The notes below the pieces were generated by a model. That model saw only the letters and a list, made by a program, of their open reading frames with translations, had not been told where the DNA came from and ran no database searches. The position numbers were made by a program, and so were the translations under genes. Shown piece by piece: positions 1-64,000 of a stretch of DNA of 64,000 nt; positions within the stretch are counted from its first letter, which is position 1; every line of letters starts with the position of its first letter. The stretch comes from an uncultured Lentisphaerota bacterium. GTDB taxonomy: Bacteria > Verrucomicrobiota > Kiritimatiellia > RFP12 > UBA1067. The stretch lies in contig ONVK01000001.1 of assembly GCA_900321255.1 (NCBI GenBank), positions 16,907-80,906 on the forward strand. The letters are read 5' to 3'.

Positions 1-165
1 GCGGAAACAGAATCGTCGTATGGGATTGCGACGAGGGCTCGTCTCCGAAAATAGGGGACATTGTCAGAGTGTCGATAACTGAGGCGCATCCCCAGATTTT
101 GCTTGGCAAAATCTCCCCCTTGCGCAACGGCACCGATTTTTGATATACTATGCGCACTTGATCGT

Positions 166-240
166 TCGGGCGTGGCGCAGTGGTAGCGCAGTTGACTGTT
201 AATCAATTGGTCGCTGGTTCGAATCCAGCCGCCCGAGCCA
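166..240 (+). tRNA. tRNA-Asn (anticodon GTT)
   Basis: Cloverleaf read by eye: acceptor TCGGGCG/CGCCCGA, D-arm GCGC/AGTGGTAGCGC, anticodon loop CTGTTAA, T-arm GGTTCGAATCC, encoded CCA. Confidence 0.85.
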
Positions 241-265
241 ATTCTCCCTGATGAAGCTTTTAGAT

Positions 266-615
266 GGGGGTGATCCGGTTTCGACGGGACGCGTTGAGGT
301 CGGGTTGCGCGTCGTGGATCCTCGTTGGCCACGTAAAAAACGAGGAAAAAAAGTAATTGCGAACAACGATTACGCTCTCGCCGCCTAATTAACGGCCGCG
401 ATGTCGAAGCGCCGATGTCTGCTGAGCGCCGAGGCATAATTTAGCAGGCCACGCTGCAGGGCTCTCCGCTCGGGCGCTGCAGGGTGCCGAACCGAACGGA
501 TGGAAGGGGATAAGCCCGGACGTCGGCGTACTCCTTCCGAGACCAAAGGCGCCATACACGCGTAGAAGCTCGGTTGATTCCGTTTCGGACAGGGGTTCGA
601 CTCCCCTCACCTCCA
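266..615 (+). ncRNA. ssrA: tmRNA (ssrA), tag peptide ANNDYALAA
   Basis: 5' end GGGGGTGATCCGGTTTCGACGGG matches the tmRNA tRNA-like domain. Internal reading frame gcg aac aac gat tac gct ctc gcc gcc taa at about 358-387. 3' T-arm GGGGTTCGACTCCCC plus acceptor CACCTCC pairing with the 5' end. Six-frame ORFs 389..610 and 441..668 overlapping it are spurious. Confidence 0.85.
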
Positions 616-661
616 GAATAGTGAACGGGTAATAGTGAACAGTGAATAAAAGGAGGCATAC

Positions 662-871
662 ATGACAAAGATCCTGCTCAAAAGGGTTCTGCCGTCCGTC
701 GTCGGACTGGTGCTTGTGGTTCCGGGCGCACTGTGGCTCTACGGCTACATCGGCGTGAAGGCCGGCTGGGTCGGCCCGACCGATGTCCCCGGGCTAAACG
801 CGGTCTCGCGCAGCGGCGCTGATGCGGCCGGCGGCGTGACCGGGGCGACCAAGGCGAAACTCGGCCTCTGA
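662..871 (+). CDS. small hydrophobic (membrane) protein, hypothetical
   Basis: 69-aa ORF with a strong AGGAGG Shine-Dalgarno 7 nt upstream and a hydrophobic N-terminus VLPSVVGLVLVVPGALWLYGYI. Confidence 0.45.
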   Translation: MTKILLKRVLPSVVGLVLVVPGALWLYGYIGVKAGWVGPTDVPGLNAVSRSGADAAGGVTGATKAKLGL

Positions 872-879
872 CAATCGGC

Positions 880-1413
880 ATGAGAGCGGTGAAAAGACTG
901 TTCGCGGCGGCGCTGCTGGCGCTTTCGCCGCTGGGGCTCTTTGCGCATGACGACGCGTCGTCCGTCGCAATACGGCCCGCCGCGCCGGCGGCAGTGGCGA
1001 CGAATGCGTCGTCCCATGCCGTCAGGATCGTAGTCACCAACGTAGCTCCGCAGACGGCGGCGAAGGACGCGAAGAAGGCCGCGATAGCGGAGGACGGGTC
1101 GTATACGAGCCGCGAGCAGGTGGCGCTCTATCTCAGGACATACCGCAAGCTCCCGAAGAACTTCATGACGAAGGCGGAAGCGCGCCGGCTTGGCTGGGTC
1201 GGCGGTCCCCTTGAGCCTTTCGCCCCCGGGAAGTCCATTGGCGGTGACCATTTCGGGAACTACGAGCGAAAGCTTCCGTTCGGGCGATACAGGGAGTGCG
1301 ACATCGACACGCGTGGTCGTCCGCGCGGCTCCAAGCGGATAATCTACACAGAGGATGCGAAGCGCATCTACTACACAGACGACCACTACAGGACATTCCA
1401 GGGGGTGCCATGA
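880..1413 (+). CDS. secreted barnase-family guanyl-specific ribonuclease
   Basis: N-terminal signal peptide LFAAALLALSPLGLFA. The C-terminal 110 aa align to Bacillus barnase: YLRTYRKLPKNFMTKAEARRLGWV, APGKSIGGDHFGN.ERKLP, RECDID (catalytic Glu) and DDHYRTF (catalytic His). Confidence 0.85.
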   Translation: MRAVKRLFAAALLALSPLGLFAHDDASSVAIRPAAPAAVATNASSHAVRIVVTNVAPQTAAKDAKKAAIAEDGSYTSREQVALYLRTYRKLPKNFMTKAEARRLGWVGGPLEPFAPGKSIGGDHFGNYERKLPFGRYRECDIDTRGRPRGSKRIIYTEDAKRIYYTDDHYRTFQGVP

Positions 1414-1664
1414 AGAAGAGGGAATACAGGATTGACCTCGGTGGCGTGAGGAGCGCGAGGGCGCTTCACGCACGACTTGACGGGAAGCTGCCGTTTCCCG
1501 AGGGATACGGGCGCAATCTCGACGCGCTGTACGATTTCCTCACGGAGTACGGCCCGCGGCTGCGTATAGTGTTCGAGAACGCGAAAGGAGCGCCGGCGTC
1601 TCTGAAGAGGCTGTGCGCCGACGCCGTGGCGGGAACGCCTGGGCTCGAAATCGTCTTCGCATAG
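1410..1664 (+). CDS. barstar-like ribonuclease inhibitor
   Basis: 85-aa ORF whose ATG overlaps the barnase TGA (ATGA). The motif FPEGYGRNLDALYDFLT matches barstar LPEYYGENLDALWDCLT. The track ORF 1296..1664 is this frame extended upstream. Confidence 0.8.
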   Translation: MKKREYRIDLGGVRSARALHARLDGKLPFPEGYGRNLDALYDFLTEYGPRLRIVFENAKGAPASLKRLCADAVAGTPGLEIVFA

Positions 1665-1716
1665 AGCCCGGTCGGCGGCGCGGGGCGGGGTTCGTCGCAT
1701 GGCGGTCCTTCGGCAG

Positions 1717-1746
1717 TTGCCGAGAGACCGTCCATAATGGTATAAT
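1717..1746 (+). promoter_or_regulatory. sigma70-type promoter (-35 TTGCCG, extended -10 TGGTATAAT)
   Basis: AT-rich TGGTATAAT at about 1738-1746 in a GC-rich background, with TTGCCG 18 bp upstream. The dCMP deaminase ATG lies 10 nt after the -10, implying a near-leaderless mRNA. Confidence 0.5.
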
Positions 1747-1755
1747 ATCAAACCA

Positions 1756-2238
1756 ATGGCCAAAAAGATCAAAGATCCGCGTCCAAGTTGGGACGAGTAC
1801 TTCATGGAGATCGCGACGGTCGTCTCGAAGCGCAGCAACTGCATGCGCAGGAGCGTCGGCGCGGTCGTGATGAAGGACAACCACATCCTCTCAACCGGCT
1901 ACAACGGCACTCCGCGCGGCGTCAAGAACTGCTTCGCCGGCGGCTGCCCGCGCTGCGCGGCAACGACGAAAAGCGGGACCCATCTCGAGGAATGCCTCTG
2001 CACCCACGCCGAGCAGAACGCGATCTGCCAGGCCGCCTACTATGGCAACTCCATCGCTGGCGGCACGATCTACATCACGATTTCTCCTTGCCTCACCTGC
2101 GCGAAGCTAATCATCAACTCCGGCATAAAGGAGGTTGTCTATGGCGGCGACTACGCCTTCATCGACAAGGTGAAGGAGATGTTCAAGGCGGCCGGGGTGA
2201 AGCACAGGAAGTTTAAAGTTCAAAGTTTAAAGTTATAA
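1756..2238 (+). CDS. comEB: deoxycytidylate (dCMP) deaminase
   Basis: CMP/dCMP deaminase zinc motifs CTHAEQNA and PCLTCAKLI, and N-terminal RPSWDEYFM typical of dCMP deaminase. Confidence 0.85.
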   Translation: MAKKIKDPRPSWDEYFMEIATVVSKRSNCMRRSVGAVVMKDNHILSTGYNGTPRGVKNCFAGGCPRCAATTKSGTHLEECLCTHAEQNAICQAAYYGNSIAGGTIYITISPCLTCAKLIINSGIKEVVYGGDYAFIDKVKEMFKAAGVKHRKFKVQSLKL

Positions 2239-2272
2239 GTTCAAGGTTTCTAAAACAGGAGTAACAGATACA

Positions 2273-3028
<756 letters not shown>

Positions 3029-3095
3029 GGCAAGTTTAAAATGTAAAGTGTAAAGTGTAAAACTGGTGAAATCCTTTAAGTGCTGGACTTGCAAG

Positions 3096-3713
3096 ATGAA
3101 ATTCAGAACTTCTTCCTTCAGGGCGTTTTACGTTTTACACTTTTCACTTTACGCTCTCTTCCTCGCGGGCTGCTTTGACGAGCCAGAGCCCGCGTACAAG
3201 TCGGTTCCGGAAGGCGCGCGCGTATATCTCAAGGACATGGGGCTCGCAGACCTTAAGGGGCAGTCGTTCGACGCCTCGAAGGTCGACTACCTGAACCTTG
3301 ACCGCAACGCGCTCACGAACGTCGACGAAGTGGCGTCGCTCGCGGGGCTCAAGTGGCTTCGGCTCAACTCGAACCAGCTTTCGGCGCTTCCGTCGCTTGG
3401 CGAGCTAAAGTCGCTTCGCCGCATCTACCTCAGGGACAACAAGTTCACCGAGGTGCCGGAGACGCTGAAGGACCTTCCCGCGCTTACGGACATCGACCTT
3501 TCCGGGAACCCGGTTTCGGAAATCCCCGAGTGGCTTGCGAAGAAGGAAGGGCTTCAGTTCCTCTCCTTCTCACGCACGAAGATTTCGAAGCTGCCTGACG
3601 ATCTTTCCGCATGGAAACGCCTGAAGGCGCTCCAGCTCGGCGATCTCCAGATGACTCCCGAGGAGATGTCGCGGATCCGAAAGGCGCTTCCAGATGTCGC
3701 TGTCGTCTTCTGA
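3096..3713 (+). CDS. leucine-rich-repeat lipoprotein
   Basis: Lipoprotein signal MKFRTSSFRAFYVLHFSLYALFLAGC (lipobox LAGC), followed by LRR units LxxLxLxxNxL such as LKWLRLNSNQLSALPSL and LRRIYLRDNKFTEVP. The track ORF starts at GTG 3066; ATG 3096 is preferred. Confidence 0.6.
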   Translation: MKFRTSSFRAFYVLHFSLYALFLAGCFDEPEPAYKSVPEGARVYLKDMGLADLKGQSFDASKVDYLNLDRNALTNVDEVASLAGLKWLRLNSNQLSALPSLGELKSLRRIYLRDNKFTEVPETLKDLPALTDIDLSGNPVSEIPEWLAKKEGLQFLSFSRTKISKLPDDLSAWKRLKALQLGDLQMTPEEMSRIRKALPDVAVVF

Positions 3714-5094
3714 GACGAAGGAGCTGGCGTCCGGCAAGATCGGGCGCCTTCTTTTCAGATACTCGTGGCCCGCGCTGGTCGCGATGGCGCTCAACTCGTT
3801 CTACACCGTCGTCGACCGCGCGTTTATAGGCCACGGCTGCGGCGTCGACGCGATGGCGGGACTTCAGCTCGCGATGCCGGTCGTGATGTTCCTCACGGCG
3901 TTCGGCCCGCTCATAGGCGTTGGACACGCGTCTGTGCTGTCGATCAAGCTCGGCGCGGGCGATCGCATAGCCTGCGAAAAACTGGTTGGCGAGACGGTGG
4001 CGCTCAAGATCGCGTTCTATGCCGTCCTCATTCCGCTTCTCTACGTCTTCATCGATCCTCTGCTCGCCCTCTGCGGCGCGGGCGAGGTAACGCCGGGAGC
4101 GGCGGCCGCCGCGAAGTCGTATCTCCAGATCGTCCTCTTTTCGCATATCTTCTCGCATCTCGCGTTCGGCCTTTCCGCTCTGCACCGCGCTGAGGGAGGG
4201 GCGATCCGCTCGATGATGTGCATGATCGTCGGCTTCGGCGCGAACATCGTGCTCGATCCGATTCTCATCTTCGGCTTCGGCCTCGGCGTTGCGGGCGCGG
4301 CGTGGGCGACGAACGTCGCGATGCTGCTTTCTTGCCTCTGGGCGTTTTCATACTACTGGACTGGCCGGAGCGTCGTCAGGCTCAGGCTGCGCCGCATATG
4401 GATCTACCCGCAGCTTCTCGCGCGGACGCTCTCCATCGGCCTTGCGCCGTTTCTCCAGCAGCTTATGAGCGCGGTCATCATCGCCTCTCTCCAGATTGCG
4501 TTCACGAAGTGGATGCCCGATGAGGATGCGCGTACGGCGGAGATCGCCTCTCTCGGCGTCTTCAGCAGCGCGCTAATCCTCGTCATCATGCCGATACTCG
4601 GCTGCCAGCAGGGGCTTCAGCCGATCTTCGGGTACAACTGGGGGGCGAGGAACTTCCGCCGCGTCCTCGAAACCCTCAAGACCGGTTTCCTCGTCACGAC
4701 CGTCCTCTGCGTACTGGCGTTCGTCGTTCAGGTATTGCCGCCTTTCCCGACGTGGCTTGCGAGACTCTTCGTCGACAACGCCAACGAAGACCTTGTCGCC
4801 CTGTGTGCGCACGACCTTGCGCTTTCGAACTGCATGATCTGGACGATTTCGATCAACGTCGTCGCGACGACGTACTTCCAGTCGATCGGCAAGCCGGTTG
4901 TCGCCATCGTGCTTTCCCTTCTCCGGCAGGGGCTCGTGCTTCTCCCCATCATCTGGTTCCTTCCTCATTTTCTCGACGACAAGCCGTTCGCGATATGGCT
5001 TTCAATGCCGGTTTCCGACGTCCTCTGCCAGCTTGCTACGCTCCTGCCGCTTCTCCTGCACGCGCGTTTTCTCTCCCGTGTCAGGTCACGCTGA
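3694..5094 (+). CDS. MATE family multidrug efflux transporter
   Basis: 466 aa with 12 predicted TM segments and MATE-type N-terminal and mid-protein repeats (NSFYTVVDRAFIGH, GLQLAMPV). Confidence 0.8.
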   Translation: MSLSSSETKELASGKIGRLLFRYSWPALVAMALNSFYTVVDRAFIGHGCGVDAMAGLQLAMPVVMFLTAFGPLIGVGHASVLSIKLGAGDRIACEKLVGETVALKIAFYAVLIPLLYVFIDPLLALCGAGEVTPGAAAAAKSYLQIVLFSHIFSHLAFGLSALHRAEGGAIRSMMCMIVGFGANIVLDPILIFGFGLGVAGAAWATNVAMLLSCLWAFSYYWTGRSVVRLRLRRIWIYPQLLARTLSIGLAPFLQQLMSAVIIASLQIAFTKWMPDEDARTAEIASLGVFSSALILVIMPILGCQQGLQPIFGYNWGARNFRRVLETLKTGFLVTTVLCVLAFVVQVLPPFPTWLARLFVDNANEDLVALCAHDLALSNCMIWTISINVVATTYFQSIGKPVVAIVLSLLRQGLVLLPIIWFLPHFLDDKPFAIWLSMPVSDVLCQLATLLPLLLHARFLSRVRSR

Positions 5095-5146
5095 GAAAAA
5101 AAATTCAATTACGTAATCATCGGTTACGAAATTGGCTCGAAGGTGG

Positions 5147-5155
5147 TGCTATAAT
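5147..5155 (+). promoter_or_regulatory. putative trp leader promoter (extended -10 TGCTATAAT)
   Basis: GTGCTATAAT immediately upstream of the leader peptide ORF. No clear -35. Confidence 0.4.
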
Positions 5156-5224
5156 ATGCGGCACATGAGCAAGATCCTTACCAGCAACTTTTGGTGGTGG
5201 CACTTCGTCCGCAAGGCGTGGTGA
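5156..5224 (+). CDS. trpL: trp operon leader peptide with tandem Trp codons (MRHMSKILTSNFWWWHFVRKAW)
   Basis: Short ORF just upstream of trpE containing three consecutive TGG codons at 5192-5200 and a fourth at the last codon. An intrinsic terminator follows it. If transcription starts from the -10 at 5150-5155, the second ATG at 5165 would be a leaderless start. Confidence 0.6.
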   Translation: MRHMSKILTSNFWWWHFVRKAW

Positions 5225-5250
5225 TCGGGGTCTTTGTTCAATCCCCCCTG

Positions 5251-5296
5251 AAGGCGGCCTTGCTTCTTTGTAAGTAAGGCCGCTTTCTTTTATCTT
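5251..5296 (+). terminator. trp attenuator, intrinsic terminator
   Basis: GGCGGCCTT / AAGGCCGCC stem (5253-5261 and 5276-5283) followed by TTTCTTTTATCTT. A preceding G-run/C-run (5227-5230, 5243-5248) can form an alternative antiterminator pairing. Confidence 0.55.
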
Positions 5297-5326
5297 CAAA
5301 AATGAAATCAATCACATCATAGGAGA

Positions 5327-6724
5327 ATGCAAATGCTGAAGCAACTGACAAAAGAGGAATTCGAGCGGCGATGCGCCGGCGGAAGGCGCACGCCTGTCTT
5401 CCGCGAATATCTCGCCGACCGCGAGACGCCCGTCTCCGTGCTTACCCGCATAGTCGACGAGCCGAAGGACGTCTTTCTCCTCGAAAGCGTCTACAACGGC
5501 GAGCGCAAGGGGCGCTATTCGTACCTCGGCATCGACCCGGTCGAGACGCCCGATGCAAGGCCGTTCGCCGCCGCGCCCGAGCTCCCTTCGTTCCAGGGCG
5601 GACGCGTCGGATACTTCGCCTACGAGGCGGTGTCCGACTTCGAACCGCGCGTGCCGCGCCGCAGCGAGAAGGGGACGCCGTCCGAGGCGTTCATGACGGT
5701 CGACTCGTTTGTCGTGTTCGATGCGGTGCGCGACACGGCGGTGATCGCGAAAGTCGCGGCGAACGACGCGCCAGACGCCTACGAGCGGACGATGCGCGAG
5801 ATCGAGGCGCTCAGGGAGCGGCTTCTCTCGGCAGAGTCGATCGCGCGCTACGTCGGTAGCCGCGGCAGATCCGCCGCGCCGGCGCTTTCGGCGTTCGAGC
5901 CGGAGATGACGAAGGAGGAGTTCTGCGGAATCGTCGGGCGGTGCAAGGAGGCGATCGCCGCGGGCGAGGTCATCCAGATCGTCCCCTCGCAGAAATTCAC
6001 CGCGAAGACGGATATCCCGCCGCTCGCGCTCTACCGCGCCTTGCGGCTCGTGAATCCTTCGCCCTACAACTTCTTCCTCAGGGTCGGCGCGAAGACACTG
6101 ATCGGATCGTCGCCCGAGGAGCTGGTGCGATTGGAGAAGGGCGTCTGCTCCATCGCGCCAATCGCGGGAACGCGCCCGCGCGGCGTGACGCCGGAACTCG
6201 ACCGTGCGCTCGAGGCGGAGCTCCTCGCCGACCCGAAGGAGCGCGCCGAGCACATGATGCTCGTCGATCTCGCGCGGAACGACCTTGGCCGCGTTTCGAA
6301 GACCGGCACCGTCTCGGTGCGCGACCTTGCGCATGTCGAGCGCTATTCGCACGTGATGCACATCGTGTCGAACGTCTACGGCGAGCTTGATCCCGACAAG
6401 GCCGACGCGCTCGGGCTTTTCAAGGCGGCGTTCCCGGCGGGCACGCTCACAGGTGCGCCGAAGATCCGCGCGATGGAGCTTCTCGCCGAGTACGAAAAGT
6501 CTCCGCGCGGTGTATACGGCGGCGCGGCGGGGTACTTCAGCTACACCGGCGACATGGACTTCGCGATAGTGATCCGCACGATGGTTCTCGAGGACGGCGT
6601 TCTCACGATGCGCGCCGGCGCGGGAATCGTGGCGGACTCCGATCCCGCGAAGGAGTACCAGGAGACGATAAACAAGTCGAAGGCCGTCTTCCAGGCGGCG
6701 GAGTTCGCAAAGGAGCTTGTATGA
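5327..6724 (+). CDS. trpE: anthranilate synthase component I
   Basis: LVDLARNDLGRV and GAAGYFSYTGDMDFAIVIRT chorismate-binding motifs. AGGAG at 5321-5325; the second ATG at 5333 may be the true start. Confidence 0.95.
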   Translation: MQMLKQLTKEEFERRCAGGRRTPVFREYLADRETPVSVLTRIVDEPKDVFLLESVYNGERKGRYSYLGIDPVETPDARPFAAAPELPSFQGGRVGYFAYEAVSDFEPRVPRRSEKGTPSEAFMTVDSFVVFDAVRDTAVIAKVAANDAPDAYERTMREIEALRERLLSAESIARYVGSRGRSAAPALSAFEPEMTKEEFCGIVGRCKEAIAAGEVIQIVPSQKFTAKTDIPPLALYRALRLVNPSPYNFFLRVGAKTLIGSSPEELVRLEKGVCSIAPIAGTRPRGVTPELDRALEAELLADPKERAEHMMLVDLARNDLGRVSKTGTVSVRDLAHVERYSHVMHIVSNVYGELDPDKADALGLFKAAFPAGTLTGAPKIRAMELLAEYEKSPRGVYGGAAGYFSYTGDMDFAIVIRTMVLEDGVLTMRAGAGIVADSDPAKEYQETINKSKAVFQAAEFAKELV

Positions 6725-8280
6725 CAGTCCTCATAGACAACTACGATTCGTTCACGTACAATCTCGTTCAGGCCATCGAGTCGCTCGGGATAGACGTGAG
6801 GGTCTTCCGCAACGACAAGATCGACGTCAAGGGCATCGAGGCCCTGAAGCCCGACTATCTCGTGATATCGCCAGGCCCAGGCAACCCCGACACGGCCGGC
6901 GTCTCGCTCGCCGCGGTCAAGGCGTTCGCGGGGAAGGTGCCGATCCTCGGCGTCTGCCTCGGTCACCAGACGATTGCGCAGGCGTTCGGCGGGCGGATCG
7001 TCCGCGCGAAGTCGCTTATGCACGGCAAGACGAGCCGCATACGCCACGACGGGAAGGGCGTCTTCGAGGGGCTTCTCCAGGGATTCGAGGCGATGCGCTA
7101 CCATTCGCTCGCCGTTGAGCGTTCGACTTTGCCTGAATGCCTCGAGGTCTCCGCGGAGGCGCCGGACGGCGAGATCATGGCCCTTCGCCACAGGGCTCTT
7201 CCGATAGAGTCGGTGCAGTACCACCCCGAGTCGATAGGCACGCCCGAGGGAATCGGGCAGCTGAGGAACTTCTTCGGGCTCAAGTCGAGGAGGGAGTCTC
7301 CCGCGGAGACCGTCGCCTACCACGAATTCCGCGGCATCCTCCGCGGCGACTACTCGGAGCGTGAGCTCTTCGCGCTACTCACCGACAGTCGCGAGCGTCC
7401 CGTTTCCACGGCGCGTCTCGTGGGCGCTGCGCGGGCAATGCGCGACGCGATGGGCCGCGTCGATCTCGGCTGCGACGATGCCGTCGATCTCGTCGGAACC
7501 GGCGGAGACGGGCGGCATACGATAAACATCTCCACTACCGCCGCGTTCGTCGCCGCGGGGGCGGGCGTGAAGATCGCCAAGCACGGCAATGTGGCGGCGA
7601 CGTCGAAATGCGGCGCGGCCGACGTGCTGCGCGAGCTCGGCGTCGATCTCAGCCTCCCGCCCGACGGCGTCCGCAGGTGCTTCGACGAGACGGGGATGGC
7701 GTTTCTCTTCGCCCAGCGCTACCACCCGGGCATGCGCTTCGCGGCGAACGTGCGCAGGCAGCTCGGCTTCAAGACGCTTTTCAACCTGCTCGGGCCGATC
7801 ACCAACCCCGCGGGCGTGAGCCGCCAGGCGATAGGCGTGTACGATCCAAAGCTCGTGCCGGTGGTCGCGGAGGCTCTCAAGGAGCTCGGCAGCGTGCGCG
7901 CGCTCGTCTTCTCCGGGACGGAGGGAATGGACGAAGTCGCGCCGGTCGGGTTCACCCTCGTGTCGGAGCTGAAGGAGGGCAGCATCTCCACCGGGCTTTT
8001 CAACGCCGACGCGCTTGTCCACGGGGAAAATCGCGGAGTCGAGGACCTTGCAGGCGGAGACGCGGCCGAGAACGCCGCGGTCCTTCGCGGGATTCTCTCC
8101 GGCGAGATAGGCGGCGTCAGGCGCGATGCCGTTCTCGTCAACGCGGCCGCTGCGATCGTCGCAGGCGGGAAGGCGGAGACGATGGAGGAGGGCTACAAAC
8201 TTGCCTGCGAGTCGATCGACTCGGGGCGTGCGGCCGAAAAACTAAAGGAGTTCGTGAAATGCACTTCAAGGATGCACTGA
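6721..8280 (+). CDS. trpGD: bifunctional anthranilate synthase component II (glutamine amidotransferase) / anthranilate phosphoribosyltransferase
   Basis: N-terminal GATase domain (MTVLIDNYDSFTYNLVQ, GVCLGHQ, HPES) fused to a TrpD domain (GTGGDG, NISTTAAFVAAGAG). ATGA overlap with trpE. Confidence 0.9.
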   Translation: MTVLIDNYDSFTYNLVQAIESLGIDVRVFRNDKIDVKGIEALKPDYLVISPGPGNPDTAGVSLAAVKAFAGKVPILGVCLGHQTIAQAFGGRIVRAKSLMHGKTSRIRHDGKGVFEGLLQGFEAMRYHSLAVERSTLPECLEVSAEAPDGEIMALRHRALPIESVQYHPESIGTPEGIGQLRNFFGLKSRRESPAETVAYHEFRGILRGDYSERELFALLTDSRERPVSTARLVGAARAMRDAMGRVDLGCDDAVDLVGTGGDGRHTINISTTAAFVAAGAGVKIAKHGNVAATSKCGAADVLRELGVDLSLPPDGVRRCFDETGMAFLFAQRYHPGMRFAANVRRQLGFKTLFNLLGPITNPAGVSRQAIGVYDPKLVPVVAEALKELGSVRALVFSGTEGMDEVAPVGFTLVSELKEGSISTGLFNADALVHGENRGVEDLAGGDAAENAAVLRGILSGEIGGVRRDAVLVNAAAAIVAGGKAETMEEGYKLACESIDSGRAAEKLKEFVKCTSRMH

Positions 8281-8924
8281 AGAGGGATGGAGTAAACATC
8301 ATCGCCGAGTTCAAGCGCGCGTCGCCGTCGCTTGGCGACATAGACGTCGCGGCCGATCCGGTCGCAAAGGCGAAGATATACGAATCGGGCGGAGCGGCCG
8401 CGATGTCGGTCCTCTGCGACGCCGCGCGGTTCAAGGGAAGCGTCGAGGACCTGCGGCGCGTCGCCGCGTCGGGCGCGAAGATCCCGCTTCTCGCCAAGGA
8501 CTTCATCTCGGAGAAGGAGCGTCTCCGCGAGGCGAAGGACGCGGGCGCGAGTGCGGCCCTGCTGATCGTGCGCTACCTTGACGACGAGAAGCTTTCAGAG
8601 CTTCTTGCCGAGGCGCGCTCGCTCGGGCTTGACGCGCTTGTCGAGACGCACAGCGAGGAGGAGATAAAGAGGGCGGTCGCAGTCGGCGCTGACATCATCG
8701 GCGTCAACTGCCGCGACCTTTCCAACTTCACGGTGGACGTGTCGATATCGGAGCGGCTGCTAAAGGCGATTCCGGACGGAATCGTCAAGGTCGCAGAGAG
8801 CGGCATCAAGACGAACGCCGACATCGCGCGGCTCAGGGCGGCGGGCGCGAACGCGTTCCTTATAGGAACTGCGCTTATGAAATCGCAAGACCCGGCAAAA
8901 CTGTTGTCGATTTTAACCATGTAG
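8259..8924 (+). CDS. trpC: indole-3-glycerol phosphate synthase (short form)
   Basis: NIIAEFKRASPS.G, LCDAARFKGS, and the IGVNCRDL and LIGTALMK motifs. Starts at an ATG inside the trpGD 3' end (22-nt overlap). The track ORF 7608..8924 is the same frame over-extended. Confidence 0.85.
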   Translation: MHFKDALKRDGVNIIAEFKRASPSLGDIDVAADPVAKAKIYESGGAAAMSVLCDAARFKGSVEDLRRVAASGAKIPLLAKDFISEKERLREAKDAGASAALLIVRYLDDEKLSELLAEARSLGLDALVETHSEEEIKRAVAVGADIIGVNCRDLSNFTVDVSISERLLKAIPDGIVKVAESGIKTNADIARLRAAGANAFLIGTALMKSQDPAKLLSILTM

Positions 8925-9038
8925 AACGTGTAGATCGTGTAGAAATCCTGCATGTTTCTACACGTTCTACACGGCTAATTATCTTCGACAAGAGGATTTC
9001 AATTACGACACTATTTTAAAATCGAAACGATCACAATC

Positions 9039-10235
9039 ATGAAAACGACGAAACATTATGGACCATACGGCGGACAGTACGTCGCCGAAACGCTGATGGG
9101 GCCGCTTAACGAACTTGCCGCGGCCTATCTCGAAGCGAAGGAGGACCCCGAGTTCCAGCGCGAATTCGCGGCTCTTCTCAAGGACTATGTCGGGCGCGAG
9201 TCGCCGATCACCGTCTGCAGGCGCTTGTCCGCGAAGCTCGGCGGCGCGACGATAGCCCTGAAGCGCGAGGACCTAAACCACACAGGCGCCCACAAGGTCA
9301 ACAACACGATCGGCCAGGCGCTGTTGGCTAAGCGCATGGGCAAGAAGCGGCTGATTGCGGAGACCGGCGCGGGGATGCACGGCGTCGCTACGGCGACGGT
9401 CGCCGCGCTTCTCGGAATGCCCTGCGAGGTCTACATGGGCGCGATAGACGTGAAGCGCCAGGCGCCGAATGTCGAGCGCATGAAGATGCTCGGCGCGACA
9501 GTCCACGCAATCGAGGAGGGCAGCGCGACATTGAAGGACGCGATGAACGAAGCTCTCCGCGACTGGGTCACGAACTGTGACGACACTTTCTACGTGATCG
9601 GGACGGCTGCCGGCCCCTATCCGTATCCCGAGATGGTGAAGGATTTCCAGTCCGTAATCGGACGCGAGGCGCGCCGCCAGTGCCTTGAGAAGTTCGGGCG
9701 TCTCCCCGACCAGGCGATCGCGTGCGTCGGCGGCGGGTCCAATGCCATCGGGCTCTTCGCCGGGTTCTTGGACGACGCGGGCGTAAAGCTCGTCGGCGTC
9801 GAGGCGGCTGGCAGGGGAATCGCGACGGGCGAGCACGCGGCGTCGATAAACGGCGGGCGGCTCGGCGTCCTGCACGGCGCCAAGACGATGCTGCTACAGA
9901 CAGCAGACGGCAACGTGATCGACACGTATTCCGTCTCGGCGGGTCTTGACTACCCGGGCGTCGGGCCGGAACACTGCTATCTCCACGACACGGGGCGCGC
10001 CGAATACTCGTCGATCACCGACGACGAGGCGATAGCCGCGTTCGACGACTTGTGCCGCTACGAGGGCATCATCCCCGCGCTCGAGTCGAGCCACGCGCTC
10101 GCGGAGGCGATAAAGCGCGCTCCGTCGCTTCCCAAGGAGACGATCCTCCTCGTGTGCCTCTCGGGGCGCGGCGACAAGGATCTCGAAAACATACTCGCAT
10201 ACAAGAAGAGCCGCTCTGCCGGCCAGGACATGTAA
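9039..10235 (+). CDS. trpB: tryptophan synthase beta chain
   Basis: [16 protein letters not shown] (PLP lysine), GGGSNAIG, and full-length TrpB similarity. Confidence 0.95.
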
Positions 10236-10292
10236 AACGCCTGCACGTTTCTGCACGTTCTACACGGCTAATGACATACAGGACGAAAAATC

Positions 10293-11033
10293 ATGAAACA
10301 GAGAATTACAGACTGCTTTGCAAAGGCCAAGTCCGAGGGGCGCGGCGCATTTGTCGCGTACATGACGATTGGCTATCCAACGCTCGAGAAAAGCGAGGCT
10401 GCCGTCGAGACGCTGATCTCGGAAGGCGCCGACATAATCGAGCTCGGCGTGCCTTTCTCCGACCCGTTTGCCGACGGCGCGGTGATACGCGCCGCCGCAT
10501 ACGAGGCGCTGCGGCAGGGAGTGACGCTGCACGACGTCATCGCGCTTGCGAAACGCGTCCGCTCGCGCCATCCAGAGACGGGACTTGTCCTCTTCTCGTA
10601 CTACAATCTTCTCTTCGCCAACGGTCTCGAGAAGTTCGCGGACGAGGCGGCAGACGCAGGGATAGACGCCGTGCTCGCGGTCGATCTGCCGCTTGAGGAG
10701 CGCGACGAACTTCTTGCGGTCCTTAGGCCGCGAGGGATGTCCTACGTTCCGCTTATCGCCCCCAACACGCCGATCGGGCGCGTAAAGGCGAGCGCGGAGG
10801 GGCTTGAGAACACGTTCCTCTACGTCATCACCGTGAAGGGCATCACTGGCGCAAGAAAGGAGCTCCCGAAGGAGCTATCCTCGCGGCTCGACGAGGTTCG
10901 CGCCGCGGTGAAGCTTCCGATCGCGGCGGGGTTCGGCATTTCCTCGAAGGAGCAGGCCGACGAGATATGCCGCCATGCCGACGGCTATATCATCGGCTCT
11001 GCACTCGTCAAGAGGTTCGGCGCTCAATCATGA
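10293..11033 (+). CDS. trpA: tryptophan synthase alpha chain
   Basis: GADIIELGVPFSDPFADG and GFGIS motifs. Confidence 0.9.
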   Translation: MKQRITDCFAKAKSEGRGAFVAYMTIGYPTLEKSEAAVETLISEGADIIELGVPFSDPFADGAVIRAAAYEALRQGVTLHDVIALAKRVRSRHPETGLVLFSYYNLLFANGLEKFADEAADAGIDAVLAVDLPLEERDELLAVLRPRGMSYVPLIAPNTPIGRVKASAEGLENTFLYVITVKGITGARKELPKELSSRLDEVRAAVKLPIAAGFGISSKEQADEICRHADGYIIGSALVKRFGAQS

Positions 11034-11623
11034 AAATCAAGGTCTGCGGAATCAACGACGCCGTGTTCGCGGCGGAGGCGGCTCGCCTTGGAGTCGACTA
11101 CCTCGGCTTCATCTTCGAGCCGTCGTCGCCCCGCTTCGTGACGCCAGAGAAGGCGAGATCAATATGTTCATGCCTCAAGCAGCGCCATGAGGCGATCGAC
11201 TCCTCTGCGTCTCTGCGTCTCTGCGTTGAAAAAAAACCGGTACTTGTAGGCGTGTTTGTCCGCGAGACCCCCGCCGAAATCATCGCGACGATGCGCCGCG
11301 TGGGACTCGACGTCGTCCAGCTGCACCGCCGTGCGACCGGAGAGGATGTCGCCGCGCTCAAGGCCGCGGGCTACGAGGTGTGGACGCTCGCCGGCGGCGC
11401 GGAGGGCGACGGAGTGCTCTTCGACTCGTCGCACGGCGACGGAGATACGGCGTTCAGGACCGGCGGCTTCAAGTCGATACTCGCCGGGCGCATTGGTGTC
11501 GAGAACGTCGCCAATGCTCTTGCGCTCAAGCCGGACATTATAGACGTGAACAGCTCCATAGAAACTGCGCCGGGGGTCAAGAGCACAATTCTCCTCGCTG
11601 GGTTTCTTGCAAAACTTCATTAA
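11030..11623 (+). CDS. trpF: phosphoribosylanthranilate isomerase
   Basis: MKIKVCGIN N-terminus and the LGVDYLGFIF and VQLH motifs. ATGA overlap with trpA. Contains an apparent roughly 26-codon low-complexity insertion (see findings). Confidence 0.85.
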   Translation: MKIKVCGINDAVFAAEAARLGVDYLGFIFEPSSPRFVTPEKARSICSCLKQRHEAIDSSASLRLCVEKKPVLVGVFVRETPAEIIATMRRVGLDVVQLHRRATGEDVAALKAAGYEVWTLAGGAEGDGVLFDSSHGDGDTAFRTGGFKSILAGRIGVENVANALALKPDIIDVNSSIETAPGVKSTILLAGFLAKLH

Positions 11624-11848
11624 TGTATGATCTTTCAGACAGGATTAAGTGATTATGTTTTAGACAGGATTAACAAGATTAACAGGATTAAGAATTTTAG
11701 AATGGAGAACAGGAGATACAGGAGTTTTTGGAGGCGCCTTCGGCGCGGGGTCTGGGGTGCAACCCCAGTCTCCCTCCTGCCTCTCCTGTCCTACCTGCCA
11801 AAATCCTGTTAATCCTGTAAATCCTGTCAAAAAAAAGAAAGGTTAAAA

Positions 11849-12997
11849 ATGAAAAACCTCGAACAGACCAGAAGGGAAATAGACAGGATAGACGAAGGGC
11901 TCGTGAAGCTCTTCCTTGAACGGCTCGCCGTGTCGCGCGATGTCGCGATGGCGAAGCTCGAGACCGGCGGGCCGGTGTCGGATCCGGCGCGCGAGCGCGA
12001 GATACTTTCGCGCGTCTCAGTGGCGGCGGGCCCGGAGAACGAGAACGCGGCGCGTCTTTTCTTCACGACGCTTTTCTCGATATCAAAGGCGAGGCAGCGC
12101 GGCATACTGAAGGGCGACTCTCCGCTCGTGCGCGAGATAAGGGGCTCGATCGCCGCGCACGCCAACCCTTTCCCGTCGCGTGCGTTCGTCGCGTGCTGCG
12201 GTACCGAGGGCTCCTACGCGCAGCAGGCGGCGACGCGGCTCGTGAAGGTGCCGACGATCATGTACTTCAACTCGTTCGAGAAGGTCTTCGAGGCGGTCGA
12301 GAAGGGGCTTTGCGCCTACGGCGTGCTTCCCGTCGAGAACTCGGCCGCGGGCTCTGTCACTGCCGTCTACGACCTGATGCAGAAGCACAGCTTCCACATC
12401 GTGCGCGCCGTCCGGCTCAGGGTCGACCACGTTCTTCTGGCGCCGCCCGGAGTGGAGCTCTCCGAAGTGCGCGAAGTCGCGAGCCACCCCCATGCGCTTG
12501 CGCAGTGCACGGCGTTTTTCAAGTCGCATCCCGAGATCAAGGCGGTCCCCGCGGCGAACACGGCGGTTGCGGCGAAGGAAGTCGCGTCTTCCGGCCGGCG
12601 CGACGTCGCGGTCATCGCCTCGCGCTCGTGCGCCGAGCTGTACGGGCTCAGGATCGTGGCGGAGAAGATACAGGACGCCGTGAGCAACTACACGCGGTTC
12701 ATCTGCATTTCGAAGGGGCTCGAGATATATCCCGACGCGAACAAGATATCGATAATGCTGTCGCTTCCGCATAGGCCTGGGTCGCTTGCCGAGATAATAT
12801 CGAAGTTCGCCGCGATAGACGTCAACCTCACAAAGCTCGAGTCGCGCCCTGTCCCAGGCGTCGACTTCGAGTTCCGCTTCATCTTCGACTTCGAGGCGTC
12901 GCCTTCCGACGGGTCGGTCCTCTGTCTTCTGTCGGAGCTTTCGCAGGACCCGGAGATAGAGCACTTCGCCTTCCTCGGCGCCTACGGCGAGCGATAG
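11849..12997 (+). CDS. pheA: bifunctional chorismate mutase / prephenate dehydratase
   Basis: N-terminal AroQ chorismate mutase (REIDRIDEGLVKLFLERL), a PDT domain (VACCGTEGSYAQQAA, VLPVENS..G) and a C-terminal ACT domain. Confidence 0.85.
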   Translation: MKNLEQTRREIDRIDEGLVKLFLERLAVSRDVAMAKLETGGPVSDPAREREILSRVSVAAGPENENAARLFFTTLFSISKARQRGILKGDSPLVREIRGSIAAHANPFPSRAFVACCGTEGSYAQQAATRLVKVPTIMYFNSFEKVFEAVEKGLCAYGVLPVENSAAGSVTAVYDLMQKHSFHIVRAVRLRVDHVLLAPPGVELSEVREVASHPHALAQCTAFFKSHPEIKAVPAANTAVAAKEVASSGRRDVAVIASRSCAELYGLRIVAEKIQDAVSNYTRFICISKGLEIYPDANKISIMLSLPHRPGSLAEIISKFAAIDVNLTKLESRPVPGVDFEFRFIFDFEASPSDGSVLCLLSELSQDPEIEHFAFLGAYGER

Positions 12998-13028
12998 CGC
13001 CTCCCGGGGCGGCGCTGCCGAATTTTTT
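12996..13028 (+). terminator. putative intrinsic terminator after pheA
   Basis: AGCGCCTCC-CGG-GGCGGCGCT hairpin followed by GCCGAATTTTTT. A second 12-bp stem (CCGAATTTCACC/GGTGAAATTCGG) follows at about 13029-13065. Confidence 0.45.
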
Positions 13029-13112
13029 CCGAATTTCACCCCTTGCGCCGAGCGGTGAAATTCGGTATCATTCCACCTACATAAAAATTGTCCCAACGGA
13101 GGCAGCACTCAA

Positions 13113-14219
13113 TTGAACAGCGAATTTCTCGTCTTTGACCATGTAACGAAGCGGTTCGGCGCGTTGACGGCGGTCAACGACGTGTCTTTTTCCGTCAAGA
13201 AGGGGGAGTTCTTCTCTCTTCTCGGCCCGTCCGGGTGCGGCAAGACGACGCTCCTCAGAATGCTCGGCGGCTTCGAGAAGCCCGATTCCGGTCGCATCTA
13301 CCTTGAAGGCAGGGACATCACCGACCTCGCGCCGAACGAGCGCCGCGTCCACACGGTGTTCCAGAACTACGCGCTTTTCCCGACGATGACGATCTGGGAC
13401 AACATCGCGTTTTCGCTCAGGCTCGCGAAGCTCCCGAAGAAGGAGATCGAGGAGAAGGTAGACGCGATACTCGACATGATCCAGATGAGCGAGCACGCGT
13501 GGAAGTACCCGAACCAGCTCTCGGGCGGCCAGAAGCAGCGCGTCGCGATAGCGCGCGCCCTCGTCGACCGGCCGAAGGTGCTTCTCCTGGACGAACCTCT
13601 CGCTGCGCTCGACCTGAAGCTCCGCCAGCACATGCTCCTCGAGCTCGACACGATCCACGACCAGGTCGGCATCACGTTCATGTACGTCACGCACGACCAG
13701 GGCGAGGCGATGTCGCTCTCCGACCGCATCGCCGTCATCAACCGCGGCCGCATCGAGCAGCTCGACGGCCCTGCCAAGATATACGAGGCCCCGTCCTCGC
13801 GCTTCGTCGCCTCGTTCATCGGCGACACGAACTTCTTCTCCGGCGAGATCGTGGCGAAAGACGGCGACTACTGCACCATCAGGCCGGACGGCTTCCCCGA
13901 CATACGCGCGTACAACGACAAGCAGCTTGAGGTCGGGCAGAAGGTCGATCTTTCCGTCCGGCCCGAGAAGATCCGCGTGACCCTCGCGCCTCCGCCGCCG
14001 GAGAAGGGCGCGTCGATAAACGTCTATCCCTCCACCGTCCAGGACATAGTCTACCAGGGCGTCTACACGAAGTACTGGATAAGCAGCTCGGGCGTGCGCG
14101 TCGCGGCCCTCAAGCCGCACTCGCGCTTCCTCCTCGACCAGGAGCCGATCACGTGGAACGACAAGGTCTTCGTCTGGTGGCATCCCGACGACGGCTACAT
14201 GGTGGAATCCGAGAAATGA
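13113..14219 (+). CDS. potA: ABC transporter ATP-binding protein, spermidine/putrescine (PotA) type
   Basis: Walker A GPSGCGKTT, FQNYALFPTMTIWDNIAF, signature LSGGQKQR, and a C-terminal TOBE domain. Probable TTG start with GGAGG 10 nt upstream. Confidence 0.8.
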   Translation: MNSEFLVFDHVTKRFGALTAVNDVSFSVKKGEFFSLLGPSGCGKTTLLRMLGGFEKPDSGRIYLEGRDITDLAPNERRVHTVFQNYALFPTMTIWDNIAFSLRLAKLPKKEIEEKVDAILDMIQMSEHAWKYPNQLSGGQKQRVAIARALVDRPKVLLLDEPLAALDLKLRQHMLLELDTIHDQVGITFMYVTHDQGEAMSLSDRIAVINRGRIEQLDGPAKIYEAPSSRFVASFIGDTNFFSGEIVAKDGDYCTIRPDGFPDIRAYNDKQLEVGQKVDLSVRPEKIRVTLAPPPPEKGASINVYPSTVQDIVYQGVYTKYWISSSGVRVAALKPHSRFLLDQEPITWNDKVFVWWHPDDGYMVESEK

Positions 14220-15130
14220 GCAGTCCGCTTCGTTCCCGCAGGGCCGAATGGCTCGTAACGGCGCCGTCGTTCCTCTGGCTCGCGCTCTTCTTCGCGGTGC
14301 CGGCTGTCATCGTCCTGGCGTTCACCTTCCACGGGCACGACATCTCCGGCGGCGTCGGGGAGTGGTCGCTCTCCACCTGGCGCGAGCTCGTCGATCCCGA
14401 CTATCCCGCGATCATCTGGAACACGATCAAGATATCCGTCGAGGTCACGATCTGGTCGATCGTGCTCGCCGTTCCGTGCGCCTACGCGATCGCGCGCATG
14501 AACCCCCGCTGGAGGGCTATAGTCGCCGGTTCGATAATGCTCCCGTTCTGGACGAGCTTCGTAGTCCGCGTATTCGCGTGGAAGACCATGCTCCATCCAG
14601 ACGGCTGGCTCCAGGCGTGCTGCAACCTCTTCTCCATCGGCGGGGGGCATTCGACGATCCTCGATTCCGAGGCGGCCGTCGTTCTCGTATCGGTCTATTC
14701 CTTCCTGCCGTTCGCGATCATGCCGCTCTACACAGCCGCCGAGAAGTTCGACTTCTCGCTCCTTGAGGCCGCGCGCGACCTGGGGGCCAAGAACTTCTAC
14801 GCTTTCCGCAAGATATTCCTGCCGGGCATCAGGCAGGGACTCGTCTCGGCCGTTCTCATGGTGTTCATCCCGGCCATCGGCTCGTACGTGATTCCCCAGA
14901 TGCTCGGCGGCACAAACTGCGTTCTCATCGGCAACAAGATATTCATGCGCGCGATCCAGAACCGCAACATACCGCATGCGTCGGCGCTTGCGACGGTGAT
15001 GGCGGTCAGCGTCCTCATCCCGATCGGGCTCGCGATGTGGTGGAAGCGGCGCCAGGACGCACGCGACCGCCAGCGGCTCGAGGCGCAGACGGCAAAGCTC
15101 TTCACGGCTGAAGGGGGGGCTGCGAAATGA
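14216..15130 (+). CDS. potB: ABC transporter permease (PotB-like)
   Basis: Six TM segments and an EAA-like loop (EAARDLGA). ATGA overlap with potA. Confidence 0.75.
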   Translation: MSSPLRSRRAEWLVTAPSFLWLALFFAVPAVIVLAFTFHGHDISGGVGEWSLSTWRELVDPDYPAIIWNTIKISVEVTIWSIVLAVPCAYAIARMNPRWRAIVAGSIMLPFWTSFVVRVFAWKTMLHPDGWLQACCNLFSIGGGHSTILDSEAAVVLVSVYSFLPFAIMPLYTAAEKFDFSLLEAARDLGAKNFYAFRKIFLPGIRQGLVSAVLMVFIPAIGSYVIPQMLGGTNCVLIGNKIFMRAIQNRNIPHASALATVMAVSVLIPIGLAMWWKRRQDARDRQRLEAQTAKLFTAEGGAAK

Positions 15131-15957
15131 AGCGTTCGATGGTCTCGGTCATGATCCTCGCCGCGGTTCTCGCGTTCCTCTACGTGCCGATAATCCTCGT
15201 CGTCGTGTACGGGTTCGTCCCTAACGGCATCTCGATGAGCTTCTTCGGCTCCGACGGCTCGTTCCTCGGCTTCACCGGGAAGTGGTACCGGTACATCTTC
15301 ACCGGGCACCAGTCGGTGAGGGCGCTGCTGCAGAGCTTCTGGCTCTCGCTCATAATCGCGGGCCTTTCGACCGTTGCCTCTTGCGCGATCGGCACGACGT
15401 CGGCGCTAGCGCTCCACAAGTGGCGCGGGCGGCTGCAGTCGATCCACCATGCGCTCGTCTACACGCCGCTCATCATGCCCGACATCCTCATCGGCATTTC
15501 GCTCCTCATGCTCTTCGCCGCGTGCCATGTGAACTGTGGCTTCTGGACTATCCTCATCGCCCACATCACGTTCTGCGTCTCGTATGTCGCCATGACGGTG
15601 CTCGCGCGGCTCCAGGACTTCGACGACCGCATCACCGAGGCGGCCTACGACCTCGGCGCGGGGCCATGGTACGCGTTCTTCCACGTGGAGCTGCCGATAC
15701 TTCTCCCCGGCATCGTCGCTGGCGGGCTTCTCGCGTTCACGCTTTCGATAGACGACGTCGTGATCACCTCGTTCGTGAACGGCGCGGGCACGAACACGTT
15801 CCCGACCTACGTCTCCTCGATGACGAAGCACTCGCGCAACCTGCCGTCGGTGTTCGCGCTCTCGACGCTGATGCTCGTATTCACCTGTGTTCTCGTCGGC
15901 CTCTCGAAGCTCATTACGTCAAAGGGCCAGGCGAAACTCAAGGTCAAGGCCTCCTGA
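15127..15957 (+). CDS. potC: ABC transporter permease (PotC-like)
   Basis: EAAYDLGA permease motif. ATGA overlap with potB. Confidence 0.75.
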   Translation: MKRSMVSVMILAAVLAFLYVPIILVVVYGFVPNGISMSFFGSDGSFLGFTGKWYRYIFTGHQSVRALLQSFWLSLIIAGLSTVASCAIGTTSALALHKWRGRLQSIHHALVYTPLIMPDILIGISLLMLFAACHVNCGFWTILIAHITFCVSYVAMTVLARLQDFDDRITEAAYDLGAGPWYAFFHVELPILLPGIVAGGLLAFTLSIDDVVITSFVNGAGTNTFPTYVSSMTKHSRNLPSVFALSTLMLVFTCVLVGLSKLITSKGQAKLKVKAS

Positions 15958-15984
15958 GCCCCGTTTCTGATTTTTCGTACCGCA

Positions 15985-16013
15985 TTGTCCAACGGAGGAA
16001 ATTGTGGTATAAT
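15985..16013 (+). promoter_or_regulatory. sigma70-type promoter (-35 TTGTCC, 17-bp spacer, TGGTATAAT)
   Basis: TTGTGGTATAAT ends 7 nt before the ATG at 16021, giving a leaderless or 1-2 nt leader. Confidence 0.5.
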
Positions 16014-16020
16014 CATTGAC

Positions 16021-16998
16021 ATGAAGATCAAGTTCATCGCCAACATCAAGGGGATATACCTTGGATATTCGTTTGAACCTTCCGATGTAGTGACCATTGG
16101 GCGCGAGATCGGAAATACCATTGCGCCGATAAACGTTGACGGCTTTTCGCGTCATCACGCGCGCATCTTCTTCAAGGACGGTGCATGGTATGTCGAAGAC
16201 GTCGGCAGCACGAACGGCACCTACCGCAACCGCGTGAAGGTCGAAGCCCCGACAAAGATCGAGAAGGGTGATTCGATCAGGTGCGGGCTAATGGAACTTG
16301 CCTCGTTTGAATTCGAACCCTCTGCCGCGCCCGCTCCTGTCACCGCGGCCGAGCCGCCGAAGCCGGTTGCACCGGTCAAGCCCACCGAGACAGTCAAGCC
16401 CATTGAGCCGCCGAAGCCCATTGCGCCGGTCAAGCCCATTGAACCGCCGAAGCCGGTTGCACCGGTCAAGCCAGTCGAGCCGCCAAAGACAGTCGCGCCT
16501 GTCAAGCCGGCGGAGCCAGTTGCCCAGCTTGAGCCAGTGACGCCGCTTGACCCCGTCACGCCTCTAGAACCCGTCGCGCCTCTAGAACCCGTCGCGCCGC
16601 TTGAGCCAGTGACGCCGCTTGAGCCAGTTGCCCAGCTTGAGCCAGTGACGCCGCTTGAGCCGATTACGCCGCTCGAGCCGATCACGCCGCTTGAACCGGT
16701 CGAGGAACTCAAGCCTGTTTCACCTGTGAAGACGGAGAAGGTCCCAACCCCTGTTGCCGCCCCGGCGACGCTTCGCCGTCCGACGATACCGGGGCTGAAG
16801 CCCGGCCTCAAGCCAGGGCTCAAGCTTCCCCAGAAGGGCGGGGCGCTCCCCGCCGGCCTGAAGCTCCCGCCCAAGGGAGGTGCGCTTCCGACGGGCCTCA
16901 AGCTTCCGCCAAAGGGGGGTGCGCTCCCGACGGGCCTCAAGCTTCCGCCCAAGCCCGGTCTCAAGCCCGGTCTCAAGGTCCCCGGCAAGGGCGTATGA
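16021..16998 (+). CDS. FHA-domain protein with proline-rich tandem-repeat tail
   Basis: An N-terminal 100 aa FHA fold ([24 protein letters not shown]). This is followed by repeats [18 protein letters not shown] (x10) and [13 protein letters not shown] (x3). Confidence 0.7.
16330..16990 (+). repeat. coding tandem repeats (three families: about 33-bp, 18-bp and 39-bp units)
   Basis: Directly visible periodicity in the DNA and in the translated PKPxAPVKP / LEPVTP / [13 protein letters not shown] units. Confidence 0.8.
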
Positions 16999-17024
16999 AG
17001 ACTTTTTTGAAAAGGAGTAACGAA

Positions 17025-20000
17025 ATGAACATCAAGATTATTGTTGCTGTTTCGGCGTTTGCCGCCCTCTCTCCGCTTGCTGTCCGTGCTGATCTCGTCT
17101 CGCGCGACATCGGCGATCCCGAGATGAACGCATGGGAGCCAGGCACGTGGGTCACGTGCGGCGGCGATGTGATCACGCTCGACGAGAGGCCCGCCGATGC
17201 GCCGACGAAGGCCAAGTCCATCCGCTTCGAGACGCGCTACGGCGACCATGCCTTTGGCGGGTGGAGCGCGTCTCCGAAGAAAAACGTCCTCCCCGGGAAG
17301 CCGGCCAAGTTCACCGGCTGGGCGAGGCTCGGCAACGACGATTCGTGGGGGATGTCGTTTGAGTTCGTGGACGCAAACACCAACAAGTTCAACATCTCCA
17401 TGCATGCGCCGGGCAACCCCAAGGGCAAGTTCACCCTGACGCGCGAGTGGCAGAAGTTCGAGATGACCTTCCCCGAAACCGTCGGCAAGAACAAGTCGCC
17501 GATCGCATATCCGGTCAAGTTCGAGTCCGTGAGCCAGAACAACTGGGGAGACCGCAACTCGCCGCCCAAGACGCGCCAGTTCGACATGTACGACTTCCGC
17601 CTGTGGACCGACATGGAAGGCGTCGCCGACAGGCCCTTCGAGCTGTCGGTCAAGTATCCCGTCGTCGGCAACACGTTCTACTACGCCGAGGGAGACCCGG
17701 CGATCGTCGTTTCCGCCGGCAGCTGGATCGGCGAGGAGAAGACGCTCACCTTCAGGGCGAAGGCGGTGTCTGCGGCAGGCGAGGAGAGGAAAATCGACAT
17801 TCCGCCGCTGAAGGTCCTCGACGGCGCGAGCCAGATGGTGAAGCTTCCATTTGACGAGCCTGGCGCGTACAAGGTCGAGATAGCCGTCGACGGCTTCCCG
17901 AAGCCGTTTGTCGAGAAGTCCCGCTACGTCGTCTGTCTCCATCCGCGGGATCTGACCGACGAGGAGAAGGAGGCGTCGCCATACGGAATCAATGTCCATG
18001 GCGGCGGATATGTCGGCTATGAGAAGTTCGCCCGCCTCGGCTTCACCTGGGTGCGCGACTATGCTTACAACTTCCACTGGATGCGCCGCGCGCGCGGCGA
18101 CGGCAAATACGCCGGCTGGCCGTGGTACCCCAAGATCGTCAAGGCCGCGGAGGATGTCGGCATCAAGACGCTTCCGTGCCTGATGGGGGCAGTCGAGATC
18201 AAGCGGGACGCGACAGGCGAAAACGATCCAAGCTATACGCCGAACAAGGAATGGCGCCGCCAGATGGCGCTCGCCGTCTCGACCTTCGACACGCTGACTG
18301 CGTTCGAGCTCGACAACGAGGTGGACGGTCTCATGTTCAAGACGCTCGACGGCTACGGGCGCTACTGCCAGGCGTTCGGCGACATCGTCAAGGCCGCTCG
18401 TCCCGATGCGCGCGCCGTGGCGCCGGGCCTTGCCGGCATCTATGTCGAGCAGTCGCAGAAGCTCGTCGAGAAGGGGTATTTCCGCAACATCGACGTGGTG
18501 AACGGCCATCGCTACTGCGGCAAGGACGGCCCTGAATACTCAAAGGCTAACCTCAACACCGGCATGAGCGAGGCGAAGCCGGCGTACCTGCGCGACGTGT
18601 GGCGCCACTGGAAGAAGGCGGCGACGTGCGACGGCAAGTTCCGCGAGCTCTGGGTCACCGAATGGGGCTGGGACACGCTCGCAGGGCAGCCCGTGAGCGA
18701 GTGGGAGCAGGCCGCGTACCTCCAGCGCAAGTGGGTGCTCGCGATGGGCAACGGAGTCGAGAAGATGTTCTGGTACTGGTACTACGACGACGACACCGAC
18801 ACGCCCAACTACTTCTTCGCCGGCTGCGGCATCTTCGACCGCAGGCGCAACCCGAAGCCGTCTGCCGCGTCCTTCGCCGCGCTGAGGACGTTCATCCCCG
18901 GAAAGTACGAGTACATCGGCACGGCCAACCTCGGGCCCAACCACATGGTCCAGATCGTAAGGGCCGACGGCAAGGTCGTCGCCCTTGCCTACAAGATCAA
19001 GAAGGACGGGCCGGACCTCGAAATCAAGGACGAGAAGGCGGAGCTTGTCACAGACATGTTCGGACGCGAGCTCAAGGCCTCGAACAGCCGCAAGCTCGAC
19101 ATCGCGCCCACGTGGTACGTCGGCCTCGACGAGGACAGCGACTGGCTCAAGCAGTGCCCGATCGACATCGAGAGCGACTTCTACGTACGCAACGTCGGCG
19201 GCGAGCCGGTCCGCGTCGAGGTCGCGCAGCCCGGCAAGTTCGAGTACTCCGTCGAGCCGCCGAAGGGCTGGACGGTCGAGAAGAAGCCGTACGGCTTCGA
19301 CGTGACTGGGCCTGCGGGGCTCAAGCGCGGCAATACGTCGTTCACCGTCACCGGCAAGAACGGCAACGTCTCGAAGACGATGGCGATCGAGGTCGACATC
19401 GTGCCGCAGGCATACGCTAAGTCCAGGGCCGCGAATTTCGACGGCGCGTTCACGATGAACGTCACGAACCAGTCCGCCGACGACCAGGACTTCACCGTCA
19501 AGGCGGAGCTCCCGAAGGGCTGGTCGATCGAGCCCGCCGTCACGCAGACGGGTGTGCTCAAGCCCGAGGAGACGAAGACGCTTGACTTCAAGCTCGTGAA
19601 GTCCGCACCGGTGGATCCGGCTGCGAAGGGCGCGGCGAATCCGAAGCTGTCGATCGTCAACGCGAAGGGGATGCAGGTCGACTACGCGCCTGTAATCCCG
19701 CGCACCTGGACGATGCGCCGCATTGACCTTTCGAAGATAAAGTTCGACGGCGACCTCTCGGATTGGGACGAGCGCTACCGCGTAAACAGCTTCATGATCG
19801 GGCCGAACGGCGACAAGGACCCGACCAAGGTCTACATCGCCTACTGCGACGAAGGACTCGTCGCGGCGCTCGACGTCGACGACTCGCGCTGCTTTACGGC
19901 CGACCCCGGCAGCTTCTGGCGCGCGGCCGACTGCCTCGAGATCATGATTACGACTCCAGACGGCGTCAAGTTCAAGCCAGACGAGCCGTGGTCGCTCTTC

Positions 20001-20387
20001 GACCACCAGATGTGGTTCTGCCCGATGCTGAAGGACAAGAACGTGTTCTGCGGCTACTGGGGCAACTGCAAGGGGCAGAAGGTCTACAAGAAGTCTGGCG
20101 ATGACGTCAACGCGAAGTGGAATGGAAGCGCGGCGAAGTGCGTGCCGGACGACTCCCGCTCCGGCCTCGTGAAGACGCCGCGCGGCTACCGCGCCGAGAT
20201 GTTTGTCCCGGCCGCACAGCTCACTGGATGGGAGAAGATGAAGCCGGGCGCCACGATCGGCCTCTCGTTCACTCTCGTCGTCGAAGACCTCAAGAACTCG
20301 CAGCACGAGCTCTACTGGCCGAACTCCAAGCGCGACAACCTCATGAAGAAGCCGTGGACTTGGGCGAAGGTCAAGCTCGAGAAGTAA
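17025..20387 (+). CDS. secreted large glycoside hydrolase (TIM-barrel, clan GH-A-like) with C-terminal CBM9-like domain
   Basis: Signal peptide [22 protein letters not shown] with an AAAGGAG RBS. The central region has a NEVDG / LWVTEWGWD (acid/base and nucleophile-like) pattern. The C-terminal [11 protein letters not shown]...DEG module resembles CBM family 9. Family assignment uncertain. Confidence 0.65.
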
Positions 20388-20398
20388 ACGGAGAGTCT

Positions 20399-22354
20399 AT
20401 GACGGCACCTGAAAAGGCAATCTTCGTCCTTTCGCTCGCGGCGGCGCTTGCCGCTTCTGCATCTGGCGCTTCAATCGAACGCCCCTCGACGGTCGTAAAG
20501 ACCGCCGACGGCTGGCGTATTGTCTATGCGCTCGGTTCGCCGGTGAAGGTCGACTACCTCATGCTCAACAACGCGCCTGCCGGAGCCTGGTCGCTTACAG
20601 TGGACTCGTGGGAGTTCGCACGCGGGGAGAAGCTTCCCGAAAACCTCAGCACCAACTTGCCGAAAGCCGTATCCGCTTCTCGGTTCCAGTTCGAGGTCAA
20701 GGGTGGCGCCGATCCGAAAATGGGCGGCCTCCTGCTCAAAGCAGCGGATCTTTCCGACAGGACCGCGGTCGAGGCGTCTAGGCGCCTGTACGTCGAGAAG
20801 AAGGGCGACCGTGTTTTCGCCGATTTCGGCGGCGAGACGGCCGTGCGCGGCGTCTATGTGCCTGCTGGCTCGAGCGTCGAGGTCTACGGTTCGTGGTCGC
20901 CTTCCCTTGCCGATGGCGGTCTTGGCTCCCCGATTCTTGCCTCGCGCACGGAGAAGGATGGACGCCTCTACGTCGAGTTCCACGATGTCCAGAGGTTCTG
21001 CTACTTCGCCGTGACTGGCGTTGGCGCGCCTAAGGACATTGAGTTCGACGTAGTCCCCTACGGCTATGCGAAGCACCTGACTAACGAGACGTGGAAGCAG
21101 AAGCTTGAGCGCATGAAGTGGTGGACGGACGCGAGATTCGGCATGTTCATCCACTTCGGTCTCTACGCCGTTCCAGCGCGGCACGAGTGGGTGAAGTCGA
21201 ACGAGCGCATTGGCGACGAGCGGTACCGCGAGTACTTCGAGACGTTCAATCCGTCTCGCTTTGACGCGAAGGCCTGGGCAAAGGCCGCGAAGGGCGCGGG
21301 CATGAAGTATGCCGTCCTAACCTCGCGCCACCACGAGGGCTTCTCGCTCTTCGACACGAAGTTCTCCGACTACAAGATCACAAATACGCCGTTCGGCCGC
21401 GACTTAGTCAAGGAGTTTGTCGACGCTTTCCGCGCCGAGGGGCTGAAGGTCGGCTTCTACTACTCCCTGCTCGACTGGCATCATCCCGACTACACGATCG
21501 ACAAGATGCACCCGCGTCGCAGGAACCCCGAGATGTTCGGCGCAGGCGGGGAGAACGTCGACTACTCGAAGGAGAACGAAGGCCGCGACATGGCGAAGTA
21601 CCGCCAGTTTATGAAGAACCAGGTGACGGAGCTTCTTACGAACTACGGCAAGATCGACATAATCTGGTTCGACTTCTCCTTCCCCGGCAAGAACGGCAAG
21701 GACCGCTACGACTGGGATTCCGAAGGTCTCGTCCGTCTCGCGAAGAAGCTTCAGCCTGAAATCATCATCGACAACCGCCTCGACCTCACGGATTGGGAGG
21801 ACGGCTGGGATTTCGCGACGCCAGAGCAGAGCAGACCGGCAGGATGCGTTGAGGTGAACGGCAGGAAAGTTCCGTGGGAGACATGCCAGACGTTCTCCGG
21901 CAGCTGGGGCTATGCGCGCGACGAGTCGAGTTGGAAGAGCGCCTACCAGTGCATCGAGCAGCTGGTCGACGCCGTTTCAAAGGGCGGCAACGTCATCATG
22001 AACGTCGGGCCGACGGCGACTGGCGAGTTCGACTATCGCGCTCTCGAGCGCCTTGCGGACTACGGCAAGTGGCTTAGGGTCAACGGAGAGTCGATCTACG
22101 GGTGCGGCCCCGCGCCGGAGGAGTTCGCGCCGCTTCCCGGGACGACGCTGACCTACAACCCCAAGACTAACCGCCTGTACATGCACATGCTTTCCTGGCG
22201 GTTTGGTACGTTCCAGGTCCCATTCGGCGAGCGCGTGAAGTGCTGTCGGCTGCTGAACGACGGAAGTGAACTCAGGTTCCGCTGGAACACTCTTCATCTT
22301 CCGGTGGAGAAACCGCCGGTGGAGATACCGGTCGTGGAATTTATCTTAAAATAG
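20399..22354 (+). CDS. alpha-L-fucosidase (GH29) with N-terminal extension
   Basis: WWTDARFGMFIHFGLY, LTSRHHEGFSLFDT and YYSLLDWHHPDY are GH29 hallmarks. Signal-peptide-like N-terminus. Start is 11 nt after the upstream GH stop. Confidence 0.8.
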   Translation: MTAPEKAIFVLSLAAALAASASGASIERPSTVVKTADGWRIVYALGSPVKVDYLMLNNAPAGAWSLTVDSWEFARGEKLPENLSTNLPKAVSASRFQFEVKGGADPKMGGLLLKAADLSDRTAVEASRRLYVEKKGDRVFADFGGETAVRGVYVPAGSSVEVYGSWSPSLADGGLGSPILASRTEKDGRLYVEFHDVQRFCYFAVTGVGAPKDIEFDVVPYGYAKHLTNETWKQKLERMKWWTDARFGMFIHFGLYAVPARHEWVKSNERIGDERYREYFETFNPSRFDAKAWAKAAKGAGMKYAVLTSRHHEGFSLFDTKFSDYKITNTPFGRDLVKEFVDAFRAEGLKVGFYYSLLDWHHPDYTIDKMHPRRRNPEMFGAGGENVDYSKENEGRDMAKYRQFMKNQVTELLTNYGKIDIIWFDFSFPGKNGKDRYDWDSEGLVRLAKKLQPEIIIDNRLDLTDWEDGWDFATPEQSRPAGCVEVNGRKVPWETCQTFSGSWGYARDESSWKSAYQCIEQLVDAVSKGGNVIMNVGPTATGEFDYRALERLADYGKWLRVNGESIYGCGPAPEEFAPLPGTTLTYNPKTNRLYMHMLSWRFGTFQVPFGERVKCCRLLNDGSELRFRWNTLHLPVEKPPVEIPVVEFILK

Positions 22355-22370
22355 ACAAGGAGAAAACAAA

Positions 22371-24728
22371 ATGGACATGGTAACACTGCTGCTCGCGGCG
22401 ACAATCGCATTGCCGCCATTTGGAGACGTAAAGGTGGTCGACGAAATCGACTGCACCAAGTCGGATCACCGCTTCGCGGACTGGCCTAAGGGCTCGAGCC
22501 GCGTGGAGAAGGTCCTCGGCAAACCCTGCCGAGTTCTCGACGTGCAGTCGGAAACGGCGTCCTACCTCGACTGGCGACTTGGCGAGGGCAAGGGGCTCAA
22601 GCCAAACGCCGCATACGTCGTCGTGATCGAGTATCCCGACGACAAGCCGCGCGCGTTCCATGTCCGCAACTACGGCAACAACTCGCGTCGCTCGTTCTAC
22701 ACCGGGCGTTCCAACGGGGACGCCTTCGAGGGCCCGATCGTCCACCACAAGCCAGAGTCGCTGAACCTTCCGCAGTCCGGCAAGTACGAGAAGTGGACGT
22801 CGCTTACCTTCCTCGGCGAGAGGGCCGCGAACCGCCGCGATCTCGGGAAGGACATGGCCGAGAAGACCGGCGAGAAGCAGCTGCTCGACATCGCTACCGA
22901 CGGCTTTGAGGTCGCCATCTCGCAGTACAAGCGCCCATGGCACCCCTGCTCCGAGGGAATTGCCGTCTCGCGCATCCAGCTCTGCGAGATCCTCGACGAG
23001 AAGGCGGCGTGGGCCAAGCTTAACCTGCCGCCCGCCCCGCTGCCGCGGCGCCACATCTTCTGGCGCGAGGAGATGAGCGACGGTGTCATGGCAAAGGACA
23101 GTCTCTGCCCCGGCAACGGCGGTCTTGACTGGATCGAGCAGAAGTTCCGCGCGATGAAGATCTTCGGGCAGAACACGTACTGCAAGGACCTCCTCGAATT
23201 CGGCCACAACCAGCACTGGGACTGCCACTGGAAGCACGGCAAGCCTGGCGGAAAGTCGTTCAAGTGGATGTGGGCGTGCGACGCCTACTACGCCGATCTC
23301 TGGTCGAAGATCGTCTCGCTTGCCGTGGAGAAGTACGGGTTCGACCTCCTTCCCTACTACGAGTACGGCGGGGCGGCCGGTGATCCCAAGGAGGCGCTCG
23401 GCCCCCAGAAGCGCGCCGAACCGCTCGACATCGACAACAAGCCCGACCGCAAGGCGCGGGGCGCGAACTACACGCACATCTGGTGGTCCGAGGGCAAGCT
23501 CCGCGTCGACATCACCGACCCCGACACTCTCGAAGAGCTCAAGTACATACTCGAAGGCACGATACTCCGCTACAAGGACCTGGTCGACAAGGGGGCCTTC
23601 GTCGGCGCGCTGATGCGCCCGCGTCCCGGCCACTGGGCGATCAGCTTCTCCGACAAGACGCGCGCGCGCTTCGCGAAGGAGGAGAACGGCGGCAGGCCCG
23701 TGTCGCGCGCGGACATCAAGAAGGACAAGGCGCTTTACAACAAGTACATCGCCTGGTACGGCAAGAAGCGCGCGCAGTTCATGGACGAGATACGCAAATA
23801 CCTTGAGGAGAACGGCGTCAAGAACGCGATCTCCATCCTCGAGAACGACGATTCCGAGACCGGCTATCCCCTTGCGGACGGCGGCAGCATGACGACCGAC
23901 GACCTCGCCTACTGGAAGGAGAAGCTCCCCGGCAAGAAGATCGTCGACGTCAACGACCCGAGCGTCGTCGGGCAGCATCGCTACCTCAAGGCGCTCAAGA
24001 CCCCGGCCGGCACGTGGGGCCCGTGGGAATGGCAGCACGCCTCGCCTGCCTGCGACCCTGAGCACTACAACGACCTCAGGAACGTCTGGATAGCGCTGCC
24101 GTTCCACGCTCTCTTCACCGTGACCGACCCCGAGTGCCTCTCCGCGTTTGCAAACGGCAACGGCACGGCGACGCTGATTCGCCACTACGACCTCAACGAA
24201 GGCACCTTCGACAGCGAGCCACTCCTCGATCCTAACGGCAATCCCGTCAAGAACGGGAAAGGCGAAGTCGAGAAGAGGCCGATCACCGGCTACGCGATGG
24301 CCGACTGGGAACACGCCGGGCGCGCCTGCATGATCGCCGAGGTCAACGCGATGGCGAACGGCGATCCCGTGAACCTCGGCTACCTGATGGGCTCGAACTA
24401 CACGCGCGGCTTCCCCGTGCCGGTCAGGGAGTTCAACCTGAACTTCCTCGCGCTTCCCGCGCTTCCCTCGAAGGTGGTTAAGGGCGCGTGTTCCGATCCT
24501 GAGGTCGTCCTGCGCGAGATCGACTGCTCGAAGCTCGGAGTCAAGGCGAAGTACTATGCCCTTGTCCACACCGGCTGGAAGGAGAAGAACGACGTCAAGG
24601 TCAAGATCCCCGGGGCGAAGGGCGAAGTCGAGTTCGCCGCCTACGGCAAGTCCAGGGCCCTGAAGAACGGCGTGCTCGAGTTCAAGACTCTCAAGCCGTT
24701 TCAGCTCCTTGCGATCAAGTCCAAGTAA
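22371..24728 (+). CDS. hypothetical secreted protein (785 aa), possible carbohydrate-active enzyme
   Basis: Protein-like composition rich in W/Y/K/N; the antisense 802-aa ORF has GC-artifact composition. N-terminal hydrophobic segment; no family recognised by eye. Confidence 0.6.
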   Translation: MDMVTLLLAATIALPPFGDVKVVDEIDCTKSDHRFADWPKGSSRVEKVLGKPCRVLDVQSETASYLDWRLGEGKGLKPNAAYVVVIEYPDDKPRAFHVRNYGNNSRRSFYTGRSNGDAFEGPIVHHKPESLNLPQSGKYEKWTSLTFLGERAANRRDLGKDMAEKTGEKQLLDIATDGFEVAISQYKRPWHPCSEGIAVSRIQLCEILDEKAAWAKLNLPPAPLPRRHIFWREEMSDGVMAKDSLCPGNGGLDWIEQKFRAMKIFGQNTYCKDLLEFGHNQHWDCHWKHGKPGGKSFKWMWACDAYYADLWSKIVSLAVEKYGFDLLPYYEYGGAAGDPKEALGPQKRAEPLDIDNKPDRKARGANYTHIWWSEGKLRVDITDPDTLEELKYILEGTILRYKDLVDKGAFVGALMRPRPGHWAISFSDKTRARFAKEENGGRPVSRADIKKDKALYNKYIAWYGKKRAQFMDEIRKYLEENGVKNAISILENDDSETGYPLADGGSMTTDDLAYWKEKLPGKKIVDVNDPSVVGQHRYLKALKTPAGTWGPWEWQHASPACDPEHYNDLRNVWIALPFHALFTVTDPECLSAFANGNGTATLIRHYDLNEGTFDSEPLLDPNGNPVKNGKGEVEKRPITGYAMADWEHAGRACMIAEVNAMANGDPVNLGYLMGSNYTRGFPVPVREFNLNFLALPALPSKVVKGACSDPEVVLREIDCSKLGVKAKYYALVHTGWKEKNDVKVKIPGAKGEVEFAAYGKSRALKNGVLEFKTLKPFQLLAIKSK

Positions 24729-24736
24729 AGGCAGAC

Positions 24737-26143
24737 ATGAAGAAGGCATTGCTCGTGGCCCTTGCGGCCATGGCCGCTTCCGCGTTTGCGGAAGGGCCCA
24801 AGTATGTGTTCCTCTTCATCGGCGACGGAATGTCCGTTCCGCAGCGGATGACGGCGGACGAGTTCTCTGTCAAGAAGGGCGACGGGCACCTCGCGATGAA
24901 CGCAATGCCGTTCACCGCGACGACCCGCACCTGCAGTGCGGACTCGCTCGTCACCGATTCCGCCGCGGCGGCGACTGCCATCGCGTGCGGCACGAAGACG
25001 AAGAACCACTATTCCGGCGTTGATTCCGACGGCAGGCCGCTGTACTCGAGTGCCTTCTCCGCGAAGAAGGCCGGCCGAAAGGTCGGCATCATCTCCACCG
25101 TGACGATCACGCATGCAACGCCGGCCGGGTTCTACGCGCACCGCACCAACAGGGGGGACGCGTACGGCATATCGCTTGACCTTGCGGACTCGGGCTTTGA
25201 CCTCTTCGCGGGCGGCGGTCTCGACGTCACCGAAAAGAACTCGAAGGGACACAAGAGCTACGCAGAGTTCGGCGACGCCTACGAGTACGCCAAGTCCAGG
25301 GGTTACCGCATCGTGACGACAAAGGACGAGTTCCTCTCCCTCGGGCCTGGCGACGGCAAGGTGCTCACAAAGTTCACGAACGGCCCGCTCGAGACGGCGA
25401 TAGACGCGGACGGTTCGCAGCCGACGCTCGCCGAGCTTGTGGCGAAGGGCATCGAGATGCTTGACGGAGAGCAGGGCTTCTTCATGATGGCCGAGGGCGG
25501 CAGAATCGACTGGGCCGGGCACGGCAACGACGCGGCGACGAACCTCCGCGACGTCCTGGCGCTCGACGAGGCGGTAAAGGTCGCTCTCGCATTCCTCGAC
25601 AGGCACCCCGACGAGACGCTAGTCGTCGTGACGGGCGATCACGAGACCGGAGGCATGTCGATGGGCTTCGCTGGAACGGGCTACGCGCTCTACATGGACC
25701 GTCTCGCGAACCAGACGATGTCCGTGGGCAAGTTCGGCACCATGGCGACGAAGCTGTTCGAGGAGAATCCGGACATCACGTTCAAGGACGTGAAGCCGCT
25801 CATCGGCGAGGCCTTCGGGTTCAAGTTCGAGGGCGACGTCAAGAAGGACCCCATGGTTCTGACGAAGAACGAGCTCTCCTCGATCGTGGAGGCGTTCGAG
25901 CATGACCGCGAGTTCCACAGGTCGAAGGTCGAGGAGGATTCGGCGTACGACGGCGCGAAGCGCTATCTGCTCGGCGGCGAGTGCCGGCTCGTGATGTCCC
26001 ACAAGTGCGGCATCGGCTGGAGCTCTAGTGCGCATACGGCGATGCCCGTCCTCACTACGGCGAAGGGACGCTGCGCTGAGCGCTTCTCCGGCTTTATCGA
26101 GAATACCGACATATCGAGGATCATGAAGGCGTTCTACGAATGA
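24737..26143 (+). CDS. alkaline phosphatase (PhoA family)
   Basis: FLFIGDGMS, TDSAAAATAIACGTKT (active-site Ser region) and GGRIDWAGH. Signal peptide present. Confidence 0.8.
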   Translation: MKKALLVALAAMAASAFAEGPKYVFLFIGDGMSVPQRMTADEFSVKKGDGHLAMNAMPFTATTRTCSADSLVTDSAAAATAIACGTKTKNHYSGVDSDGRPLYSSAFSAKKAGRKVGIISTVTITHATPAGFYAHRTNRGDAYGISLDLADSGFDLFAGGGLDVTEKNSKGHKSYAEFGDAYEYAKSRGYRIVTTKDEFLSLGPGDGKVLTKFTNGPLETAIDADGSQPTLAELVAKGIEMLDGEQGFFMMAEGGRIDWAGHGNDAATNLRDVLALDEAVKVALAFLDRHPDETLVVVTGDHETGGMSMGFAGTGYALYMDRLANQTMSVGKFGTMATKLFEENPDITFKDVKPLIGEAFGFKFEGDVKKDPMVLTKNELSSIVEAFEHDREFHRSKVEEDSAYDGAKRYLLGGECRLVMSHKCGIGWSSSAHTAMPVLTTAKGRCAERFSGFIENTDISRIMKAFYE

Positions 26144-27240
26144 AAAAGGCCCTGCCCGTCGCCGTGCTTGCGCTCTGCTGCGCGGCGCTTCTTGTCGCGC
26201 CGGGGCCGCGGCGCCTTGCGGACGACGGGCTGAGGACTGTCAGGGCGGAAGTAGTCGAGACCGACGACACGGCCCTCCAGCTGCACGGGCTGGTCGAGTT
26301 CGGCACGCAGAAGCTTGCGGTGCGGCTCCCAGACGGGCGCGTGTTCGCGGCCGCGAACGAGCTAAGGGCGCAGATGGAGCTGGACAAGAAGTTCTCCGTC
26401 GGCGACACGGCGCTTGTCGTCCTCCCGCCTGCCGCGAAGGACGACGACATCCTCGTTGCGCGCGACCACTGGCGGATGGGCTGGGGCTTCGCGTTCTTCG
26501 CCGCGTTCTGCGTTCTCCTGTGCGCGTTCGGCGGCTGGACAGGCGCAAAGGCGCTTTTCAGCTTCATGTTCAGCTGCCTTGCCGTCTGGAAGCTGCTCAT
26601 ACCGCTTGTCCTTGCGGGATGGCATGCCTCCGCCGTCTGCTTCGTCACTGTCGCCGTGCTTACGGGCGTCATCATGTATCTAGTCGCGGGATGGAACAGA
26701 AAGGGGGCGGGGGCGTTCGCGGGGTCCATGCTCGGCGTGTCGGCCTCACTTGGGCTCGCCCATTTCTTCGGGCGCGTGATGCACGTCAACGGCGCGACGA
26801 TGCCGTTCGCCCAGCAGCTCATATACTCCGGGTTCTCTGGAATCGATCTGCAGGACGTCTTCATGGGCGCGATCGTCCTCGCCTCTTCTGGAGCGGTGAT
26901 GGACCTCGGCATGGACATCGCGGCAGGCGTGGAGGAGGTGCACAGGCGCAGCCCCTGCCTCGGATTCCGCGAGCTCGCGATCTCGGGCTTCCGCATCGGC
27001 AGGGCTGTGGTCGGCACGATGACGACGACGCTCCTTCTCGCCTATTCGGGCGGATATCTCACGCTTCTCATGGTGTTTGCGGCCCAGGGCACGGCCCCGC
27101 TTGATTTCCTGAACTCCACCCTCGTCTCGGCGGAGCTCGTCAAGACGCTCGTCGGCAGCTTCGGCCTCGTTCTCGTCGCGCCGTTCACGGCGATTGTCTC
27201 GGCGGCGCTCTTCTCGCGCGGCGACAAGGAGGGCCGCTGA
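26140..27240 (+). CDS. YibE/F family membrane protein
   Basis: About 360 aa, N-terminal soluble domain then 6-7 TM segments; similar in length and pattern to YibE/F proteins. ATGA overlap with the phosphatase. Confidence 0.55.
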   Translation: MKKALPVAVLALCCAALLVAPGPRRLADDGLRTVRAEVVETDDTALQLHGLVEFGTQKLAVRLPDGRVFAAANELRAQMELDKKFSVGDTALVVLPPAAKDDDILVARDHWRMGWGFAFFAAFCVLLCAFGGWTGAKALFSFMFSCLAVWKLLIPLVLAGWHASAVCFVTVAVLTGVIMYLVAGWNRKGAGAFAGSMLGVSASLGLAHFFGRVMHVNGATMPFAQQLIYSGFSGIDLQDVFMGAIVLASSGAVMDLGMDIAAGVEEVHRRSPCLGFRELAISGFRIGRAVVGTMTTTLLLAYSGGYLTLLMVFAAQGTAPLDFLNSTLVSAELVKTLVGSFGLVLVAPFTAIVSAALFSRGDKEGR

Positions 27241-27241
27241 C

Positions 27242-29299
27242 ATGTCGGGTGCGGCGGAGAGGTCTCCGGGCGGCTTCGTCCTCAAGTCGAAGTTCAAGCC
27301 GACGGGCGACCAGCCCGAGGCGATCGCCGCGCTCTACGAGGGGCTGAGGCGAGGCGAAGACCGGCTTGTCCTCCAGGGCGTCACGGGGTCTGGGAAGACG
27401 TTCACGATGGCGAACCTGATCGCGAAATGGGGACGCCCTACGCTCATACTTTCGCACAACAAGACGCTGGCCGCGCAGCTCTTCGCGGAGCTCAAGGAAT
27501 TCTTCCCACGGAACGCGGTCGAGTACTTCATTTCCTACTACGACTACTACCAGCCTGAGGCGTACATCCCTCAGACCGACACCTACATAGAGAAGGACGC
27601 GTCGGTCAACGAGGAGATCGAGCGCTACCGCCTCGCGGCGACTAACGCGCTCATCGCCAGGCGCGACGTGATCGTCGTCGCGTCCGTGAGCTGCATCTAC
27701 GGCCTCGGCGAGAGCGACGAATACCGTGACCTCGCGGTCGGCTTCAAGGTCGGGGGGGCGATGTCGCGCGAGCGCCTCCTCGCCCGTCTCGTGGAGGCCC
27801 AGTACGTCAGGAACGACTATGACTTCGCGCCTGGCGCGTTTCGCGTGCGCGGGGACGTTGTGGACATCTTCCCCGCATACGAGACGAAGGCGATCCGCGT
27901 CGAGTTCTTCGGCGACGAAATCGACTCCATCCGCGAGCTCGACCCCTTGACGGGGAAGTGCGGCGTCTCGATGCCGGCCGCCGTCGTCACGCCGGCGAAG
28001 CAGTTCGTCATGGGGAAGGACAAGTTCGAGGCCGCGTTCGCGCGCATCGAATCCGAGCTTGACGACCGCCTGAAGTTTTTCGCGTCGAAGGGCAAGCTGC
28101 TCGAGGCGCAGCGCCTCAAGGAGCGCACGGAATACGACATCGAGATGATGCGCGAGCTCGGCTACTGCAACGGCATCGAGAACTACTCGCGTCCGCTCTC
28201 CGGCCGTGCGCCCGGCTCTCCGCCAGAGTGCCTTCTGGACTATTTCCCCGACGACTTCCTCACGATCATCGACGAAAGCCACGTGTCCGTCCCGCAGATA
28301 CGCGCGATGTACAACGGCGACCAGGCGCGCAAGTCGAAGCTCGTCGAGTTCGGCTTCCGCCTTCCTAGCGCAAAGGACAACCGCCCGCTCACCTTCGACG
28401 AATTCAACGCGAAAGTCCACCAGATAGTCTACTGCTCGGCGACGCCGGGAGACTACGAGTACGGGCAGTCGAAGACGGTCGCGGAGCAGGTCATACGCCC
28501 GACCGGGCTTCTCGACCCGCAGATCGAGATCCGTCCGCTCGCGAACCAGATCGACGACCTCGTCGCGGAGATTGAAAAGGTCGTCGCGGAGAAAGACCGC
28601 GTGTTCGTGACTACGCTGACGAAGCGCTCGGCTGAGGATCTTTCGCAGTACCTCCACAACGAGGGGATCCGCGTCGAATATCTGCACAGCGACATTGACG
28701 CGATCGAGCGCGTCGCTATTCTCCAGCGCCTGAGGAAGGGCGAGTTCGACGTCCTCGTGGGTATCAACCTTCTGCGCGAAGGGCTTGACCTCCCGGAAGT
28801 CGCGCTCGTCGCGATTCTCGACGCGGACAAGGAGGGCTTCCTCCGGTCGACGACATCGCTCGTCCAGACCGCCGGCCGGACGGCACGCCACGAGAAGGGG
28901 CGCGTCATACTCTATGCAGACCACCGGACGGACGCGATACGCGACCTTCTCCGCATAACGAAGGCGCACCGCGCGAAGCAGATCGCGTACAACGAGGAGC
29001 ACCACATTGTGCCGAAGTCTGTGAAGAGGGCGATCAACGAGTCCGCCTACGTCTTCGCGTCCGGCAAATCCGCCGGCGCCACGGGCGTCGTTGTCCCGTC
29101 GGAGGCGCTCGACCGTGGAGACGTTATTCTTGAACTCGAGCGCGAGATGCTCGAGGCGGCAGACGATCTCGAGTTCGAGCGCGCGGCGTATCTGCGCGAC
29201 CAGATCGCGAAGCTCAAAAGGACCGTTTCTGAAACCACGAAGCCCGCGAACCGCGCGAAAGGGAACCGCGCGGCCGGGAGGAAAGGCGGCAGAAGATGA
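27242..29299 (+). CDS. uvrB: excinuclease ABC subunit B
   Basis: GVTGSGKT Walker A, DESH, helicase motifs, and the C-terminal UvrB/UvrC interaction motif YLRDQIAKLK. The track ORF starts 16 codons upstream at 27194. Confidence 0.95.
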   Translation: MSGAAERSPGGFVLKSKFKPTGDQPEAIAALYEGLRRGEDRLVLQGVTGSGKTFTMANLIAKWGRPTLILSHNKTLAAQLFAELKEFFPRNAVEYFISYYDYYQPEAYIPQTDTYIEKDASVNEEIERYRLAATNALIARRDVIVVASVSCIYGLGESDEYRDLAVGFKVGGAMSRERLLARLVEAQYVRNDYDFAPGAFRVRGDVVDIFPAYETKAIRVEFFGDEIDSIRELDPLTGKCGVSMPAAVVTPAKQFVMGKDKFEAAFARIESELDDRLKFFASKGKLLEAQRLKERTEYDIEMMRELGYCNGIENYSRPLSGRAPGSPPECLLDYFPDDFLTIIDESHVSVPQIRAMYNGDQARKSKLVEFGFRLPSAKDNRPLTFDEFNAKVHQIVYCSATPGDYEYGQSKTVAEQVIRPTGLLDPQIEIRPLANQIDDLVAEIEKVVAEKDRVFVTTLTKRSAEDLSQYLHNEGIRVEYLHSDIDAIERVAILQRLRKGEFDVLVGINLLREGLDLPEVALVAILDADKEGFLRSTTSLVQTAGRTARHEKGRVILYADHRTDAIRDLLRITKAHRAKQIAYNEEHHIVPKSVKRAINESAYVFASGKSAGATGVVVPSEALDRGDVILELEREMLEAADDLEFERAAYLRDQIAKLKRTVSETTKPANRAKGNRAAGRKGGRR

Positions 29300-31953
29300 A
29301 GAAAGACGCACACGACAAGTACAGGGAGCTGAGTTCGCAGAGCGCCGTCAGCCGCGCGCTGCATTCGATCCGCACACGATACTCGCTTGCGACGGCGTTC
29401 TTCCTGCTGTTGAGCCTCCTGGTGTTCTACATAGGGGGGCGCATCGTCCTCGTCCACATGATGCGCGAGGCGGAACGCCAGGTGGAGGAGATAGGGTACG
29501 ACATTTCGCGCCTTGCGTACAGCCAGGCCGAGGCGGTCGCGCGGGACTGCAGGAAGTCGACGGCGGACATTGCGCGGCTTGTCGCCTCCGGCGAGCATCC
29601 GTCCATGGTCCTCTCGCGGCCGGAGTTCGGCATGATCTCCCTTGTCCTCGAGTTCTCCGGAGATGGCGTCTTCAAGTCCGGTGCGGCGAGGGGCATCGAC
29701 GGAGTTGTTCAGATTTCGCCTGCCGACATCGCCCCCTACGCCGCGCACTTTTCCGAATGGCTGGGGCCGAAGCGCGACGAACGTTCGCCGGCCGTCGGCC
29801 TTGTCCTGCTGTGCGGGAGGGCGCACTATGTGTTCAGGGGCCAGTCCGACGACGCGGGGCGGACTTGCATCGTCGCCGGCGCGCCGTTCAGCTCGTCAAT
29901 GTTCACTTCGAGCGTCAACGACGGATTCTCCGGCCTTGAAGTCCGCGTCGTGAACCGCAAGGTCGCGGTCTCTGTGTCCGTCGCGCCGTCCTCGGGCAGG
30001 AAGGTCGGCGATGACGGCTCGTCCTCGTTCGGAATCGCGCCGATGCTTTCCGAGGCAATAAACTTCTATTCCGGCGGATTCTGGAATCTCGGGGCCAATC
30101 CATACGAGGCTGTGTTCGCGCTGCGCGACATCGCCGGAAACGCCGTCACGATGATCTCGGTCTCGCTCCCGCAGTCGCTTTCCAACGTCACCCGCTCTGC
30201 GCTCGGCCGCTTCACGTTCTTCATCGCAGTCGTCGGAATAGTCCTTGTGCTCCCGATCTTCTGGTTCCAGGGAAGAGTGCTCCTGAACCCCCTGACGAAA
30301 ATGACTGAGGCGATAAGGAACCTCGGCGAACACCACAGGGACGTCGACTGCCCCCACCTGGAATGGGAGGGCAGAGACGAGTTCGCCATGCTCGCGATGT
30401 CGGTCAACCGAATGCTTGAGACGATAACGGCGAGAACCGTCAAGATCGCCCAGGTGGAGTCGAGGCACAGGGCCCTCATCGACAGCGTTCCAGACGCGCT
30501 CGTCGTGTTCGACCGGCGCGGGAGGCTCGTCGCGGTCAACAAGCAGCCAGAGGGAGCCCCGCCGCTGCCGGGAATGACGTTCGGCGAGGCTCCGGATGCG
30601 GCGACGTTCGGAGAGGACGGCGCCGGAGCGGTTGCGCGCGCGATAGACGCAGTGTTCGACTCGTCGCCCGTCGAGACCGTCCGGCTTGAGGTCCGCGGTG
30701 CAGAGCCGCGGCATTTCGAAATGCGCGTCACTCGCATGGACGAGGTTTTCGCGCTTGCTACGATACGCGACGTGACGAAGGAGGTCGCGGAGCACAGACT
30801 GCGCCTGGCGGCGGAATCGCGTGCGCTCGACGCGTCGAAGCGCGAGTCCCTCACTCTTCTCGCCGCGGGCATCGCGCACGACGTGAACAACGTTCTCTCG
30901 GTGATTCTCAACACCGTCGAGTCAGCCGCCGCCGAATCGGGCCGTGGGCTCGACATCGCCGCCATACGCGATGCGGTGAAGCGCGGGTCCAACATGACGA
31001 AGGAGCTGATGGCCTTCGCGGGCGACAACAAGGTGAATCTCATGAGGGCCACCCCCGGCTTCTTCGTGAAGGACGTGCAGGCGCTTGTGTCGCACATGGT
31101 GAGGGAGAACGTCGCCGTCTCGTACGATCTCGCAGAGGGGCTTCCGGACGTGGACGCCGACCCCAACCAGTTCTGGAAGGTGTTCTTCAACATCATCAAG
31201 AACGCAAACGAGGCGCTTGGCGAGAGGCCCGGCCACATAACGCTAGCGACGGACGCGTTCGAGATGACCGAGGAGGCCGCCGCCACGTTCATGTCTGAGC
31301 GACCCCTGATTCCCGGGCCGGGCGTCGTCTTCAAGATCACGGACGACGGTCCCGGGATACAGCCTGATCTGCTGCCGAAGCTTTTCGACCCCTATGTGTC
31401 TTCCAAGGCCATGGGGCGAGGCCTCGGCCTTGCGACGGTCCGCACGATCGTGGAGGCTCACGGCGGCGGCATAAAGGTGGAGAGCGTCGTAGATCACGGC
31501 ACGACCTTCACCATCTACCTGCCCCAGACGAAGATGCCGGCCGACGCCGCGGAGTCTTTCGAGGCGCCGAAGAAGGCCCCCGGGTCGCTGCCGTCGGAGG
31601 TTCTTGTAGTCGATGACGACGAGGCGATACTCAAGACGCTGTCGATCCTGCTGAAGTCGCTTGGAGTCGCCGCGCATGTGGCGCGTGACCGCGCTTCCGC
31701 GCTTGCAGTGGTGAGGCGGCGTACTAACCGCGTCGACGCCATAATGATGGATGCGCATATAGGGGGTGTCGATGTAGTGCGGCTCTTCGACGCGTTCCGC
31801 CTCGCCTCTCCGGAAATCCCCATTGTCGTCGTCTCTGGGTCTTCCGAGGAGGAAATACTCAAGATGTTCGGTTCCCGCAGATACAACGGATTCCTCGGCA
31901 AGCCGTTCACGCTCGACGAACTGAAGTCAATGCTGCTTAACATGTTTGCGTGA
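29296..31953 (+). CDS. hybrid sensor histidine kinase / response regulator
   Basis: Two TM segments flanking a periplasmic domain, then HAMP, PAS, HisKA (AAGIAHDVNN, H-box), HATPase (DDGPGI, GRGLGL) and a C-terminal REC (VLVVDDDEAIL). ATGA overlap with uvrB. Confidence 0.85.
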   Translation: MKKDAHDKYRELSSQSAVSRALHSIRTRYSLATAFFLLLSLLVFYIGGRIVLVHMMREAERQVEEIGYDISRLAYSQAEAVARDCRKSTADIARLVASGEHPSMVLSRPEFGMISLVLEFSGDGVFKSGAARGIDGVVQISPADIAPYAAHFSEWLGPKRDERSPAVGLVLLCGRAHYVFRGQSDDAGRTCIVAGAPFSSSMFTSSVNDGFSGLEVRVVNRKVAVSVSVAPSSGRKVGDDGSSSFGIAPMLSEAINFYSGGFWNLGANPYEAVFALRDIAGNAVTMISVSLPQSLSNVTRSALGRFTFFIAVVGIVLVLPIFWFQGRVLLNPLTKMTEAIRNLGEHHRDVDCPHLEWEGRDEFAMLAMSVNRMLETITARTVKIAQVESRHRALIDSVPDALVVFDRRGRLVAVNKQPEGAPPLPGMTFGEAPDAATFGEDGAGAVARAIDAVFDSSPVETVRLEVRGAEPRHFEMRVTRMDEVFALATIRDVTKEVAEHRLRLAAESRALDASKRESLTLLAAGIAHDVNNVLSVILNTVESAAAESGRGLDIAAIRDAVKRGSNMTKELMAFAGDNKVNLMRATPGFFVKDVQALVSHMVRENVAVSYDLAEGLPDVDADPNQFWKVFFNIIKNANEALGERPGHITLATDAFEMTEEAAATFMSERPLIPGPGVVFKITDDGPGIQPDLLPKLFDPYVSSKAMGRGLGLATVRTIVEAHGGGIKVESVVDHGTTFTIYLPQTKMPADAAESFEAPKKAPGSLPSEVLVVDDDEAILKTLSILLKSLGVAAHVARDRASALAVVRRRTNRVDAIMMDAHIGGVDVVRLFDAFRLASPEIPIVVVSGSSEEEILKMFGSRRYNGFLGKPFTLDELKSMLLNMFA

Positions 31954-31991
31954 GTTTTGGTCGATCTGGAGAAGACTCCGCCTCCTCTTTT

Positions 31992-32000
31992 TGGTATAAT
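31992..32000 (+). promoter_or_regulatory. extended -10 promoter TGGTATAAT
   Basis: TTTTTGGTATAAT about 65 nt upstream of ORF 32066, which has an AAAAGGAGAAAC RBS. Confidence 0.45.
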
Positions 32001-32065
32001 ATGGGCGTCGCTTTCAGGGTGCGGTTCGCAAGGGCCGCGCGAAGGCCGAACCCAAAAGGAGAAAC

Positions 32066-32986
32066 ATGAGCGAGGAAAACATGAACGTCGGCGAAAACGC
32101 CGAAAACGCCGAAAACACCGGAAGCGCCGAGAACCTCGGAAGCGCCGAGAACGTCGGCAACACCGAGCGCAGCAATGCATCCAGGATCGTGACCGAGAAG
32201 ATCGGCGAATACAGCGGCAAGGTCGACGGCTGGGTCGAAGGCGCGCTTGGCGTCATCGGAAACCGCCCGTGGGATTCGTGGCTCGACACGGCGAATGGGT
32301 ACATCTCCAGGCTTCTGCCTGCGGTGATCGCCCTTGCCGGCATCCTCGCCTGCTTGACCGGCCTTGTTACCATGATAAAGGACGACGCCCCGTTTTCATT
32401 GGTCGTGAAGCAGCTTTTTGTCCTCGTCCCGGCGGTCTTTGCCATGCATCTTGCGCCAAAGGCCCTCGCGCTCGCGCGTTCGTTCATCGAGAAGGGCGAG
32501 CCCGCGGTCATCCGTCCCGAATTGATGTACATCATGAAAGTGGTGTGCGGAATCGGCGGGCTGATCCTCGGCGCGTACCTGCTTCTGAATTTCGACGGGG
32601 CTCTTGCGGTTCTTGCGATATCCGTGATAATCTTCGCCGTTCTGATGGTCATATGCCTTGAGCGTCCCGGCATCGTCGGCGTAAAGCCAGGGTATCCGGT
32701 CAACTGCGTCGAGGAGGTTATTGCGCTCGTGCTGTTCCCGATCAGGATGGTCATTGCGCTGCTCACCCTGCTCATCGGCATGGCGGCGGTTGGCGGTCTC
32801 GTCTACGGCGTTGTGCAGTGGTTTGACAGCGGAATGTACGCGGCGCTGGTGTTCGGCGCGACTGCGATCGTTCCGTTCGCGATTCCGCTTCTCGTCTATT
32901 TCCTCTATCTTGTCGTGGTGTTCACGCTTGATTTCTACAGGGCGATAGTCTCGATCCCGCGCAAGTTGGACGAGCTCAAGAAGTAG
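32066..32986 (+). CDS. hypothetical membrane protein with N-terminal ENAEN repeat
   Basis: 306 aa with an acidic N-terminal repeat (ENAENAENTGSAENLGSAENVGNTE) encoded by 9/18-bp tandem DNA repeats, followed by at least 6 TM segments. Confidence 0.5.
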   Translation: MSEENMNVGENAENAENTGSAENLGSAENVGNTERSNASRIVTEKIGEYSGKVDGWVEGALGVIGNRPWDSWLDTANGYISRLLPAVIALAGILACLTGLVTMIKDDAPFSLVVKQLFVLVPAVFAMHLAPKALALARSFIEKGEPAVIRPELMYIMKVVCGIGGLILGAYLLLNFDGALAVLAISVIIFAVLMVICLERPGIVGVKPGYPVNCVEEVIALVLFPIRMVIALLTLLIGMAAVGGLVYGVVQWFDSGMYAALVFGATAIVPFAIPLLVYFLYLVVVFTLDFYRAIVSIPRKLDELKK

Positions 32987-33015
32987 GAAAATCCTCTGGC
33001 AACGGGGAGGTTACG

Positions 33016-35022
33016 ATGGCAAGACTCCTGGACGACGTATATCTCAAGCCGTTTGAGGCGGCGATACGCGGGCGCGCGCAGCATGCCTTCGACCGGGCGC
33101 GCGAACTTACGGCGGGCAAGTGCTCTCTCGCCGACTGGGCCTCTGCGCACGAATACTACGGCCTCCACCGCACGAAGCGCGGGTGGGTGTTCCGCGAATG
33201 GGCGCCGAATGCGACGAGCATGTGGCTCGTCGGTGACTTCTCCAAGTGGAAGATCGACCCCCGCTTCGAGTGCTTCAGGATCCCCAGGACCGACGTCTGG
33301 CAGTGCAAGGTCGCCGCGGGGCTTATCAAGAAGGGCGACAACTACCGTCTTGAAATGCGCTGGGAAGGGGGGCACGGCGAGCGGATCCCCGCGTATGCGC
33401 GCTACGTCGTTCAGGATCCCGAGACCAACCTCTTCTGCGCGCAGGTCTACGAGTCGAAGTACAAGTGGCGCCACCCGTCTCCAACGACCAAGCTCAAGAC
33501 GCCGTTCATCTACGAGGCGCATGTCGGCATGGGCGGCGAGGAGGAGCGTGTCCACACCTACGCGGAGTTCCGCGACAACGTGCTTCCGCGCGTGAAGAAG
33601 GCCGGCTACAACGTCGTCCAGCTCATGGCGATCATGGAGCATCCGTACTACGGCTCCTTCGGCTACCACGTCAGCTCCTTCTTCGCCGCGTCCTCTCGCT
33701 TCGGCACGCCCGACGATCTCAAGTCGCTTGTCGACACCGCGCACGGCATGGGTCTCCGCGTCATCATGGACCTCGTCCATTCGCACGCGGTCAAGAACGA
33801 GCGCGACGGCCTCTCGCTATTCGACGGAACAGACTACCAGTACTTCCATTCCGGCGCCAAGGGGTGGCACAGCGCGTGGGACAGCCGCTGCTTCGACTAC
33901 GGGAAGACCGACGTCATACACTTCCTCCTCTCGAACTGCCGCTTCTGGCTCGACGAATACCGCTTCGACGGCTACCGCTTCGACGGCGTGACCTCCATGC
34001 TTTTCTGGAACCACGGCCTGGGCGATGCGTTCACGAACTACGGCATGTACTTCAACGGATCCGTCGACGACGACGCGTGGGCATACCTCCAGATGGCGAA
34101 CCGCGTCATCCACGAGTCGCATCCCGGCGCGATCACGATCGCCGAGGACGTCTCTGGGATGCCGGGCGTCGCCGCGGGCGCGAAGGACTGCGGCATTGGC
34201 TTCGACTACCGCATGGCGATGGGCGAGCCGGACTTCTGGTTCCGCCTTGCGGAGAAGGTGCGCGACGACGACTGGCCGATGGACGGGATATTCTGGGAGC
34301 TCACGAACAAGCGCGCCGAGGAGAAGGTCGTCTCCTACGTCGAGTCGCATGACCAGGCGCTCGTCGGCGGCAAGACGTTTTTCTTCCAGCTTGCCGACGC
34401 CGCTGTCTACTTTGGCATGGCCAAGGGGCAGCACGGCATCGAGACCGACCGCGCGGTCGCGCTCCACAAGATGGCGCGTCTCGCGACGGCCGCGCTCAAC
34501 GGCGGCGCGTACCTCAACTTCATGGGCAACGAGTTCGGCCACCCCGAGTGGATCGACTTCCCGCGCGCGGAGAACGGCTGGAGCTACCACCACGCCAGGC
34601 GCCTGTGGTCGCTGAGGGACGATCCGAACCTGCGCTTCAAGGGGCTCGCAGACTTCGACGAGACGATGCTTTCGGAGCTGAAGAAGTCGCGCGCGCTCTT
34701 CGGCGGCGGCGCGAGCGCGATCCCGACAAAGCTCGTGGCAAACGAGCCTGACAAGGTGCTTGCGTTCGTGCGCGGCGACATGCTTTTCGTCTTCAACTTC
34801 AATCCGGTGAAGTCGTTCGAGGACTACGGCGTGATAGTGCCGCCGGCGTCCGACTGGAAGCACGTCTTCGACACCGACGAGCCGAGGTTCGAAGGCCAGG
34901 GCCGCATCATGCCGGGGATGACTTATTCCCCGTCGCTCGTCCTCGACCGCGGCGAGCTCATCCAGCAGATAAAGCTCTATCTCCCTGCACGGACCGCGAT
35001 TGTCTTAAGGCGGACAATTTGA
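33016..35022 (+). CDS. glgB: 1,4-alpha-glucan branching enzyme (GH13)
   Basis: GH13 catalytic regions DLVHSH, YRFDGYRFDGVTSML, FMGNEFGHPEW and YVESHDQA. Confidence 0.9.
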   Translation: MARLLDDVYLKPFEAAIRGRAQHAFDRARELTAGKCSLADWASAHEYYGLHRTKRGWVFREWAPNATSMWLVGDFSKWKIDPRFECFRIPRTDVWQCKVAAGLIKKGDNYRLEMRWEGGHGERIPAYARYVVQDPETNLFCAQVYESKYKWRHPSPTTKLKTPFIYEAHVGMGGEEERVHTYAEFRDNVLPRVKKAGYNVVQLMAIMEHPYYGSFGYHVSSFFAASSRFGTPDDLKSLVDTAHGMGLRVIMDLVHSHAVKNERDGLSLFDGTDYQYFHSGAKGWHSAWDSRCFDYGKTDVIHFLLSNCRFWLDEYRFDGYRFDGVTSMLFWNHGLGDAFTNYGMYFNGSVDDDAWAYLQMANRVIHESHPGAITIAEDVSGMPGVAAGAKDCGIGFDYRMAMGEPDFWFRLAEKVRDDDWPMDGIFWELTNKRAEEKVVSYVESHDQALVGGKTFFFQLADAAVYFGMAKGQHGIETDRAVALHKMARLATAALNGGAYLNFMGNEFGHPEWIDFPRAENGWSYHHARRLWSLRDDPNLRFKGLADFDETMLSELKKSRALFGGGASAIPTKLVANEPDKVLAFVRGDMLFVFNFNPVKSFEDYGVIVPPASDWKHVFDTDEPRFEGQGRIMPGMTYSPSLVLDRGELIQQIKLYLPARTAIVLRRTI

Positions 35023-35028
35023 TATAAT
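35020..35028 (+). promoter_or_regulatory. extended -10 promoter TGATATAAT for tRNA-Lys
   Basis: TTTGATATAAT 19 nt upstream of the tRNA 5' end. Confidence 0.45.
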
Positions 35029-35046
35029 ACGCCCCACTTCAGACCT

Positions 35047-35122
35047 CGGACTGTAGCTCAGTTGGTAGAGCACGACACTTTTAATGTTGGGGTCGCGGGT
35101 CCGATCCCCGCCAGTCCGACCA
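35047..35122 (+). tRNA. tRNA-Lys (anticodon TTT)
   Basis: Acceptor CGGACTG/CAGTCCG, D-arm GCTCAGTTGGTAGAGC, anticodon loop CTTTTAA, T-arm GGGTCCGATCCCC, encoded CCA. Confidence 0.85.
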
Positions 35123-35765
35123 CCTCCGAAAGTTGACGGTTGATAGGTGCGCTTCCGTCGCGCGGTTTAGCCGTGTAGAGGTGTAGAGGGGGAGAGTTTG
35201 TAACGCAGAGGCGCGTGCGCGGAGGGGATATTTCGGCTTAAGGCTAAAAATCGCCGCGCCGCCCGATGGCTCGCCCTCGCTTTCGCTTCGGGTTGGCTCG
35301 TGCACCGCACGAGCCACCGACAAGCGGCGGTTACCGCGGGGCTCTCGTTCGGCTACAGGGTCGCGACGGCTCTCACACATCAGACAATTAACCGAGTTTA
35401 GCCATAACCGCCGCGCAAGCGGGGCTCGCGTTTTGTAGCGAGCCAAGCCGAGCGAAGCGAGTGCCGAGCCGTGCCTCGGCGCATATCACTGGTTGCGTAC
35501 GCAAGTCACTCTTACGCCTGCGACCTTCCGCCTGCCTCACCCGCGACCATCGGCTCGGCTTGGCGATAGCCATGCGGCAGAAAACGCATTGCGCCAAAAC
35601 ACGCCCCACCGCGCACGCGCCTTGACTTTCCCCGCCGCTACGCCGACTCTGATCTGCCCCTAATCGACCCTAAACATTACTAATCCGACCTTGCCGCTCG
35701 TGCGCGGCAAATCTGCCGAGATTTATATTTTGCAAAATCTTGCCACTCTACCATGAGTGGTTTTG

Positions 35766-35774
35766 TGGTATAAT
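35766..35774 (+). promoter_or_regulatory. orphan extended -10 promoter TGGTATAAT
   Basis: The 15-mer TTTTGTGGTATAATA is identical to the one at 36154-36168. No ORF in the 390 nt downstream. The perfect palindrome ATTTTGCAAAAT lies at about -43 to -32. Confidence 0.4.
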
Positions 35775-36138
35775 ACCGAACGGCAGAGGGAAAGGATAGT
35801 GTCTGTGTTCTCGGCTTTGGCATTCCGGCGCAGGCCGGGAGTCGCCTCGGCGACGTTATGAGCGACCTAGGCGCGGTCTGCACCGCGACGCGGCCCGGCG
35901 AGTGTCGCGAATACCGAGCGGCGAGAGCTCGAAGAGCGGAGTCGACGCGTTCGCCCGAGGCGAGCTGCCCGGCCGGAGCCGGACTTGCAGGCGGCAATCG
36001 GCGAAGGAGTGTTTCGGCGCGACGATTGGAGGGCGCAAGAATCGCGCCACAAGAAGGCAAATCGCGCGCGTCCGCTTAGCCCGGCACGAGCACAGGCGAA
36101 AAATCGTGAAACTCCAGCGCCTATGTCGCCTATGTCGG

Positions 36139-36166
36139 TGACCGATTGGGGATTTTGTGGTATAAT
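36139..36166 (+). promoter_or_regulatory. promoter (-35 GTGACC, TGGTATAAT)
   Basis: The -10 ends 7-8 nt before the ATG at 36174, giving a leaderless start for the DUF1080 lipoprotein. Confidence 0.5.
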
Positions 36167-36173
36167 AGTGCGC

Positions 36174-37136
36174 ATGAACACGAAAATACTCTCTACGTTG
36201 GCGGCGGGGCTTGCCCTCGCCGGGTGCTGCACATGCGACTTCGGCGTCGATCCCAAGGATCCGGTCGTCGGCAACTGGGGCCTCAAGCTCGGCTACGAGA
36301 GCATGAACGCCGGCCACATGATCGTCTCGCGCGACGCGGACGGCAAGGCGCAGGCGCTTGTCCTCTGGCGCTGGGCTTCTCCGATACCGATGAACAACGT
36401 CGTCGTTGACGGCGGCAAGATCACGTTCGACCATCCGTGGGGCTTCAAGTTCGAGGGTGCTGTCAACGGCAACGAGCTTGTGGCAACCGCGACAAAGAAG
36501 GACGGCAAGGTCGAGACGACCGTCACCGGCTGGCGCAACCCCGTCATCAAGCCCGCGTCGACGAAGGACGCGAAGCTCGGCGAGCCGATCGATCTCCTTG
36601 CCGACGGCCTCGACGGCTGGAAACTGATGGACGAGAAGGCCAAGAACGGCTGGAAGTTCAAGGACGGCGTGCTTTCAAACGAGCTCGGCCTCAAGCCCGA
36701 CGGCTCCTGGGCGGGCGGCGGCGCAAACCTCATGTCGAAGCGCACCGACTTCTACGACTTCAACCTCGAGTACGACGTTCGCGTGCCGAAGAAGTCCAAT
36801 TCGGGTGTATATCTCCGCGGCCGCTACGAGTGCCAGGTGCTCGACAGCTACGGCCAGCCCGTGAACGAGCACAACATGGCCGCCTACTACGGCCGCGTCG
36901 TGCCGAAGGTCGCCGCCGAGAAGCCCGCGGGCGAGTGGCAGCACGTCTCCGTCACGCTCTACAAGCGCCATCTCACCGTCGTCCTCAACGGCGTCACCAT
37001 CATCGAAGACGCGCCTGTCGTCGGCATCACCGGCGGCGCGATCGACGCGAACGAGTTCGTGCCCGGCCCCATCTATCTCCAGGGCGACCACTCCGACGCG
37101 GACTTCAAGAACATGATCCTTCGCCCCGCGAAGTAG
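36174..37136 (+). CDS. DUF1080 (3-keto-disaccharide hydrolase-like, LamG fold) lipoprotein
   Basis: Lipoprotein signal MNTKILSTLAAGLALAGC. C-terminal VYLRGRYECQVLDSY...GPIYLQGDHS...FKNMIL is the DUF1080 signature. The track ORF 35985..37136 is over-extended upstream. Confidence 0.7.
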   Translation: MNTKILSTLAAGLALAGCCTCDFGVDPKDPVVGNWGLKLGYESMNAGHMIVSRDADGKAQALVLWRWASPIPMNNVVVDGGKITFDHPWGFKFEGAVNGNELVATATKKDGKVETTVTGWRNPVIKPASTKDAKLGEPIDLLADGLDGWKLMDEKAKNGWKFKDGVLSNELGLKPDGSWAGGGANLMSKRTDFYDFNLEYDVRVPKKSNSGVYLRGRYECQVLDSYGQPVNEHNMAAYYGRVVPKVAAEKPAGEWQHVSVTLYKRHLTVVLNGVTIIEDAPVVGITGGAIDANEFVPGPIYLQGDHSDADFKNMILRPAK

Positions 37137-37139
37137 GCC

Positions 37140-37871
37140 ATGAACGCGCTTTTTGCCATTGTCGCGCTCGTCGCGGCCGCGGCGGCGACGAACAAGTCGC
37201 CGGAATGTCCGTCTTCCGTCCCGCCCGGCACGTGGCCGGACGGGAAGAAGGCGGCGTTCTACCTCTCGTTCGACGACGGCTGCCCTACGCAGACGAAGAA
37301 CGTCTTTCCGCTTCTCGAGAAGTACCGCATTCCAGGCACGTTCTATGTGTGCCCTGAATGGGATCTTTTCAAGAAATACGAGGCAGCGTGGTCGAACGCC
37401 AACGAGTACGTCTTCCTCGGCAACCACACGATGACCCACGGCAAGATTCCCGACAAGGCGGCACTTGACAAGGAACTTGCGGGGTGCAACGCTGCGATAG
37501 CGCGACTGCGCCCAGGCCAGAAGGGGCCAATCTCCTTCGCGATTCCATCTGCGGAGTCTATGCACAGTGTACTCGAGATAACCGACGAGGAAATCGCCGA
37601 GACATACAAGCGCCACAACCTCGTGGAGCGCTGGCTCTGGCACGGATATCCCGTCCAGTGCAAGACCATCCCCGAGATGGAGGCGTATGTCGACGAGGTC
37701 ATCGAGTCGGGCGGCGTCGGGCATATGGACTTCCACGGCGTTGGGGGCGATTGGCTTGATCCGGGGCTCGAGTACTTCGAGGCCCTGATGAAGAAACTGG
37801 ATTCACGGCGCAGCGAACTGTGGTTCGCAACTCATATCCAGATCTACGAGCGGCTGAACCGGAAAAAATAA
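37140..37871 (+). CDS. polysaccharide deacetylase (NodB-domain) family protein
   Basis: LSFDDG, FYV and LGNHTMTHG motifs of CE4 deacetylases. Signal peptide present. Confidence 0.7.
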   Translation: MNALFAIVALVAAAAATNKSPECPSSVPPGTWPDGKKAAFYLSFDDGCPTQTKNVFPLLEKYRIPGTFYVCPEWDLFKKYEAAWSNANEYVFLGNHTMTHGKIPDKAALDKELAGCNAAIARLRPGQKGPISFAIPSAESMHSVLEITDEEIAETYKRHNLVERWLWHGYPVQCKTIPEMEAYVDEVIESGGVGHMDFHGVGGDWLDPGLEYFEALMKKLDSRRSELWFATHIQIYERLNRKK

Positions 37872-37886
37872 AAAAACAGGAAATTG

Positions 37887-37913
37887 CCCCCTTGCGTTCG
37901 CAAGGGGGTTTTT
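37887..37913 (+). terminator. intrinsic terminator
   Basis: CCCCCTTG-CGTTCG-CAAGGGGG hairpin followed by TTTTT. The U-tract overlaps the TTTTGG of the next promoter. Confidence 0.6.
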
Positions 37914-37921
37914 GGTATACT
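37913..37921 (+). promoter_or_regulatory. extended -10 promoter TGGTATACT for tRNA-Ala/tRNA-Arg
   Basis: TTTTTGGTATACT 20 nt upstream of tRNA-Ala. Confidence 0.45.
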
Positions 37922-37941
37922 ATATGCCGTTTCCACGGATT

Positions 37942-38017
37942 GGGGAAGTAGCTCAGTTGGTAGAGCATCACGTTCGCAACGTGGGGGTCGAGAGTTCGAA
38001 TCTCTTCTTCTCCACCA
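37942..38017 (+). tRNA. tRNA-Ala (anticodon CGC)
   Basis: Acceptor GGGGAAG/CTTCTCC (G3-U70 wobble typical of tRNA-Ala), anticodon loop TTCGCAA, T-arm GAGAGTTCGAATCTCTT, encoded CCA. Confidence 0.85.
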
Positions 38018-38036
38018 TCCTTTCCGGAGGCTACGT

Positions 38037-38113
38037 GGGACTGTAGCTCAACTGGACAGAGCGACGGTTTCCTAAACCGTAGGTTCCGGGTTCGATTCCC
38101 GGCAGTCCCACCA
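38037..38113 (+). tRNA. tRNA-Arg (anticodon CCT)
   Basis: Acceptor GGGACTG/CAGTCCC, anticodon stem ACGGT/ACCGT with loop TTCCTAA, T-arm CCGGGTTCGATTCCCGG, encoded CCA. Confidence 0.85.
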
Positions 38114-38149
38114 ATGATGCCGGCTCCCCGGCAGAAGGAATATGATAGA

Positions 38150-38749
38150 ATGAACATCGTCTGCCTGGATCTCGAAGGCGTCCTCGTGCCGGAGATATGG
38201 ATTGCGTTCGCCGAGAAGACGGGGATTCCCGAATTCCGCCGCACCACGCGCGACGAACCCGACTACGACAAGCTCATGCACTACCGCATCGACCTCCTCG
38301 ACAAGTATGGGCTCAAGCTTCCGCAGATACAGGATGTGATCGGCTCCATGCGCCCGCTCATCGGCGCGGAGGAGTTCCTCGACCAGCTCCGCGAGCGGAC
38401 CCAGGTGCTCATTCTCTCCGACACTTTCGACCAGTTCTCGCGTCCGCTCATGAAGAAGCTCAACTGGCCCGCGATCTTCTGCAATTCGCTCACTGTTTCC
38501 GATGACGGCCGCATCACGGGCTACAAGATGCGCTGCCCGCAGTCGAAGCTCACGACCGTGAAGGCCCTGCAGAGCTGCGGTTTCGACACGATAGCCGCAG
38601 GCGACAGCTTCAACGACCTCGGCATGATCCGCGCGTCGAAGGCAGGTTTCCTTTTCCGCTCGACCGACGCGATAAAGAAGGCCAACCCCGACATTCCGGC
38701 GTTCGAGACGTACGACGACTTCCTGAACGCGATTTTCGCCGCGCTCTGA
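38150..38749 (+). CDS. thrH: HAD-family phosphoserine phosphatase / homoserine phosphotransferase (ThrH-like)
   Basis: MNIVCLDLEGVLVPEIWIAFAEKTGI...TTRDEPDYDKLM closely matches Pseudomonas ThrH (MEIACLDLEGVLVPEIWIAFAEKTGI). HAD motifs DxD and AAGDSFND. Confidence 0.75.
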   Translation: MNIVCLDLEGVLVPEIWIAFAEKTGIPEFRRTTRDEPDYDKLMHYRIDLLDKYGLKLPQIQDVIGSMRPLIGAEEFLDQLRERTQVLILSDTFDQFSRPLMKKLNWPAIFCNSLTVSDDGRITGYKMRCPQSKLTTVKALQSCGFDTIAAGDSFNDLGMIRASKAGFLFRSTDAIKKANPDIPAFETYDDFLNAIFAAL

Positions 38750-38753
38750 CGAA

Positions 38754-39686
38754 ATGATCTCCTCCCTACTTCTCGCGGCCGTTCCGTTCGTCTCGTTTCC
38801 AGCGCAGGGCGCGAGGCTTCCGGCGATCGACCATGTCTATCTGGCCGGCGCAGTTGCGAAGGGCGATACGAACGTCGTCGTCAACGGCGCAAATGTTCCT
38901 GTCTACCGCACTGGCGCGTGGGTGACGCTAATTGAGACGGCCGAGGGGTCGAACGACGTCTCGATAGTGTCGCAGTCTGGCGAGGCGACGAATGTCTGGT
39001 TCAAGATCGCGAAAAAGCCCGTTGCGGACCCAAACGCGAAGAGCGCGCCGGAGAAGGTGTGGAAGAAGCTCGACTACGCGAAGGACGAAGCGAAGGAGCC
39101 GCCCACGAACAGGGCGCCGAACGAGGTGACGATCGTCGTAGACGCGGGGCATGGAGGCGACGACACCGGCGCGAGGAGCCCGCACGGTTTTTTCGAGAAG
39201 GACGCGAACCTCCTCGTCGCCGAACAGCTCAGGGCGGCGCTTTTGGCTCGCGGCTACAATGTCGTGATGACGCGCGAGACCGATGTGTTCATTCCCCTCT
39301 ACGACCGTCCGAAGGCGGCGCATACGAATGACGCCGACGCGTTCGTGTCGATCCACCACAATGCGCCGCCCTACGACAAGGACCCGAATCTCCTGCGCTA
39401 CCACACGGTCTATTCGTGGAATCCGATAGGCGAGGCGCTTGCGACGGCCATCAACGCCGAGATGGCTGCGGCGCTTGGCGACACCCTAAAGTCGAACGGC
39501 CCGATGCACGCCAACTTCGCCGTTACGCGCAATCCCGAGATACCGAGCTGTCTCGTGGAGGTCGATTTCGTCACTTCGCCCGCAGGCGAGGAGGCAATAT
39601 GGAATGCCGCGCGCCGGCGCGTTGTCGCAGAGGCGATAGCCGCAGGCATCGACGCGTGGCGCAGGGGATCAACGAAGGACAGGTAA
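38754..39686 (+). CDS. N-acetylmuramoyl-L-alanine amidase (Amidase_3)
   Basis: IVVDAGHGGDDTGA, MTRETD and SIHHNA zinc-amidase motifs, with an N-terminal signal. Confidence 0.75.
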   Translation: MISSLLLAAVPFVSFPAQGARLPAIDHVYLAGAVAKGDTNVVVNGANVPVYRTGAWVTLIETAEGSNDVSIVSQSGEATNVWFKIAKKPVADPNAKSAPEKVWKKLDYAKDEAKEPPTNRAPNEVTIVVDAGHGGDDTGARSPHGFFEKDANLLVAEQLRAALLARGYNVVMTRETDVFIPLYDRPKAAHTNDADAFVSIHHNAPPYDKDPNLLRYHTVYSWNPIGEALATAINAEMAAALGDTLKSNGPMHANFAVTRNPEIPSCLVEVDFVTSPAGEEAIWNAARRRVVAEAIAAGIDAWRRGSTKDR

Positions 39687-39687
39687 A

Positions 39688-41253
39688 ATGAAATTCGAAC
39701 TTCTCGTCAAGCTTTCGCTTCTCGCCGCATACTTTGCGGCCCTCATCTGGATCGGCTTCAAATGCCGCCTCGGCGCGGGGTCGGTCGACGGTTTCGTTCT
39801 CGGCGGGAGGTCCGTCGGCGCGTGGCTCACGGCGTTCGCCTACGGCACAAGCTACTTCTCGGCCGTCGTCTTCGTCGGCTACGCCGGGCAGTTCGGCTGG
39901 AAATACGGCATCTCCTCGACATGGGTCGGCATCGGCAACGCGCTTGTTGGCTCGCTTCTCGCGTGGATAATCCTTGGCCGCCGCACGAGGCTTCTGACGC
40001 AGCACCTCGACTCGGCCACAATGCCCGACTTCTTCGCGAAGCGCTTCGACTCCTCGTCGCTCAAGCTCGCCGCGTCGGCGATCATCTTCGTGTTCCTCAT
40101 CCCCTACACGGCGTCGCTCTACAACGGCCTCTCGCGTCTCTTCTCGATGGCGTTCCCGGGTTTCTCCTATTCCGCGTGCATCGTCGTGATGGCGGTTCTC
40201 ACGGCGATCTACGTGATCGCCGGCGGCTACCTCGCGACCGCGATCAACGACTTCATCCAGGGGCTCATCATGCTCGGCGGCCTCGTCGCCCTGATTGGCG
40301 CGGTGCTTTCGTCGAAAGGCGGCTTTGCCGCCGCTCTCGACGGGCTCGCGCGCGTCACCGACCCCTCCGTTACGACAACGCCCGGCATCTTCACGTCTTT
40401 CTTCGGCCCCGATCCCCTTAGCCTGCTCTTCGTCGTGATACTGACCTCCCTCGGAACTTGGGGTCTTCCGCAGATGGTCCAGAAGTTCTATGCGATCAAG
40501 AACGAGGACGCGATCAGGAAAGGCACCGTGATCTCGACGCTCTTCGCCTTCGTCGTCGCGGGCGGCTGCTATTTCCTCGGCGGCTTCGGGCGGCTCTTCG
40601 GCGACAGGGTCGACGTCGCGAAAGAGGGCTTTGACGCGATAATCCCCGCGATGCTCTCAGGCCTCGGCCCGGGGCTCATTGCGCTGACGGTAATCCTCGT
40701 CCTTTCCGCATCGATGTCGACGCTGTCCTCGCTCGTCATGACTTCGAGCTCGACGCTTACGATCGACTTCATCCGCGGGACTATCGTCAAGGACATGACG
40801 CAGAAGAAGCAGGTTCTCTGCATCCGCGTTCTCCTCGTTGTCTTCATCGCAGTCAGCGCGGCTCTCGCGCTCGTGCAGTACAACAGCAAGAATCCGATTG
40901 CGTTCATCGCGCAGATGATGGGCATCTCGTGGGGCGCGATGGCGGGGTCGTTCCTCGCGCCGTTCCTCTATTCGCTCTACTGGAAGGGGACGACCAAGGC
41001 GGCGTGCTGGGCGTGCTTCGTGTTTGCCGTCGTCCTCACGACGGCGAACGTCTTCGGCTGGAAGCCGGAGCTATGGCCCGGCACGAAGATGAACCCGATC
41101 CACTCTGGCGCGATCGCGATGCTTGCGGGCTTCGTCATCGTCCCGGTCGTGAGCTGGCTCACGAAGGCGCCCGACCGCCGCTTCACCGACGCGCTCTTCG
41201 CGTGCTACGACCGTCCGCGCCAGGTCACGGCTAAGACCGACCTCGGCGACTGA
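39688..41253 (+). CDS. sodium:solute symporter family transporter
   Basis: 521 aa with 13-14 TM segments and SSS-family motifs (GGRSVGAW, conserved Gly/Pro pattern). Confidence 0.75.
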   Translation: MKFELLVKLSLLAAYFAALIWIGFKCRLGAGSVDGFVLGGRSVGAWLTAFAYGTSYFSAVVFVGYAGQFGWKYGISSTWVGIGNALVGSLLAWIILGRRTRLLTQHLDSATMPDFFAKRFDSSSLKLAASAIIFVFLIPYTASLYNGLSRLFSMAFPGFSYSACIVVMAVLTAIYVIAGGYLATAINDFIQGLIMLGGLVALIGAVLSSKGGFAAALDGLARVTDPSVTTTPGIFTSFFGPDPLSLLFVVILTSLGTWGLPQMVQKFYAIKNEDAIRKGTVISTLFAFVVAGGCYFLGGFGRLFGDRVDVAKEGFDAIIPAMLSGLGPGLIALTVILVLSASMSTLSSLVMTSSSTLTIDFIRGTIVKDMTQKKQVLCIRVLLVVFIAVSAALALVQYNSKNPIAFIAQMMGISWGAMAGSFLAPFLYSLYWKGTTKAACWACFVFAVVLTTANVFGWKPELWPGTKMNPIHSGAIAMLAGFVIVPVVSWLTKAPDRRFTDALFACYDRPRQVTAKTDLGD

Positions 41254-41256
41254 TCT

Positions 41257-42396
41257 ATGGCGCTTCTGAACGAGACCCCTCAGGCAAACCGCGTTCGCAT
41301 CGCATTCTTCGGACTGCGCAACGCGGGCAAGTCTACGCTCGTAAACGCCTTCACTGGCCAGGATCTCGCAATCGTCTCCGATACTCCAGGCACGACGACG
41401 GACCCTGTCTCGAAGGCGATGGAGATTCTTCCTCTCGGGCCATGCCTCATCACCGACACTGCAGGGCTCGACGACGAGGGTGAGCTTGGGGAGCTTCGCG
41501 TAAAGAAGACTCTGGGCGTTCTCGAGATCACCGACATCGCAATCTGGGTAGAGACGCCGCACGACGCCGACCGCGCCGACTTGCGCGAGCTTTTCCTCGG
41601 GGAGTGCCGTCGCCGAAACGTCGTGGTGCTTGACTACAGGCGCGGCGATTCTGTCAACGAACTCAAGCAGAAGATCGCTGGTATCAAGCTTGCCGATGTC
41701 GTACCTGGTCTTCTCGACGGTCTTGTAGAAAAAGGCGACCGCGTAATTTGCGTCTGCCCGATCGACGAGTCCGCGCCGAAGGGGCGAATTATCCTCCCGC
41801 AGGTGCAGCTTATCCGCGACTGTCTCGATCGCCATGCGACGAGTATAGTCTGCCAGCCAGCGGAACTCCCCGCCGCGCTTGATTGCGCAGGAGCAGGTGC
41901 GCTCGTCGTCACCGATTCACAGGCGTTTGGCGAGGTGCGGCGAGCGGTTGAAGGGCATGATGTCCGCCTGACTTCGTTCTCGATTCTCTTTGCGAGGCAG
42001 AAGGGCGATCTTGCCGAGTTCCTGAAAGGCGTCGCGGCTGTCAAGAATCTCAAGGACGGCGACACTGTGCTTATAGCCGAGGGCTGCACGCACCACCGCC
42101 AGTGCAACGACATTGGCGCAGTGAAGATACCGAAGGCGCTCGCGAAGCTTTCCGGCGGGAAGAAGCTCAACTTCGTCTTTTCGTCCGGTGCAACATTCGG
42201 GCTTTCGGACCGTTCCGGAATCGCCCTTGTCGTCCACTGCGGCGGATGCATGCTGACGCGGCGCGAGGTCCTGCTGCGCATCGACTGCGCGAAGGAGGCG
42301 GGCGTCCCGATCGTGAACTACGGCATCCTTCTCGCCGCCGCGAACGGTCTTTCCGATGTCTCCGAAATCGGAATCGTCGCATCTTCTATAAGTTAA
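41257..42396 (+). CDS. hydF: [FeFe]-hydrogenase maturation GTPase HydF
   Basis: N-terminal GTPase (GLRNAGKSTLVNAF, DTPG, D-box) and a C-terminal HydF domain with CxH...HC Fe-S ligands (CTHHRQCNDIG, HCGGC). Confidence 0.7.
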   Translation: MALLNETPQANRVRIAFFGLRNAGKSTLVNAFTGQDLAIVSDTPGTTTDPVSKAMEILPLGPCLITDTAGLDDEGELGELRVKKTLGVLEITDIAIWVETPHDADRADLRELFLGECRRRNVVVLDYRRGDSVNELKQKIAGIKLADVVPGLLDGLVEKGDRVICVCPIDESAPKGRIILPQVQLIRDCLDRHATSIVCQPAELPAALDCAGAGALVVTDSQAFGEVRRAVEGHDVRLTSFSILFARQKGDLAEFLKGVAAVKNLKDGDTVLIAEGCTHHRQCNDIGAVKIPKALAKLSGGKKLNFVFSSGATFGLSDRSGIALVVHCGGCMLTRREVLLRIDCAKEAGVPIVNYGILLAAANGLSDVSEIGIVASSIS

Positions 42397-42441
42397 TATG
42401 GAAACAACAGAAACAACGTGTAAAAACAACATCATCTTTCC

Positions 42442-42510
42442 CGCCGCGAAACCTCGCGGCGTTCTTGAACCGGCGGGCGCGTTGCCCGCCGTAAAAGAAG
42501 TTGTTTTTAT
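42442..42510 (+). terminator. putative terminator / dyad-symmetric structured region after hydF
   Basis: Two GC hairpins (CGCCGCGA-AACC-TCGCGGCG and CCGGCGGGC-GCGTT-GCCCGCCG), then TTGTTTTTAT. The whole is flanked by an approximately 30-nt imperfect inverted repeat (GAAACAACAGAAACAAC... / ...GTTGTTTTTATCAGTTGTT). Confidence 0.35.
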
Positions 42511-42560
42511 CAGTTGTTAATGTTGTTTTATTCAAAACATGCCAGAACAGGAAATCTAAA

Positions 42561-43376
42561 ATGACCGATTTGTCCGAAATCCTCGATGGTGTCCGCGGCA
42601 AGATCGCCGCGGCGTGTGCGCGTGTCGGACGCGACCCTAACGAAGTCGAAATCGTCGCCGTCACCAAGACCCACGGCGCGGAGGTAGTGAAGGAGGCGTG
42701 GGACGCCGGGCTTACGATCGTCGGCGAAAACAAGGTGCAGGAGGCGGCGTGGAAAAAGCCAGCGAGCGTCTCCGGTCCGTCGTGGCACCTGATAGGCCAC
42801 CTCCAGTCGAACAAGGTTCGCCACGCGCTTGAGATCTTCGACTTCATCCACTCCGTCGATTCGATAAAGCTCGCGGACAGGATCAACTTCATTGCCGACG
42901 AAATCGGCGCGTCGCCACATATCCTTCTTGAAGTAAACGTCTCCGGCGAGAAGTCGAAGAGCGGCATGAAGCCAGAAGAGGTCGAGCCGACCATCAAGCA
43001 CATCGTCGAGTCGTGCCCACGAATCACTCTTGAGGGGCTTATGACTATGGCTCCGTTTAGCGAGAATCCCGAAGACGCGAGGCCGTATTTCCGCAGGCTG
43101 CGCGAGATGCGCGACGACCTCGAGTCGCGGCTTGGCGTCGGGCTTCCGCGCCTTTCGATGGGTATGAGCGGAGACTACGAAGTCGCCGTCGAGGAAGGCG
43201 CGACATGGGTCAGGCTTGGCACGGTGCTCTTTGGCGAGAGGCCAAAGGTCAAGCGTGTCGCCGCGTCGGAGGGCGACGACGGCACGACGCCGGGCGGCGA
43301 CACCGATACATACGCTGGCTTCGGCGGCCTTGATTCTTACTCTGGCGCCGGCCCGACGGCCAAAGTGCTGGACTGA
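42561..43376 (+). CDS. yggS: YggS-family pyridoxal-phosphate homeostasis protein
   Basis: VAVTKTH (PLP lysine), HLIGHLQSNK and LSMGMSGD motifs. Has an unusual roughly 40-aa Gly/Asp-rich C-terminal extension. Confidence 0.8.
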   Translation: MTDLSEILDGVRGKIAAACARVGRDPNEVEIVAVTKTHGAEVVKEAWDAGLTIVGENKVQEAAWKKPASVSGPSWHLIGHLQSNKVRHALEIFDFIHSVDSIKLADRINFIADEIGASPHILLEVNVSGEKSKSGMKPEEVEPTIKHIVESCPRITLEGLMTMAPFSENPEDARPYFRRLREMRDDLESRLGVGLPRLSMGMSGDYEVAVEEGATWVRLGTVLFGERPKVKRVAASEGDDGTTPGGDTDTYAGFGGLDSYSGAGPTAKVLD

Positions 43377-45946
43377 TGTTCCCAGTTGAAGAGAAGATAG
43401 ATGATATTCGTCGCGCGCTCGCGGCGAACAGGGATGTTGTCCTCACTGCGCCTCCCGGAAGCGGCAAGACTACTTGCGTGCCGCCGGCGCTCTTGGATGA
43501 GCCGTGGCTTGTGGGCAAGAAGATCGTCATGCTTGAACCGCGGCGGCTTGCCGCGCGCAACTGCGCGGCCTACATCGCGCGTAGACGCGGCGAGGCGGTT
43601 GGAGGCACCGTCGGCTACCAGGTGCGGCTTGAGCGCAAGATTTCCGCGGCAACGCGGCTTGAGATCGTGACGGAAGGGCTGCTCACTCAGCGTCTTCTTT
43701 CAGACCCGGAGCTTTCGGATGTCGGGCTCGTGATCTTCGATGAATTCCACGAGCGCTCGCTCCCCTGCGACACCGCGTTTGCGCTCGCGCTCGAAGTGCG
43801 ACGTGCGCTTAGGCCGGATCTTCGCATCCTTGTCATGTCAGCGACGCTCGACGCCGATGAAGTCGCCGCGCATCTCGGTGACGCCGACATCATTCGCGCC
43901 GAAGGGCGCATGTTTCCTGTTGAGACAAATTACCTTGGCGACATGTCGATGACGGCGGCGATATCGAAGGCACTGAAGGAAACGGATGGCGACATGCTTT
44001 GCTTTCTGCCGGGAGAGGGCGAGATAAGGCGCGTGCAGGAGGCGGTTGGCGCAGTGCGCGATGTCGATGTTCTTCCGCTCTACGGCAGTCTCCCCAAGGA
44101 AGAGCAGGACAGGGTATTTGAGCGCGGCGGACGGCGCAAGGTCATTCTCGCTACGTCGATCGCCGAGACTTCGGTTACGATCGAGGGCATTTCGACGGTG
44201 ATCGACTCGGGGCTTATGCGTGTGCCGCGCTTTCGCCCTGCGTCCGGGATGTCGGGGCTTGTGACTTTGCCGCTCACGCAAGACCGCGCAGAGCAGCGCA
44301 GAGGTCGCGCGGGGCGCTTGCGCGCGGGAGTTTGCTATCGGCTCTGGAGCGAGGGCGAGCAGCAGTCGCGTCCAAAGAAGATGATGCCAGAGATACTTGA
44401 CGCCGACCTTTGCTCGCTCGTTCTGACAAGCGCGGCGTGGGGTGCGCTTGGGCGCGAGGATCTGCCGTGGATGACACCGCCACCTGCGTCGAACTGGGAT
44501 CAGGCGGTAGGGCTTCTCAAGATGCTTGGTGCGCTTGATGGCGACGGACGGCTCACGAAGAAGGGCGAGGCGATGGCGAAGCTCCCGATGCATCCAAGGT
44601 TGGCGAATATGGTGATTGGTGGTAGCCGTATAGAAGGGGTTGGTGAGGCGTCGCTGCTGGCGGCGATTGTAGAAGAGGGGAATAGAAGCCGCGAGACGGA
44701 TATTAGGAAGATTGCCGAGGAGATCAGGGAGACGCCGAACCGTCCGTTTTCGAAAAGGGTGCTTCAGTTGGCACGGCGGTTTAACAAAGGGTCAGACCCC
44801 TCTGACACAGTAGCTGATACAGCTAAAGCTGCAATCAGCTACTGCAGTCAGAAAGGTCTGACCCTAGAAGGCTCTCTTCTTGCGCTTGCGTATCCTGACA
44901 GGGTTGCGAAGAACCGGGGAAATGGAACGTTCCGCATGGTGTCTGGGCGCGGCGCATTCCTCGACCAGTCCGATCCGCTTGCGAAGTCGCCTTATCTCGT
45001 CTGCTGCGAGCTCGACGACCGCGCGGGCGATGCGAAGGTCTTTCTTGGCTGTCCCATTGGCGAGGACGAGATCGAAGACCTCTTCGGCGATCGCATAACC
45101 GAGGAGCCGTACTGCGCGTGGGACAGGCAGAACGACCGCGTGAAGAGCGTCGTTCGCCGCAAGCTTGGCGAGATGACCCTTGGGGAGAAGCCGCTCTCGG
45201 CGGCAGACTCGCGCCACTCGGTGGACGTCGACGCAAGGATATCGGCGGCGCTTCTTGATGGCATTCGCCAGAAGGGAGTCGAGAATCTTCCCTGCTGGAC
45301 GAAGGAGTCGCGGCAATTCCGCGCAAGAATGGCGTTTTTGTCGCGGGTTTCTGGAAAAGGGTCAGACCCCTCTGACACAGTAACTGACACAGCTAAAGCT
45401 GCAGTCAGCTACTGCAGTCAGAAGGGTCTGACCCTAGACGCCAATAAAAATGGGGGTGAGTGGCCAAATCCAACTGATGGGGCGATTCTTGCCGCGTTGC
45501 CTGGTTTCATCGGCGGGATGACGAAGTGGAAGGATTTGGAGCGGCTTGACCTCTTTTCGGTCTTTGACTTTATGCTCGCGGAAGCGGGGCATGATAGGCG
45601 CGAGCTCGATCGTCTTGCGCCTACGCGCATGGAGGTTCCGAGCGGCAGCCACATGCTGATTCACTACGAGGGTGACGAACCGACGTGCGAAGTGCGGCTT
45701 CAGGAATGTTTCGGGCTTATGGAGACGCCGAAGGTCGCAGGCGGGAAAGTTCCTGTCGTAATGACGCTTCTTTCGCCTGCACAGCGGCCAATCCAGATAA
45801 CGAAAGACCTTGCGGGATTCTGGCGAGAAGGGTACCAGCTTGTCCGCAAGGACATGCGTGGCCGCTACCCGAAGCACTATTGGCCGGAAGACCCGTTCAC
45901 CGCCGTCGCGACACGTCGCACCGTCAAGCGTGCTGGCCAGGCCTGA
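43376..45946 (+). CDS. hrpB: ATP-dependent RNA helicase HrpB (with two in-frame 27-codon palindromic insertions)
   Basis: DEAH-box helicase motifs (GSGKTT, DEFHER, SAT), the HA2 and C-terminal HrpB domains. 856 aa versus about 809 typical; the excess is accounted for by two copies of KGSDPSDTV.DTAKAA.SYCSQKGLTL. Confidence 0.85.
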   Translation: MFPVEEKIDDIRRALAANRDVVLTAPPGSGKTTCVPPALLDEPWLVGKKIVMLEPRRLAARNCAAYIARRRGEAVGGTVGYQVRLERKISAATRLEIVTEGLLTQRLLSDPELSDVGLVIFDEFHERSLPCDTAFALALEVRRALRPDLRILVMSATLDADEVAAHLGDADIIRAEGRMFPVETNYLGDMSMTAAISKALKETDGDMLCFLPGEGEIRRVQEAVGAVRDVDVLPLYGSLPKEEQDRVFERGGRRKVILATSIAETSVTIEGISTVIDSGLMRVPRFRPASGMSGLVTLPLTQDRAEQRRGRAGRLRAGVCYRLWSEGEQQSRPKKMMPEILDADLCSLVLTSAAWGALGREDLPWMTPPPASNWDQAVGLLKMLGALDGDGRLTKKGEAMAKLPMHPRLANMVIGGSRIEGVGEASLLAAIVEEGNRSRETDIRKIAEEIRETPNRPFSKRVLQLARRFNKGSDPSDTVADTAKAAISYCSQKGLTLEGSLLALAYPDRVAKNRGNGTFRMVSGRGAFLDQSDPLAKSPYLVCCELDDRAGDAKVFLGCPIGEDEIEDLFGDRITEEPYCAWDRQNDRVKSVVRRKLGEMTLGEKPLSAADSRHSVDVDARISAALLDGIRQKGVENLPCWTKESRQFRARMAFLSRVSGKGSDPSDTVTDTAKAAVSYCSQKGLTLDANKNGGEWPNPTDGAILAALPGFIGGMTKWKDLERLDLFSVFDFMLAEAGHDRRELDRLAPTRMEVPSGSHMLIHYEGDEPTCEVRLQECFGLMETPKVAGGKVPVVMTLLSPAQRPIQITKDLAGFWREGYQLVRKDMRGRYPKHYWPEDPFTAVATRRTVKRAGQA
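44786..44866 (+). repeat. 81-bp near-perfect palindromic element inserted in-frame in hrpB (copy 1)
   Basis: AAAGGGTCAGACC...CTGACACAGTAGCTGAT-ACAGCTAAAGCTGCA-ATCAGCTACTGCAGTCAG...GGTCTGACCCTAG. Arms are mutually complementary; 27 codons. Confidence 0.8.
45356..45436 (+). repeat. 81-bp palindromic element inserted in-frame in hrpB (copy 2, same orientation, 570 bp downstream)
   Basis: About 94% identical to copy 1 and encodes the same 26-27 aa peptide. Confidence 0.8.
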
Positions 45947-45955
45947 CGCAGGGTT

Positions 45956-47041
45956 CTATACGAGCTCTTCGAGGATTGCGTCGCAGACTTCGGTGCCGCG
46001 CTCGGTGAGCCGATAGGTGGATTCGTCAATCTTTGTAAGAAGCCCCTCGGCGACGAAGCGGTCGAGGGTTGGCCGCCATTCTGGGAAGCGTGACGAGTCG
46101 ATTCCGTCACGTGTCCTCAGGCGGAAAAGTGTGCGCTCCTTGAGGTCTTCCTTTTCGCTCACCGTTTCGATGGAAGTGGTCGAACCGCAATGTTTATTGG
46201 GGTTTTGCGGGGTCTGTCCCCACCAGTTGCGGGTTCGGGTGAGGCCAACGCGCCCGCATGCGCCTTCGCCGAGGCCAACGTAGTCCTCGCCGCGCCAGAC
46301 CGCGAGATTGTGGCGGCACTCGAAACCTGGGGCGGCGTAGTTGGAGATCTCGTAACGCTCGAGGCCGATTGACTTTAGGAACCGCGCGGCAGATTTTATG
46401 CCGTCCAGAACCGTTTCGTCGTCGGGAACGTTCTTCAGGGCGCGCTCGTTCTGAAGCGAGTAGACGGAGCAGTGGCGCAGTCCCCAGGATGCGAGCGGTG
46501 CGAGAAGGGTGTCCGGGTTCTTGGTCGTAGGGTCGCCCGGGTAGCCGAGAATCAGGTCGATTCCGGCGTTGTCGAAGCGAGACTTCACGAGCGCGAAGGC
46601 GCGCGACGCGTCGCTAGCGGTGTAGCCGCGCCCCATCGCGCGGAGAGTCGCGTCGTCCAAGGACTGGACGCCCATCGAGATGCGGTTGACGCCGATTGAC
46701 TTAAGCTCGTCGAGCTTGGCGGGCGTGACGTCGAGCGGGTGGAGCTCCACCGTGAATTCAAACAGTGGAAAACAGGTCTGACCCGTTTTCCACTGTTTGA
46801 GCGGGGCACGCAGGGGCGAGAGGTCGCAGAGAGCCGGCGAGCCGCCGCCAAAGTAAAGAGTGTTTGGGGTCGGCGTAGTGTCGGTGTTGGAACGGGTGGG
46901 GTTGTGTATGAGAGACTCTAACTCGACCCTAAGCGACTCTACATACTCCGCCCGCGCTGCAGGAGCCGAGCCTGCGCGCGAGTATAGCGAGCAGTAGGAG
47001 CAGCGGCTCCTGCAGAAAGGGAAGTGGACATAAAGGTTCAA
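45956..47041 (-). CDS. hemW: radical SAM heme chaperone HemW (coproporphyrinogen III oxidase-like)
   Basis: HFPFCRSRCSYC (CxxxCxxC) and YFGGGSPA motifs. No ATG near the conserved N-terminus, so a TTG start at 47041 is proposed. The long Arg/Ser-rich N-terminal extension of the track ORF (to 47467) is a GC artifact. Contains a 45-bp in-frame palindrome. Confidence 0.65.
   Translation of the reverse strand: MNLYVHFPFCRSRCSYCSLYSRAGSAPAARAEYVESLRVELESLIHNPTRSNTDTTPTPNTLYFGGGSPALCDLSPLRAPLKQWKTGQTCFPLFEFTVELHPLDVTPAKLDELKSIGVNRISMGVQSLDDATLRAMGRGYTASDASRAFALVKSRFDNAGIDLILGYPGDPTTKNPDTLLAPLASWGLRHCSVYSLQNERALKNVPDDETVLDGIKSAARFLKSIGLERYEISNYAAPGFECRHNLAVWRGEDYVGLGEGACGRVGLTRTRNWWGQTPQNPNKHCGSTTSIETVSEKEDLKERTLFRLRTRDGIDSSRFPEWRPTLDRFVAEGLLTKIDESTYRLTERGTEVCDAILEELV
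46756..46800. repeat. 45-bp perfect-arm palindrome inside hemW (in-frame, 15 codons)
   Basis: TCAAACAGTGGAAAAC-AGGTCTGACCCGT-GTTTTCCACTGTTTGA. Its core AGGTCTGACCC is shared with the hrpB element termini. Confidence 0.7.
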
Positions 47042-47069
47042 AAGTCGAAGGGTTGAAAAGTTGAAAGGT

Positions 47070-48266
47070 TCAAACCTTGAAATGCTTCTTGATCTTTGAA
47101 ACCTTGTCCAACTTCTCCCACGGGAATGCACTGCGGCCGAAGTGGCCGTAGGCCGCAGTGTCCTCGTATTTCCAGCCCTTTGGCTTGAGAAGCCCGAGGT
47201 CCTTGATGAGCGCGTACGGGCGGAAGTCGAACACTTTCCCGGACGCGAGCATTTTTTCGAGCTTCTCGTTCGTGACGCCGTGCGCGGTGCCGAACGTCTT
47301 GACGCAGAAGCTGACCGGCTTGTCGACTCCGATCGCATAGGCGACCTGGATCTGGCAGCGGTCGGCGAGGCCTGCGGCCACGATGTTCTTCGCAGCGTAG
47401 CGCGCGTAGTATGCGGCGGAGCGGTCGACTTTCGACGGGTCCTTGCCGCTGAACGCGCCGCCGCCATGCGCGGCCATTCCGCCGTAGGTGTCGACGATGA
47501 TCTTGCGCCCGGTGAGCCCCGAGTCGCCGCACGGCCCGCCGATGACGAACTTGCCGGTCGGGTTGATCAAGAACTTTGTCTTGGGCGTGAGAAGGCCGGT
47601 CTTTGAGAGGTAGCCCGTTGCGAGCTTCTTGATTTCGTCGTAGTGCTTTTTCGTCGCACCCGCTTCAGTAGTCTGGTGCGAGATAACTACGGTGTCGATT
47701 GCGACAGGGCGGCCGCCTTCGTAGACGACAGAAAGCTGGCTCTTCGAGTCGGGGCGAAGCCAAGAGTACTTCTTGTCCGTCTTGCGGAGCTTCGCGAACA
47801 TCTTGAGGAGCTCGTGCGAATAGACTATCGCGGCGGGCATAAGCGACTTCGTCTCGTTTGTCGCGTAGCCGAACATCATGCCCTGGTCGCCTGCTCCCTG
47901 GTTTTCCTTTTTCCTGCGCGAGACGCCCTGGTTGATGTCGGGTGACTGGCCATGGAGGAAATTGTAGTACTTGAACGTCGCGTCGGCGAAATGTTCTTCG
48001 GGGATCGTGTAGCCGATTTTCCTTGCGACGCGGCGCGCGATTGCCTCGGTGTCGATTTTCTTGAAGTCCTTGCACGTTATCTCGCCCACGTTTACGACGA
48101 CGTCGGGGCCAACTGTCGTCTCGCATGCGACGTGGGCGCCTTTGTCATTTGCGAGGCACGCGTCGAGGATTGCATCGGATATCTGGTCTGCCACCTTGTC
48201 GGGATGTCCTTCCGAAACGGACTCAGACGTAAAAATGTGGCGATGGTTCTTCTTTGTCATTTTCAT
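47070..48266 (-). CDS. metK: S-adenosylmethionine synthetase
   Basis: GHPDK, GAGDQG, DTYGG and GGGAFSGKD motifs. Confidence 0.95.
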   Translation of the reverse strand: MKMTKKNHRHIFTSESVSEGHPDKVADQISDAILDACLANDKGAHVACETTVGPDVVVNVGEITCKDFKKIDTEAIARRVARKIGYTIPEEHFADATFKYYNFLHGQSPDINQGVSRRKKENQGAGDQGMMFGYATNETKSLMPAAIVYSHELLKMFAKLRKTDKKYSWLRPDSKSQLSVVYEGGRPVAIDTVVISHQTTEAGATKKHYDEIKKLATGYLSKTGLLTPKTKFLINPTGKFVIGGPCGDSGLTGRKIIVDTYGGMAAHGGGAFSGKDPSKVDRSAAYYARYAAKNIVAAGLADRCQIQVAYAIGVDKPVSFCVKTFGTAHGVTNEKLEKMLASGKVFDFRPYALIKDLGLLKPKGWKYEDTAAYGHFGRSAFPWEKLDKVSKIKKHFKV

Positions 48267-48339
48267 TCCCTGTAGACTCAGCTTGTGTCACACGCCGAGC
48301 ACCATGCCCGGACGTCACAGACTGAAATGAGTGCCGCAT

Positions 48340-48348
48340 ATTATACCA
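48340..48348 (-). promoter_or_regulatory. extended -10 promoter TGGTATAAT for metK (minus strand)
   Basis: The reverse complement of ATTATACCA reads TGGTATAAT, about 67 nt upstream of the metK ATG. Confidence 0.45.
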
Positions 48349-48360
48349 TAAAGCGCTGAT

Positions 48361-48543
48361 CGTTGGCGGCGGCTTGCGCTGGGCGCGTTTTTGGCACCGC
48401 TCGCGCCCATATCCCGCTGCGCGGAATTATGCCATGGCGCTCGCTTCGGATTCCGTCGCCCATGATATGCATCGTAGTGCAAGCTACGCATACGGGCGAC
48501 TGCATCAGATGCCAAAAACGCGCCCAGCTTCCGCCGCAGACGT
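48361..48543. repeat. inverted-repeat bounded structured element (about 180 bp)
   Basis: A perfect 19-bp IR GCTGGGCGCGTTTTTGGCA (48378-48396) and TGCCAAAAACGCGCCCAGC (48510-48528). The IRs extend imperfectly to about 35 bp and the interior has several hairpins. Confidence 0.6.
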
Positions 48544-48598
48544 GCTCAGAGGCCGGAGAGCCGACTGGCGCAACACACCTTTGTTTGGAGGCGAAGCG

Positions 48599-48690
48599 AA
48601 GTTGGCGGTGGAGCGAAGGTCCGAGCGAGGGGATACGGCGTATTCGCCGAGGGTTCCCCGAGGAGGAGCCTTCGGACGCCGCCAACAAGC
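48599..48690 (+). repeat. 92-bp palindromic repeat element, copy A
   Basis: About 95% identical to the reverse complement of 55701-55792. Terminal inverted repeats (C)TTGTTGGCGGTGG / CCACCGCCAACAAG and central palindrome CGGCGAATACGCCG. Confidence 0.8.
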
Positions 48691-48723
48691 GAAGCTTGCG
48701 CGTGCTTCGTAAGCCATCAATTA

Positions 48724-48732
48724 TGGTATAAT
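48724..48732 (+). promoter_or_regulatory. extended -10 promoter TGGTATAAT for hydG
   Basis: ATTATGGTATAAT about 47 nt upstream of the hydG ATG. Confidence 0.45.
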
Positions 48733-48778
48733 ATCCCCTCAACGCACCGAACAGGGCGTTGAAAGCGAGTTTCAGAAC

Positions 48779-50209
48779 ATGGCGGATGTATCGAAGATAA
48801 GGAAGTTCAAGGATGCGGACGACTACCGCAGGAATTTCGTCGTTCAGGAGGAGATAGACAAGTATCTCCCCGGCGGAAGGCATTTCATCGACGAGGCGGA
48901 GATAAACCGCTGCATAGCCGAGGTCGCGGAAAAGCCGGCGGATCCGGCGCGCGTGAGGGAGATAATCGCGAAGAGCGAGTCGACGTGCGAGACGCTTCTC
49001 CCCGAGGAGACGGCCGTCCTCATGTCCGTCACGGATCCGGCGCTCTTCGAGGAAATGCGTGCGGCGGCGGACCGCATCAAGCACAAGGTCTACGACAACC
49101 GCATCGTGATGTTCGCGCCGCTCTACATGTCCAACCTCTGCGTGAACGGATGCAAGTACTGCGGCTTCCGCGAGGGGAACGCAGCGCAGAAGCGCCGCGT
49201 CCTCACGATGGACGAACTCAAGGCGGAGGTCGACGTCCTCGCAGGGCGCATCGGCCACAAGCGACTCATCGCGGTCTACGGCGAGCATCCGACGACTTCG
49301 ACGGAGTACATCGCCGAGACGATCGAAACTTGCTACAACCGCAAGGTGAAAGCGCCGAAGACGGGCGCGCCGGTGGGGATCCGCCGCGTCAACGTCAACG
49401 CCGCGCCGCTTCCGGTCGAGGACCTCAAGGTGCTGAAGTCCGTCGGCATCGGAACGTTCCAGGTCTTCCAGGAGACGTACAACAGGAAGCTCTACGAGGA
49501 GATGCATCCGTCGTGGAGCGTGAAGGGCAACTACGACTGGCGCACGACGTGCCGCGACCTGGAGCGCTGGTTCAACATCGGGCCGCACACGCTGTCGTTC
49601 CCGCGCCTCGAGCCGGCGAGCGGAACGCGAGTCCCCGAGGAGAGCCCGTGGCTCATCGACGACGACACGTTTGCGCGCATACTCGTGATCGCGCGCCTCT
49701 CGGTGCCGTACACGGGAATCATCGTTACGGCGCGCGAGAGCCCCGAGAGCCGCAACCGCGTCCTCGACCACGGCATGACGCAGCTCGACTGCTCGTCCAA
49801 CATCGCTATCAAGGGCTACAGCGACTTCGCAAACGAGGCGCACCAGGAGAAGGAGCGCCAGCAGTTCATGCTCGGCGACAACAGGTCCATCGACGAGATG
49901 GTGCGCTACCTCGCCTCGCGCGGCACGATCACTAGCTTCTGCACGGCTGGATACCGCTGCGGCAGGACGGGCGGCTGCATCATGGACGCGCTCAAGACCG
50001 GGCGCGAGGGGAAGTTCTGCAAGATCAACGCGGTGCTCACTTTCCGCGAGTGGCTTGACGACTTCGCCTCGGACGAGACGCGCAAGATGGGCGACGCGCT
50101 CATCGAGAAGGAGCTTGCGGGCATCAAGGAGTGGCTGCCGAAGTTCTATCCGACGGTCATGAAGCAGTACGAGGCGACTTGCCGCGGCGAGCGCGATTTG
50201 TTCTTCTGA
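48779..50209 (+). CDS. hydG: [FeFe]-hydrogenase maturase HydG (radical SAM tyrosine lyase)
   Basis: CVNGCKYCGF radical SAM motif. At 476 aa it carries a C-terminal extra Cys cluster (CTAGYRCGRTGGC) absent from the shorter ThiH. Confidence 0.7.
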   Translation: MADVSKIRKFKDADDYRRNFVVQEEIDKYLPGGRHFIDEAEINRCIAEVAEKPADPARVREIIAKSESTCETLLPEETAVLMSVTDPALFEEMRAAADRIKHKVYDNRIVMFAPLYMSNLCVNGCKYCGFREGNAAQKRRVLTMDELKAEVDVLAGRIGHKRLIAVYGEHPTTSTEYIAETIETCYNRKVKAPKTGAPVGIRRVNVNAAPLPVEDLKVLKSVGIGTFQVFQETYNRKLYEEMHPSWSVKGNYDWRTTCRDLERWFNIGPHTLSFPRLEPASGTRVPEESPWLIDDDTFARILVIARLSVPYTGIIVTARESPESRNRVLDHGMTQLDCSSNIAIKGYSDFANEAHQEKERQQFMLGDNRSIDEMVRYLASRGTITSFCTAGYRCGRTGGCIMDALKTGREGKFCKINAVLTFREWLDDFASDETRKMGDALIEKELAGIKEWLPKFYPTVMKQYEATCRGERDLFF

Positions 50210-50234
50210 GAGTCGCCTTGAAGCCGTTATTTTT

Positions 50235-50243
50235 GATATAATA
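50235..50243 (+). promoter_or_regulatory. extended -10 promoter TGATATAAT for V-ATPase genes
   Basis: TTTTTGATATAAT ends 7 nt before the ATG at 50251, giving a leaderless start. Confidence 0.45.
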
Positions 50244-50250
50244 CTACGCA

Positions 50251-50859
50251 ATGGCCAAGGTCAAGCTAACGAAGACGGAACTGAAGGCGCAGTCTGACGC
50301 CCTAAAGCGGTTTCAGCGCTTTCTGCCGATGCTGCAGCTGAAGAAACAGCAGCTGCAGAGCGAGATCGCCGGCATTGTCGCGAAGGCCGAGTCTGTGTCC
50401 GCGCGCGAGCGAGAGGTCCGCTCGGAGCTCGATAGCTGGGTAGGGCTGATCGCTACGGACGAGGAGCTGCTTTCAGGGCTTGTGTCTGTTAAGTCCGTCA
50501 AAACCGGCACCGCCAACATCGCGGGCGTCGCGATTCCGACTTTCGAGTCGATCGACACCGATGTGAAGGATATCGACGCATGGGCGACCCCCGCGTGGAT
50601 CGACGACGCTGTGGCGGTTACGACCCAGATACTCTCCCTCCAGTGCGAGCGCAGGGTCTATGAAGAGCAGCGGAGGCTTGTCCAGGAGGAGCTTCGCCAG
50701 ACCTCGCAGCGCGTAAACCTCTTCGAGAAGGTCAAGATCCCCCAGTGCAAGGAGGCGATCCGCGTAATCAAGATCGCGCTCGGCGACGAGCAGACGGCCG
50801 CCGTCACGCGCGGCAAGATCGCGAAATCGCGCGCTCCCGAAAGCGAGGTGGCGGCATGA
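50251..50859 (+). CDS. atpD: V-type ATP synthase subunit D
   Basis: N-terminus MAKVKLTKTELKAQSDALKRFQRFLPMLQLKKQQL is a typical V/A-ATPase D-subunit coiled coil. Confidence 0.8.
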   Translation: MAKVKLTKTELKAQSDALKRFQRFLPMLQLKKQQLQSEIAGIVAKAESVSAREREVRSELDSWVGLIATDEELLSGLVSVKSVKTGTANIAGVAIPTFESIDTDVKDIDAWATPAWIDDAVAVTTQILSLQCERRVYEEQRRLVQEELRQTSQRVNLFEKVKIPQCKEAIRVIKIALGDEQTAAVTRGKIAKSRAPESEVAA

Positions 50860-52490
50860 TTGTGAAGATGCTCCATCTCGACCTCGTGTGCCTCGCGGCG
50901 GAAAAGGACAAGACGCTGACGCAGCTTCGCGACCTCGGCGCGGTCCATCTCGATCTTTCCTCCGCGCAGGGCGCCACCGTGGCCGCGGCGAAGGGCGAGG
51001 CGGCGGACGCCGAAAAGGCCGTCAGGCTGATCCTCAAGGCGAGGGGCAAGGCGAAGGACGTGAACATCCACGAGCGTTCGGTCGCTGACATTCTCGCAAT
51101 CGACGCGGATCGCGAGTCTCTCAGGTCCGACAAGGACGAGCTTGAGCGCGAAATCCGCGTCTACGAGCCGTATGGAGACTTCGATCCCGAGCTCGCGGAG
51201 AAACTCCTCGGGGAGGTGGAAGGTCTTCGCGACGTGGTGCCGCTTCCGGAGACCCTGCCGTCCATGAGTCTTTCGAAGATGCGCGAGAAGCTCGAACGCA
51301 TCGAGAACTGCATAGTCGTCGACGAGGCGAAGCTCGCCGGCAGCGACGAGAAGGCGATCCTGAAGAAGTATCCTGCTCTTGCCGACAAGATCGCGTTCGA
51401 GTCGGCCAAGGAGCTCGTCGGCGAACAGGGAGAGCTCGCATATGTCTCGGGCTGGATTCCGGAGCCCGCGCGCGGCACATTTGCCGCGGCCGTCCATGAG
51501 AATGGCTGGGGTGCGCTCCTGCGCGAGCCCGCTGACGGTGAGCTGCCGCCGACCCTGATAGAACCGCCGAAGATGTTCCGCCCGATGAAGGCGCTTTTCT
51601 CGGGGCTCGGCATCGCGCCCGCATACACCGAGGCGGACGTGTCGGTTCCGTTCATGTGCTATTTCTCGCTCTTCTTCGCGATGCTCGTGGGCGACGGCGC
51701 GTACGGCGCGATTTTCCTCGCCGCCACGCTCGCGCTGAGGAAGAAGCTCCCGAAGAGCTGGTTCATACTCCTGACGGTCTTCTCCTCCGCGACGGTTCTG
51801 TGGGGGATTCTCTCGAACACGTGGTTCGGCGCGGGGATCTCCTGGTGCGTGGACTGGCCTACGGTTAAGTGGCTGGCGGATCCGAGCTACCACAACATGA
51901 TGCTCCTCTGCTTCACGATTGGCGTGTCGCACCTGATGCTCGCCCGCGTCTGGAACGGCATTTGCCGTGCGCCGGATTCGACGTGCATAGCGGAGTTTGG
52001 CTGGGCTGGTATACTGCTCTTCATGTATCTCGTCACGAACTCGATCGTCGGCATATTCCCCGGAATCCCGCAGTGGGGCTTCTGGGTGCTCGGCGTGTCC
52101 GTCGTCGCGGTGTTCGGCTTCTCCGTGAAGCCGTCTGAGCTGAAGACGCGCGGCGCGGAGCTGGGGATGCTGCCGCTGAACATCATGAGCGCGCTCGGCG
52201 ACATAATATCTTACGTCCGTCTCTTCGCAGTCGGTCTCGCGTCCGTCAAGGTAGCGGAGAACTTCAACTCGATGGCGACCGGGCTCCTCTCGTCCGACAA
52301 CGCGCTTTGGCTCAACGCGCTCATGTGCGTCGCGATGGTGGCGATACTCATCGTGGGTCACACCTTGAACCTCGCGATGGCGGGCCTGTCGATCCTTGTG
52401 CACGCCGTGCGTCTGAACACCCTCGAATTTTCAAACCACAAGGGCGTGTCCTGGTCGGGATATGCTTTCAATCCGTTCAAAAAAAACTAA
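50856..52490 (+). CDS. atpI: V-type ATP synthase subunit I (a)
   Basis: Soluble N-terminal half plus a C-terminal 7-8 TM half with the conserved Arg region (RLFAVGLAS). ATGA overlap with subunit D. Confidence 0.8.
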   Translation: MIVKMLHLDLVCLAAEKDKTLTQLRDLGAVHLDLSSAQGATVAAAKGEAADAEKAVRLILKARGKAKDVNIHERSVADILAIDADRESLRSDKDELEREIRVYEPYGDFDPELAEKLLGEVEGLRDVVPLPETLPSMSLSKMREKLERIENCIVVDEAKLAGSDEKAILKKYPALADKIAFESAKELVGEQGELAYVSGWIPEPARGTFAAAVHENGWGALLREPADGELPPTLIEPPKMFRPMKALFSGLGIAPAYTEADVSVPFMCYFSLFFAMLVGDGAYGAIFLAATLALRKKLPKSWFILLTVFSSATVLWGILSNTWFGAGISWCVDWPTVKWLADPSYHNMMLLCFTIGVSHLMLARVWNGICRAPDSTCIAEFGWAGILLFMYLVTNSIVGIFPGIPQWGFWVLGVSVVAVFGFSVKPSELKTRGAELGMLPLNIMSALGDIISYVRLFAVGLASVKVAENFNSMATGLLSSDNALWLNALMCVAMVAILIVGHTLNLAMAGLSILVHAVRLNTLEFSNHKGVSWSGYAFNPFKKN

Positions 52491-52499
52491 GGAGAAACA

Positions 52500-52997
52500 A
52501 TGAGTGATGCAGCAATGATTGTCGCAGGCGCGATCGCCTGTTTGGGACTTGCGGGCGCGGGAAGCGCGTTCGGCACGGGCTTTGCCTCGGCGGCGGCCGT
52601 CGGTGCATGGAAGAAGTGCTACGCCGCGAACAAGCCTGCGCCGTTCCTTCTCCTCTCGTTCGTCGGCGCGCCGATCACGCAGACGCTGTACGGAATGATC
52701 CTCATGTTCATCATGCTCGGCAAGATCAACGACGCCGGTGCGGCGGCCGTCGGTGCCGGTGTTCCGTGCCTTGTCGCCGGAATCTTCGCCGGTCTCGCCA
52801 TCGGGCTTTCCGCTCTCTTCCAGGGTCGCGCCGGCGCAGCGGCGTGCGATGCGCAGGCTGAGACGAACCAGGGCTTTACCAACTATCTCGCTGCGCTCGG
52901 CATCGTCGAGACGGTCGCCATCTTCGCGATGGTGTTCGCGCTCATAGCGCTTGGTTATGTCGCCGAGGTGCCGGTTCCGGCTCCAGCGGCGGTCTGA
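52500..52997 (+). CDS. atpK: V-type ATP synthase subunit K (proteolipid c)
   Basis: 165-aa double-hairpin proteolipid with Gly-rich helices GAGSAFGTGFASAAAVGA. Confidence 0.8.
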   Translation: MSDAAMIVAGAIACLGLAGAGSAFGTGFASAAAVGAWKKCYAANKPAPFLLLSFVGAPITQTLYGMILMFIMLGKINDAGAAAVGAGVPCLVAGIFAGLAIGLSALFQGRAGAAACDAQAETNQGFTNYLAALGIVETVAIFAMVFALIALGYVAEVPVPAPAAV

Positions 52998-52998
52998 G

Positions 52999-54615
52999 AT
53001 GCGCATCAGCCCGAAATGGGGGTGGTTCGCGGCGTTCACGGCGGTCTTCGCCGTGTGCGCCGCCTATGTTTTCTGGGGGACGTGGAGCCCCGAGATGGCG
53101 CCGGTCATGCCGGACTGCCCGACGTCTTACCCGGTCCATTGGTTCCGCGCCTGGCTCGTCGGCTGGCTCGAGAACGGAAAGTTCGCGCCTGCCGAGGCGA
53201 TCAACTGGATCGGCAGCCCCTACATCTGGACAGAGTTCCAGTATGCGTTCGCCGCCTATATGTCGGCGCTCGGGATGGTGTATTTTCTTCGCGGAAGGGG
53301 TCTTCCCCGCGTCGCGGCTTACGGCGCGGGGCTTCTTTTGGCGTTCTCCGGCTACTGGTTCACGCTCTTTTCCGCCGGGCACCTCGGCTGGTTCCAGTGG
53401 ATGACGTACGGAGTCTTCGTCTTCGGGCTCATCGATCGTGCGCTTGAGAAGGGCAAGTCGCGCCACTGGCTTTTGCTTGGCGCATGTCTTGCATGGGGTT
53501 CGATGCACCAGCCAGATTTGTGGCTGCTCTTCTCGGTTTTCTCCGCGGTTTACTTTGTGTTTAGGCTGAGCGTTGTTCTTTGCGGGTCGCCGCGCGACAT
53601 GCGCCGCGCGACGCTTTTTAGATGGGTGAAGGGCGCGGCGATGGCGCTCGCCGCGCTTCTCGCAATCGGCGGCGCGAGCTTCAGAAGCGCGTTCATGAAC
53701 GATCTCGCAGGACGCGACAAGCAGATAGAGGAAGGTCAGACCCTCGGCGCAAACGCCGCGAAAGACGACGCCGAGAAGCGCTGGATATTCGTCACTAACT
53801 GGTCGATGCCACCAGAGGCGACAAAGGAGTTCTGGCACGCCGGCGTCGAAGGCGACACGAGCTGCCCGTTTACGCTTGCGATAGGGCAGAAGCGCGGCAA
53901 TGGAATTCGTCAGTATGTTGGGCGTCTCGGCCGTCCGCTTGGCGCGACGCAGGGCAACTACCGCCAGCACTCGCTCTATGTCGGATGGGTGACGTGCCTG
54001 ATGGCGCTCTGCGGGCTTTTCTGGGTCAAGTTCTGGGGAAAGAGTGATAGTCGGACGACAGTCGTTTTCTTTATTCTTTCTGCGGTGGTGTTCTGGTCGT
54101 TCTCGCAGGGCCGGTACTTCGAGAATGTTTATCGGATCGTTTACGCGCTTCCGTTCGGGGATTATCTGCGTGCGCCGGTCAAATGGCACCATCTCACAGA
54201 GTTCTGCATTTGCGTTCTCGCAGGATATGGGATCTTTGGGTTGATGCAAATAAAAGCCAAGTGGGCGACTCCTTATGTCAAGACAATCGTCGCCGTTGGT
54301 GTTGTTCTGTTGGGTGCGCTCACGCTTGTTTGCGACGACAGACTCTACTGCGCGCCGCATCGCGCCGACGCGGACATGCAGTTTGTCGACGGACGCATGT
54401 TGCAGGATCCGCGCGGCGTAGCGCAGCTCAACCAGATGCGCGCGCGTGTTCTCGGCACCTATCAGGGCGCGGCGCTTATCGAAGTGCCGAAGAAGAAGCC
54501 GAAGGACGAGCCTGCGCCTGAGCTGCCGAGCCCACAGCCAGTGACTCTCGCGCTTGGAATTCTCTCCTTGGTCGGCACTCTTGCCGTTGGTGCGTACGGG
54601 ATCAAGAAGTCATGA
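52999..54615 (+). CDS. polytopic membrane protein, hypothetical
   Basis: About 538 aa with at least 10 TM segments. The start is 1 nt after the atpK stop, and the stop overlaps the start of the downstream carrier protein. Confidence 0.5.
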   Translation: MRISPKWGWFAAFTAVFAVCAAYVFWGTWSPEMAPVMPDCPTSYPVHWFRAWLVGWLENGKFAPAEAINWIGSPYIWTEFQYAFAAYMSALGMVYFLRGRGLPRVAAYGAGLLLAFSGYWFTLFSAGHLGWFQWMTYGVFVFGLIDRALEKGKSRHWLLLGACLAWGSMHQPDLWLLFSVFSAVYFVFRLSVVLCGSPRDMRRATLFRWVKGAAMALAALLAIGGASFRSAFMNDLAGRDKQIEEGQTLGANAAKDDAEKRWIFVTNWSMPPEATKEFWHAGVEGDTSCPFTLAIGQKRGNGIRQYVGRLGRPLGATQGNYRQHSLYVGWVTCLMALCGLFWVKFWGKSDSRTTVVFFILSAVVFWSFSQGRYFENVYRIVYALPFGDYLRAPVKWHHLTEFCICVLAGYGIFGLMQIKAKWATPYVKTIVAVGVVLLGALTLVCDDRLYCAPHRADADMQFVDGRMLQDPRGVAQLNQMRARVLGTYQGAALIEVPKKKPKDEPAPELPSPQPVTLALGILSLVGTLAVGAYGIKKS

Positions 54616-54851
54616 GCACGGCAGAGGTGTTTTCTGATTTGACGAGGCGCGAGGAGTTCTTCGCTCTTGCGGCGCGTGTCTTCGGCATGGACCGTGCGTC
54701 GATAGACGGCGCGACCGCCTACGAGTCGATCCCTGGCTGGGACAGCGTGAACCATCTTCGCCTCGTGATGGAGGTGGAACGCGAGTTCGGCGTCAAGTAT
54801 CCGCTCGAGAGGATTCCGTCGCTGATGACGCTCAACGATTTTCTTTCATAG
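54612..54851 (+). CDS. acyl/D-alanyl carrier protein-like (phosphopantetheine-binding)
   Basis: 79 aa with GWDSVNHLRLVMEVEREFGV, a carrier-protein Ser attachment motif in the usual position; size as for DltC/ACP. Confidence 0.6.
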   Translation: MSTAEVFSDLTRREEFFALAARVFGMDRASIDGATAYESIPGWDSVNHLRLVMEVEREFGVKYPLERIPSLMTLNDFLS

Positions 54852-54859
54852 GAGGTGTT

Positions 54860-55699
54860 ATGAAGACTGCAACTGTTAGACTCGTTTTCGGCGTGCTCAT
54901 GGCTGCCGCTCTTGCGACGGGATGCGCATCATCGAGGTATCCGGCGAACGCCAAGCTGAAGACTGGCTCTGGCCCTCTCGTACAGGCCCATCGCGGCGGG
55001 CGATTTGAATACGACGACAACGCCCTAGGCGGTTTCGAGATGTGCCTTTCGCGCGGGATAAAGGGTTTTGAGCTCGACGTGCGCTACACTAAGGACTGCG
55101 TGCTCGTTGTGATGCATGACGAGAGCCTGGAGCGTACAACCAACGGAAAGGGAATTGTTGAGGACACGACTTTCTCGGATCTCTGCAAGCTTCGCCTCAA
55201 GAAGTCTTCCGAGCAGGTGCCGTCTCTTTCGGAAGTGCTTATGGCGATGCGCGGACGCGAGGACATTTTCATGGAGATCGAGATGAAGGCGGGCCCGAGC
55301 GACTTCTATACGCCATATGTTCTCGAGGACTACTGCCGCCGGCTGAGCGCGATGGCCAAGGTCCTGATGAAGCCCGGGACGTATGCGTTCACCTGCTTCA
55401 ACGAGAAGACGCTTGCGACGATGCGCAAGGTCGATCCAGATGCGCCGATCGGGCTTATCGTCGGCACTCCGCTTGAGGACGCGCACATCGCCAAGGCGAA
55501 GGAGCTTGGCTGCTGCAGCGTCGCGCCTCGTGCGGAGACCACCAAGGAGATGGTGGAGAAGGCGCACAAGGCCGGGCTGACGGTTTGCCTGTGGATGTGC
55601 CAGGACAAGGCGACGTGGGACGAGTGCGCGGCAAAGGGCGCCGACCGCGTCACGAGCGACTTCCCTCTCAAGCTCACCCGCGAGGTGGAAGTGGAATAA
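54860..55699 (+). CDS. glycerophosphodiester phosphodiesterase (lipoprotein)
   Basis: Lipobox ATGCASS. HRGG and E.D.R GDPD catalytic motifs (AHRGGRFEYDDNALG, ELDVRYTKD). Confidence 0.8.
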   Translation: MKTATVRLVFGVLMAAALATGCASSRYPANAKLKTGSGPLVQAHRGGRFEYDDNALGGFEMCLSRGIKGFELDVRYTKDCVLVVMHDESLERTTNGKGIVEDTTFSDLCKLRLKKSSEQVPSLSEVLMAMRGREDIFMEIEMKAGPSDFYTPYVLEDYCRRLSAMAKVLMKPGTYAFTCFNEKTLATMRKVDPDAPIGLIVGTPLEDAHIAKAKELGCCSVAPRAETTKEMVEKAHKAGLTVCLWMCQDKATWDECAAKGADRVTSDFPLKLTREVEVE

Positions 55700-55700
55700 C

Positions 55701-55792
55701 ACTTGTTGGCGGTGGCCGAAGGCTCCTCCTCGGGGAGCCCTCGGCGAATACGCCGTATCCCCTCGCTCGGACCTTTGCTCCACCGCCAACAA
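55701..55792 (-). repeat. 92-bp palindromic repeat element, copy B (inverted relative to copy A)
   Basis: Begins 2 nt after the GDPD stop codon, ends about 35 bp before the rplY promoter, and is followed by the hairpin AATTCGC-TCTTGC-GCGAATT. Confidence 0.8.
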
Positions 55793-55806
55793 GTTAAAAT
55801 TCGCTC

Positions 55807-55836
55807 TTGCGCGAATTGGGCCAGTTTTGGTATAAT
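55807..55836 (+). promoter_or_regulatory. promoter (-35 TTGCGC, 18-bp spacer, TGGTATAAT) of the ribosomal protein cluster
   Basis: AGTTTTGGTATAAT, with a 75-nt leader before the L25 ATG. Confidence 0.5.
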
Positions 55837-55911
55837 TTGCGCCGTTTTGCCGCGGAGGGTAGCGACGAGTGTCGCGAGAGTATGCGGTCAGATTACCAGA
55901 AAAGGCATAAG

Positions 55912-56598
55912 ATGGATCAGATAAGGATCAAGGCGGAAGCGCGTACCGAACAGGGTACGGGCGCTGTCCGCCGCCTTCGCCGCACGGGGATGATTCCCGG
56001 TTCGGTGATGAAGATGAAGAAGGGCGGCACTGAGCTCATAAAGCTCCCTGCGCACGACTTCATGATGGCGACGCGCGGCCACGCGAGCAAGCAGCTCCTG
56101 GTCACGCTCGATCTCGACGGCAGGGAAGTTCCCGCGCTCATGCGCGAGATGCAGAACGACGTCCTCGCCGGAACACCAATTCACGTTGATTTCAGCGAAG
56201 TGTCGCTGACCGAGAAGGTCCGCGTCACGGTTCCGCTGTATCTCGTGGGCGAACCTGTCGGCGTGAAGCTCGGCGGCGGCGTTCTCGAACAGACGCTCCG
56301 CACGATCGACGTCGACTGCCTGCCGACCGACATCGCGGAGAAGTTCGAAGTCGACGTCTCCGCACTCGGGCTCGACCAGACGCTGTTCGTCCGCGACCTC
56401 AAGCTCGGCGAGAAGCAGACCATCGTCACGCGCGGCGAAGTGCCCGTGGCGGTCGTCAAGGCCCCGGATGACGTTCCCGCTGCCGGCGGCGCTCCTGCTG
56501 CCGCTGCGGCCGGTGCGGCGCCCGCTGCTCCCGAAGTCATCAAGAAAGGCAAGGAAGAGGAGGCCGCTGCGGCCGACAAGAAGGAGGAGAAGAAGTAA
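55912..56598 (+). CDS. rplY: 50S ribosomal protein L25 (Ctc form) with Ala/Pro/Lys-rich C-terminal tail
   Basis: MDQIRIKAEARTEQGTGAVRRLRRTGMIPG is the L25 N-terminus. Tail APAAAAAGAAPAAPEVIKKGKEEEAAAADKKEEKK. Confidence 0.85.
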   Translation: MDQIRIKAEARTEQGTGAVRRLRRTGMIPGSVMKMKKGGTELIKLPAHDFMMATRGHASKQLLVTLDLDGREVPALMREMQNDVLAGTPIHVDFSEVSLTEKVRVTVPLYLVGEPVGVKLGGGVLEQTLRTIDVDCLPTDIAEKFEVDVSALGLDQTLFVRDLKLGEKQTIVTRGEVPVAVVKAPDDVPAAGGAPAAAAAGAAPAAPEVIKKGKEEEAAAADKKEEKK

Positions 56599-56987
56599 TG
56601 AAGAAGTACGATGCTCTCTACATCTTCGTCGGTATCGCGAAGGAAGACGTCCTCGAGGCGAATCTCGAGAAGGCCCTTGCGGAAGTGACCCGCGTCGGCG
56701 GAAACGTTCTGGAGAAGGTTTCCCTCGGCCGCCGTTCGTTCTCTCGCCCGATGGGCAAGCGCGACAGCGGCGTCTACGTCAAGGTCCGCATGGAGCTCGA
56801 TCCCGCCAAGGTCGACGAGCTTGTCAACCGCTACCACCTCGTCGAAGAGGTGTTCCGCGTTCAGATTCTCGCCGTCGACGAGCGCCGCGAGGCCAAGATC
56901 GCCGCCGAGCGTGCTGCGCGCGCCGAGCGCCAGGCGAAGAAGGATGCCGCGGCCGCGGCAGCCGCCGCCGCTGAAGAGGAAGCGTAA
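56598..56987 (+). CDS. rpsF: 30S ribosomal protein S6
   Basis: MKKYDALYIF...GRR.F similarity. ATGA overlap with rplY. Has an Ala-rich C-terminal tail. Confidence 0.9.
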   Translation: MKKYDALYIFVGIAKEDVLEANLEKALAEVTRVGGNVLEKVSLGRRSFSRPMGKRDSGVYVKVRMELDPAKVDELVNRYHLVEEVFRVQILAVDERREAKIAAERAARAERQAKKDAAAAAAAAAEEEA

Positions 56988-57005
56988 TAAAGCAGGAGAA
57001 CTGAG

Positions 57006-57437
57006 ATGGCCTCCTTCAACAAGGTTATTCTGATGGGCAACCTGACGCGCGATCCAGACGTCCGCGCGACCGGTTCGAGCGGCATGAAAGTCGCCCGCCT
57101 CGGCCTCGCCGTCAACGAGCGCAGGAGAGACCGCAACGGACAGATGCAGGACTTCCCCGTGTTCGTCGACGTAGACGCATGGGACAAGCTTGCAGAGCTC
57201 TGCGGCCAGTTTCTCGTCAAGGGAAGCCCGGTCCTCGTCGAGGGCCGCCTTCAGATGGACACCTGGGAGAAGGACGGAGTCAGGCACCAGAAGCTCAAGG
57301 TCAGGGCCATTGCGGTCAAGTTCCTTGCGCCGAGGGGCGAGACGCGCGTGCAGCAGCCCGCGGGCGCCCAGCGGCCGGAACCCCCGATGCCCCAGCCCAA
57401 TGCGCTGGAGTCCGATCCCGACGACATCCCGTTCTGA
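57006..57437 (+). CDS. ssb: single-stranded DNA-binding protein
   Basis: NKVILMGNLTRDPD OB-fold N-terminus and an acidic C-terminal tip DDIPF. Confidence 0.9.
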   Translation: MASFNKVILMGNLTRDPDVRATGSSGMKVARLGLAVNERRRDRNGQMQDFPVFVDVDAWDKLAELCGQFLVKGSPVLVEGRLQMDTWEKDGVRHQKLKVRAIAVKFLAPRGETRVQQPAGAQRPEPPMPQPNALESDPDDIPF

Positions 57438-57465
57438 TACGACAATCTAAAAAGGAACCACTAAA

Positions 57466-57696
57466 ATGGCTTTCAAGAAATCCAACAGCTCGGCAGGCGA
57501 GGAGTTCGCCGCCCGCAAGCGTCCCGCGCTCGGTCCGAACGACCAGATCGACGTGAACGACATCGAGACGCTCAAGTACTACATCACCGACTACGGCAAG
57601 ATTCTGCCTGCGCGCATCACCGGCGTCACCGCCGCGCAGCAGCGCCAGATCCGCCAGGGTGTCAAGCGCGCCCGCAACATGGGCCTCATGGCCTAA
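57466..57696 (+). CDS. rpsR: 30S ribosomal protein S18
   Basis: YYITDYGKILPARITGVTAAQQRQI. Confidence 0.9.
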   Translation: MAFKKSNSSAGEEFAARKRPALGPNDQIDVNDIETLKYYITDYGKILPARITGVTAAQQRQIRQGVKRARNMGLMA

Positions 57697-57713
57697 GCGG
57701 AAGGAGGAATGCC

Positions 57714-58178
57714 ATGGATATCGAAGTGATGTTGATGGACAATGTGAAGAAGCTCGGCAAGTCTGGCGAGATCGTCAAGGTTGCACAGGGCTACTTCCGC
57801 AACTATCTCGGCCCCAAGGGGCTCGCTGCCGTCGCCACCGAGGCCGCCAAGCGCCGTCTCAAGAAGCTTGAGGCCGAGCGCGCCGCCCGCGCCGCAGAGG
57901 AGAAGAAGGCCGCTCTCGCGGTCGCCAAGAAGCTCGAGGGTCTCGCCCTCACCGTTTCCGCCAGCACGACGGACGGCAAGAAGCTCTACGGCGCCGTCAG
58001 CGTGACCGATCTCCTCGCGGCCATCGAGGCCCAGCGCGGAGTCAAGATCGAGCGCGGACAGTTCTCCCTCGAGGAGTCGCTGCGCGAGGTCGGCGAATAC
58101 GAGGCCAAGATCGATCTCGGCCACGGAGTGTTCGCCAAGTGCAAGATCACGATTCTGGACGAAGGCGCGGCAGCCTGA
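57714..58178 (+). CDS. rplI: 50S ribosomal protein L9
   Basis: MDIEVMLMDNVKKLGKSGEIVKVAQGYFRNYL. Confidence 0.9.
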   Translation: MDIEVMLMDNVKKLGKSGEIVKVAQGYFRNYLGPKGLAAVATEAAKRRLKKLEAERAARAAEEKKAALAVAKKLEGLALTVSASTTDGKKLYGAVSVTDLLAAIEAQRGVKIERGQFSLEESLREVGEYEAKIDLGHGVFAKCKITILDEGAAA

Positions 58179-58201
58179 GTCCGGCGCGATCGGCGCATGG
58201 A

Positions 58202-58243
58202 AAATCCTTCTTTCCGCTGATGCGGAGAGAAGGATTTTTTTTC
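58202..58243 (+). terminator. intrinsic terminator after rplI
   Basis: AAATCCTTCTTTCCGC-TGAT-GCGGAGAGAAGGATTT stem followed by TTTTTTTT. Confidence 0.7.
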
Positions 58244-58253
58244 GTGCCCAGGG

Positions 58254-58283
58254 TTGACCCCCGAGGGGCAGTTTTGGTATACT
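58254..58283 (+). promoter_or_regulatory. promoter (-35 TTGACC, 18-bp spacer, TGGTATACT) of nusA-infB
   Basis: A clear -35/-10 pair immediately after the rplI terminator. Confidence 0.55.
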
Positions 58284-58360
58284 ACAAAAGCTTTTTCGGC
58301 GGTTCGGATGGACCGTACCGGAGGGTGTGTTTTGATTTTTGACAAAAAAGGAGAGTTGAA

Positions 58361-59656
58361 ATGGCGATGAACAGTCAGTTGCTGGCAGTTGTCCAGCATA
58401 TTGAGAGCGAGCGCGGCGTCAGCCGTGAAATCGTCCTCACGGCGATTGAACAGGCGATTAGCCAGGCGGCGAAGAAGAACCGCGACGTCACCAATGATCT
58501 CCGTGTGGTAATCGACAGAAAAGACCTCTCCTTGCATGTATACGATACATTAGTGGCCTCTGACGAGGATACCGGTCCTGGCTTTATTTCCATAGCGCGG
58601 GCCGTTCGTGCCAACCACGGCAAGCCTGTCGCCGAGGGTGAAACGATCGAGATCGAGATGCCCGCCTCCCGCCTCGGGCGCATCGCGGCGCAGACCTCGC
58701 GCCAGATGATAATGCAGAAGATCCGCGACGCCGAGCGCACCAACACTTTCTCAGAATACAGGGATCGCGTAGGCGACATAATTTCCGGCACCGTCTCGGC
58801 CGTCTCTCATCGCGACATCTATGTCAGCGTCGGCAAGACGGAGATGATCCTTCCCGGCAAGGAGCGCATTCCGACCGAGGATTTGCAGGTCGGCGATCCC
58901 ATTCGCGCGATCATTCTCCGCGTCGATCCCGAGGCCAAGGGGCCGAGCGTCATACTCTCCAGGGCGAGCTGCAAGTTCGTCGAGGCGCTCTTCCGGCTCG
59001 AGGTCAGCGAAATCGCCGACGGCGTCGTCGAGATCATGGGCGTCAGCCGCGATCCCGGCTATCGCGCGAAACTCGCGGTCAGGACTTCCAACGAGAACGT
59101 CGATCCCGTGGGCGCGTGCGTGGGCCAGCGCGGCAGCCGCGTCAGGGCAATCGTCAACGAGCTCAACGGCGAGAAGATCGACATCGTGCGCTGGAACGAG
59201 GACATACGCCAGTATGTGGCCCAGGCCCTCGCGCCGGCCAAGCTCGAGTCCATAGAGGTCGATCCGACGCTTCCCAACACGGTCCATGTCGTTGCGGCGG
59301 CCGATCAGTATTCGCTTGCGATCGGCAAGCGCGGCCAGAACGTGCGCCTTACGACGAAGCTCACCGGCTGGCACGTCGAGATCAAGAAATCGATGGCGAC
59401 CGCCTCCTTCGAGGATCAGAAGGCCGCCGCCATCAAGGAGCTTGCCGAGACGTTCTCCGTTTCGACGGCGGTCGCAACGCAGATGGCCGACGCGGGCTTT
59501 CTCTCGGTGGACGGAATCGTCGATGCCGACGAGGCGACCTTCATCTCGTCGACCGGTCTCGACGAAGTCACCGCGAAGGGCGTCTACGCGGCTGCCCAGG
59601 CTGTCGCCAAGCTCATGGCCGGCGAAGATGACGGCGAGGAGGCGCTTGACGCATGA
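58361..59656 (+). CDS. nusA: transcription termination/antitermination factor NusA
   Basis: An N-terminal NusA domain, S1 and two KH domains (GACVGQRGSRV, GKRGQNVRL), plus C-terminal AR repeats. Confidence 0.9.
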   Translation: MAMNSQLLAVVQHIESERGVSREIVLTAIEQAISQAAKKNRDVTNDLRVVIDRKDLSLHVYDTLVASDEDTGPGFISIARAVRANHGKPVAEGETIEIEMPASRLGRIAAQTSRQMIMQKIRDAERTNTFSEYRDRVGDIISGTVSAVSHRDIYVSVGKTEMILPGKERIPTEDLQVGDPIRAIILRVDPEAKGPSVILSRASCKFVEALFRLEVSEIADGVVEIMGVSRDPGYRAKLAVRTSNENVDPVGACVGQRGSRVRAIVNELNGEKIDIVRWNEDIRQYVAQALAPAKLESIEVDPTLPNTVHVVAAADQYSLAIGKRGQNVRLTTKLTGWHVEIKKSMATASFEDQKAAAIKELAETFSVSTAVATQMADAGFLSVDGIVDADEATFISSTGLDEVTAKGVYAAAQAVAKLMAGEDDGEEALDA

Positions 59657-62127
59657 GAATCTACGAGATAGCGAGGGAATCCGGCGTGACGAGCGTCGAG
59701 GTTCTCAAGGCGGCCGAAGCCGCCGGCATAGAGGCGTCGAACGCCATCAGCTCGGTCGACGCCGATGAAGCGGCGGCGCTGAAGGCGGCCGTCTCGAAGG
59801 ATGCCGGCGCTGCCCGAGTGACTAAACGCGCGGAAAAGCGCAACGTCGCCGCCGAGTTGAACGCAAAGTTTTTCGCGGAGCAGCGTGCCAAGCTTGAAAA
59901 GCACCTCGCCATAGCAAAGGCGGCGGCAGAAGGGCGTCCCATGCTCGAGCCGGCCGCAGAACCGGCGAAGATCGCAGAACCGAAGGCGGCGGCTCCCGCC
60001 CCTGCAAAAGCCGCGCCTGTCGCTCCGGCAAAGGCGGCGATCCGCATGGCGCCTGGTGTCAAGCCGAAGGTTGTCGCTCCGGTTAGCGCGGCCAAGACGG
60101 GCCTCACCGCGGCGTCGGGCTTCAGGCCGCTTCAGCATTCCGCTCCTTCCCACGCGATTTCCATCTCGGTCGCCGCGGTGGCCAAACCCAAGCCCCCAAA
60201 GGTTGACGACTACGAGGACGAGCGCGGCCGCAAGGGCAAGAAGGGCCGCGACGCCCAGAAGGCGTTCGAGAAGCAGCGCGGCGGAGTGCCGCGCGTTGCG
60301 CAGGTCGTTCCACAGCAGGGCAGCCGCATTTCCGTCGACGAGGAGGCGAAGGAGATCTCCATACGCGGCGCCGTCGTCGTGAAGGATCTCGCGGCTAAGC
60401 TCAACATCAAGCCCAACCGCCTCATCGCCGATTTGATGAGCCTCAAGATACTCGCGTCCATAAACCAGCGCGTCGAGCCGGATGTCGCGACGAAGGTCGC
60501 GGAGAAGTACGGTTTCAAGGTGACAGTGGAGCATGCGCGCGACAAGGCAGCCGCAAAGCCAGTCCTCAAGGCGATCGACGCAGACGATCTCATTCCAGAG
60601 GATCCGCCCGAGACCCTGAAGCCGCGCGCTCCGGTCGTCACGTTCCTCGGTCATGTCGACCACGGCAAGACCACGCTCATGGACTGGATCCGCAAGGAAC
60701 ACGTGGCTGCGGGCGAGGCTGGCGGCATAACGCAGCAGATCAGCGCCTACCAGGTCGAGATTGCCGGCAAGAAGATCACCTTCCTCGACACGCCTGGCCA
60801 TGCCGCGTTCAGCGCGATGCGTGCCCGCGGCGCGCAGCTCACCGACATCGCGGTGCTCATCATTGCCGCTGACGACGGCATCATGCCGCAGACCGAGGAG
60901 TGCATCAAGGTCGCGCGCCAGACGGGCGTGCAGATCATGGTTGCCGTCACGAAGTGCGACAAGCCGACTGCGAACGTCGACCGCGTGAAGCAGCAGCTCC
61001 AGAAGCGCGGGCTTACGCCGGAGGACTGGGGCGGCGATATCATATGCTGCCCTGTGTCGGGTGTGACCGGCGAGGGCGTTGACGCGCTTCTCGAGAACAT
61101 TCTCGTCCAGGCCGAGGTGCTTGAGCTTCAGGCCAACCCGAACCGCCGCGCCAACGGCTACGTCATCGAGGCGGAGCTTCAGCAGGGCCTCGGGCCGTGC
61201 GCGACGCTCCTCGTCACCGGCGGAACGCTCAAGGTCGGCGACGCGATTCTCATCGGCGAGCACTTCGGCAAGGTGCGCGCGCTCATCGACGACCATGGCC
61301 GCCGCATCAAGGAGGCGCCGCCCGCAATGCCTGTCAAGTGCACGGGGCTTTCCGGCGTGCCGGACGCGGGCGCGGAGTTCCGCGTGATGCTCGACGAGAA
61401 GCGTGCGCGTACTCTTGCGGAGCAGACCGCCCAGGAGCGCAAGGAGCAGGAGCTCTCGTCCTCCAAGGCAACGACGCTCGACGCGCTCATGCGCCGCATG
61501 GCCGCCGAGGGCAAGCGCGAGCTGAACGTCATCGTGAAGTCCGAGAACCAGGGCACCCTCGAGGCGGTTGTTGCCGCCCTCCAGGAGATCAAGTCCGAGA
61601 AGGTGGGGCTCAACGTCATCGGCACCGGCACGGGCAACGTGTCGCTCACCGACGTAAAGTCGGCCGCAGCAGGAAAGGCGATAATCGTCGGCTTCGACAT
61701 CGGCAACGACTCGGGCGTCCAGCAGCAGGCCAGGCACGACGGCGTCAGGATCAACTCCTTCCGCATCATCTACGAGCTCATCGACCACGTCAAGAACTCG
61801 ATGCTCGACCTCCTCCCGCCGGAATACCGCGAGGTCGTCAAGGGGCACGCCGAGATCAAGGCGATCTACGACATCGGAAAGCTAGGCAAGATCGCCGGCT
61901 CCCAGATGCTCGACGGCTCGCTCATCGCCAAGGAGAAGTACCGCATCCTCCGCAACCGCCAGCAGATATGGGACGGCAAGGTGCAGACCCTGCGTCACTT
62001 CAAGGACGAGGTCGCGCAGGTCACCGGCCAGCAGGAGTGCGGCGTGTGCTTTGCCGGCTACGAGGAGTTCCAGGTCGGCGACGTCATCGAGTGCTACACC
62101 CTCGAAGAGCTGCCGCGCAGTCTCTGA
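59653..62127 (+). CDS. infB: translation initiation factor IF-2
   Basis: An Ala/Lys-rich N-terminal region, then a GTPase domain (GHVDHGKTTL, DTPGH, TKCD). ATGA overlap with nusA. Confidence 0.95.
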   Translation: MRIYEIARESGVTSVEVLKAAEAAGIEASNAISSVDADEAAALKAAVSKDAGAARVTKRAEKRNVAAELNAKFFAEQRAKLEKHLAIAKAAAEGRPMLEPAAEPAKIAEPKAAAPAPAKAAPVAPAKAAIRMAPGVKPKVVAPVSAAKTGLTAASGFRPLQHSAPSHAISISVAAVAKPKPPKVDDYEDERGRKGKKGRDAQKAFEKQRGGVPRVAQVVPQQGSRISVDEEAKEISIRGAVVVKDLAAKLNIKPNRLIADLMSLKILASINQRVEPDVATKVAEKYGFKVTVEHARDKAAAKPVLKAIDADDLIPEDPPETLKPRAPVVTFLGHVDHGKTTLMDWIRKEHVAAGEAGGITQQISAYQVEIAGKKITFLDTPGHAAFSAMRARGAQLTDIAVLIIAADDGIMPQTEECIKVARQTGVQIMVAVTKCDKPTANVDRVKQQLQKRGLTPEDWGGDIICCPVSGVTGEGVDALLENILVQAEVLELQANPNRRANGYVIEAELQQGLGPCATLLVTGGTLKVGDAILIGEHFGKVRALIDDHGRRIKEAPPAMPVKCTGLSGVPDAGAEFRVMLDEKRARTLAEQTAQERKEQELSSSKATTLDALMRRMAAEGKRELNVIVKSENQGTLEAVVAALQEIKSEKVGLNVIGTGTGNVSLTDVKSAAAGKAIIVGFDIGNDSGVQQQARHDGVRINSFRIIYELIDHVKNSMLDLLPPEYREVVKGHAEIKAIYDIGKLGKIAGSQMLDGSLIAKEKYRILRNRQQIWDGKVQTLRHFKDEVAQVTGQQECGVCFAGYEEFQVGDVIECYTLEELPRSL

Positions 62128-62153
62128 CAAGTGGCGTCTAACGTCGCCCGGTC

Positions 62154-62780
62154 TTAGACCTTGACCAGGTTCTTGCGCAGGGCGATGCCGACTGCTTCGG
62201 TGCGGTTGGCGGCTCCGAGCTTGACGAGAAGGGTCTCGACATGCTCCTTCACGACGGTTCTGCTGATGCCGAGCTGATCGGCGATCTCCGTGTTGTTGAA
62301 GCCCTTGACGAGGGAGAAGAGCACTTCCTGCTGCCTGGGCGAGAGCGTTGGCGCAGGGGGGTCGAACGCAAGAAGCCCTTTTACTTCTGGAGAGATGAAT
62401 TTCTTTCCCGCGGCGACTGTGCGAACGGCCGTGAGCAGGATGCTGTCGTCCGCCGATTTCATCACCGCGCCAGTCGCGCCGGCCGAAAGCGCCGCGGCTA
62501 TGTTGTCTGAGGTGGAATAGGAGGTGAGGACGACGATTCTTGTGCCGGGAAGCTTCGCGCAGATTTCGGCAGTCGCGGCGATGCCGTCCTTCTTCGGCAT
62601 CATCAGATCCATTATTATTACGTCGGGCTTGAGCTTAAGCGCCTGCGAGACGGTAAGGCCGCCGTCGTCGGCTTCTCCGACGACGGCGAGGTCTTTTTCC
62701 GCGGCAAAGAGGGACTTCAGCCCCATGCGGACGATCTTGTGGTCATCGGCAATCAGAATGGAAATCTTGTTCATTGTCAT
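62154..62780 (-). CDS. NarL/LuxR-family response regulator
   Basis: A REC domain (ILIADDHKIVRMGL, D at position 58) with a C-terminal LuxR helix-turn-helix (TPRQQEVLFSLVKGFNNTEIADQLGISRTVVKEHV). Confidence 0.85.
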   Translation of the reverse strand: MTMNKISILIADDHKIVRMGLKSLFAAEKDLAVVGEADDGGLTVSQALKLKPDVIIMDLMMPKKDGIAATAEICAKLPGTRIVVLTSYSTSDNIAAALSAGATGAVMKSADDSILLTAVRTVAAGKKFISPEVKGLLAFDPPAPTLSPRQQEVLFSLVKGFNNTEIADQLGISRTVVKEHVETLLVKLGAANRTEAVGIALRKNLVKV

Positions 62781-63895
62781 GTCTCCTCGGGAAGTGGAAT
62801 GTCTATTGCGACGCGGGTTCCTTTGCCGGGCGCGCTTGCGATGTCGGCTGTGCCGTCCAGCGCCTTGACCCGTTCCATAACGCCTTCGAGCCCGAAATGC
62901 CCCTGCTCCATGCCCGGGCGCGTCATGGGGTCAAAGCCGCAGCCGTCATCCGCGACGGAGAAAAGCAGCCGTCCGCCATTGATTGTTCCCGCGACCCTGA
63001 GCGTCGTCGCATGGCCGTGGCGCACGGCGTTTACGACGAGTTCGCGGATGATGCAGAGAATGTTGTGGAAGTCGCTGTCGGGTATCTTTCTCCGCGGCAC
63101 GTTGAAGCGCACCTGGAGTTGGGCGTCAACAAGATGCGGCTGAAGGGTGATGCGGATGGCTTCGTCTATGTCGCTCTTCTCGAGCGCCTGGTTGCGGAGA
63201 TCCCAGATGCAGTTCCTGAGCTCGGAACGCGAAGAGTTTATCGTCTTGAGGGCGATGTCCAGATGCGGTGCAGATTCCTCGTCCGTTGCGGGCAGTGCCA
63301 CCTGCGCAGCGCGTATCTCGAGCGCCGCGCCCGTCAGATTCTGCACGACGGAGTCGTGCAGCTCGGCCGCGAGGCGCGTTCGCTCGATCGTCTTGAACTT
63401 GGCGTGGGTCGCCTCGACCTGCTTCCGTGCGAGTTCCCGGCCTCGCCGTTCTACAAGGACGCGTAGCGAGGCGTTCCAGATGAGAACCAGGACAAGCACG
63501 CCCGCCATCGCGGAGAGGATGATCAGGAACCTCGCCGGAGTCAGCCATGGCGGATGCGATATGACGACGATGTCGTTTCTCCCGCGCAGTATCAGCGTCA
63601 GTCCGCTGATATGGGGCATGTCGGCCTGGGCGTCGTAGTCGTTGGTCTCAAGAAGGCAGACTCCCGTCGCCTCGATCTGGCATCCGAGCTCGAGCCCTTC
63701 GGTCGCCTCGGGGCAGGAGCTTGTGTCGAGCTGGATGAGAAGTCCGTCGCAGTCGAGCCCGATGCGGCCTTCCGCGTTGCCGAGCGAGGGCAGATTGCGG
63801 ATCGTGCCTCCCAGGGTGATGAGCTTCCCGTAGTAGGAGGGCTTGAAGGTGATGGAGCCGGAGGGACTCTTGACGATGACGTCTGCGAGCGACAT
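62777..63895 (-). CDS. sensor histidine kinase (HisKA_3 / NarX-DegS type)
   Basis: An N-terminal periplasmic domain with a TM segment, then the H-box ELHDSVVQNLTG and HATPase motifs (NAVRHG, DDGCGF, GLEGMRERV). Overlaps the downstream response regulator by 4 nt. Confidence 0.8.
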   Translation of the reverse strand: MSLADVIVKSPSGSITFKPSYYGKLITLGGTIRNLPSLGNAEGRIGLDCDGLLIQLDTSSCPEATEGLELGCQIEATGVCLLETNDYDAQADMPHISGLTLILRGRNDIVVISHPPWLTPARFLIILSAMAGVLVLVLIWNASLRVLVERRGRELARKQVEATHAKFKTIERTRLAAELHDSVVQNLTGAALEIRAAQVALPATDEESAPHLDIALKTINSSRSELRNCIWDLRNQALEKSDIDEAIRITLQPHLVDAQLQVRFNVPRRKIPDSDFHNILCIIRELVVNAVRHGHATTLRVAGTINGGRLLFSVADDGCGFDPMTRPGMEQGHFGLEGVMERVKALDGTADIASAPGKGTRVAIDIPLPEET

Positions 63896-64000
63896 GAGGC
63901 GGACAGGGGGTCGCGGCGGCGAGGCCTCTGGCGCGGACGAGGAAATCGTCGCCGTGCCGAGAATGATGTTGAACTGGTCCGTCTCAGGATATCCGCATAT

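What the first reader, a model, noticed from the sequence alone, without database searches (positions are those of the whole stretch)
44786..45436. Two in-frame 81-bp near-perfect palindromes inserted into the hrpB coding sequence (RPE-like elements)
Copies at 44786-44866 and 45356-45436 are about 94% identical, in the same orientation and exactly 27 codons long. Each is almost perfectly self-complementary, with arms GGGTCAGACC...CTGACACAGTAGCTGAT pairing with ATCAGCTACTGCAGTCAG...GGTCTGACCC. Each translates to KGSDPSDTV(A/T)DTAKAA(I/V)SYCSQKGLTL, peptides with no counterpart in canonical HrpB, which is 856 aa here versus about 809. This mirrors Rickettsia palindromic elements, which are selfish DNAs that invade ORFs in-frame and create new peptide segments. 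It also implies very stable hairpins in the hrpB mRNA.
Basis: partly seen in the sequence, partly recalled or inferred. Interest (0 to 1): 0.75.

Follow-up and report, generated by a model that had tools for sequence, protein, structure and literature searches.

The report
In-frame REP palindromes inside hrpB
Two 78-base selfish DNA hairpins of the REP/REPIN kind, whose family flanks a dedicated tyrosine transposase gene in related rumen bacteria, sit in frame in two tolerant loops of an RNA-helicase gene and add about 27 amino acids each; this is real, but the phenomenon was described in 2013 in a related phylum.

Summary
Two 83-nt copies (78-nt palindromic cores), 95% identical, lie in frame in a Kiritimatiellae hrpB. 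Each folds at about -54 kcal/mol (z about -9).

They are not an internal duplication. The same element occurs on 64 other contigs from rumen and goat-gut assemblies. Some copies are intergenic (for example inside an exbB-exbD-tonB operon). Some are half-elements (singlets). One is in frame in a third site, the PurL inter-domain linker.

Only 1 of the element's 6 reading frames is open, and all three intragenic sites use it.

The half-element flanks, in inverted orientation, a 351-aa gene held at a fixed chromosomal locus. That gene has conserved HUH and Tyr motifs, an NCBIfam REP-tyrosine-transposase match, and a predicted fold closest to E. coli TnpA-REP (4ER8). So the inserts are REP doublets (REPIN-like) of a REP-RAYT system, not Rickettsia RPEs, although they behave like RPEs.

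Close HrpB orthologs show all presence/absence combinations, an empty site, and a deletion footprint. Other repeat families occupy the same loops.

Intragenic REP dimers, sometimes two per gene and including RNA helicases of Opitutus terrae, were reported by Di Nocera et al. 2013. This is therefore a new member of a known kind, of moderate interest.

Translation of the inserts and RAYT-driven mobility are inferred, not shown.

The parts
43376..45946 (+). Host gene hrpB (DExH-box ATP-dependent RNA helicase), 856 aa
   Evidence: ORF list. Pfam DEAD, Helicase_C, HA2_N, HrpB_C. E. coli HrpB 6HEG/6EUD at E about 1e-151. An identical protein, P0001, is on at least 8 contigs.
44786..44868 (+). Copy 1 (site C): 83-nt stretch shared with copy 2. 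Encodes aa 471-497, KGSDPSDTVADTAKAAISYCSQKGLTL, in the helical-bundle region of HrpB.
   Evidence: Falls in a gap of the alignment to E. coli HrpB near residues 478-487. 23 of 120 orthologs carry it here.
44788..44823 (+). Copy 1, left REP unit (AGGGTCAGACCCCTCTGACACAGTAGCTGATACAGC)
   Evidence: Identical over its first 25-27 nt to the REP singlets that flank the RAYT gene. Forms the 5' arm of the hairpin.
44824..44827 (+). Copy 1, apical loop TAAA
   Evidence: Minimum-free-energy structure.
44828..44865 (+). Copy 1, right REP unit in inverted orientation (GCTGCAATCAGCTACTGCAGTCAGAAAGGTCTGACCCT)
   Evidence: Inverted-repeat arms 44788-44806 and 44847-44865. Hairpin of -53.9 kcal/mol, z = -9.4.
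45356..45438 (+). Copy 2 (site D): 83-nt shared stretch. Encodes aa 661-687, KGSDPSDTVTDTAKAAVSYCSQKGLTL, between the connector region and the HrpB_C domain.
   Evidence: Lies between the two HMMER alignment blocks to E. coli HrpB, residues 638 and 648. 7 of 120 orthologs carry it here. An empty site, a footprint and layered variants are seen in orthologs.
45358..45393 (+). Copy 2, left REP unit
45394..45397 (+). Copy 2, apical loop TAAA
45398..45435 (+). Copy 2, right REP unit in inverted orientation
   Evidence: Inverted-repeat arms 45358-45376 and 45417-45435, 95% complementary. Hairpin of -52.9 kcal/mol, z = -8.4.
45439..45451 (+). Remnant (CGCCAATAAAAAT, encoding part of DANKN) of an older insert at site D that the doublet sits in
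   Evidence: Nucleotide alignment of site D. The empty ortholog L066 reads CGTATT|AATGGGGGT. L067 has a different 78-nt insert ending ...GCCAATAAA.

Best explanation
Each insert is a REP doublet (REPIN-like): two copies of a roughly 36-nt repetitive palindromic unit in inverted, tail-to-tail orientation, forming a 78-nt hairpin. The family belongs to a REP-RAYT system of rumen and gut Kiritimatiellae. Single REP units flank, in inverted orientation, a gene at a fixed chromosomal locus that encodes a divergent HUH/Y1 (IS200-like) REP-associated tyrosine transposase. Singlets and doublets are scattered through intergenic DNA. Occasionally a doublet ends up inside a gene. Because 5 of the element's 6 reading frames contain stop codons, only copies in one orientation and frame, and only in loops or linkers that tolerate any sequence, survive selection. 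This has happened twice in hrpB (a helical-bundle loop and the connector/C-terminal linker) and once in purL (the synthetase/amidotransferase linker). The copies are then simply transcribed and translated as 26-27 extra residues, inherited vertically, and later lost or overwritten by deletions and by other repeat families. What is shown: the repeat, the hairpin, the dispersal, the frame restriction, the presence/absence polymorphism, and the association of the REP with a RAYT-like gene. What is inferred: that the RAYT mobilises the doublets, that the inserts are translated, and that they are neutral passengers on the protein surface.
For: Dispersal: the arm pattern hits 13 loci in 4 Kiritimatiellae MAGs and 51 metagenome contigs, giving 37 full-length doublets and 44 half-elements. 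Context: doublets are intergenic inside an exbB-exbD-tonB operon and upstream of other genes. Intragenic copies occur only at HrpB site C, HrpB site D and the PurL linker, always in the same orientation and frame. Frame filter: 1 of 6 frames is stop-free. All 9 distinct coding-copy sequences keep the canonical length, whereas 8 of 14 distinct intergenic sequences carry a 1-nt indel. RAYT: in L014, L041 and 6 further assemblies one REP lies immediately upstream and one, inverted, immediately downstream of a 351-aa ORF. That ORF always sits at yajC-LysM-comEC-[ORF]-dinB-PHP. It matches NCBIfam NF047646 REP_Tyr_transpos at E = 3e-14 and Pfam Y1_Tnp at the cutoff. H58-F59-H60 and Y182/D184/N186 are conserved across about 100 homologs. 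The AF2 model (pLDDT 87.7) has E. coli TnpA-REP bound to a REP hairpin (4ER8) as its best PDB fold match, probability 1.0, TM 0.67 on the target, followed by IS200/IS608/ISDra2 TnpA. A second RAYT lineage, 63% identical and at another fixed locus, is flanked by its own cognate REP of the same architecture. Turnover: among 120 HrpB orthologs 23 carry site C, 7 site D, 5 both and 95 neither. There is an empty site D the same length as in distant orthologs, plus a footprint, AAAGGGTC-AGAC-GCC, consistent with deletion between AGAC repeats. Hairpin maintenance: two stem positions show compensatory changes across copies (GC:10/AU:4 and CG:14/UA:2). Permissive sites: the HrpB loops and the PurL linker vary widely in length and sequence among orthologs. 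Precedent: intragenic GTAG-REP dimers encoding 20-30 aa, sometimes twice per ORF, most numerous in Opitutus terrae (PMC3733652).
Against: The RAYT gene and an hrpB or purL element were never seen on the same contig or in the same named genome. The four GTDB MAGs that carry the element showed no RAYT-type inverted REP pair. MAG incompleteness could explain that, but it is a gap. The RAYT match is below NCBIfam's equivalog cutoff (53 versus 80 bits). The protein is twice the usual RAYT size, with a helical insertion and a C-terminal Fic-like winged helix. No clean insertion junction exists: at site D, 14 nt (GCAGGGGCAACCCC) of an older insert are replaced by 95 nt. At site C and in PurL the doublet occupies the whole loop. 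So recombination or templated repair, rather than transposition, may have put it there. The copy number seen per MAG is low (1-5 exact-arm matches), unlike classical REPIN populations. The covariation evidence is thin (2 of 25 pairs), and the left 24 nt were fixed by the search pattern. There is no transcript or peptide evidence for translation. The surface location was not tested (the HrpB AF2 model had pLDDT 49).
Confidence: 0.85

Rival explanations
1. The doublets are genuine REP-family sequences, but they reached hrpB and purL by homologous or microhomology-mediated recombination, gene conversion or template switching between hairpin-forming repeats that were already in those loops. RAYT-catalysed transposition into the gene was not involved.
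For: There is no clean insertion junction and no target duplication. At site D the doublet replaces a 14-nt mini-palindrome (GGGGCAACCCC) of an older insert, for a net gain of 81 nt. The older insert contains GGGGACAGACCCC, which resembles the REP head. At the PurL site two different sequence subtypes of the doublet occupy the same position in different lineages. A deletion between 4-nt repeats removed the element in P0041. Other repeat families occupy the same loops.
Against: Y1/HUH transposases of the IS200/IS605 type are known not to make target duplications, so the lack of a TSD does not discriminate. A donor-dependent recombination route still needs the dispersed family created by some mobilising activity. 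Loops without constraint erase junctions quickly.
Confidence: 0.15
2. The inserts have been co-opted. Either the peptide adds a function to HrpB and PurL, or the very stable mRNA hairpins regulate hrpB expression, for example as substrates of the encoded RNA helicase.
For: Both copies are kept intact and in frame on at least 8 contigs and in several species-level lineages. Site-specific substitutions (mostly Ile at site C, Val at site D) are shared across genomes, so the copies are old. The hairpin is kept by compensatory changes. Di Nocera et al. noted enrichment of intragenic REPs in nucleic-acid enzymes (PMC3733652).
Against: 95 of 120 close orthologs lack the peptide, and all four presence/absence combinations exist. 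The same loops hold unrelated sequences in other orthologs. The same DNA occurs in non-coding contexts, where the peptide is irrelevant. The amino-acid conservation follows from DNA-level palindrome conservation. No Pfam or Rfam family matches the insert.
Confidence: 0.07
3. The element is a classical MITE: a deletion derivative of a DDE-type insertion sequence, mobilised through its terminal inverted repeats and leaving target-site duplications.
For: It is about 80 nt long, has perfect terminal inverted repeats, is dispersed, and exists in a 1.15-kb 'full-length' form with the same termini around an ORF.
Against: No target-site duplication is seen at any of about 10 distinct sites. The ORF between the termini is a Y1/HUH transposase, not a DDE enzyme. 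That unit sits at one fixed chromosomal locus in 8 assemblies rather than at scattered sites.
Confidence: 0.03
4. The two copies are a local internal duplication within hrpB, or an assembly artefact, with no mobile element involved.
For: Only two copies exist in the 64-kb window, both in one gene.
Against: The same element occurs on 64 other contigs, including purL and intergenic sites. Orthologs exist with only site C or only site D filled. The identical gene is assembled independently at least 8 times.
Confidence: 0.01

Closest known systems
Intragenic GTAG-tagged REPs and REP dimers, especially in Opitutus terrae (Di Nocera, De Gregorio & Rocco 2013, BMC Genomics 14:522; PMC3733652)
   Same: Short palindromic REP units, often as inverted dimers, are found inside ORFs of known proteins. 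They encode 20-30 extra residues, sometimes twice in the same gene. They are most numerous in a PVC-superphylum bacterium and include RNA helicases. REP ends can supply stop codons to neighbouring genes, seen here for comEC. The REPs are associated with RAYT genes. Our unit carries ...ACAGTAG at its inner end.
   Different: The host lineage is different (uncultured rumen Kiritimatiellae) and so is the REP sequence. Here the tag lies 3' of the small hairpin and is GTAA in some copies. The associated transposase is about 350 aa with an extra helical insert and a winged-helix C-terminus. Population data here add an empty site, a deletion footprint and replacement by other repeat families.
REPIN-RAYT systems of Pseudomonas and Enterobacteria (Bertels & Rainey 2011, PMC3116915; Bertels et al. 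2017, PMC5581495; E. coli TnpA-REP structure 4ER8)
   Same: Inverted REP doublets form a long hairpin. The RAYT gene is flanked by REPs, sits at a fixed locus and appears vertically inherited. HUH and Tyr motifs are present. The fold is closest to 4ER8. Cognate REP and RAYT co-vary between lineages.
   Different: Classical REPINs are extragenic and number in the tens to hundreds per genome. Here a large share of the distinct doublet sites seen (3 of about 10) are inside genes, and the observed copy number per MAG is low, although the census is incomplete. The RAYT architecture is larger, and its NCBIfam score is below the equivalog cutoff.
Rickettsia palindromic elements (RPE-1 to RPE-10; Ogata et al., as cited in PMC3733652)
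   Same: They behave the same way: selfish palindromic repeats are found in frame within ORFs that remain functional, adding peptide segments, as well as in intergenic DNA.
   Different: RPEs are alphaproteobacterial. According to PMC3733652, RPE-4 and RPE-6 belong to the CGTC-tagged repeat superfamily; that statement was not made for the other RPE families. RPE-1 is longer (my recollection: about 100-150 nt). To my knowledge no RAYT is linked to them. The present element has no CGTC end and is tied to a RAYT.
Bacterial MITEs such as Correia/NEMIS elements (review PMC10969869)
   Same: Small, non-autonomous, hairpin-forming repeats with inverted termini that can be co-transcribed with genes.
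   Different: MITEs depend on DDE transposases and make target-site duplications. Neither is seen here.

Membership tests
REP / REPIN-RAYT system | Short repeated unit capable of forming a stem-loop, present in multiple dispersed copies | tested here: met
   Unit AGGGTCAGACCCCTCTGACACAGTA(G/A), with an internal 6-bp stem GTCAGA/TCTGAC. Found in 64 loci outside the window; 44 half-elements and 37 doublets.
REP / REPIN-RAYT system | Two REPs in inverted orientation with a short spacer, folding into one long hairpin (REPIN) | tested here: met
   78-nt doublets, -53 to -54 kcal/mol, z about -9. Consensus structure of 25 pairs across 17 distinct copies, 2 of them with compensatory changes.
REP / REPIN-RAYT system | A RAYT gene flanked on both sides by the REP in inverted orientation | tested here: met
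   L014, L041 and L068-L073: a REP at -35 to -75 nt upstream, and an inverted REP directly after the stop codon. Not shown on the same genome as the window.
REP / REPIN-RAYT system | The transposase is a Y1/HUH enzyme of the RAYT clade (HUH motif, catalytic Tyr, RAYT-like fold) | tested here: met
   NF047646 at E = 3e-14 (53 bits, below the 80-bit equivalog cutoff). PF01797 at 22-24 bits against a cutoff of 23. H58/F59/H60 and Y182/D184/N186 conserved. Foldseek top hit 4ER8, probability 1.0.
REP / REPIN-RAYT system | RAYT is single-copy and vertically inherited (fixed locus), unlike an IS | tested here: inconclusive
   The same locus, yajC-LysM-comEC-RAYT-dinB-PHP, appears in 6 assemblies plus L014 and L041. 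A second lineage sits at another fixed locus. Copy number per complete genome could not be counted.
REP / REPIN-RAYT system | Copies predominantly extragenic | tested here: inconclusive
   All singlets seen are extragenic or at gene ends. Of about 10 distinct doublet sites, 3 are intragenic. The census is limited to exact-arm matches in incomplete assemblies.
REP / REPIN-RAYT system | Conserved GTAG tetranucleotide at one end of the REP (GTAG superfamily, PMC3733652) | tested here: inconclusive
   Most units end ...ACAGTAG, but some end GTAA (copy 2 of the window; several singlets). The tag's position relative to the hairpin was not compared with the published families.
REP / REPIN-RAYT system | Mobilisation of REP/REPIN by the RAYT | not testable with these tools
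   Needs biochemistry or genetics. Only association and co-variation of REP with RAYT lineage were shown.
Rickettsia palindromic elements (RPE) | Palindromic repeat inserted in frame in ORFs that stay open | tested here: met
   Three intragenic sites, all in the single open frame.
Rickettsia palindromic elements (RPE) | Belongs to the RPE sequence families of Rickettsia. PMC3733652 identifies RPE-4 and RPE-6 as members of the CGTC-tagged superfamily. | tested here: not met
   The host is Kiritimatiellae. The element has no CGTC terminus and carries a GTAG/GTAA tag instead.
Rickettsia palindromic elements (RPE) | Insert lies on the protein surface without disturbing the fold | tested here: inconclusive
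   The inserts fall in alignment gaps against E. coli HrpB and in loops that are hypervariable among orthologs. The AF2 model of HrpB was too poor to use (pLDDT 49).
MITE (DDE-transposase dependent) | Target-site duplication flanking the element | tested here: not met
   No duplicated flank at any site.
MITE (DDE-transposase dependent) | Termini shared with an autonomous IS that encodes a DDE transposase | tested here: not met
   The only unit with these termini encodes a Y1/HUH enzyme and is not scattered.

The most novel reading that the evidence does not exclude
Rumen Kiritimatiellae may carry a previously undescribed clade of REP-associated tyrosine transposases (about 350 aa, with a helical insertion and a C-terminal winged helix) whose REP doublets enter transcribed coding DNA unusually often. 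Together with several other repeat families, they would make a few permissive loops of housekeeping enzymes (HrpB, PurL) into fast-evolving 'landing pads'. In that reading the -54 kcal/mol hairpins inside the mRNA of an RNA helicase could also feed back on its own expression.
Probability: 0.12. Interest if true: 0.6.

Novelty: new member of a known kind. Interest (0 to 1): 0.4.

Why it matters
The finding gives a clean, population-level example of how selfish palindromic DNA creates new peptide segments in essential-type enzymes. The available states include filled, empty, footprint and overwritten sites. The frame filter is unusually sharp: only 1 of 6 frames is tolerated. It extends REP-RAYT biology to an uncultured PVC lineage and points to a RAYT variant with extra domains that could be tested biochemically. 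For annotators, it explains the length heterogeneity and the odd low-complexity segments in Kiritimatiellae HrpB and PurL. It does not open a new category: intragenic REP dimers, including two per gene and in RNA helicases, were reported in 2013.

Tried and rejected
1. AF2 of the window HrpB with 33 close orthologs gave pLDDT 48.9 and pTM 0.30. It was unusable, so there is no structural mapping of the inserts.
2. Sequence and profile searches of the RAYT-like protein against PDB sequences gave only weak IS200-type hits (E about 0.01) and spurious streptavidin matches. The fold search settled the question instead.
It was redone with P0124 as the first row.
4. I looked for a transposase between the two intergenic copies in L005. 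Only exbD and exbB lie there.
5. I looked for target-site duplications and a common target motif in the flanks of about 10 sites. None was found beyond A/T-richness.
6. Rfam and promoter/terminator scans of the region gave only generic long-hairpin (miRNA-precursor) hits far below threshold. One terminator-like match was found, no more than shuffles give.
7. An inverted-repeat scan of the other hrpB inserts in orthologs did not show them to be strong palindromes at the settings used. A direct-repeat scan did show a second family present twice in L065.
8. I tried to link a RAYT to a named MAG that carries the hrpB element. P0132 turned out to be a different lineage in another MAG.
9. I considered and rejected an intron/intein or translational-bypass reading. 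The strict use of the only open frame and the length of 26-27 codons make plain translation the simplest reading.
Full report
1. OBSERVATION

The window carries two 83-nt direct repeats at 44786-44868 and 45356-45438. They share 79 of 83 bases (95%). The self-complementary core of each is 78 nt: 44788-44865 and 45358-45435. A 35-mer from the element matches nowhere else in the window, and none of 100 shuffles gave any match. A profile search finds no diverged copy or half-copy in the window.

Each copy folds into one long hairpin. The energies are -53.9 and -52.9 kcal/mol, z = -9.4 and -8.4, and 0 of 200 shuffles fold as well. Of the four differences between the copies, two are a compensatory pair (T-A to C-G), one adds a pair and one breaks a pair.

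Both copies lie in the same frame of the 856-aa ORF 43376-45946. That ORF is HrpB by Pfam and by its match to the E. coli HrpB structures 6HEG and 6EUD (E about 1e-151). The encoded peptides are aa 471-497 and aa 661-687, and both fall in gaps of the alignment to E. coli HrpB. The identical protein is on at least 8 independently assembled contigs.

2. ORGANISM AND ORTHOLOGS

The 120 closest HrpB proteins (72-100% identity) come from rumen and gut metagenomes. Those that carry a name are Kiritimatiellae MAGs. Their lengths range from 791 to 928 aa.

An alignment of 33 of them shows four hypervariable loops: after aa 227, at 418-422, at 470-497 (site C) and at 660-692 (site D). Of the 120 proteins, 23 carry the KGSDPSDTV... 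peptide at site C, 7 at site D, 5 at both and 95 at neither. All four combinations occur.

In other orthologs the same loops hold unrelated cassettes. In L065 (P0041) a different repeat of about 130 nt, with GGTAGGGACG...CGCCCCTACC termini, sits twice in hrpB, at sites A and C. A 14/21-nt tandem repeat fills site B in the same locus.

3. THE ELEMENT IS DISPERSED

An exact-pattern scan for the arm (GGGTCAGACCYYTCTGAC N1-2 CAGTA) found 13 loci on different contigs of four Kiritimatiellae MAGs (RUG12088, RUG12612, RUG14632, RGIG2266) and 51 metagenome contigs. BLAST against these loci gave 37 full-length doublets and 44 half-elements.

- Doublets occur in intergenic DNA. Examples are the exbD/tonB gap and the region upstream of exbB within one operon, and the region upstream of another gene start.
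- Inside genes, doublets occur at only three sites: HrpB site C, HrpB site D, and the PurL linker between the synthetase and glutamine-amidotransferase domains (TFDPE|KGSDPSDTV...|AKPKMAILREQG).
- At the PurL site two sequence subtypes occur in different lineages.
- The PurL linker is itself hypervariable among 120 orthologs, at about 10-33 aa. Only one ortholog cluster in that set carries the element.

4. FRAME FILTER

Only one of the six reading frames of the element lacks stop codons. All three intragenic sites use that orientation and frame. If orientation and frame were unconstrained, this would happen with probability (1/6)^3, about 0.005.

All 9 distinct coding-copy sequences keep the canonical length. 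In contrast, 8 of 14 distinct intergenic sequences have a 1-nt indel. This is a trend only, because copies at orthologous sites are not independent. The pattern is what selection on a translated insert predicts. It argues against RNA-level removal or ribosomal bypass.

5. WHAT MOBILISES IT

The half-elements read AGGGTCAGACCCCTCTGACACAGTA-nn-AGTGACACAGTAG. In L014 and L041 two such units face each other about 1.15 kb apart around a 351-aa ORF.

Evidence on that ORF:

- It matches NCBIfam REP_Tyr_transpos (NF047646) at E = 3e-14. The score is 53 bits, below the 80-bit equivalog cutoff.
- It matches Pfam Y1_Tnp at the threshold, and it has a C-terminal Fic-like winged helix.
- About 200 homologs exist, and those that are named are from Kiritimatiellae.
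- H58-F59-H60 and Y182/D184/N186 are conserved across them.
- An AF2 model of P0124 (99-sequence alignment, pLDDT 87.7, pTM 0.74) has as its best PDB fold match 4ER8, the E. coli REP-associated tyrosine transposase bound to a REP hairpin (E = 7e-5, probability 1.0, TM 0.67 on the target). IS200, IS608 and ISDra2 TnpA follow.
- The gene sits at the same locus, yajC-LysM-comEC-[RAYT]-dinB-PHP, in six further assemblies. In every case one REP lies just upstream and an inverted one lies just after the stop codon. The upstream REP also supplies the last codons and the stop codon of comEC.
- A second lineage (P0132, 63% identity) sits at another fixed locus (RNase PH-RAYT-MoxR). It is flanked by its own 47-nt inverted REPs of the same architecture: an AAAGGGTCAGAC head followed by two GAnACAG repeats.

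A fixed locus, flanking inverted REPs, cognate REP/enzyme co-variation and dispersed singlets and doublets are the hallmarks described for REP-RAYT/REPIN systems (PMC5581495; PMC3733652).

6. HOW THE COPIES GOT INTO hrpB, AND WHAT HAPPENED AFTERWARDS

Nucleotide alignment of site D shows several states:

- An empty state in L066/P0023 (CGTATT|AATGGGGGT), the same length as in distant orthologs.
- A different 78-nt insert in L067/P0006.
- The REP doublet together with varying remnants of that older insert in the window, L009, L047 and L019.
- In L065/P0041, only AAAGGGTC-AGAC-GCC. That is exactly what a deletion between the two AGAC repeats would leave.

Comparing L067 with L019, 14 nt (GCAGGGGCAACCCC) are replaced by 95 nt, a net gain of 81 nt. 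There is therefore no clean junction and no target duplication. Site-specific substitutions are shared across genomes: mostly Ile at site C and Val at site D. So the two hrpB copies are old and vertically inherited, and they are not being homogenised.

The lack of a target duplication is compatible with Y1 transposition, based on what is known for IS200/IS605. The replacement pattern leaves room for a recombination or templated-repair route, which is rival 1.

7. MOST LIKELY MECHANISM

The inserts are REPIN-like doublets of a REP-RAYT system. They land, or are copied, into many places. Within genes, only copies in the single open frame and in loops or linkers that accept any sequence survive. 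They are then transcribed and translated as 26-27 extra residues, and later decay or are overwritten.

- Shown: the repeat, the hairpin, dispersal, frame restriction, polymorphism, and the REP-RAYT association.
- Inferred: RAYT-driven mobility, translation, and neutrality on the protein surface.

8. COMPARISON WITH WHAT IS KNOWN

Di Nocera et al. 2013 (PMC3733652) already described REPs inside ORFs. More than half of those inserts were dimers or groups encoding 20-30 aa, and some genes carried two inserts. The highest number for GTAG-type REPs was in Opitutus terrae, a PVC bacterium, and the hosts included DNA-repair genes and RNA helicases. The same paper identifies Rickettsia RPE-4 and RPE-6 as members of the CGTC-tagged REP superfamily.

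The present element works like an RPE but fails RPE membership. The host is different, there is no CGTC end, and the element is linked to a RAYT. It fits the REP/REPIN-RAYT description with these caveats:

- The RAYT is atypically large.
- Its NCBIfam score is below the equivalog cutoff.
- The observed copy number is low.
- A high share of the doublet sites seen are intragenic.
- Co-occurrence of the RAYT and the hrpB element in one genome is not shown.

The DDE-type MITE reading is rejected: there is no TSD and the enzyme is Y1.

9. NEGATIVE RESULTS AND LIMITS

- The AF2 model of HrpB was unusable, so 'surface loop' rests on alignment gaps and hypervariability only.
- Rfam and promoter/terminator scans gave nothing meaningful.
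- Covariation support is modest: 2 of 25 pairs, with the left 24 nt fixed by the search pattern.
- The census relies on exact arm matches in fragmentary assemblies.

10. VERDICT

Novelty: a new member of a known kind. Interest is moderate, 0.4. The value lies in the clear frame filter, the population-level turnover at defined loops, and a RAYT variant with extra domains in an uncultured PVC lineage.

Noticed in passing
L014:8427-9482; L068:2501-3556 (P0124): The RAYT-like protein of this clade is about 350 aa. It has a helical insertion of about 70 aa between the HUH and Tyr motifs and a C-terminal Fic-like winged-helix domain (PF21247). About 200 homologs exist, and those with names are from Kiritimatiellae. 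This may be an undescribed RAYT architecture.
   Followed up: partly
L080:247-293 and 1374-1420 (GCA_017477275, JAFUXD010000024): A second RAYT lineage (P0132, 63% identical) sits at a different fixed locus (RNase PH-RAYT-MoxR). It is flanked by its own 47-nt inverted REPs, AAAGGGTCAGACTTTTTCAATACAGCCGATTGATACAG, which share the head and the tandem GAnACAG layout of the first family.
   Followed up: partly
L002:3385-3466; also L049, L052, L054, L055, L056: The same REP doublet lies in frame in the PurL synthetase/amidotransferase linker. Two sequence subtypes occupy the same site in different lineages. L055 has an extra partial duplication of the 3' end (SQKGPTLDMSSQKGPTL).
   Followed up: yes
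L065:969-1096 and 1878-2077 (ortholog P0041): A different repeat of about 130 nt, with GGTAGGGACG...CGCCCCTACC termini, is present twice in hrpB (sites A and C) of an ortholog. The parts are 94-100% identical and encode ...GTSRHSLRSACLLPHGSQTPARGGY.QDVRGRLGTGAPT.
   Followed up: partly
L065:1652-1707; orthologs P0027, P0038 and P0041 at HrpB aa 418-422: Site B of HrpB holds 14/21-nt tandem repeats (TCAGGGGTCAGGAGTCAGGGG) that translate to QESGVRSQE repeats. The same GGGGTCAGGAGTCAG motif follows REP singlets in L006, L023, L036, L040 and L045.
   Followed up: no
L005:7151-7393 versus orthologs P0011 and P0022 at site C: Another cassette at HrpB site C (FNAESQ...LRLSALAPLGLARYESRAPLARRLCVSALKTS) also has an intergenic counterpart between exbD and exbB in L005 (translation MRLSALASLGLARYESRAPLSRRLRASAL). 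So at least one further repeat family is shared between intergenic DNA and the hrpB loops.
   Followed up: no
L065 (P0041) site D; L066 (P0023) site D: P0041 keeps only AAAGGGTCAGAC (KGSD), as expected from a deletion between two AGAC repeats that removed 72 nt of the doublet. P0023 has a completely empty site D, the same length as in distant orthologs.
   Followed up: yes
Ortholog P0002, HrpB site C: A tandem of about 1.8 copies of the element peptide (KGSDPSDTVADTAKAAISYCSRSEKGSDPSDTVADTAKAAISYCSQKGLTL), which suggests slippage or unequal recombination within the doublet.
   Followed up: no
L068:2400-2470; L014:8361-8402: The REP upstream of the RAYT overlaps the end of the comEC-like gene and supplies its last codons and its TGA stop (…QKRVRPL*).
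   Followed up: partly
L015:13794-13917; L059:13218-13341: A longer, 124-nt doublet has the same REP termini but a different GC-rich centre and is followed by a T/A run. It may be a terminator-like variant of the family.
   Followed up: no
L018, L020, L024, L025, L027, L030, L033, L048, L057, L063: REP singlets are often followed by a shared sequence of about 100 nt (...GTGGGGTATGCAGCCGAATACCTC...). This may be a composite repeat or a conserved leader.
   Followed up: no
L016:822-900: A short metagenome contig joins the left flank of an intergenic copy to the right flank of the purL copy. It is probably a chimeric assembly through the repeat.
   Followed up: no
window 48601-48689 and 55702-55790: Two 89-nt copies, 96% complementary and 7 kb apart, both apparently intergenic. 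The unit is itself palindromic (TTGGCGGTGGAGCGAAGGTCCG...CGGACGCCGCCAA), so this is a different palindromic repeat family in the same genome.
   Followed up: no
window 11658-11833: A 176-nt long hairpin with arms TTTTAGACAGGATTAACAAGATTAACAGGATT and AATCCTGTTAATCCTGTAAATCCTGTCAAAAA lies just upstream of an ORF start near 11850.
   Followed up: no
window 8938-8979 and 10231-10272: A 42-nt direct repeat (88% identity), TGTAGAAATCCTGCATGTTTCTACACGTTCTACACGGCTAAT. A related GTTCTACACGGCT follows REP singlets in L038 and L051.
   Followed up: no
window 16371-16730: A tandem array of at least 11 copies of an 18-nt (6-codon) unit.
   Followed up: no
window 166-615; 35047-35122; 37942-38113: tRNA-Asn followed by a tmRNA (tag ANNDYALAA); also tRNA-Lys, tRNA-Ala and tRNA-Arg.
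   Followed up: no

Follow-up and report, generated by a model that had tools for sequence, protein, structure and literature searches.

An in-frame palindrome in hemW of an uncultured Kiritimatiellae bacterium as a probable intragenic copy of a RAYT-associated REP family

A nearly perfect palindrome embedded in the coding sequence of a housekeeping gene raises the question of where it came from, whether it has relatives elsewhere and why the gene survives its presence. We address this question for a hemW-like gene in a 64-kb stretch of DNA from an uncultured member of the Kiritimatiellae (hereinafter, the window, 64,000 nucleotides in full). The palindrome is most likely a tolerated in-frame copy of a REP family that would be dispersed by a RAYT in ruminant-gut Kiritimatiellae. 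The features of this locus, with positions in the window, are the following.

45956 to 47041, minus strand: hemW-like radical SAM gene that hosts the element (361 aa, TTG start; Radical_SAM match, CxxxCxxC)
46758 to 46800, unstranded: near-perfect 43-bp palindrome, interpreted as a REP-type hairpin, with a 20-bp hairpin predicted on the hemW mRNA strand
46760 to 46798, minus strand: 39 nt (13 codons, KQWKTGQTCFPLF) that differ from empty alleles in the codon-level comparison with L001, L004 and L005
46767 to 46791, unstranded: 25-nt family core GGAAAAC-A-GGTC-T-GACC-C-GTTTTCC, common to the dispersed copies
46775 to 46783, unstranded: self-palindromic apex motif GGTCTGACC

The sequence at 46758-46800, TCAAACAGTGGAAAACAGGTC-T-GACCCGTTTTCCACTGTTTGA, consists of two 21-nt arms with one mismatch and one centre base; the interval first proposed for it, 46756-46800, adds two bases, and the 16-nt perfect arms with a 13-nt core that had been proposed are another description of the same palindrome. 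Its palindrome score is 18, whereas 20 shuffles of the window reached no more than 12, which places it above chance, and only one other strong palindrome is present in these 64 kb. The same palindrome recurs across many independent assemblies, which excludes an assembly artefact. The coding strand reads CTC AAA CAG TGG AAA ACG GGT CAG ACC TGT TTT CCA CTG TTT GAA TTC, with the translation LKQWKTGQTCFPLFEF, and the gene is intact despite the element, with the frame kept, no stop codon, a 63-bit Radical_SAM match and the CxxxCxxC motif. Both nucleic acid forms are predicted to fold stably, at -39.6 kcal/mol for the RNA sense strand (z = -6.2) and -18.2 kcal/mol for the DNA (z = -7.7), and the single arm mismatch becomes a G-U wobble on the mRNA strand. 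The centre base of the apex is A or T and flips among copies as well as among hemW orthologs.

Comparison with orthologs changes the picture of a clean insertion of 45 bp, or 15 codons, at a site normally occupied by a short linker, as the sequence-only reading had it. In the filled alleles, 39 nt (46760-46798) substitute for approximately 24 nt between CTC and GAR-TTC of the empty alleles, a difference of +15 nt or a net +5 codons, and the related HemN and NocN proteins have 22-24 residues at this site, helix alpha2 included. The replaced segment is the C-terminal part of the connection between helix alpha2 and strand beta3. In the AF2 model of HemW, a helix at residues 75-82 is followed by a coil at 83-94, which corresponds to the element peptide, and a strand at 95-100, with a pLDDT of 71 for the peptide vs 93 and 83 for the flanks. 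Rather than being conserved across distant taxa, the peptide is missing from many orthologs and from distant homologs, so that the first reading is not refuted on this point.

Among the 113 classifiable HemW homologs from Kiritimatiellae, 37 carry the filled allele, which is present across about 25% protein divergence. The deep-branching lineages mostly have the empty allele, and some closely related lineages contain unrelated inserts at the element site. The carriers are scattered over the tree because hemW is a recombination mosaic: in particular, the filled gene of L003 and the empty gene of L005 show 0% divergence in both flanking thirds and about 60% divergence just before the element.

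Within the window, the 25-nt core matches hemW alone, even with three mismatches allowed, and no second family copy was found in these 64 kb. A wider search, which had been suggested along with the proposal that the palindrome is an in-frame copy of a repeated element, supports that proposal, with repeats at unrelated loci. The pattern GGAAAACNGGTCNGACCNGTTTTCC is found at 20 genome-contig loci, which without exception come from ruminant-gut Kiritimatiellae or from uncultured MAGs; 17 lie outside hemW, and the single MAG RUG12478 contributes five. The looser 21-nt inner core yields at least 120 loci with at least 133 copies in metagenome contigs. The family core is AAAAC-N-GGTC-W-GACC-N-GTTTT, its conservation being partly imposed by the search patterns, and the outer arms vary between loci and subfamilies and are still complementary. 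The arms are 10-26 nt long and the elements 27-53 bp; the 6.9-kb L008 contains three copies and the 21-kb L152 five. Intergenic copies of a CAAAC or CAAAG subfamily share the outer arm of hemW as well. The resemblance between L006 and hemW, initially considered as microhomology or common flanks, is explained by the subfamily outer arm CCCAAAC...GTTTGGG. No target-site duplications were detected at the family copies, the direct repeats at their borders being no longer than in shuffled pairings, and there is no conserved base within 15 nt on either side of the palindromes. A scan of the hemW element region against Rfam found no family, and a literature search for palindromic repeats in Kiritimatiellae returned nothing relevant.

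The family copies show a bias toward gene ends, gene positions at these loci being assigned by heuristic ORF and GC3 calling. Outside hemW, a stop codon precedes 11 of the 17 genome copies by 0-72 nt. Among the metagenome matches listed, 42 copies have a confident nearby ORF end; the ORF ends 1-35 nt before the core in 28 of these, and in five the central TGA of the element is itself the ORF stop. Most of the family copies lie 0-35 nt past stop codons, and many occupy the gap between two genes of the same orientation, the next start being only 3-30 nt away; the L010 copy separates convergent genes. At gene ends the copies would probably function in the RNA as 3' hairpins, like the REPs of other systems. 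Members of the family are in frame in at least three other genes, but it is not primarily the class of in-frame elements that had been anticipated: as a whole it is found mainly downstream of stops and is of the REP type, with a RAYT-like gene.

The latter is represented by homologous ORFs of 353-369 aa on nine contigs, which resemble REP-associated tyrosine transposases (Y1/HUH). Eight contigs were mapped in detail, and in seven of them family copies flank the gene on both sides; in the eighth, L108, only the upstream copy meets the pattern and a degenerate copy is found downstream. The ninth contig, L051, contains two family copies. The upstream copies are located 13-143 nt before the start of the gene, and the downstream ones 2 nt after the stop or overlapping it. 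The bracketing of a RAYT-like gene by family copies is the defining arrangement of REP-RAYT systems. The matches to Pfam Y1_Tnp (PF01797), 23.3 and 27.7 bits against a cut-off of 23, are at threshold, and the NCBIfam model NF047646 (REP_Tyr_transpos) gives 60.5 bits (E = 1.6e-16), the equivalog cut-off being 80; the NHFH and GYIHLNP motifs are conserved across all homologs. The protein is of atypical length and contains an extra C-terminal winged helix (wHTH), and a phmmer search against PDB matched no transposase or solved RAYT structure. The RAYT contig L152 and the Kiritimatiellae MAG contig L015 are 79% identical over 1.3 kb, and the L052 RAYT has on its flanks copies (CCCAAAGTGGGAAAAC...) of the subfamily that is nearest to the arms of hemW. 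The window contains neither a RAYT gene nor a second family copy, so the link to the RAYT derives from related contigs and not from the source genome.

These observations suggest a scenario for the spread of the family and for the origin of the hemW copy. The copies would be dispersed by the RAYT-type Y1/HUH transposase of about 360 aa that is encoded between the same hairpins and that, by analogy with IS200/IS605 and the E. coli RAYT, would bind and cleave the folded, single-stranded REP. A transposase acting on a hairpin in this manner would leave no target-site duplication. One copy would have landed in hemW, where 13 codons supplanted the end of helix alpha2 and the loop to beta3. In the reading frame used, this copy has no stop codon and gives K-T-G-Q/L-T-C-F, and the loop is predicted to lie on the non-catalytic side of the radical-SAM barrel; the stop-free frame together with this location would account for the copy being tolerated and perhaps neutral. 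The filled allele, which is derived, has since moved between lineages by homologous recombination.

The hemW copy is not the only one of its kind. In-frame family copies are also present in a glycoside-hydrolase-like gene, a GT4 gene and a gene for a Dld-like oxidoreductase, the in-frame cases besides hemW being those of L020, L015/L152 and L046/L150. In hemW, the GH-like gene and the Dld-like gene, the host sequence is replaced and not merely interrupted, which is not predicted by simple RAYT or IS200-style insertion.

The known systems closest to this family are the REP/RAYT systems and REPINs of E. coli, Pseudomonas and Stenotrophomonas (PMC2817692, Nunvar et al., 2010; PMC3116915, Bertels and Rainey, 2011), in which RAYTs are flanked by inverted REPs and complementary mutations preserve the palindrome (Nunvar et al., 2010). 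Both are short dispersed palindromes, mostly extragenic at the 3' ends of genes, without target-site duplication and with a gene for a Y1/HUH transposase (a putative one in Kiritimatiellae) between the repeats; in both, each transposase variant is paired with its own repeat variant and complementary changes keep the palindromy. In contrast to these systems, the Kiritimatiellae elements lack a GTAG, GTGG or CGTC head, form an almost perfect hairpin in which the apex and the inner stem are conserved and the outer stem is variable, and show no doublet (REPIN) organisation; the RAYT-like protein, with its C-terminal winged helix, has roughly double the usual size, and the host belongs to an uncultured PVC lineage and not to the Proteobacteria.

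A survey by Di Nocera et al. (2013; PMC3733652) shows that REPs are mostly located downstream of ORFs and supply stop codons but also occur inside genes, that intragenic REPs are most numerous in Opitutus terrae and Rickettsia conorii, that repair or helicase-type genes are often hit, and that the hosts include a bacterium of the PVC superphylum; the conserved GTAG/CGTC tag defines two described REP superfamilies and not REPs as such. Intragenic REPs, selfish DNA of a known kind, are therefore already known (Opitutus, Rickettsia), whereas the host lineage is new and the site in a housekeeping gene is unusual. As in Opitutus terrae and other species, whole repeats are found inside ORFs for known proteins (here, hemW and the GH-like, GT4 and Dld-like genes), and termini provide stops to neighbouring ORFs, several of which end here at the central TGA. 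The Kiritimatiellae family differs from the Opitutus-type REPs in that it is of other, untagged sequence and replaces host codons instead of only adding to them, and in that filled and empty alleles, a mosaic and compensated orthologous in-gene copies are documented.

Two other types of elements bear comparison. The Rickettsia palindromic elements (RPEs), cited by Di Nocera et al. (2013) and reportedly described by Ogata et al. (2000), are the classic palindromic repeats in frame in protein-coding genes. Like the hemW element, they lie in frame in housekeeping genes, are stop-free and are tolerated at the surface or in loops; unlike it, they are mostly about 100-150 bp long, lack a known transposase and reside in an obligate intracellular alphaproteobacterium, whereas the Kiritimatiellae element, at 27-53 bp, is mostly extragenic and has a candidate RAYT. 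The Y1 transposases TnpA of IS200/IS605 act on subterminal DNA hairpins. The present system shares with these insertion sequences the hairpins beside the gene and the lack of target-site duplications, and its protein has a threshold-level match to Y1_Tnp with putative HUH and Tyr motifs. It differs in that the hairpins are a dispersed unit that far outnumbers the gene, one palindrome serves as both the left and the right hairpin in place of distinct LE and RE, and no conserved target tetranucleotide or pentanucleotide of the IS200/IS605 kind was found at the flanks of the family copies. A cut-and-paste MITE does not fit either, given that there is no target-site duplication of fixed length and that the element is a single hairpin without an internal non-palindromic body.

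The family extends REP-RAYT, a system studied almost only in Proteobacteria, to uncultured Kiritimatiellae of the ruminant gut, in a variant that combines an untagged, near-perfect hairpin with a long, winged-helix putative RAYT. The hemW and Dld-like alleles, which comprise filled, empty and variant forms at identical codon positions with compensated arms, provide an unusually clean natural series for the entry and persistence of a hairpin in essential-type genes. Length variation and odd peptides in Kiritimatiellae annotations, such as KTGQTCF and similar ones, are explained as repeat-derived, which calls for caution against reading KTGQTCF-like peptides as functional motifs.

Does the hairpin in hemW merely persist, or is it maintained? 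Across the family, 13 of the 22 stem pairs show double changes, with a covariation score of 0.351 compared to 0.122 for shuffles (none of 500 as high) and to 0.04-0.11 in slid registers. Orthologous in-gene copies differ by compensated base pairs, namely CAGTGG/CCACTG, CATTGC/GCAATG and CATCGG/CCGATG in the hemW variants v1, v2 and v3, and GGC/GCC in one ortholog of the Dld-like gene and GCG/CGC in another, which indicates that the palindrome is maintained. Eight HemW clusters read K-P-G-Q-T-C-F, which implies, as far as can be judged from the peptide, an uncompensated A-to-C change in the core, so that palindromy does not seem to be strictly enforced. Most likely, palindromy inside genes would be kept by hairpin-templated correction or by gene conversion from other copies, and selection on the hairpin is a less likely cause of the compensation.

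Such selection is the essence of an alternative that we consider unlikely, namely that the hemW hairpin is a selected cis-element, acting either in the mRNA, on its translation or stability, or in the DNA, as a binding site for the RAYT or another protein. The stability of the 20-bp sense-strand hairpin, the sole arm mismatch being a G-U wobble on the mRNA, the compensated pairs at orthologous sites in three hemW and two Dld variants, and the retention of the filled allele in 37 of 113 homologs across about 25% protein divergence are all compatible with this possibility. However, many close lineages do well with the empty allele or with unrelated inserts, the uncompensated K-P-G-Q change has lasted in eight clusters, and there is no Rfam match. 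Nearly every stem pair is Watson-Crick, G-U pairs are not in excess, and the orientation of the wobbles shows no informative relation to the transcribed strand (three cases for and one against). Moreover, it is established that template-switch correction of quasi-palindromes can be expected to yield compensation without selection.

Less plausible still is the possibility that the family consists of bidirectional terminators or signals of the DNA-uptake type, spread by recombination and biased uptake, with the hemW copy having drifted into a tolerant loop, similarly to USS/DUS. The form of the core, an A-tract, a GC-rich stem and a T-tract (AAAAC-NGGTC-W-GACCN-GTTTT), is suggestive, as are the metagenome variants that resemble canonical terminators (e.g., AAAAAACGGGTCAGACCCGTTTTTT), the clustering of copies directly past stop codons, including the convergent genes in L010, and the intense homologous recombination in hemW. 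Yet a promoter and terminator scan of the hemW copy and the intergenic L010 and L013 copies flagged none of them with the terminator consensus, because there is no T-run directly after the full stem and the T-tract is paired inside it; we accordingly reject a Rho-independent terminator for these copies. The many copies between co-directional genes, shortly before the next start, also speak against this view, the family is far sparser than uptake sequences, with one copy in the 64-kb window and five strict copies per MAG in RUG12478, and the tight bracketing of the putative Y1-transposase gene on nine contigs would be left unexplained.

The origin of the palindrome in place within hemW, through an inverted duplication or template switch of the left arm into the right, with the likeness to other loci secondary, is highly improbable: MAFFT does pair the left arm with ancestral sequence (LNEKT/KQWKT, CTCAACGAGAAAAC/CTCAAACAGTGGAAAAC), leaving only eight codons that look new, and the outer arms are locus-specific, each Dld variant keeping one host-like arm (GCG in L150 and GCC in L046), but the 25-nt core recurs at 17 genome loci unrelated to hemW and at over 130 sites in metagenomes, and even the outer arm of hemW is present in the CAAAC/CAAAG intergenic copies, so that we reject this origin for the core. 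Local extension of the arms after the core was copied in may have contributed.

Under the preferred reading of hemW as the host of a RAYT-dispersed REP copy, another issue is the possible kinship with two palindromic elements in the hrpB gene.

44788 to 44865, plus strand: in-frame 78-bp palindrome of hrpB (site 1), terminated on either side by GGTCWGACC
45358 to 45435, plus strand: second in-frame 78-bp palindrome of hrpB (site 2), which the L003 and L005 orthologs of this gene lack

A core common to the hemW and hrpB elements had been proposed from the sequence. The motif does recur, GGTCWGACC having six occurrences in the window vs 0.41 expected, and AGGTCTGACCC and its one-mismatch variants are found at both ends of the two hrpB elements; however, it forms the apex of the hemW hairpin and both termini of the hrpB elements, and beyond RGGTCWGACCY (9-11 nt) the elements have nothing in common, their arms being unrelated. 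The possible kinship of the two types rests only on this motif.

A speculative extension, to which we assign a low likelihood, would bring these elements together with the replacement of host sequence described above. When the RAYT-REP system copies a hairpin into coding DNA, the hairpin may take the place of a similarly long stretch of host codons (patch replacement) and may then be actively re-symmetrised, with the outer arms templated from one flank, and the resulting protein-loop cassettes may spread among lineages by recombination; the hrpB elements of 78 bp would be doublets with GGTCWGACC as the recognition apex. If true, housekeeping proteins would be diversified by this REP system, with an atypical RAYT that carries a fused winged helix as its driver. 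A 14-mer match of L130 to the hrpB element is random. In the search for hrpB-type elements elsewhere, the only additional occurrence is the element of site 1, which is also present at the orthologous hrpB site of L028.

The palindrome within the hemW-like gene of the window is an intragenic, in-frame repetitive extragenic palindrome (REP) of a hairpin family that is associated with a putative REP-associated tyrosine transposase (RAYT) in rumen Kiritimatiellae. The host gene, whose product has Kiritimatiellae homologs annotated as coproporphyrinogen III oxidase family proteins, the element itself and the two hrpB elements with which it had been grouped are the following:

45956-47041, minus strand: hemW-like gene (TTG start, 361 aa, Radical_SAM 63 bits, weak HemN_C match, CxxxCxxC motif)
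46758-46800, within the hemW-like gene: hemW element, TCAAACAGTGGAAAACAGGTC-T-GACCCGTTTTCCACTGTTTGA, a 43-bp palindrome, its 21-nt arms mismatched at one position and separated by one central base
44788-44865: hrpB element, site 1, a 78-bp in-frame palindrome
45358-45435: hrpB element, site 2, a 78-bp in-frame palindrome

The hemW coding strand at the element is CTC AAA CAG TGG AAA ACG GGT CAG ACC TGT TTT CCA CTG TTT GAA TTC, and its translation is LKQWKTGQTCFPLFEF. The in-frame palindrome noticed in the sequence-only reading is genuine: its palindrome score is 18, above all 20 shuffles of the window (12 at most), and only one other strong palindrome is present in the 64 kb. The sense-strand RNA is predicted to fold into a 20-bp hairpin (-39.6 kcal/mol, z = -6.2), and the DNA-strand fold gives z = -7.7. 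An Rfam scan of the element returned no family match, and a consensus terminator scan flagged neither the element nor the intergenic copies of the family that were checked.

That the hemW element is a copy of a repeated palindrome, as had been proposed, is borne out by exact pattern matching against one genome per species, where 20 loci match GGAAAACNGGTCNGACCNGTTTTCC, only three of them in hemW (one re-sampling the contig L003). All these loci belong either to Kiritimatiellae of the ruminant gut or to uncultured rumen MAGs, five of them to the single MAG RUG12478. At least 120 loci with at least 133 copies of the 21-nt inner core were found in metagenome contigs, the conservation of the core being partly set by the search patterns, and degenerate copies exist. 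The outer arms vary by locus (GG/CC, GC/GC, GAG/CTC, GTC/GAC, GAT/ATC etc.) with complementarity retained. Across 20 copies, 13 of the 22 stem pairs show changes on both sides, and the covariation score is 0.351, whereas shuffled alignments give 0.122 (none of 500 as high) and slid registers 0.04-0.11. Almost all stem pairs are Watson-Crick; among 137 copies, 23% have a mismatch 5 nt away from the hairpin centre. Neither target-site duplications nor a flank consensus were found around the family copies.

According to heuristic gene calling, a stop codon precedes 11 of the 17 non-hemW genome copies by 0-72 nt, and these copies often fall between genes of the same direction. Among the metagenome matches listed, 42 copies have a confident ORF end nearby; the stop lies 1-35 nt before the core in 28 of these, and five of the ORFs terminate at the central TGA of the element. 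In-frame intragenic copies are a minority of the family, and nearly all of them are read in the self-symmetric frame K-T-G-(Q/L)-T-x-F. Apart from hemW, they occur in the following genes (L numbers denote genome or metagenome contigs compared with the window):

L020: glycoside-hydrolase-like protein, SKWKTGLTCFPLA in place of PDAVSAEIVP of the orthologs
L015 and its ortholog in L152: GT4 glycosyltransferase
Two filled alleles of a Dld-like FAD oxidoreductase: net +27 nt relative to the empty alleles
L067 and L088: further in-frame candidates

The empty Dld-like alleles have TCC GCG GCC TTC at this site, whereas the filled ones have GGC-core-GCC ACA TCG TTC and GCG-core-CGC ACG GGA TTT.

On multi-copy contigs, the hairpins closely bracket a conserved ORF of 353-369 aa, which tblastn detected on nine contigs. 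RAYT-like proteins of this length are encoded on the following contigs:

L089, 193-1302
L152, 10001-11110
L052, L029, L033, L134, L038, L078 and L108

Family copies are present on both sides of this gene in seven of the eight contigs mapped in detail, the upstream copy 13-143 nt before the start and the downstream copy 2 nt after the stop or overlapping it; in L108, only the upstream copy meets the pattern and the downstream one is degenerate. The ORFs of L089, L052 and L029 take their stop codon from the TGA in the centre of the REP downstream. The encoded protein matches Pfam Y1_Tnp at the threshold (23.3 and 27.7 bits, cut-off 23) and the NCBIfam REP-associated tyrosine transposase model with E = 1.6e-16 (60.5 bits, short of the equivalog cut-off, 80), contains conserved NHFH (HUH) and GYIHLNP motifs, and has a C-terminal winged helix. 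Such bracketing of a Y1 transposase gene by hairpins is the defining organisation of REP-RAYT systems (PMC2817692). Each transposase variant is accompanied by its own arm variant, and the copies flanking the L052 gene (CCCAAAGTGGGAAAAC...) belong to the subfamily nearest to the hemW arms. L152, a 46-kb contig with five family copies in 21 kb, shares 79% identity over 1.3 kb with the Kiritimatiellae MAG contig L015. No RAYT-like gene was detected in the 64-kb window by tblastn. At 353-369 aa, the protein is about twice the usual size, and an insert separates its HUH and Tyr motifs. In L152 (1-21110), the gene lies within a cluster for polysaccharide synthesis that includes GT, Wzy and acyltransferase genes, and one of the five REP copies is in frame in the GT4 gene orthologous to that of L015.

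We aligned 42 HemW homologs and classified 120, of which 113 were classifiable. The element peptide is not a conserved HemW feature: it is present in 37 of the 113 (34 with KQWKTGQTCFPLF or a one-residue variant, two with KHCTTGQTCFAMF and one with KHRKTGQTCFPMF) and absent in HemN (1OLT) and NocN. Most of the other homologs have a 17-19-residue segment, e.g. DLTPLKGALAPLLDENT, and some contain unrelated inserts at this position, e.g. tandem RPYPTLSDP units or two NWGQTPKE units. In the HemW tree, most of the deep-branching sequences are empty, which makes the filled state the derived one. The filled allele has 39 nt (46760-46798) where the empty alleles L001, L004 and L005 have about 24 nt, between CTC and GAR-TTC, a net gain of 15 nt that indicates replacement rather than the clean 45-bp insertion originally envisaged. 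Nor is the site normally a short linker, as had been supposed, because HemN (1OLT) and NocN have 22-24 residues, without similarity to the element peptide, from GGGTP to the ExTxE strand. In an AlphaFold model, the peptide forms a coil (83-94) between a helix (75-82) and a strand (95-100), with pLDDT of about 71 compared to 93 and 83 for the flanks; general (beta/alpha)-barrel topology would place this alpha-to-beta loop opposite the active-site face. In other lineages, the same alpha2-beta3 site is a hotspot of unrelated inserts (HemW homologs P0021, P0041, P0059, P0067, P0068, P0072, P0102, P0103, P0113 and P0119), among which RPYPTLSDP is encoded by 27-nt tandem repeats; further insert types are also found there.

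The hemW gene is a recombination mosaic. Filled and empty alleles are interleaved at short distances in the HemW tree, and in a sliding-window nucleotide comparison, filled L003 and empty L005 show no difference in the first 60 or the last 70 codons but diverge by about 60% in the 25 codons preceding the element. The junctions of the element are identical in all filled hemW alleles, and the simplest reading is a single old event followed by allele exchange through homologous recombination. When hemW of the window is paired with that of L003, L023, L027 or L028, stretches with 0-10% nucleotide divergence are interspersed, within one and the same pair, with stretches at 40-75%. A second variable spot in hemW (46202-46222, minus strand) contains the mini-palindromic repeat TGGGGACAGACCCCGCAAAAC (peptide WGQTPQN), which is present in four consecutive copies in L002 hemW, as GGGGACTGTCCCC variants in L004 hemW, and next to REP copies in L006, L008 and L009.

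Three hemW variants at the orthologous site differ by compensated pairs, CAGTGG/CCACTG, CATTGC/GCAATG and CATCGG/CCGATG, the last forming a perfect 45-bp palindrome, and the two Dld-like alleles differ likewise (GGC/GCC versus GCG/CGC); the centre base alternates between A and T among hemW orthologs, giving Q or L. Hairpin-templated correction of quasi-palindromes is a known mutational mechanism, and such correction, or conversion from other copies, is a likelier source of the compensation than selection on the hairpin. Selection could also maintain the palindrome inside genes, but eight HemW clusters have K-P-G-Q-T-C-F, a peptide that implies an unpaired change and thus argues against strict enforcement of palindromy.

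REPs located mainly downstream of ORFs, supplying stop codons and in some cases wholly inside genes, have been described, with the highest intragenic numbers in Opitutus terrae (Verrucomicrobia, same superphylum) and Rickettsia conorii (PMC3733652), as have REP-flanked RAYT genes and complementary mutations preserving the palindrome (PMC2817692). Unlike the described REPs, the Kiritimatiellae family lacks a GTAG or CGTC head, forms a near-perfect hairpin with a conserved apex and substitutes for host codons, and its RAYT-like protein, in contrast to described RAYTs, is long and contains a winged helix. No paper on repeats of this kind in Kiritimatiellae came up in our literature search. The initial observation is confirmed and its interpretation partly supported; of most interest are the series of hemW and Dld-like alleles, the compensated changes at these sites and the unusual RAYT-like protein.

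The sharing of GGTCWGACC between the hemW and hrpB elements is real (six occurrences in the window versus 0.41 expected, four of them being the ends of the two hrpB elements), but a common class is not supported beyond this motif: RGGTCWGACCY alone is shared, apical in the hemW element and terminal on both sides in the hrpB elements, and nothing else is alignable. The shared sequence might possibly be a common recognition motif. The sole other place where k-mers of the hrpB elements turned up is the orthologous site in L028 hrpB. The 11-mer GGGTCWGACCC also occurs in other contexts (L099 3800-3960, L037 950-1080 and L091 3960-4000), e.g. CCGGGGTCTGACCCCGCGG and, spaced by about 50 nt, terminator-like AAAAAACGGGTCAGACCCGTTTTT units, which suggests a module common to several repeat types. 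In the comparison of the window with L003, L005 and L028, the hrpB gene is 90-92% conserved, with several hypervariable loops containing different repeats in each lineage; site 2 is empty in L003 and L005, and site 1 is occupied in L028. Another dispersed in-frame repeat, encoding RNRPL(R/W)VGATHGEAT(E/K)P, is present in both hemW (within 242-1480) and hrpB (within 1490-4123) of L005. Finally, the window has AT-rich inverted repeats between genes at 3037-3151, 8913-8978 and 42402-42528; their arms measure 22-32 nt (e.g. GTAAAGTGTAAAGTGTAAAAC...GTTTTACAC), and their sequences are not related to those of the REP family.

Follow-up and report, generated by a model that had tools for sequence, protein, structure and literature searches.

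A hairpin-forming palindromic repeat family clusters past gene ends in uncultured rumen and gut Kiritimatiellia

Among the described systems that stand closest to the repeat reported here are the REP elements, the Correia elements and related MITEs, and the RPE of Rickettsia. A REP unit is a palindrome of 20-40 nt, tagged at one end with GTAG or CGTC (PMC3733652), and in Escherichia coli these REP elements are the targets of the insertion sequence IS621 (PMC11208160; PMC1525189). For Correia elements an inversion in place has been reported, and the RPE are palindromic repeats that are found in frame in protein-coding genes (PMC10969869). Here we describe a non-coding palindromic repeat family of uncultured rumen and gut Kiritimatiellia which, in our judgement, is probably a selfish, non-autonomous element resembling MITEs, REP, ERIC and RPE, that accumulates past gene ends and supplies no -35 hexamer to the promoters beside it.

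The window, being the whole stretch of 64,000 nucleotides that was analysed, contains one long inverted pair according to a repeat search, 48601-48689 against 55702-55790, 89 nt long and 96% complementary (BLAST E value of about 1e-36 between the copies), so the two inverted, near-identical copies described in a first-pass annotation of this DNA are real. Copy A (48601..48689) shows on the plus strand the orientation that we call F (GGCGGTGGAGCGAAGGTCCGAGCGAGGGGATACGGCG...) and is situated between the divergent promoters of metK (47070-48266, minus strand) and hydG (48779-50209). Copy B lies on the minus strand, the plus strand reading R, the reverse complement of F; extended to 92 nt it covers 55702..55793, begins 2 nt past the stop codon of the GDPD gene (54860-55699; TAA at 55697-55699) and is followed by rplY (55912-56598). 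The 14-bp terminal inverted repeats that had been assigned to both copies, CTTGTTGGCGGTGG...CCACCGCCAACAAG, are perfect in copy B but imperfect in copy A (..GAAGTTGGCGGTGG...GACGCCGCCAACAAG). The central palindrome was recovered in both as an apical CGGCG-loop-CGCCG hairpin, CGGCG-TATT-CGCCG at 48636..48649 (plus strand) in copy A and at the equivalent 55742-55755 in copy B; this stem-loop is invariant among the matches listed, but the census was itself seeded with that 20-mer. The long imperfect hairpin anticipated earlier was also obtained on folding, with RNA energies of -55.6 and -56.5 kcal/mol for copies A and B (z -6.4 and -6.8; none of 200 shuffles folds as well) and DNA energies of -27 and -31 kcal/mol. 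No third copy was detected in the 64-kb window, neither with the 20-mer at up to 3 mismatches nor with an nhmmer profile of the family.

BLAST of metagenome loci (numbered with L) against the window revealed that copy A is repeated jointly with a 57-nt extension on its left side (48544..48600, plus strand), this extra extension being borne by one subfamily. The unit 48544-48691 recurs at 90-94% identity in L114 (3379-3525), L115 (1158-1304), L116 and L119, and the left flanks in L096 and L067 resemble the extension of copy A. L114 had raised the suspicion that the 7-kb segment flanked by copies A and B was inverted, which was rejected as synteny is collinear; the pattern in L114 is explained by the 57-nt extension belonging to the repeated unit. 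Among the matches listed, the metagenome-assembled genome (MAG) closest to the window is RUG12088, L043 and L105 being the orthologues of copies A and B, and the orthologue of copy A is present both in L043 (RUG12088) and in L132, where the region is 99% identical. An exact look-up of the window's HydG returned no record, and its cluster carries no name.

The window holds further repeats and RNA genes. A second, unrelated palindromic repeat of 83 nt occurs as two direct copies 570 nt apart (44786-44868 and 45356-45438; 95% identical), each folding at about -54 kcal/mol with z -8.6 to -9.9. Besides these there are a 42-nt direct repeat (8938-8979 and 10231-10272; 88%), a 32-nt inverted repeat of AATCCTGTTAATC-like units (11658-11689 and 11802-11833) and a tandem array of about 11 units with a period of 18 nt (16371-16730; 60-77% identity). 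A tRNA at 166-237 is followed by a tmRNA at 266-618 (174 bits), the permuted-tmRNA model of Rfam scoring 57 bits on 187-388, which overlaps the tRNA and the tmRNA.

By scanning one genome per species for the exact apical 20-mer GATACGGCGTATTCGCCGAG, we collected at least 111 stretches, and the BLAST follow-up of this census counted at least 117 copies in at least 20 MAGs, seven of which contain at least 11-19 copies each, in a sample biased both by its 20-mer seed and by being drawn from MAGs, which break at repeats. The window copies are accordingly no chance pair but members of a repeat family, as the first-pass annotation had supposed. Many copies are located at contig ends. Nearly all hosts among the matches listed are Kiritimatiellae/Kiritimatiellia or related "Verrucomicrobia/Lentisphaerae" bins from ruminant or human gut; four of these loci, in other phyla, match the 20-mer alone by chance, and all others possess the whole element. 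The unit consists of an 80-nt core, or 79-98 nt when the outer stem or palindromic extension is included, and has no gene of its own. On the F strand the conserved core of about 80 nt reads GGCGGYGG-AGCGAAGGTCCGAGCGAGNGGATACGGCGTATTCGCCGAGGG-TCCNCGAGGAGGAGCCTTCGG-CCRCCGCC, the complement being R.

Covariation was assessed on 99 distinct copies (alignment A1) with the structure predicted for copy B. Pairing holds in 87% of the cells of this alignment, changes on both sides are seen at 22 of the 34 pairs, and 313 cells are compensatory; not one of 500 shuffles reaches the observed value, and partners slid by 1-3 columns pair at about 40%. The pair types are diverse (GC38/CG30/UA21; GC69/AU22; GC73/AU15/UA8), and the outer stems GGCGG../..CCGCC change pairwise with subfamily-specific extensions (GTGA..TCAC, GTTC..GAAC, GTT..AAC, GCGA..TCGC). 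This covariation strongly supports the maintenance of the hairpin by compensatory changes. One-sided departures comprise 84 GU versus 90 AC, favouring neither strand, so that the pairing is strand-neutral; as RNA, F folds better than R in 105 of 107 copies, with means of -52.4 versus -45.7 kcal/mol. The strong covariation, the conserved asymmetric internal loops and the invariant apical stem-loop would also suit a multi-copy gene for a structured non-coding RNA, or else a riboswitch, attenuator or other cis-regulatory RNA, but the copies lie in both orientations with respect to their neighbours, in convergent intergenic regions, inside an ORF and in tandem, and a promoter of their own is not consistent. 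Moreover, the compensation proceeds by Watson-Crick pairs, G-U being in excess on neither strand, which fits pairing at the DNA level or strand-neutral pairing, and no Rfam family reached its gathering score in the whole window, the sole match at E<=10 around copy A being RT-4 at chance level (15.3 bits against a threshold of 73.5 bits). An RNA gene or regulatory RNA is hence a highly improbable account of the family.

Both copies had been placed about 30 bp from a promoter, and TGGTATAAT indeed occurs 34 bp past the element end in each case. At copy A it is the extended -10 of hydG (48724..48732, plus strand), which adjoins the repeat and lies outside it; between the two is a small hairpin, CGAAGC-TTGCGCGT-GCTTCG (48690..48709, plus strand), that is locus-specific and outside the repeated unit 48544-48691. 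At copy B it forms part of a block upstream of rplY (55798..55836, plus strand), likewise outside the repeat, in which the small hairpin AATTCGC-TCTTGC-GCGAATT is followed by TGGTATAAT at 55828-55836. The short GC hairpin with CTTGCGCG that the first-pass annotation reported beside both copies is present (CTTGCGCG at 48695-48702 and 55806-55813), but both times it falls outside the repeat, at differing offsets, and among the matches listed CTTGCGCG adjoins three flank clusters only. Its TTGCGC, which had been thought to supply a -35 hexamer, is separated from TATAAT by 25 nt at copy A and by 18 nt at copy B, a spacing because of which it cannot be the same -35 in both copies, and this part of the earlier claim is not supported. 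In the window TGGTATAAT is encountered eight times, against 0.03 expected by chance, six of the eight being without the element: it is simply the common extended -10 of the host organism. Promoters with an extended -10 (TGn) need no -35.

The same picture emerges from related genomes. Among the matches listed, an outward TGnTATAAT within 80 nt was found on 22 of 112 de-duplicated element sides, 13 times at the F-3' end and 9 times at the F-5' end, at a variable distance of 8-71 nt, and for orthologous copies upstream of gltX this -10 distance differs between two MAGs (8 nt and 28 nt). The rplY block TTAAAATTCGCTCTTGCGCGAATTGGGCCAGTTTTGGTATAAT recurs in L112 and L114 with 97-99% conservation and with 210-470 nt of other DNA upstream of it, and the homology to the window begins exactly where the element ends. 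Upstream of hydG, two further relatives, L130 with a HydG of 88% identity and a different neighbour and L133 with one of 84%, have neither the element nor the CTTGCGCG hairpin, and in both the sequence is retained from position 48719 of the window onward, including TGGTATAAT and the 5' UTR. The idea that the repeat, as a mobile module beside promoters, provides TGGTATAAT with an insulator and with a -35, namely the TTGCGC of the small hairpin next to it, would explain the constant 34 bp at the window copies, the outward TGnTATAAT within 80 nt at about 20 of 56 independent loci and the fact that TTGCGC is about 3-4 times commoner in the element flanks than in random 50-nt windows, and it could invoke Correia and other MITEs, which carry promoters (PMC10969869). 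Against it, TTGCGC and CTTGCGCG are not part of the repeat and differ in offset, the -10 is met at either end and at any of these distances, relatives in which no element is adjacent have conserved promoters of hydG and rplY, one third of the loci lie between convergent genes, and copies exist within an ORF; an extended -10, finally, does not require a -35. The promoter-module reading is thereby already largely refuted, and we regard it as very unlikely. Of the module as first proposed, the dispersal remains, the copies being scattered and varying among close relatives in the manner of mobile or recombinogenic DNA, but its tie to promoters does not. Judged from their conservation, the TGGTATAAT sequences beside the window copies are ordinary promoters of hydG and rplY, whose proximity to the repeat is incidental.

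The location of the copies with respect to genes was determined with a crude in-house codon-score gene caller, least precise for starts, on which account distances to gene starts are rough, and orthologous loci were collapsed by their flanks into 56 clusters. Among the matches listed, 39 element-bearing intergenic regions could be classified as 20 co-directional, 6 divergent and 13 convergent, versus 178, 28 and 19 of 225 element-free regions, which amounts to an enrichment of convergent regions (13/39 vs 19/225, odds ratio 5.4, p=1e-4). The position of copies relative to promoter motifs had been set beforehand as a test of the association proposed in the first-pass annotation, and the outcome is divided: in co-directional regions, a TGnTATAAT serving the downstream gene is commoner where the element is present than where it is not (12/19 vs 30/131, p=7e-4), but it is found on only 22/112 element sides, and the 13/39 convergent regions have no promoter. 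Taken together, the convergent enrichment and the promoter excess in co-directional regions point to location at transcription-unit ends, not to promoter function; the repeat copies mark transcription-unit ends. At about 20 independent loci among the matches listed, a copy starts 0-30 nt past a stop codon, and there is frequently an overlap between this codon and the outer stem (e.g. ..GGTTCGtgaGGCGG..). With respect to the upstream gene, copies no more than 30 nt from a stop are R in a ratio of 39:6, or 20:6 after collapsing loci (p=0.009), and those within 15 nt show an R:F ratio of 17:3; at gene starts no orientation bias was seen. Since the orientation relative to the majority coding strand of the tile is skewed as well (36:20), the bias at stop codons (26 independent loci) is inseparable from a replication-strand bias.

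Such a position invites the explanation that the repeat is primarily a device at the 3' end selected by the host, be it a terminator, a read-through insulator or a stabiliser of the mRNA 3' end, and that its spread is secondary. The copies 0-30 nt past stops with their orientation bias, the enrichment of convergent regions and of regions followed by a promoter, the very stable and covarying hairpin and the retention of copies at orthologous sites in four to seven MAGs all agree with it, and for ERIC and REP an effect on the stability of the upstream mRNA has been reported (PMC10969869). However, in neither orientation is the hairpin followed by a U-tract (flanks ..CCGCCAACAAGTTAAAATTC, ..CCGCCTCACTGCCGC and similar), so the repeat is not a canonical terminator, and a terminator scan of the window called neither copy and gave no enrichment over shuffles, by which the terminator role suggested in the first-pass annotation loses its basis as far as a canonical hairpin is concerned. 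Hairpins with a T-run that do have the canonical form exist elsewhere in the window (e.g. 5250-5287, 3726-3748 and 37886-37909), and copy A, between two divergent promoters, has nothing to terminate. The orientation seen past genes is the one with the less stable RNA, F being stabler, whereas a simple 3' mRNA hairpin under selection would lead one to expect the reverse, and the site after the GDPD gene is full, flipped, truncated or empty in close relatives, unlike a needed signal. A device of this kind as the primary explanation is therefore unlikely. Integron attC-like recombination sites, which are imperfect hairpins following cassette ORFs in fixed orientation, might come to mind in view of imperfect hairpins of 80-100 nt that start at or near stops with an orientation bias. 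Yet the copies are found among housekeeping genes (metK, hydG, GDPD, rplY, gltX) without cassette arrays, only two of them in the 64-kb window and these in opposite orientations, their ends GGCGG/CCGCC do not fit a GTTRRRY core, and no integrase was seen among the neighbours, which leaves this possibility with a negligible probability.

As a separate observation on unit ends in the window, the canonical hairpins with T-run at 37886-37909 and 35742-35761, near tRNA genes, run straight into TGGTATA, the -10 of the next unit.

The variability of the family is best seen at the site after the GDPD stop, which exists in several states in relatives of 84-99% protein identity. A full R copy is found in the window, L105, L075 and L114, and a full F copy, i.e. 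flipped with the outer stems unchanged, in L113; the last 22 nt remain in L112, L117, L118 and L120, the first 21 nt in L119, an interior deletion leaves CTTGTTGGCGGCGGCCAAC in L115 and L116, and in more distant relatives the element is absent. In gltX (glutamyl-tRNA synthetase, GluRS) of seven MAGs the element is present in frame in R orientation (L023:1263-1452, L103:1786-1975, L040:1834-1912, L028, L102, L084 and L027; homologue proteins P0121-P0240), where it is translated as ..SAAAEGSSSGSLGEYAVSPRSDLRSAAE.. between two Pfam domains, the catalytic one, which ends at residue 278, and the one for anticodon binding, which starts at residue 325. The in-frame unit measures 99 nt, or 33 codons, with flanking codons conserved at the protein level, and is found in many metagenome homologues too. 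GluRS homologues that are about 90% identical have 437-444 aa with no copy, 446 aa with a remnant, 456-457 aa with one copy, 489 aa with two and 518 aa with about three copies. By this comparison of homologues, the repeat appears as the generator of length variants of an essential enzyme. A clean empty site in gltX was not found among the homologues, and the boundaries of the insert are unreadable because homologues lacking it have a different native linker. In P0188 an F copy and an adjacent half R copy are still in frame; an in-place flip was considered for this protein and rejected, as an F copy beside a half R copy is no simple inversion. All six reading frames are open in 53 of 85 distinct cores, against 4% of shuffles, an excess that counts as one family-level observation since all copies are related.

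Repeats of other kinds were noticed beside copies of the family. A GC-rich repeat (..GCCGCGCCGCCCGATGGCGAGGCCTGCGCCCGAC..), at times in tandem, shares intergenic regions with the hairpin repeat, giving rise to mosaic clusters (L112:3332-3801, L115:890-1160, L119:3340-3570; also beside L096:1838 and L067:636), and short arrays of GAGTTGG/GGTTAGG-like units, repeated in tandem every 7 or 14 nt or so, directly adjoin copies of the GTTGGCGG subfamily (L079:5690-5790, L085:6700-6840, L087 and L089). Upstream of hydG, at the position of copy A, L133 (1250-1480) bears two copies of a different hairpin repeat (GGCCAGCAGCCAGTAGCCAACAACC...GGTTGCTGGTTGCTG), whence this site appears to collect palindromic repeats. 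In L130 (1530-1545), upstream of hydG and without the element, TTGGCGGCGG resembles the element's left terminus, as a remnant or by chance.

Transposition of the repeat is inferred from its distribution and polymorphism. A general target-site duplication was not found, 23 of 46 independent copies being without a flanking direct repeat; matches of 2 nt (TC..TC) fall within the conserved termini, and RAGCGAA on both sides is confined to the GTTGGCGG subfamily (window copy A, L045 and L088), where it is the same at different loci. None of the 607 neighbouring ORFs in the 8-kb tiles was a recurrent mobilising transposase, only orthologous housekeeping genes recurring, and the plasmid, phage and IMG/VR collections gave no match to the repeat.

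An insertion sequence of the IS110 family, whose ends are unrelated to those of the repeat, was found inside copies of the family. It is 1462 bp long, encodes a 335-aa recombinase (PF01548 + PF02371) and splits three different repeat copies at the same position (L119:3693-5154, L091:6028-7488 and a remnant at about 242-309 of L009). The junctions read, in the orientation of the insertion sequence, GGCTCCTC-CT-[IS]-CT-CGGGG, with the CT core flanking the insertion at either end. The non-coding sequence of 274 nt at the 5' end of the insertion sequence contains TCCTCCT, equal to the left target plus CT core in the same sense, and, 16 nt beyond, CCCCGAG, the complement of the CT core plus right target. 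In bridge RNAs, the LTG and RTG guides have been described with this layout (PMC11208160; PMC1525189), and the region is a plausible candidate for a bridge-RNA guide.

We thus favour the reading of the family as selfish, non-autonomous palindromic repeats, which could work as follows. Copies would be multiplied and reshuffled by enzymes acting in trans, would be lost through deletions across the hairpin and would survive mainly where they do little harm, namely just past stop codons at transcription-unit ends, in convergent intergenic regions and, in one case, in a surface linker of GluRS where they are in frame. A copy past a gene would be transcribed as a stable 3' hairpin, which may stabilise the 3' end or hinder read-through, and the preference for R past genes would probably act via effects on the mRNA or on translation termination. 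Beside the hydG and rplY promoters the element may have landed, or a deletion may have brought it there. A host role at mRNA 3' ends is possible, and the strong covariation together with the retention at orthologous sites in several species could reflect a host function. In a bolder version, which we hold to be quite doubtful, the repeat was recruited genome-wide as a 3'-end device, sitting within about 15 nt of stops in one orientation and forming an mRNA hairpin that exposes a conserved, anti-Shine-Dalgarno-like internal loop CUCCUCCUC, and would also be the programmed landing pad of a bridge-RNA IS110 element. If this were true, the repeat could influence how translation terminates or how ribosomes are released, could protect the 3' end or could be a 3'-UTR-derived regulator, in a phylum that has no cultured model for RNA biology.

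For the Kiritimatiellia of rumen and gut, a group known from MAGs alone, a first description of an abundant family of palindromic repeats is thereby provided. The repeats break assemblies, alter the intergenic architecture between close relatives, give rise to length variants of GluRS and are targeted specifically by an IS110-family element for which a bridge-RNA guide is plausible. The practical lesson for annotators is that a hairpin repeat beside a strong -10 is no evidence of promoter function in the repeat. The orientation bias past stops is a small lead on the 3'-end biology of Kiritimatiellia.

Compared with known systems, the repeat shares with intrinsic terminators a stable GC-rich hairpin right past the stops at transcription-unit ends, but it has no U-tract, its stem is far longer than usual, and its copies take either orientation and are found between divergent promoters and within an ORF as well. 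The likeness to MITEs and other palindromic repeats (ERIC/IRU, Correia/NEMIS, RUP, BOX) is closer. Like these, it is short and non-coding, has terminal inverted repeats, folds as a whole unit into a hairpin, is dispersed in tens of copies per genome that are mostly intergenic and often at gene 3' ends, and varies among close relatives in presence, orientation and copy number, as seen at the GDPD and gltX sites; the flipped copy at the GDPD site can be likened to the in-place inversion of Correia elements. It differs in having no sequence similarity to ERIC/IRU, Correia/NEMIS, RUP or BOX, no promoter boxes at fixed positions as Correia elements have, and a host from an uncultured lineage of the PVC group. 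It has most features of a MITE, except for a general target-site duplication and a known parent insertion sequence, none with matching ends having been found in the 8-kb tiles.

The RPE resemble the repeat in behaviour only, the host phylum and GC content being different: in both an in-frame palindrome in an essential gene, here that of GluRS, is translated as a hydrophilic insert between domains, but in-frame copies are found in one gene here versus dozens in Rickettsia, and most copies here are intergenic. From REP elements the repeat is set apart as an 80-nt asymmetric hairpin that ends in GGCGG/CCGCC and has no GTAG/CGTC tag; with arms that agree only to about two thirds and an asymmetry that is conserved, it is no simple doublet of one REP. 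What it shares with REP, REPIN and BIME is that of extragenic palindromes near gene ends, at times in tandem or in a mosaic with other repeats, and with the REPs of E. coli in particular that it forms the specific landing site of an IS110-family element, which in E. coli is IS621 (PMC11208160; PMC1525189).
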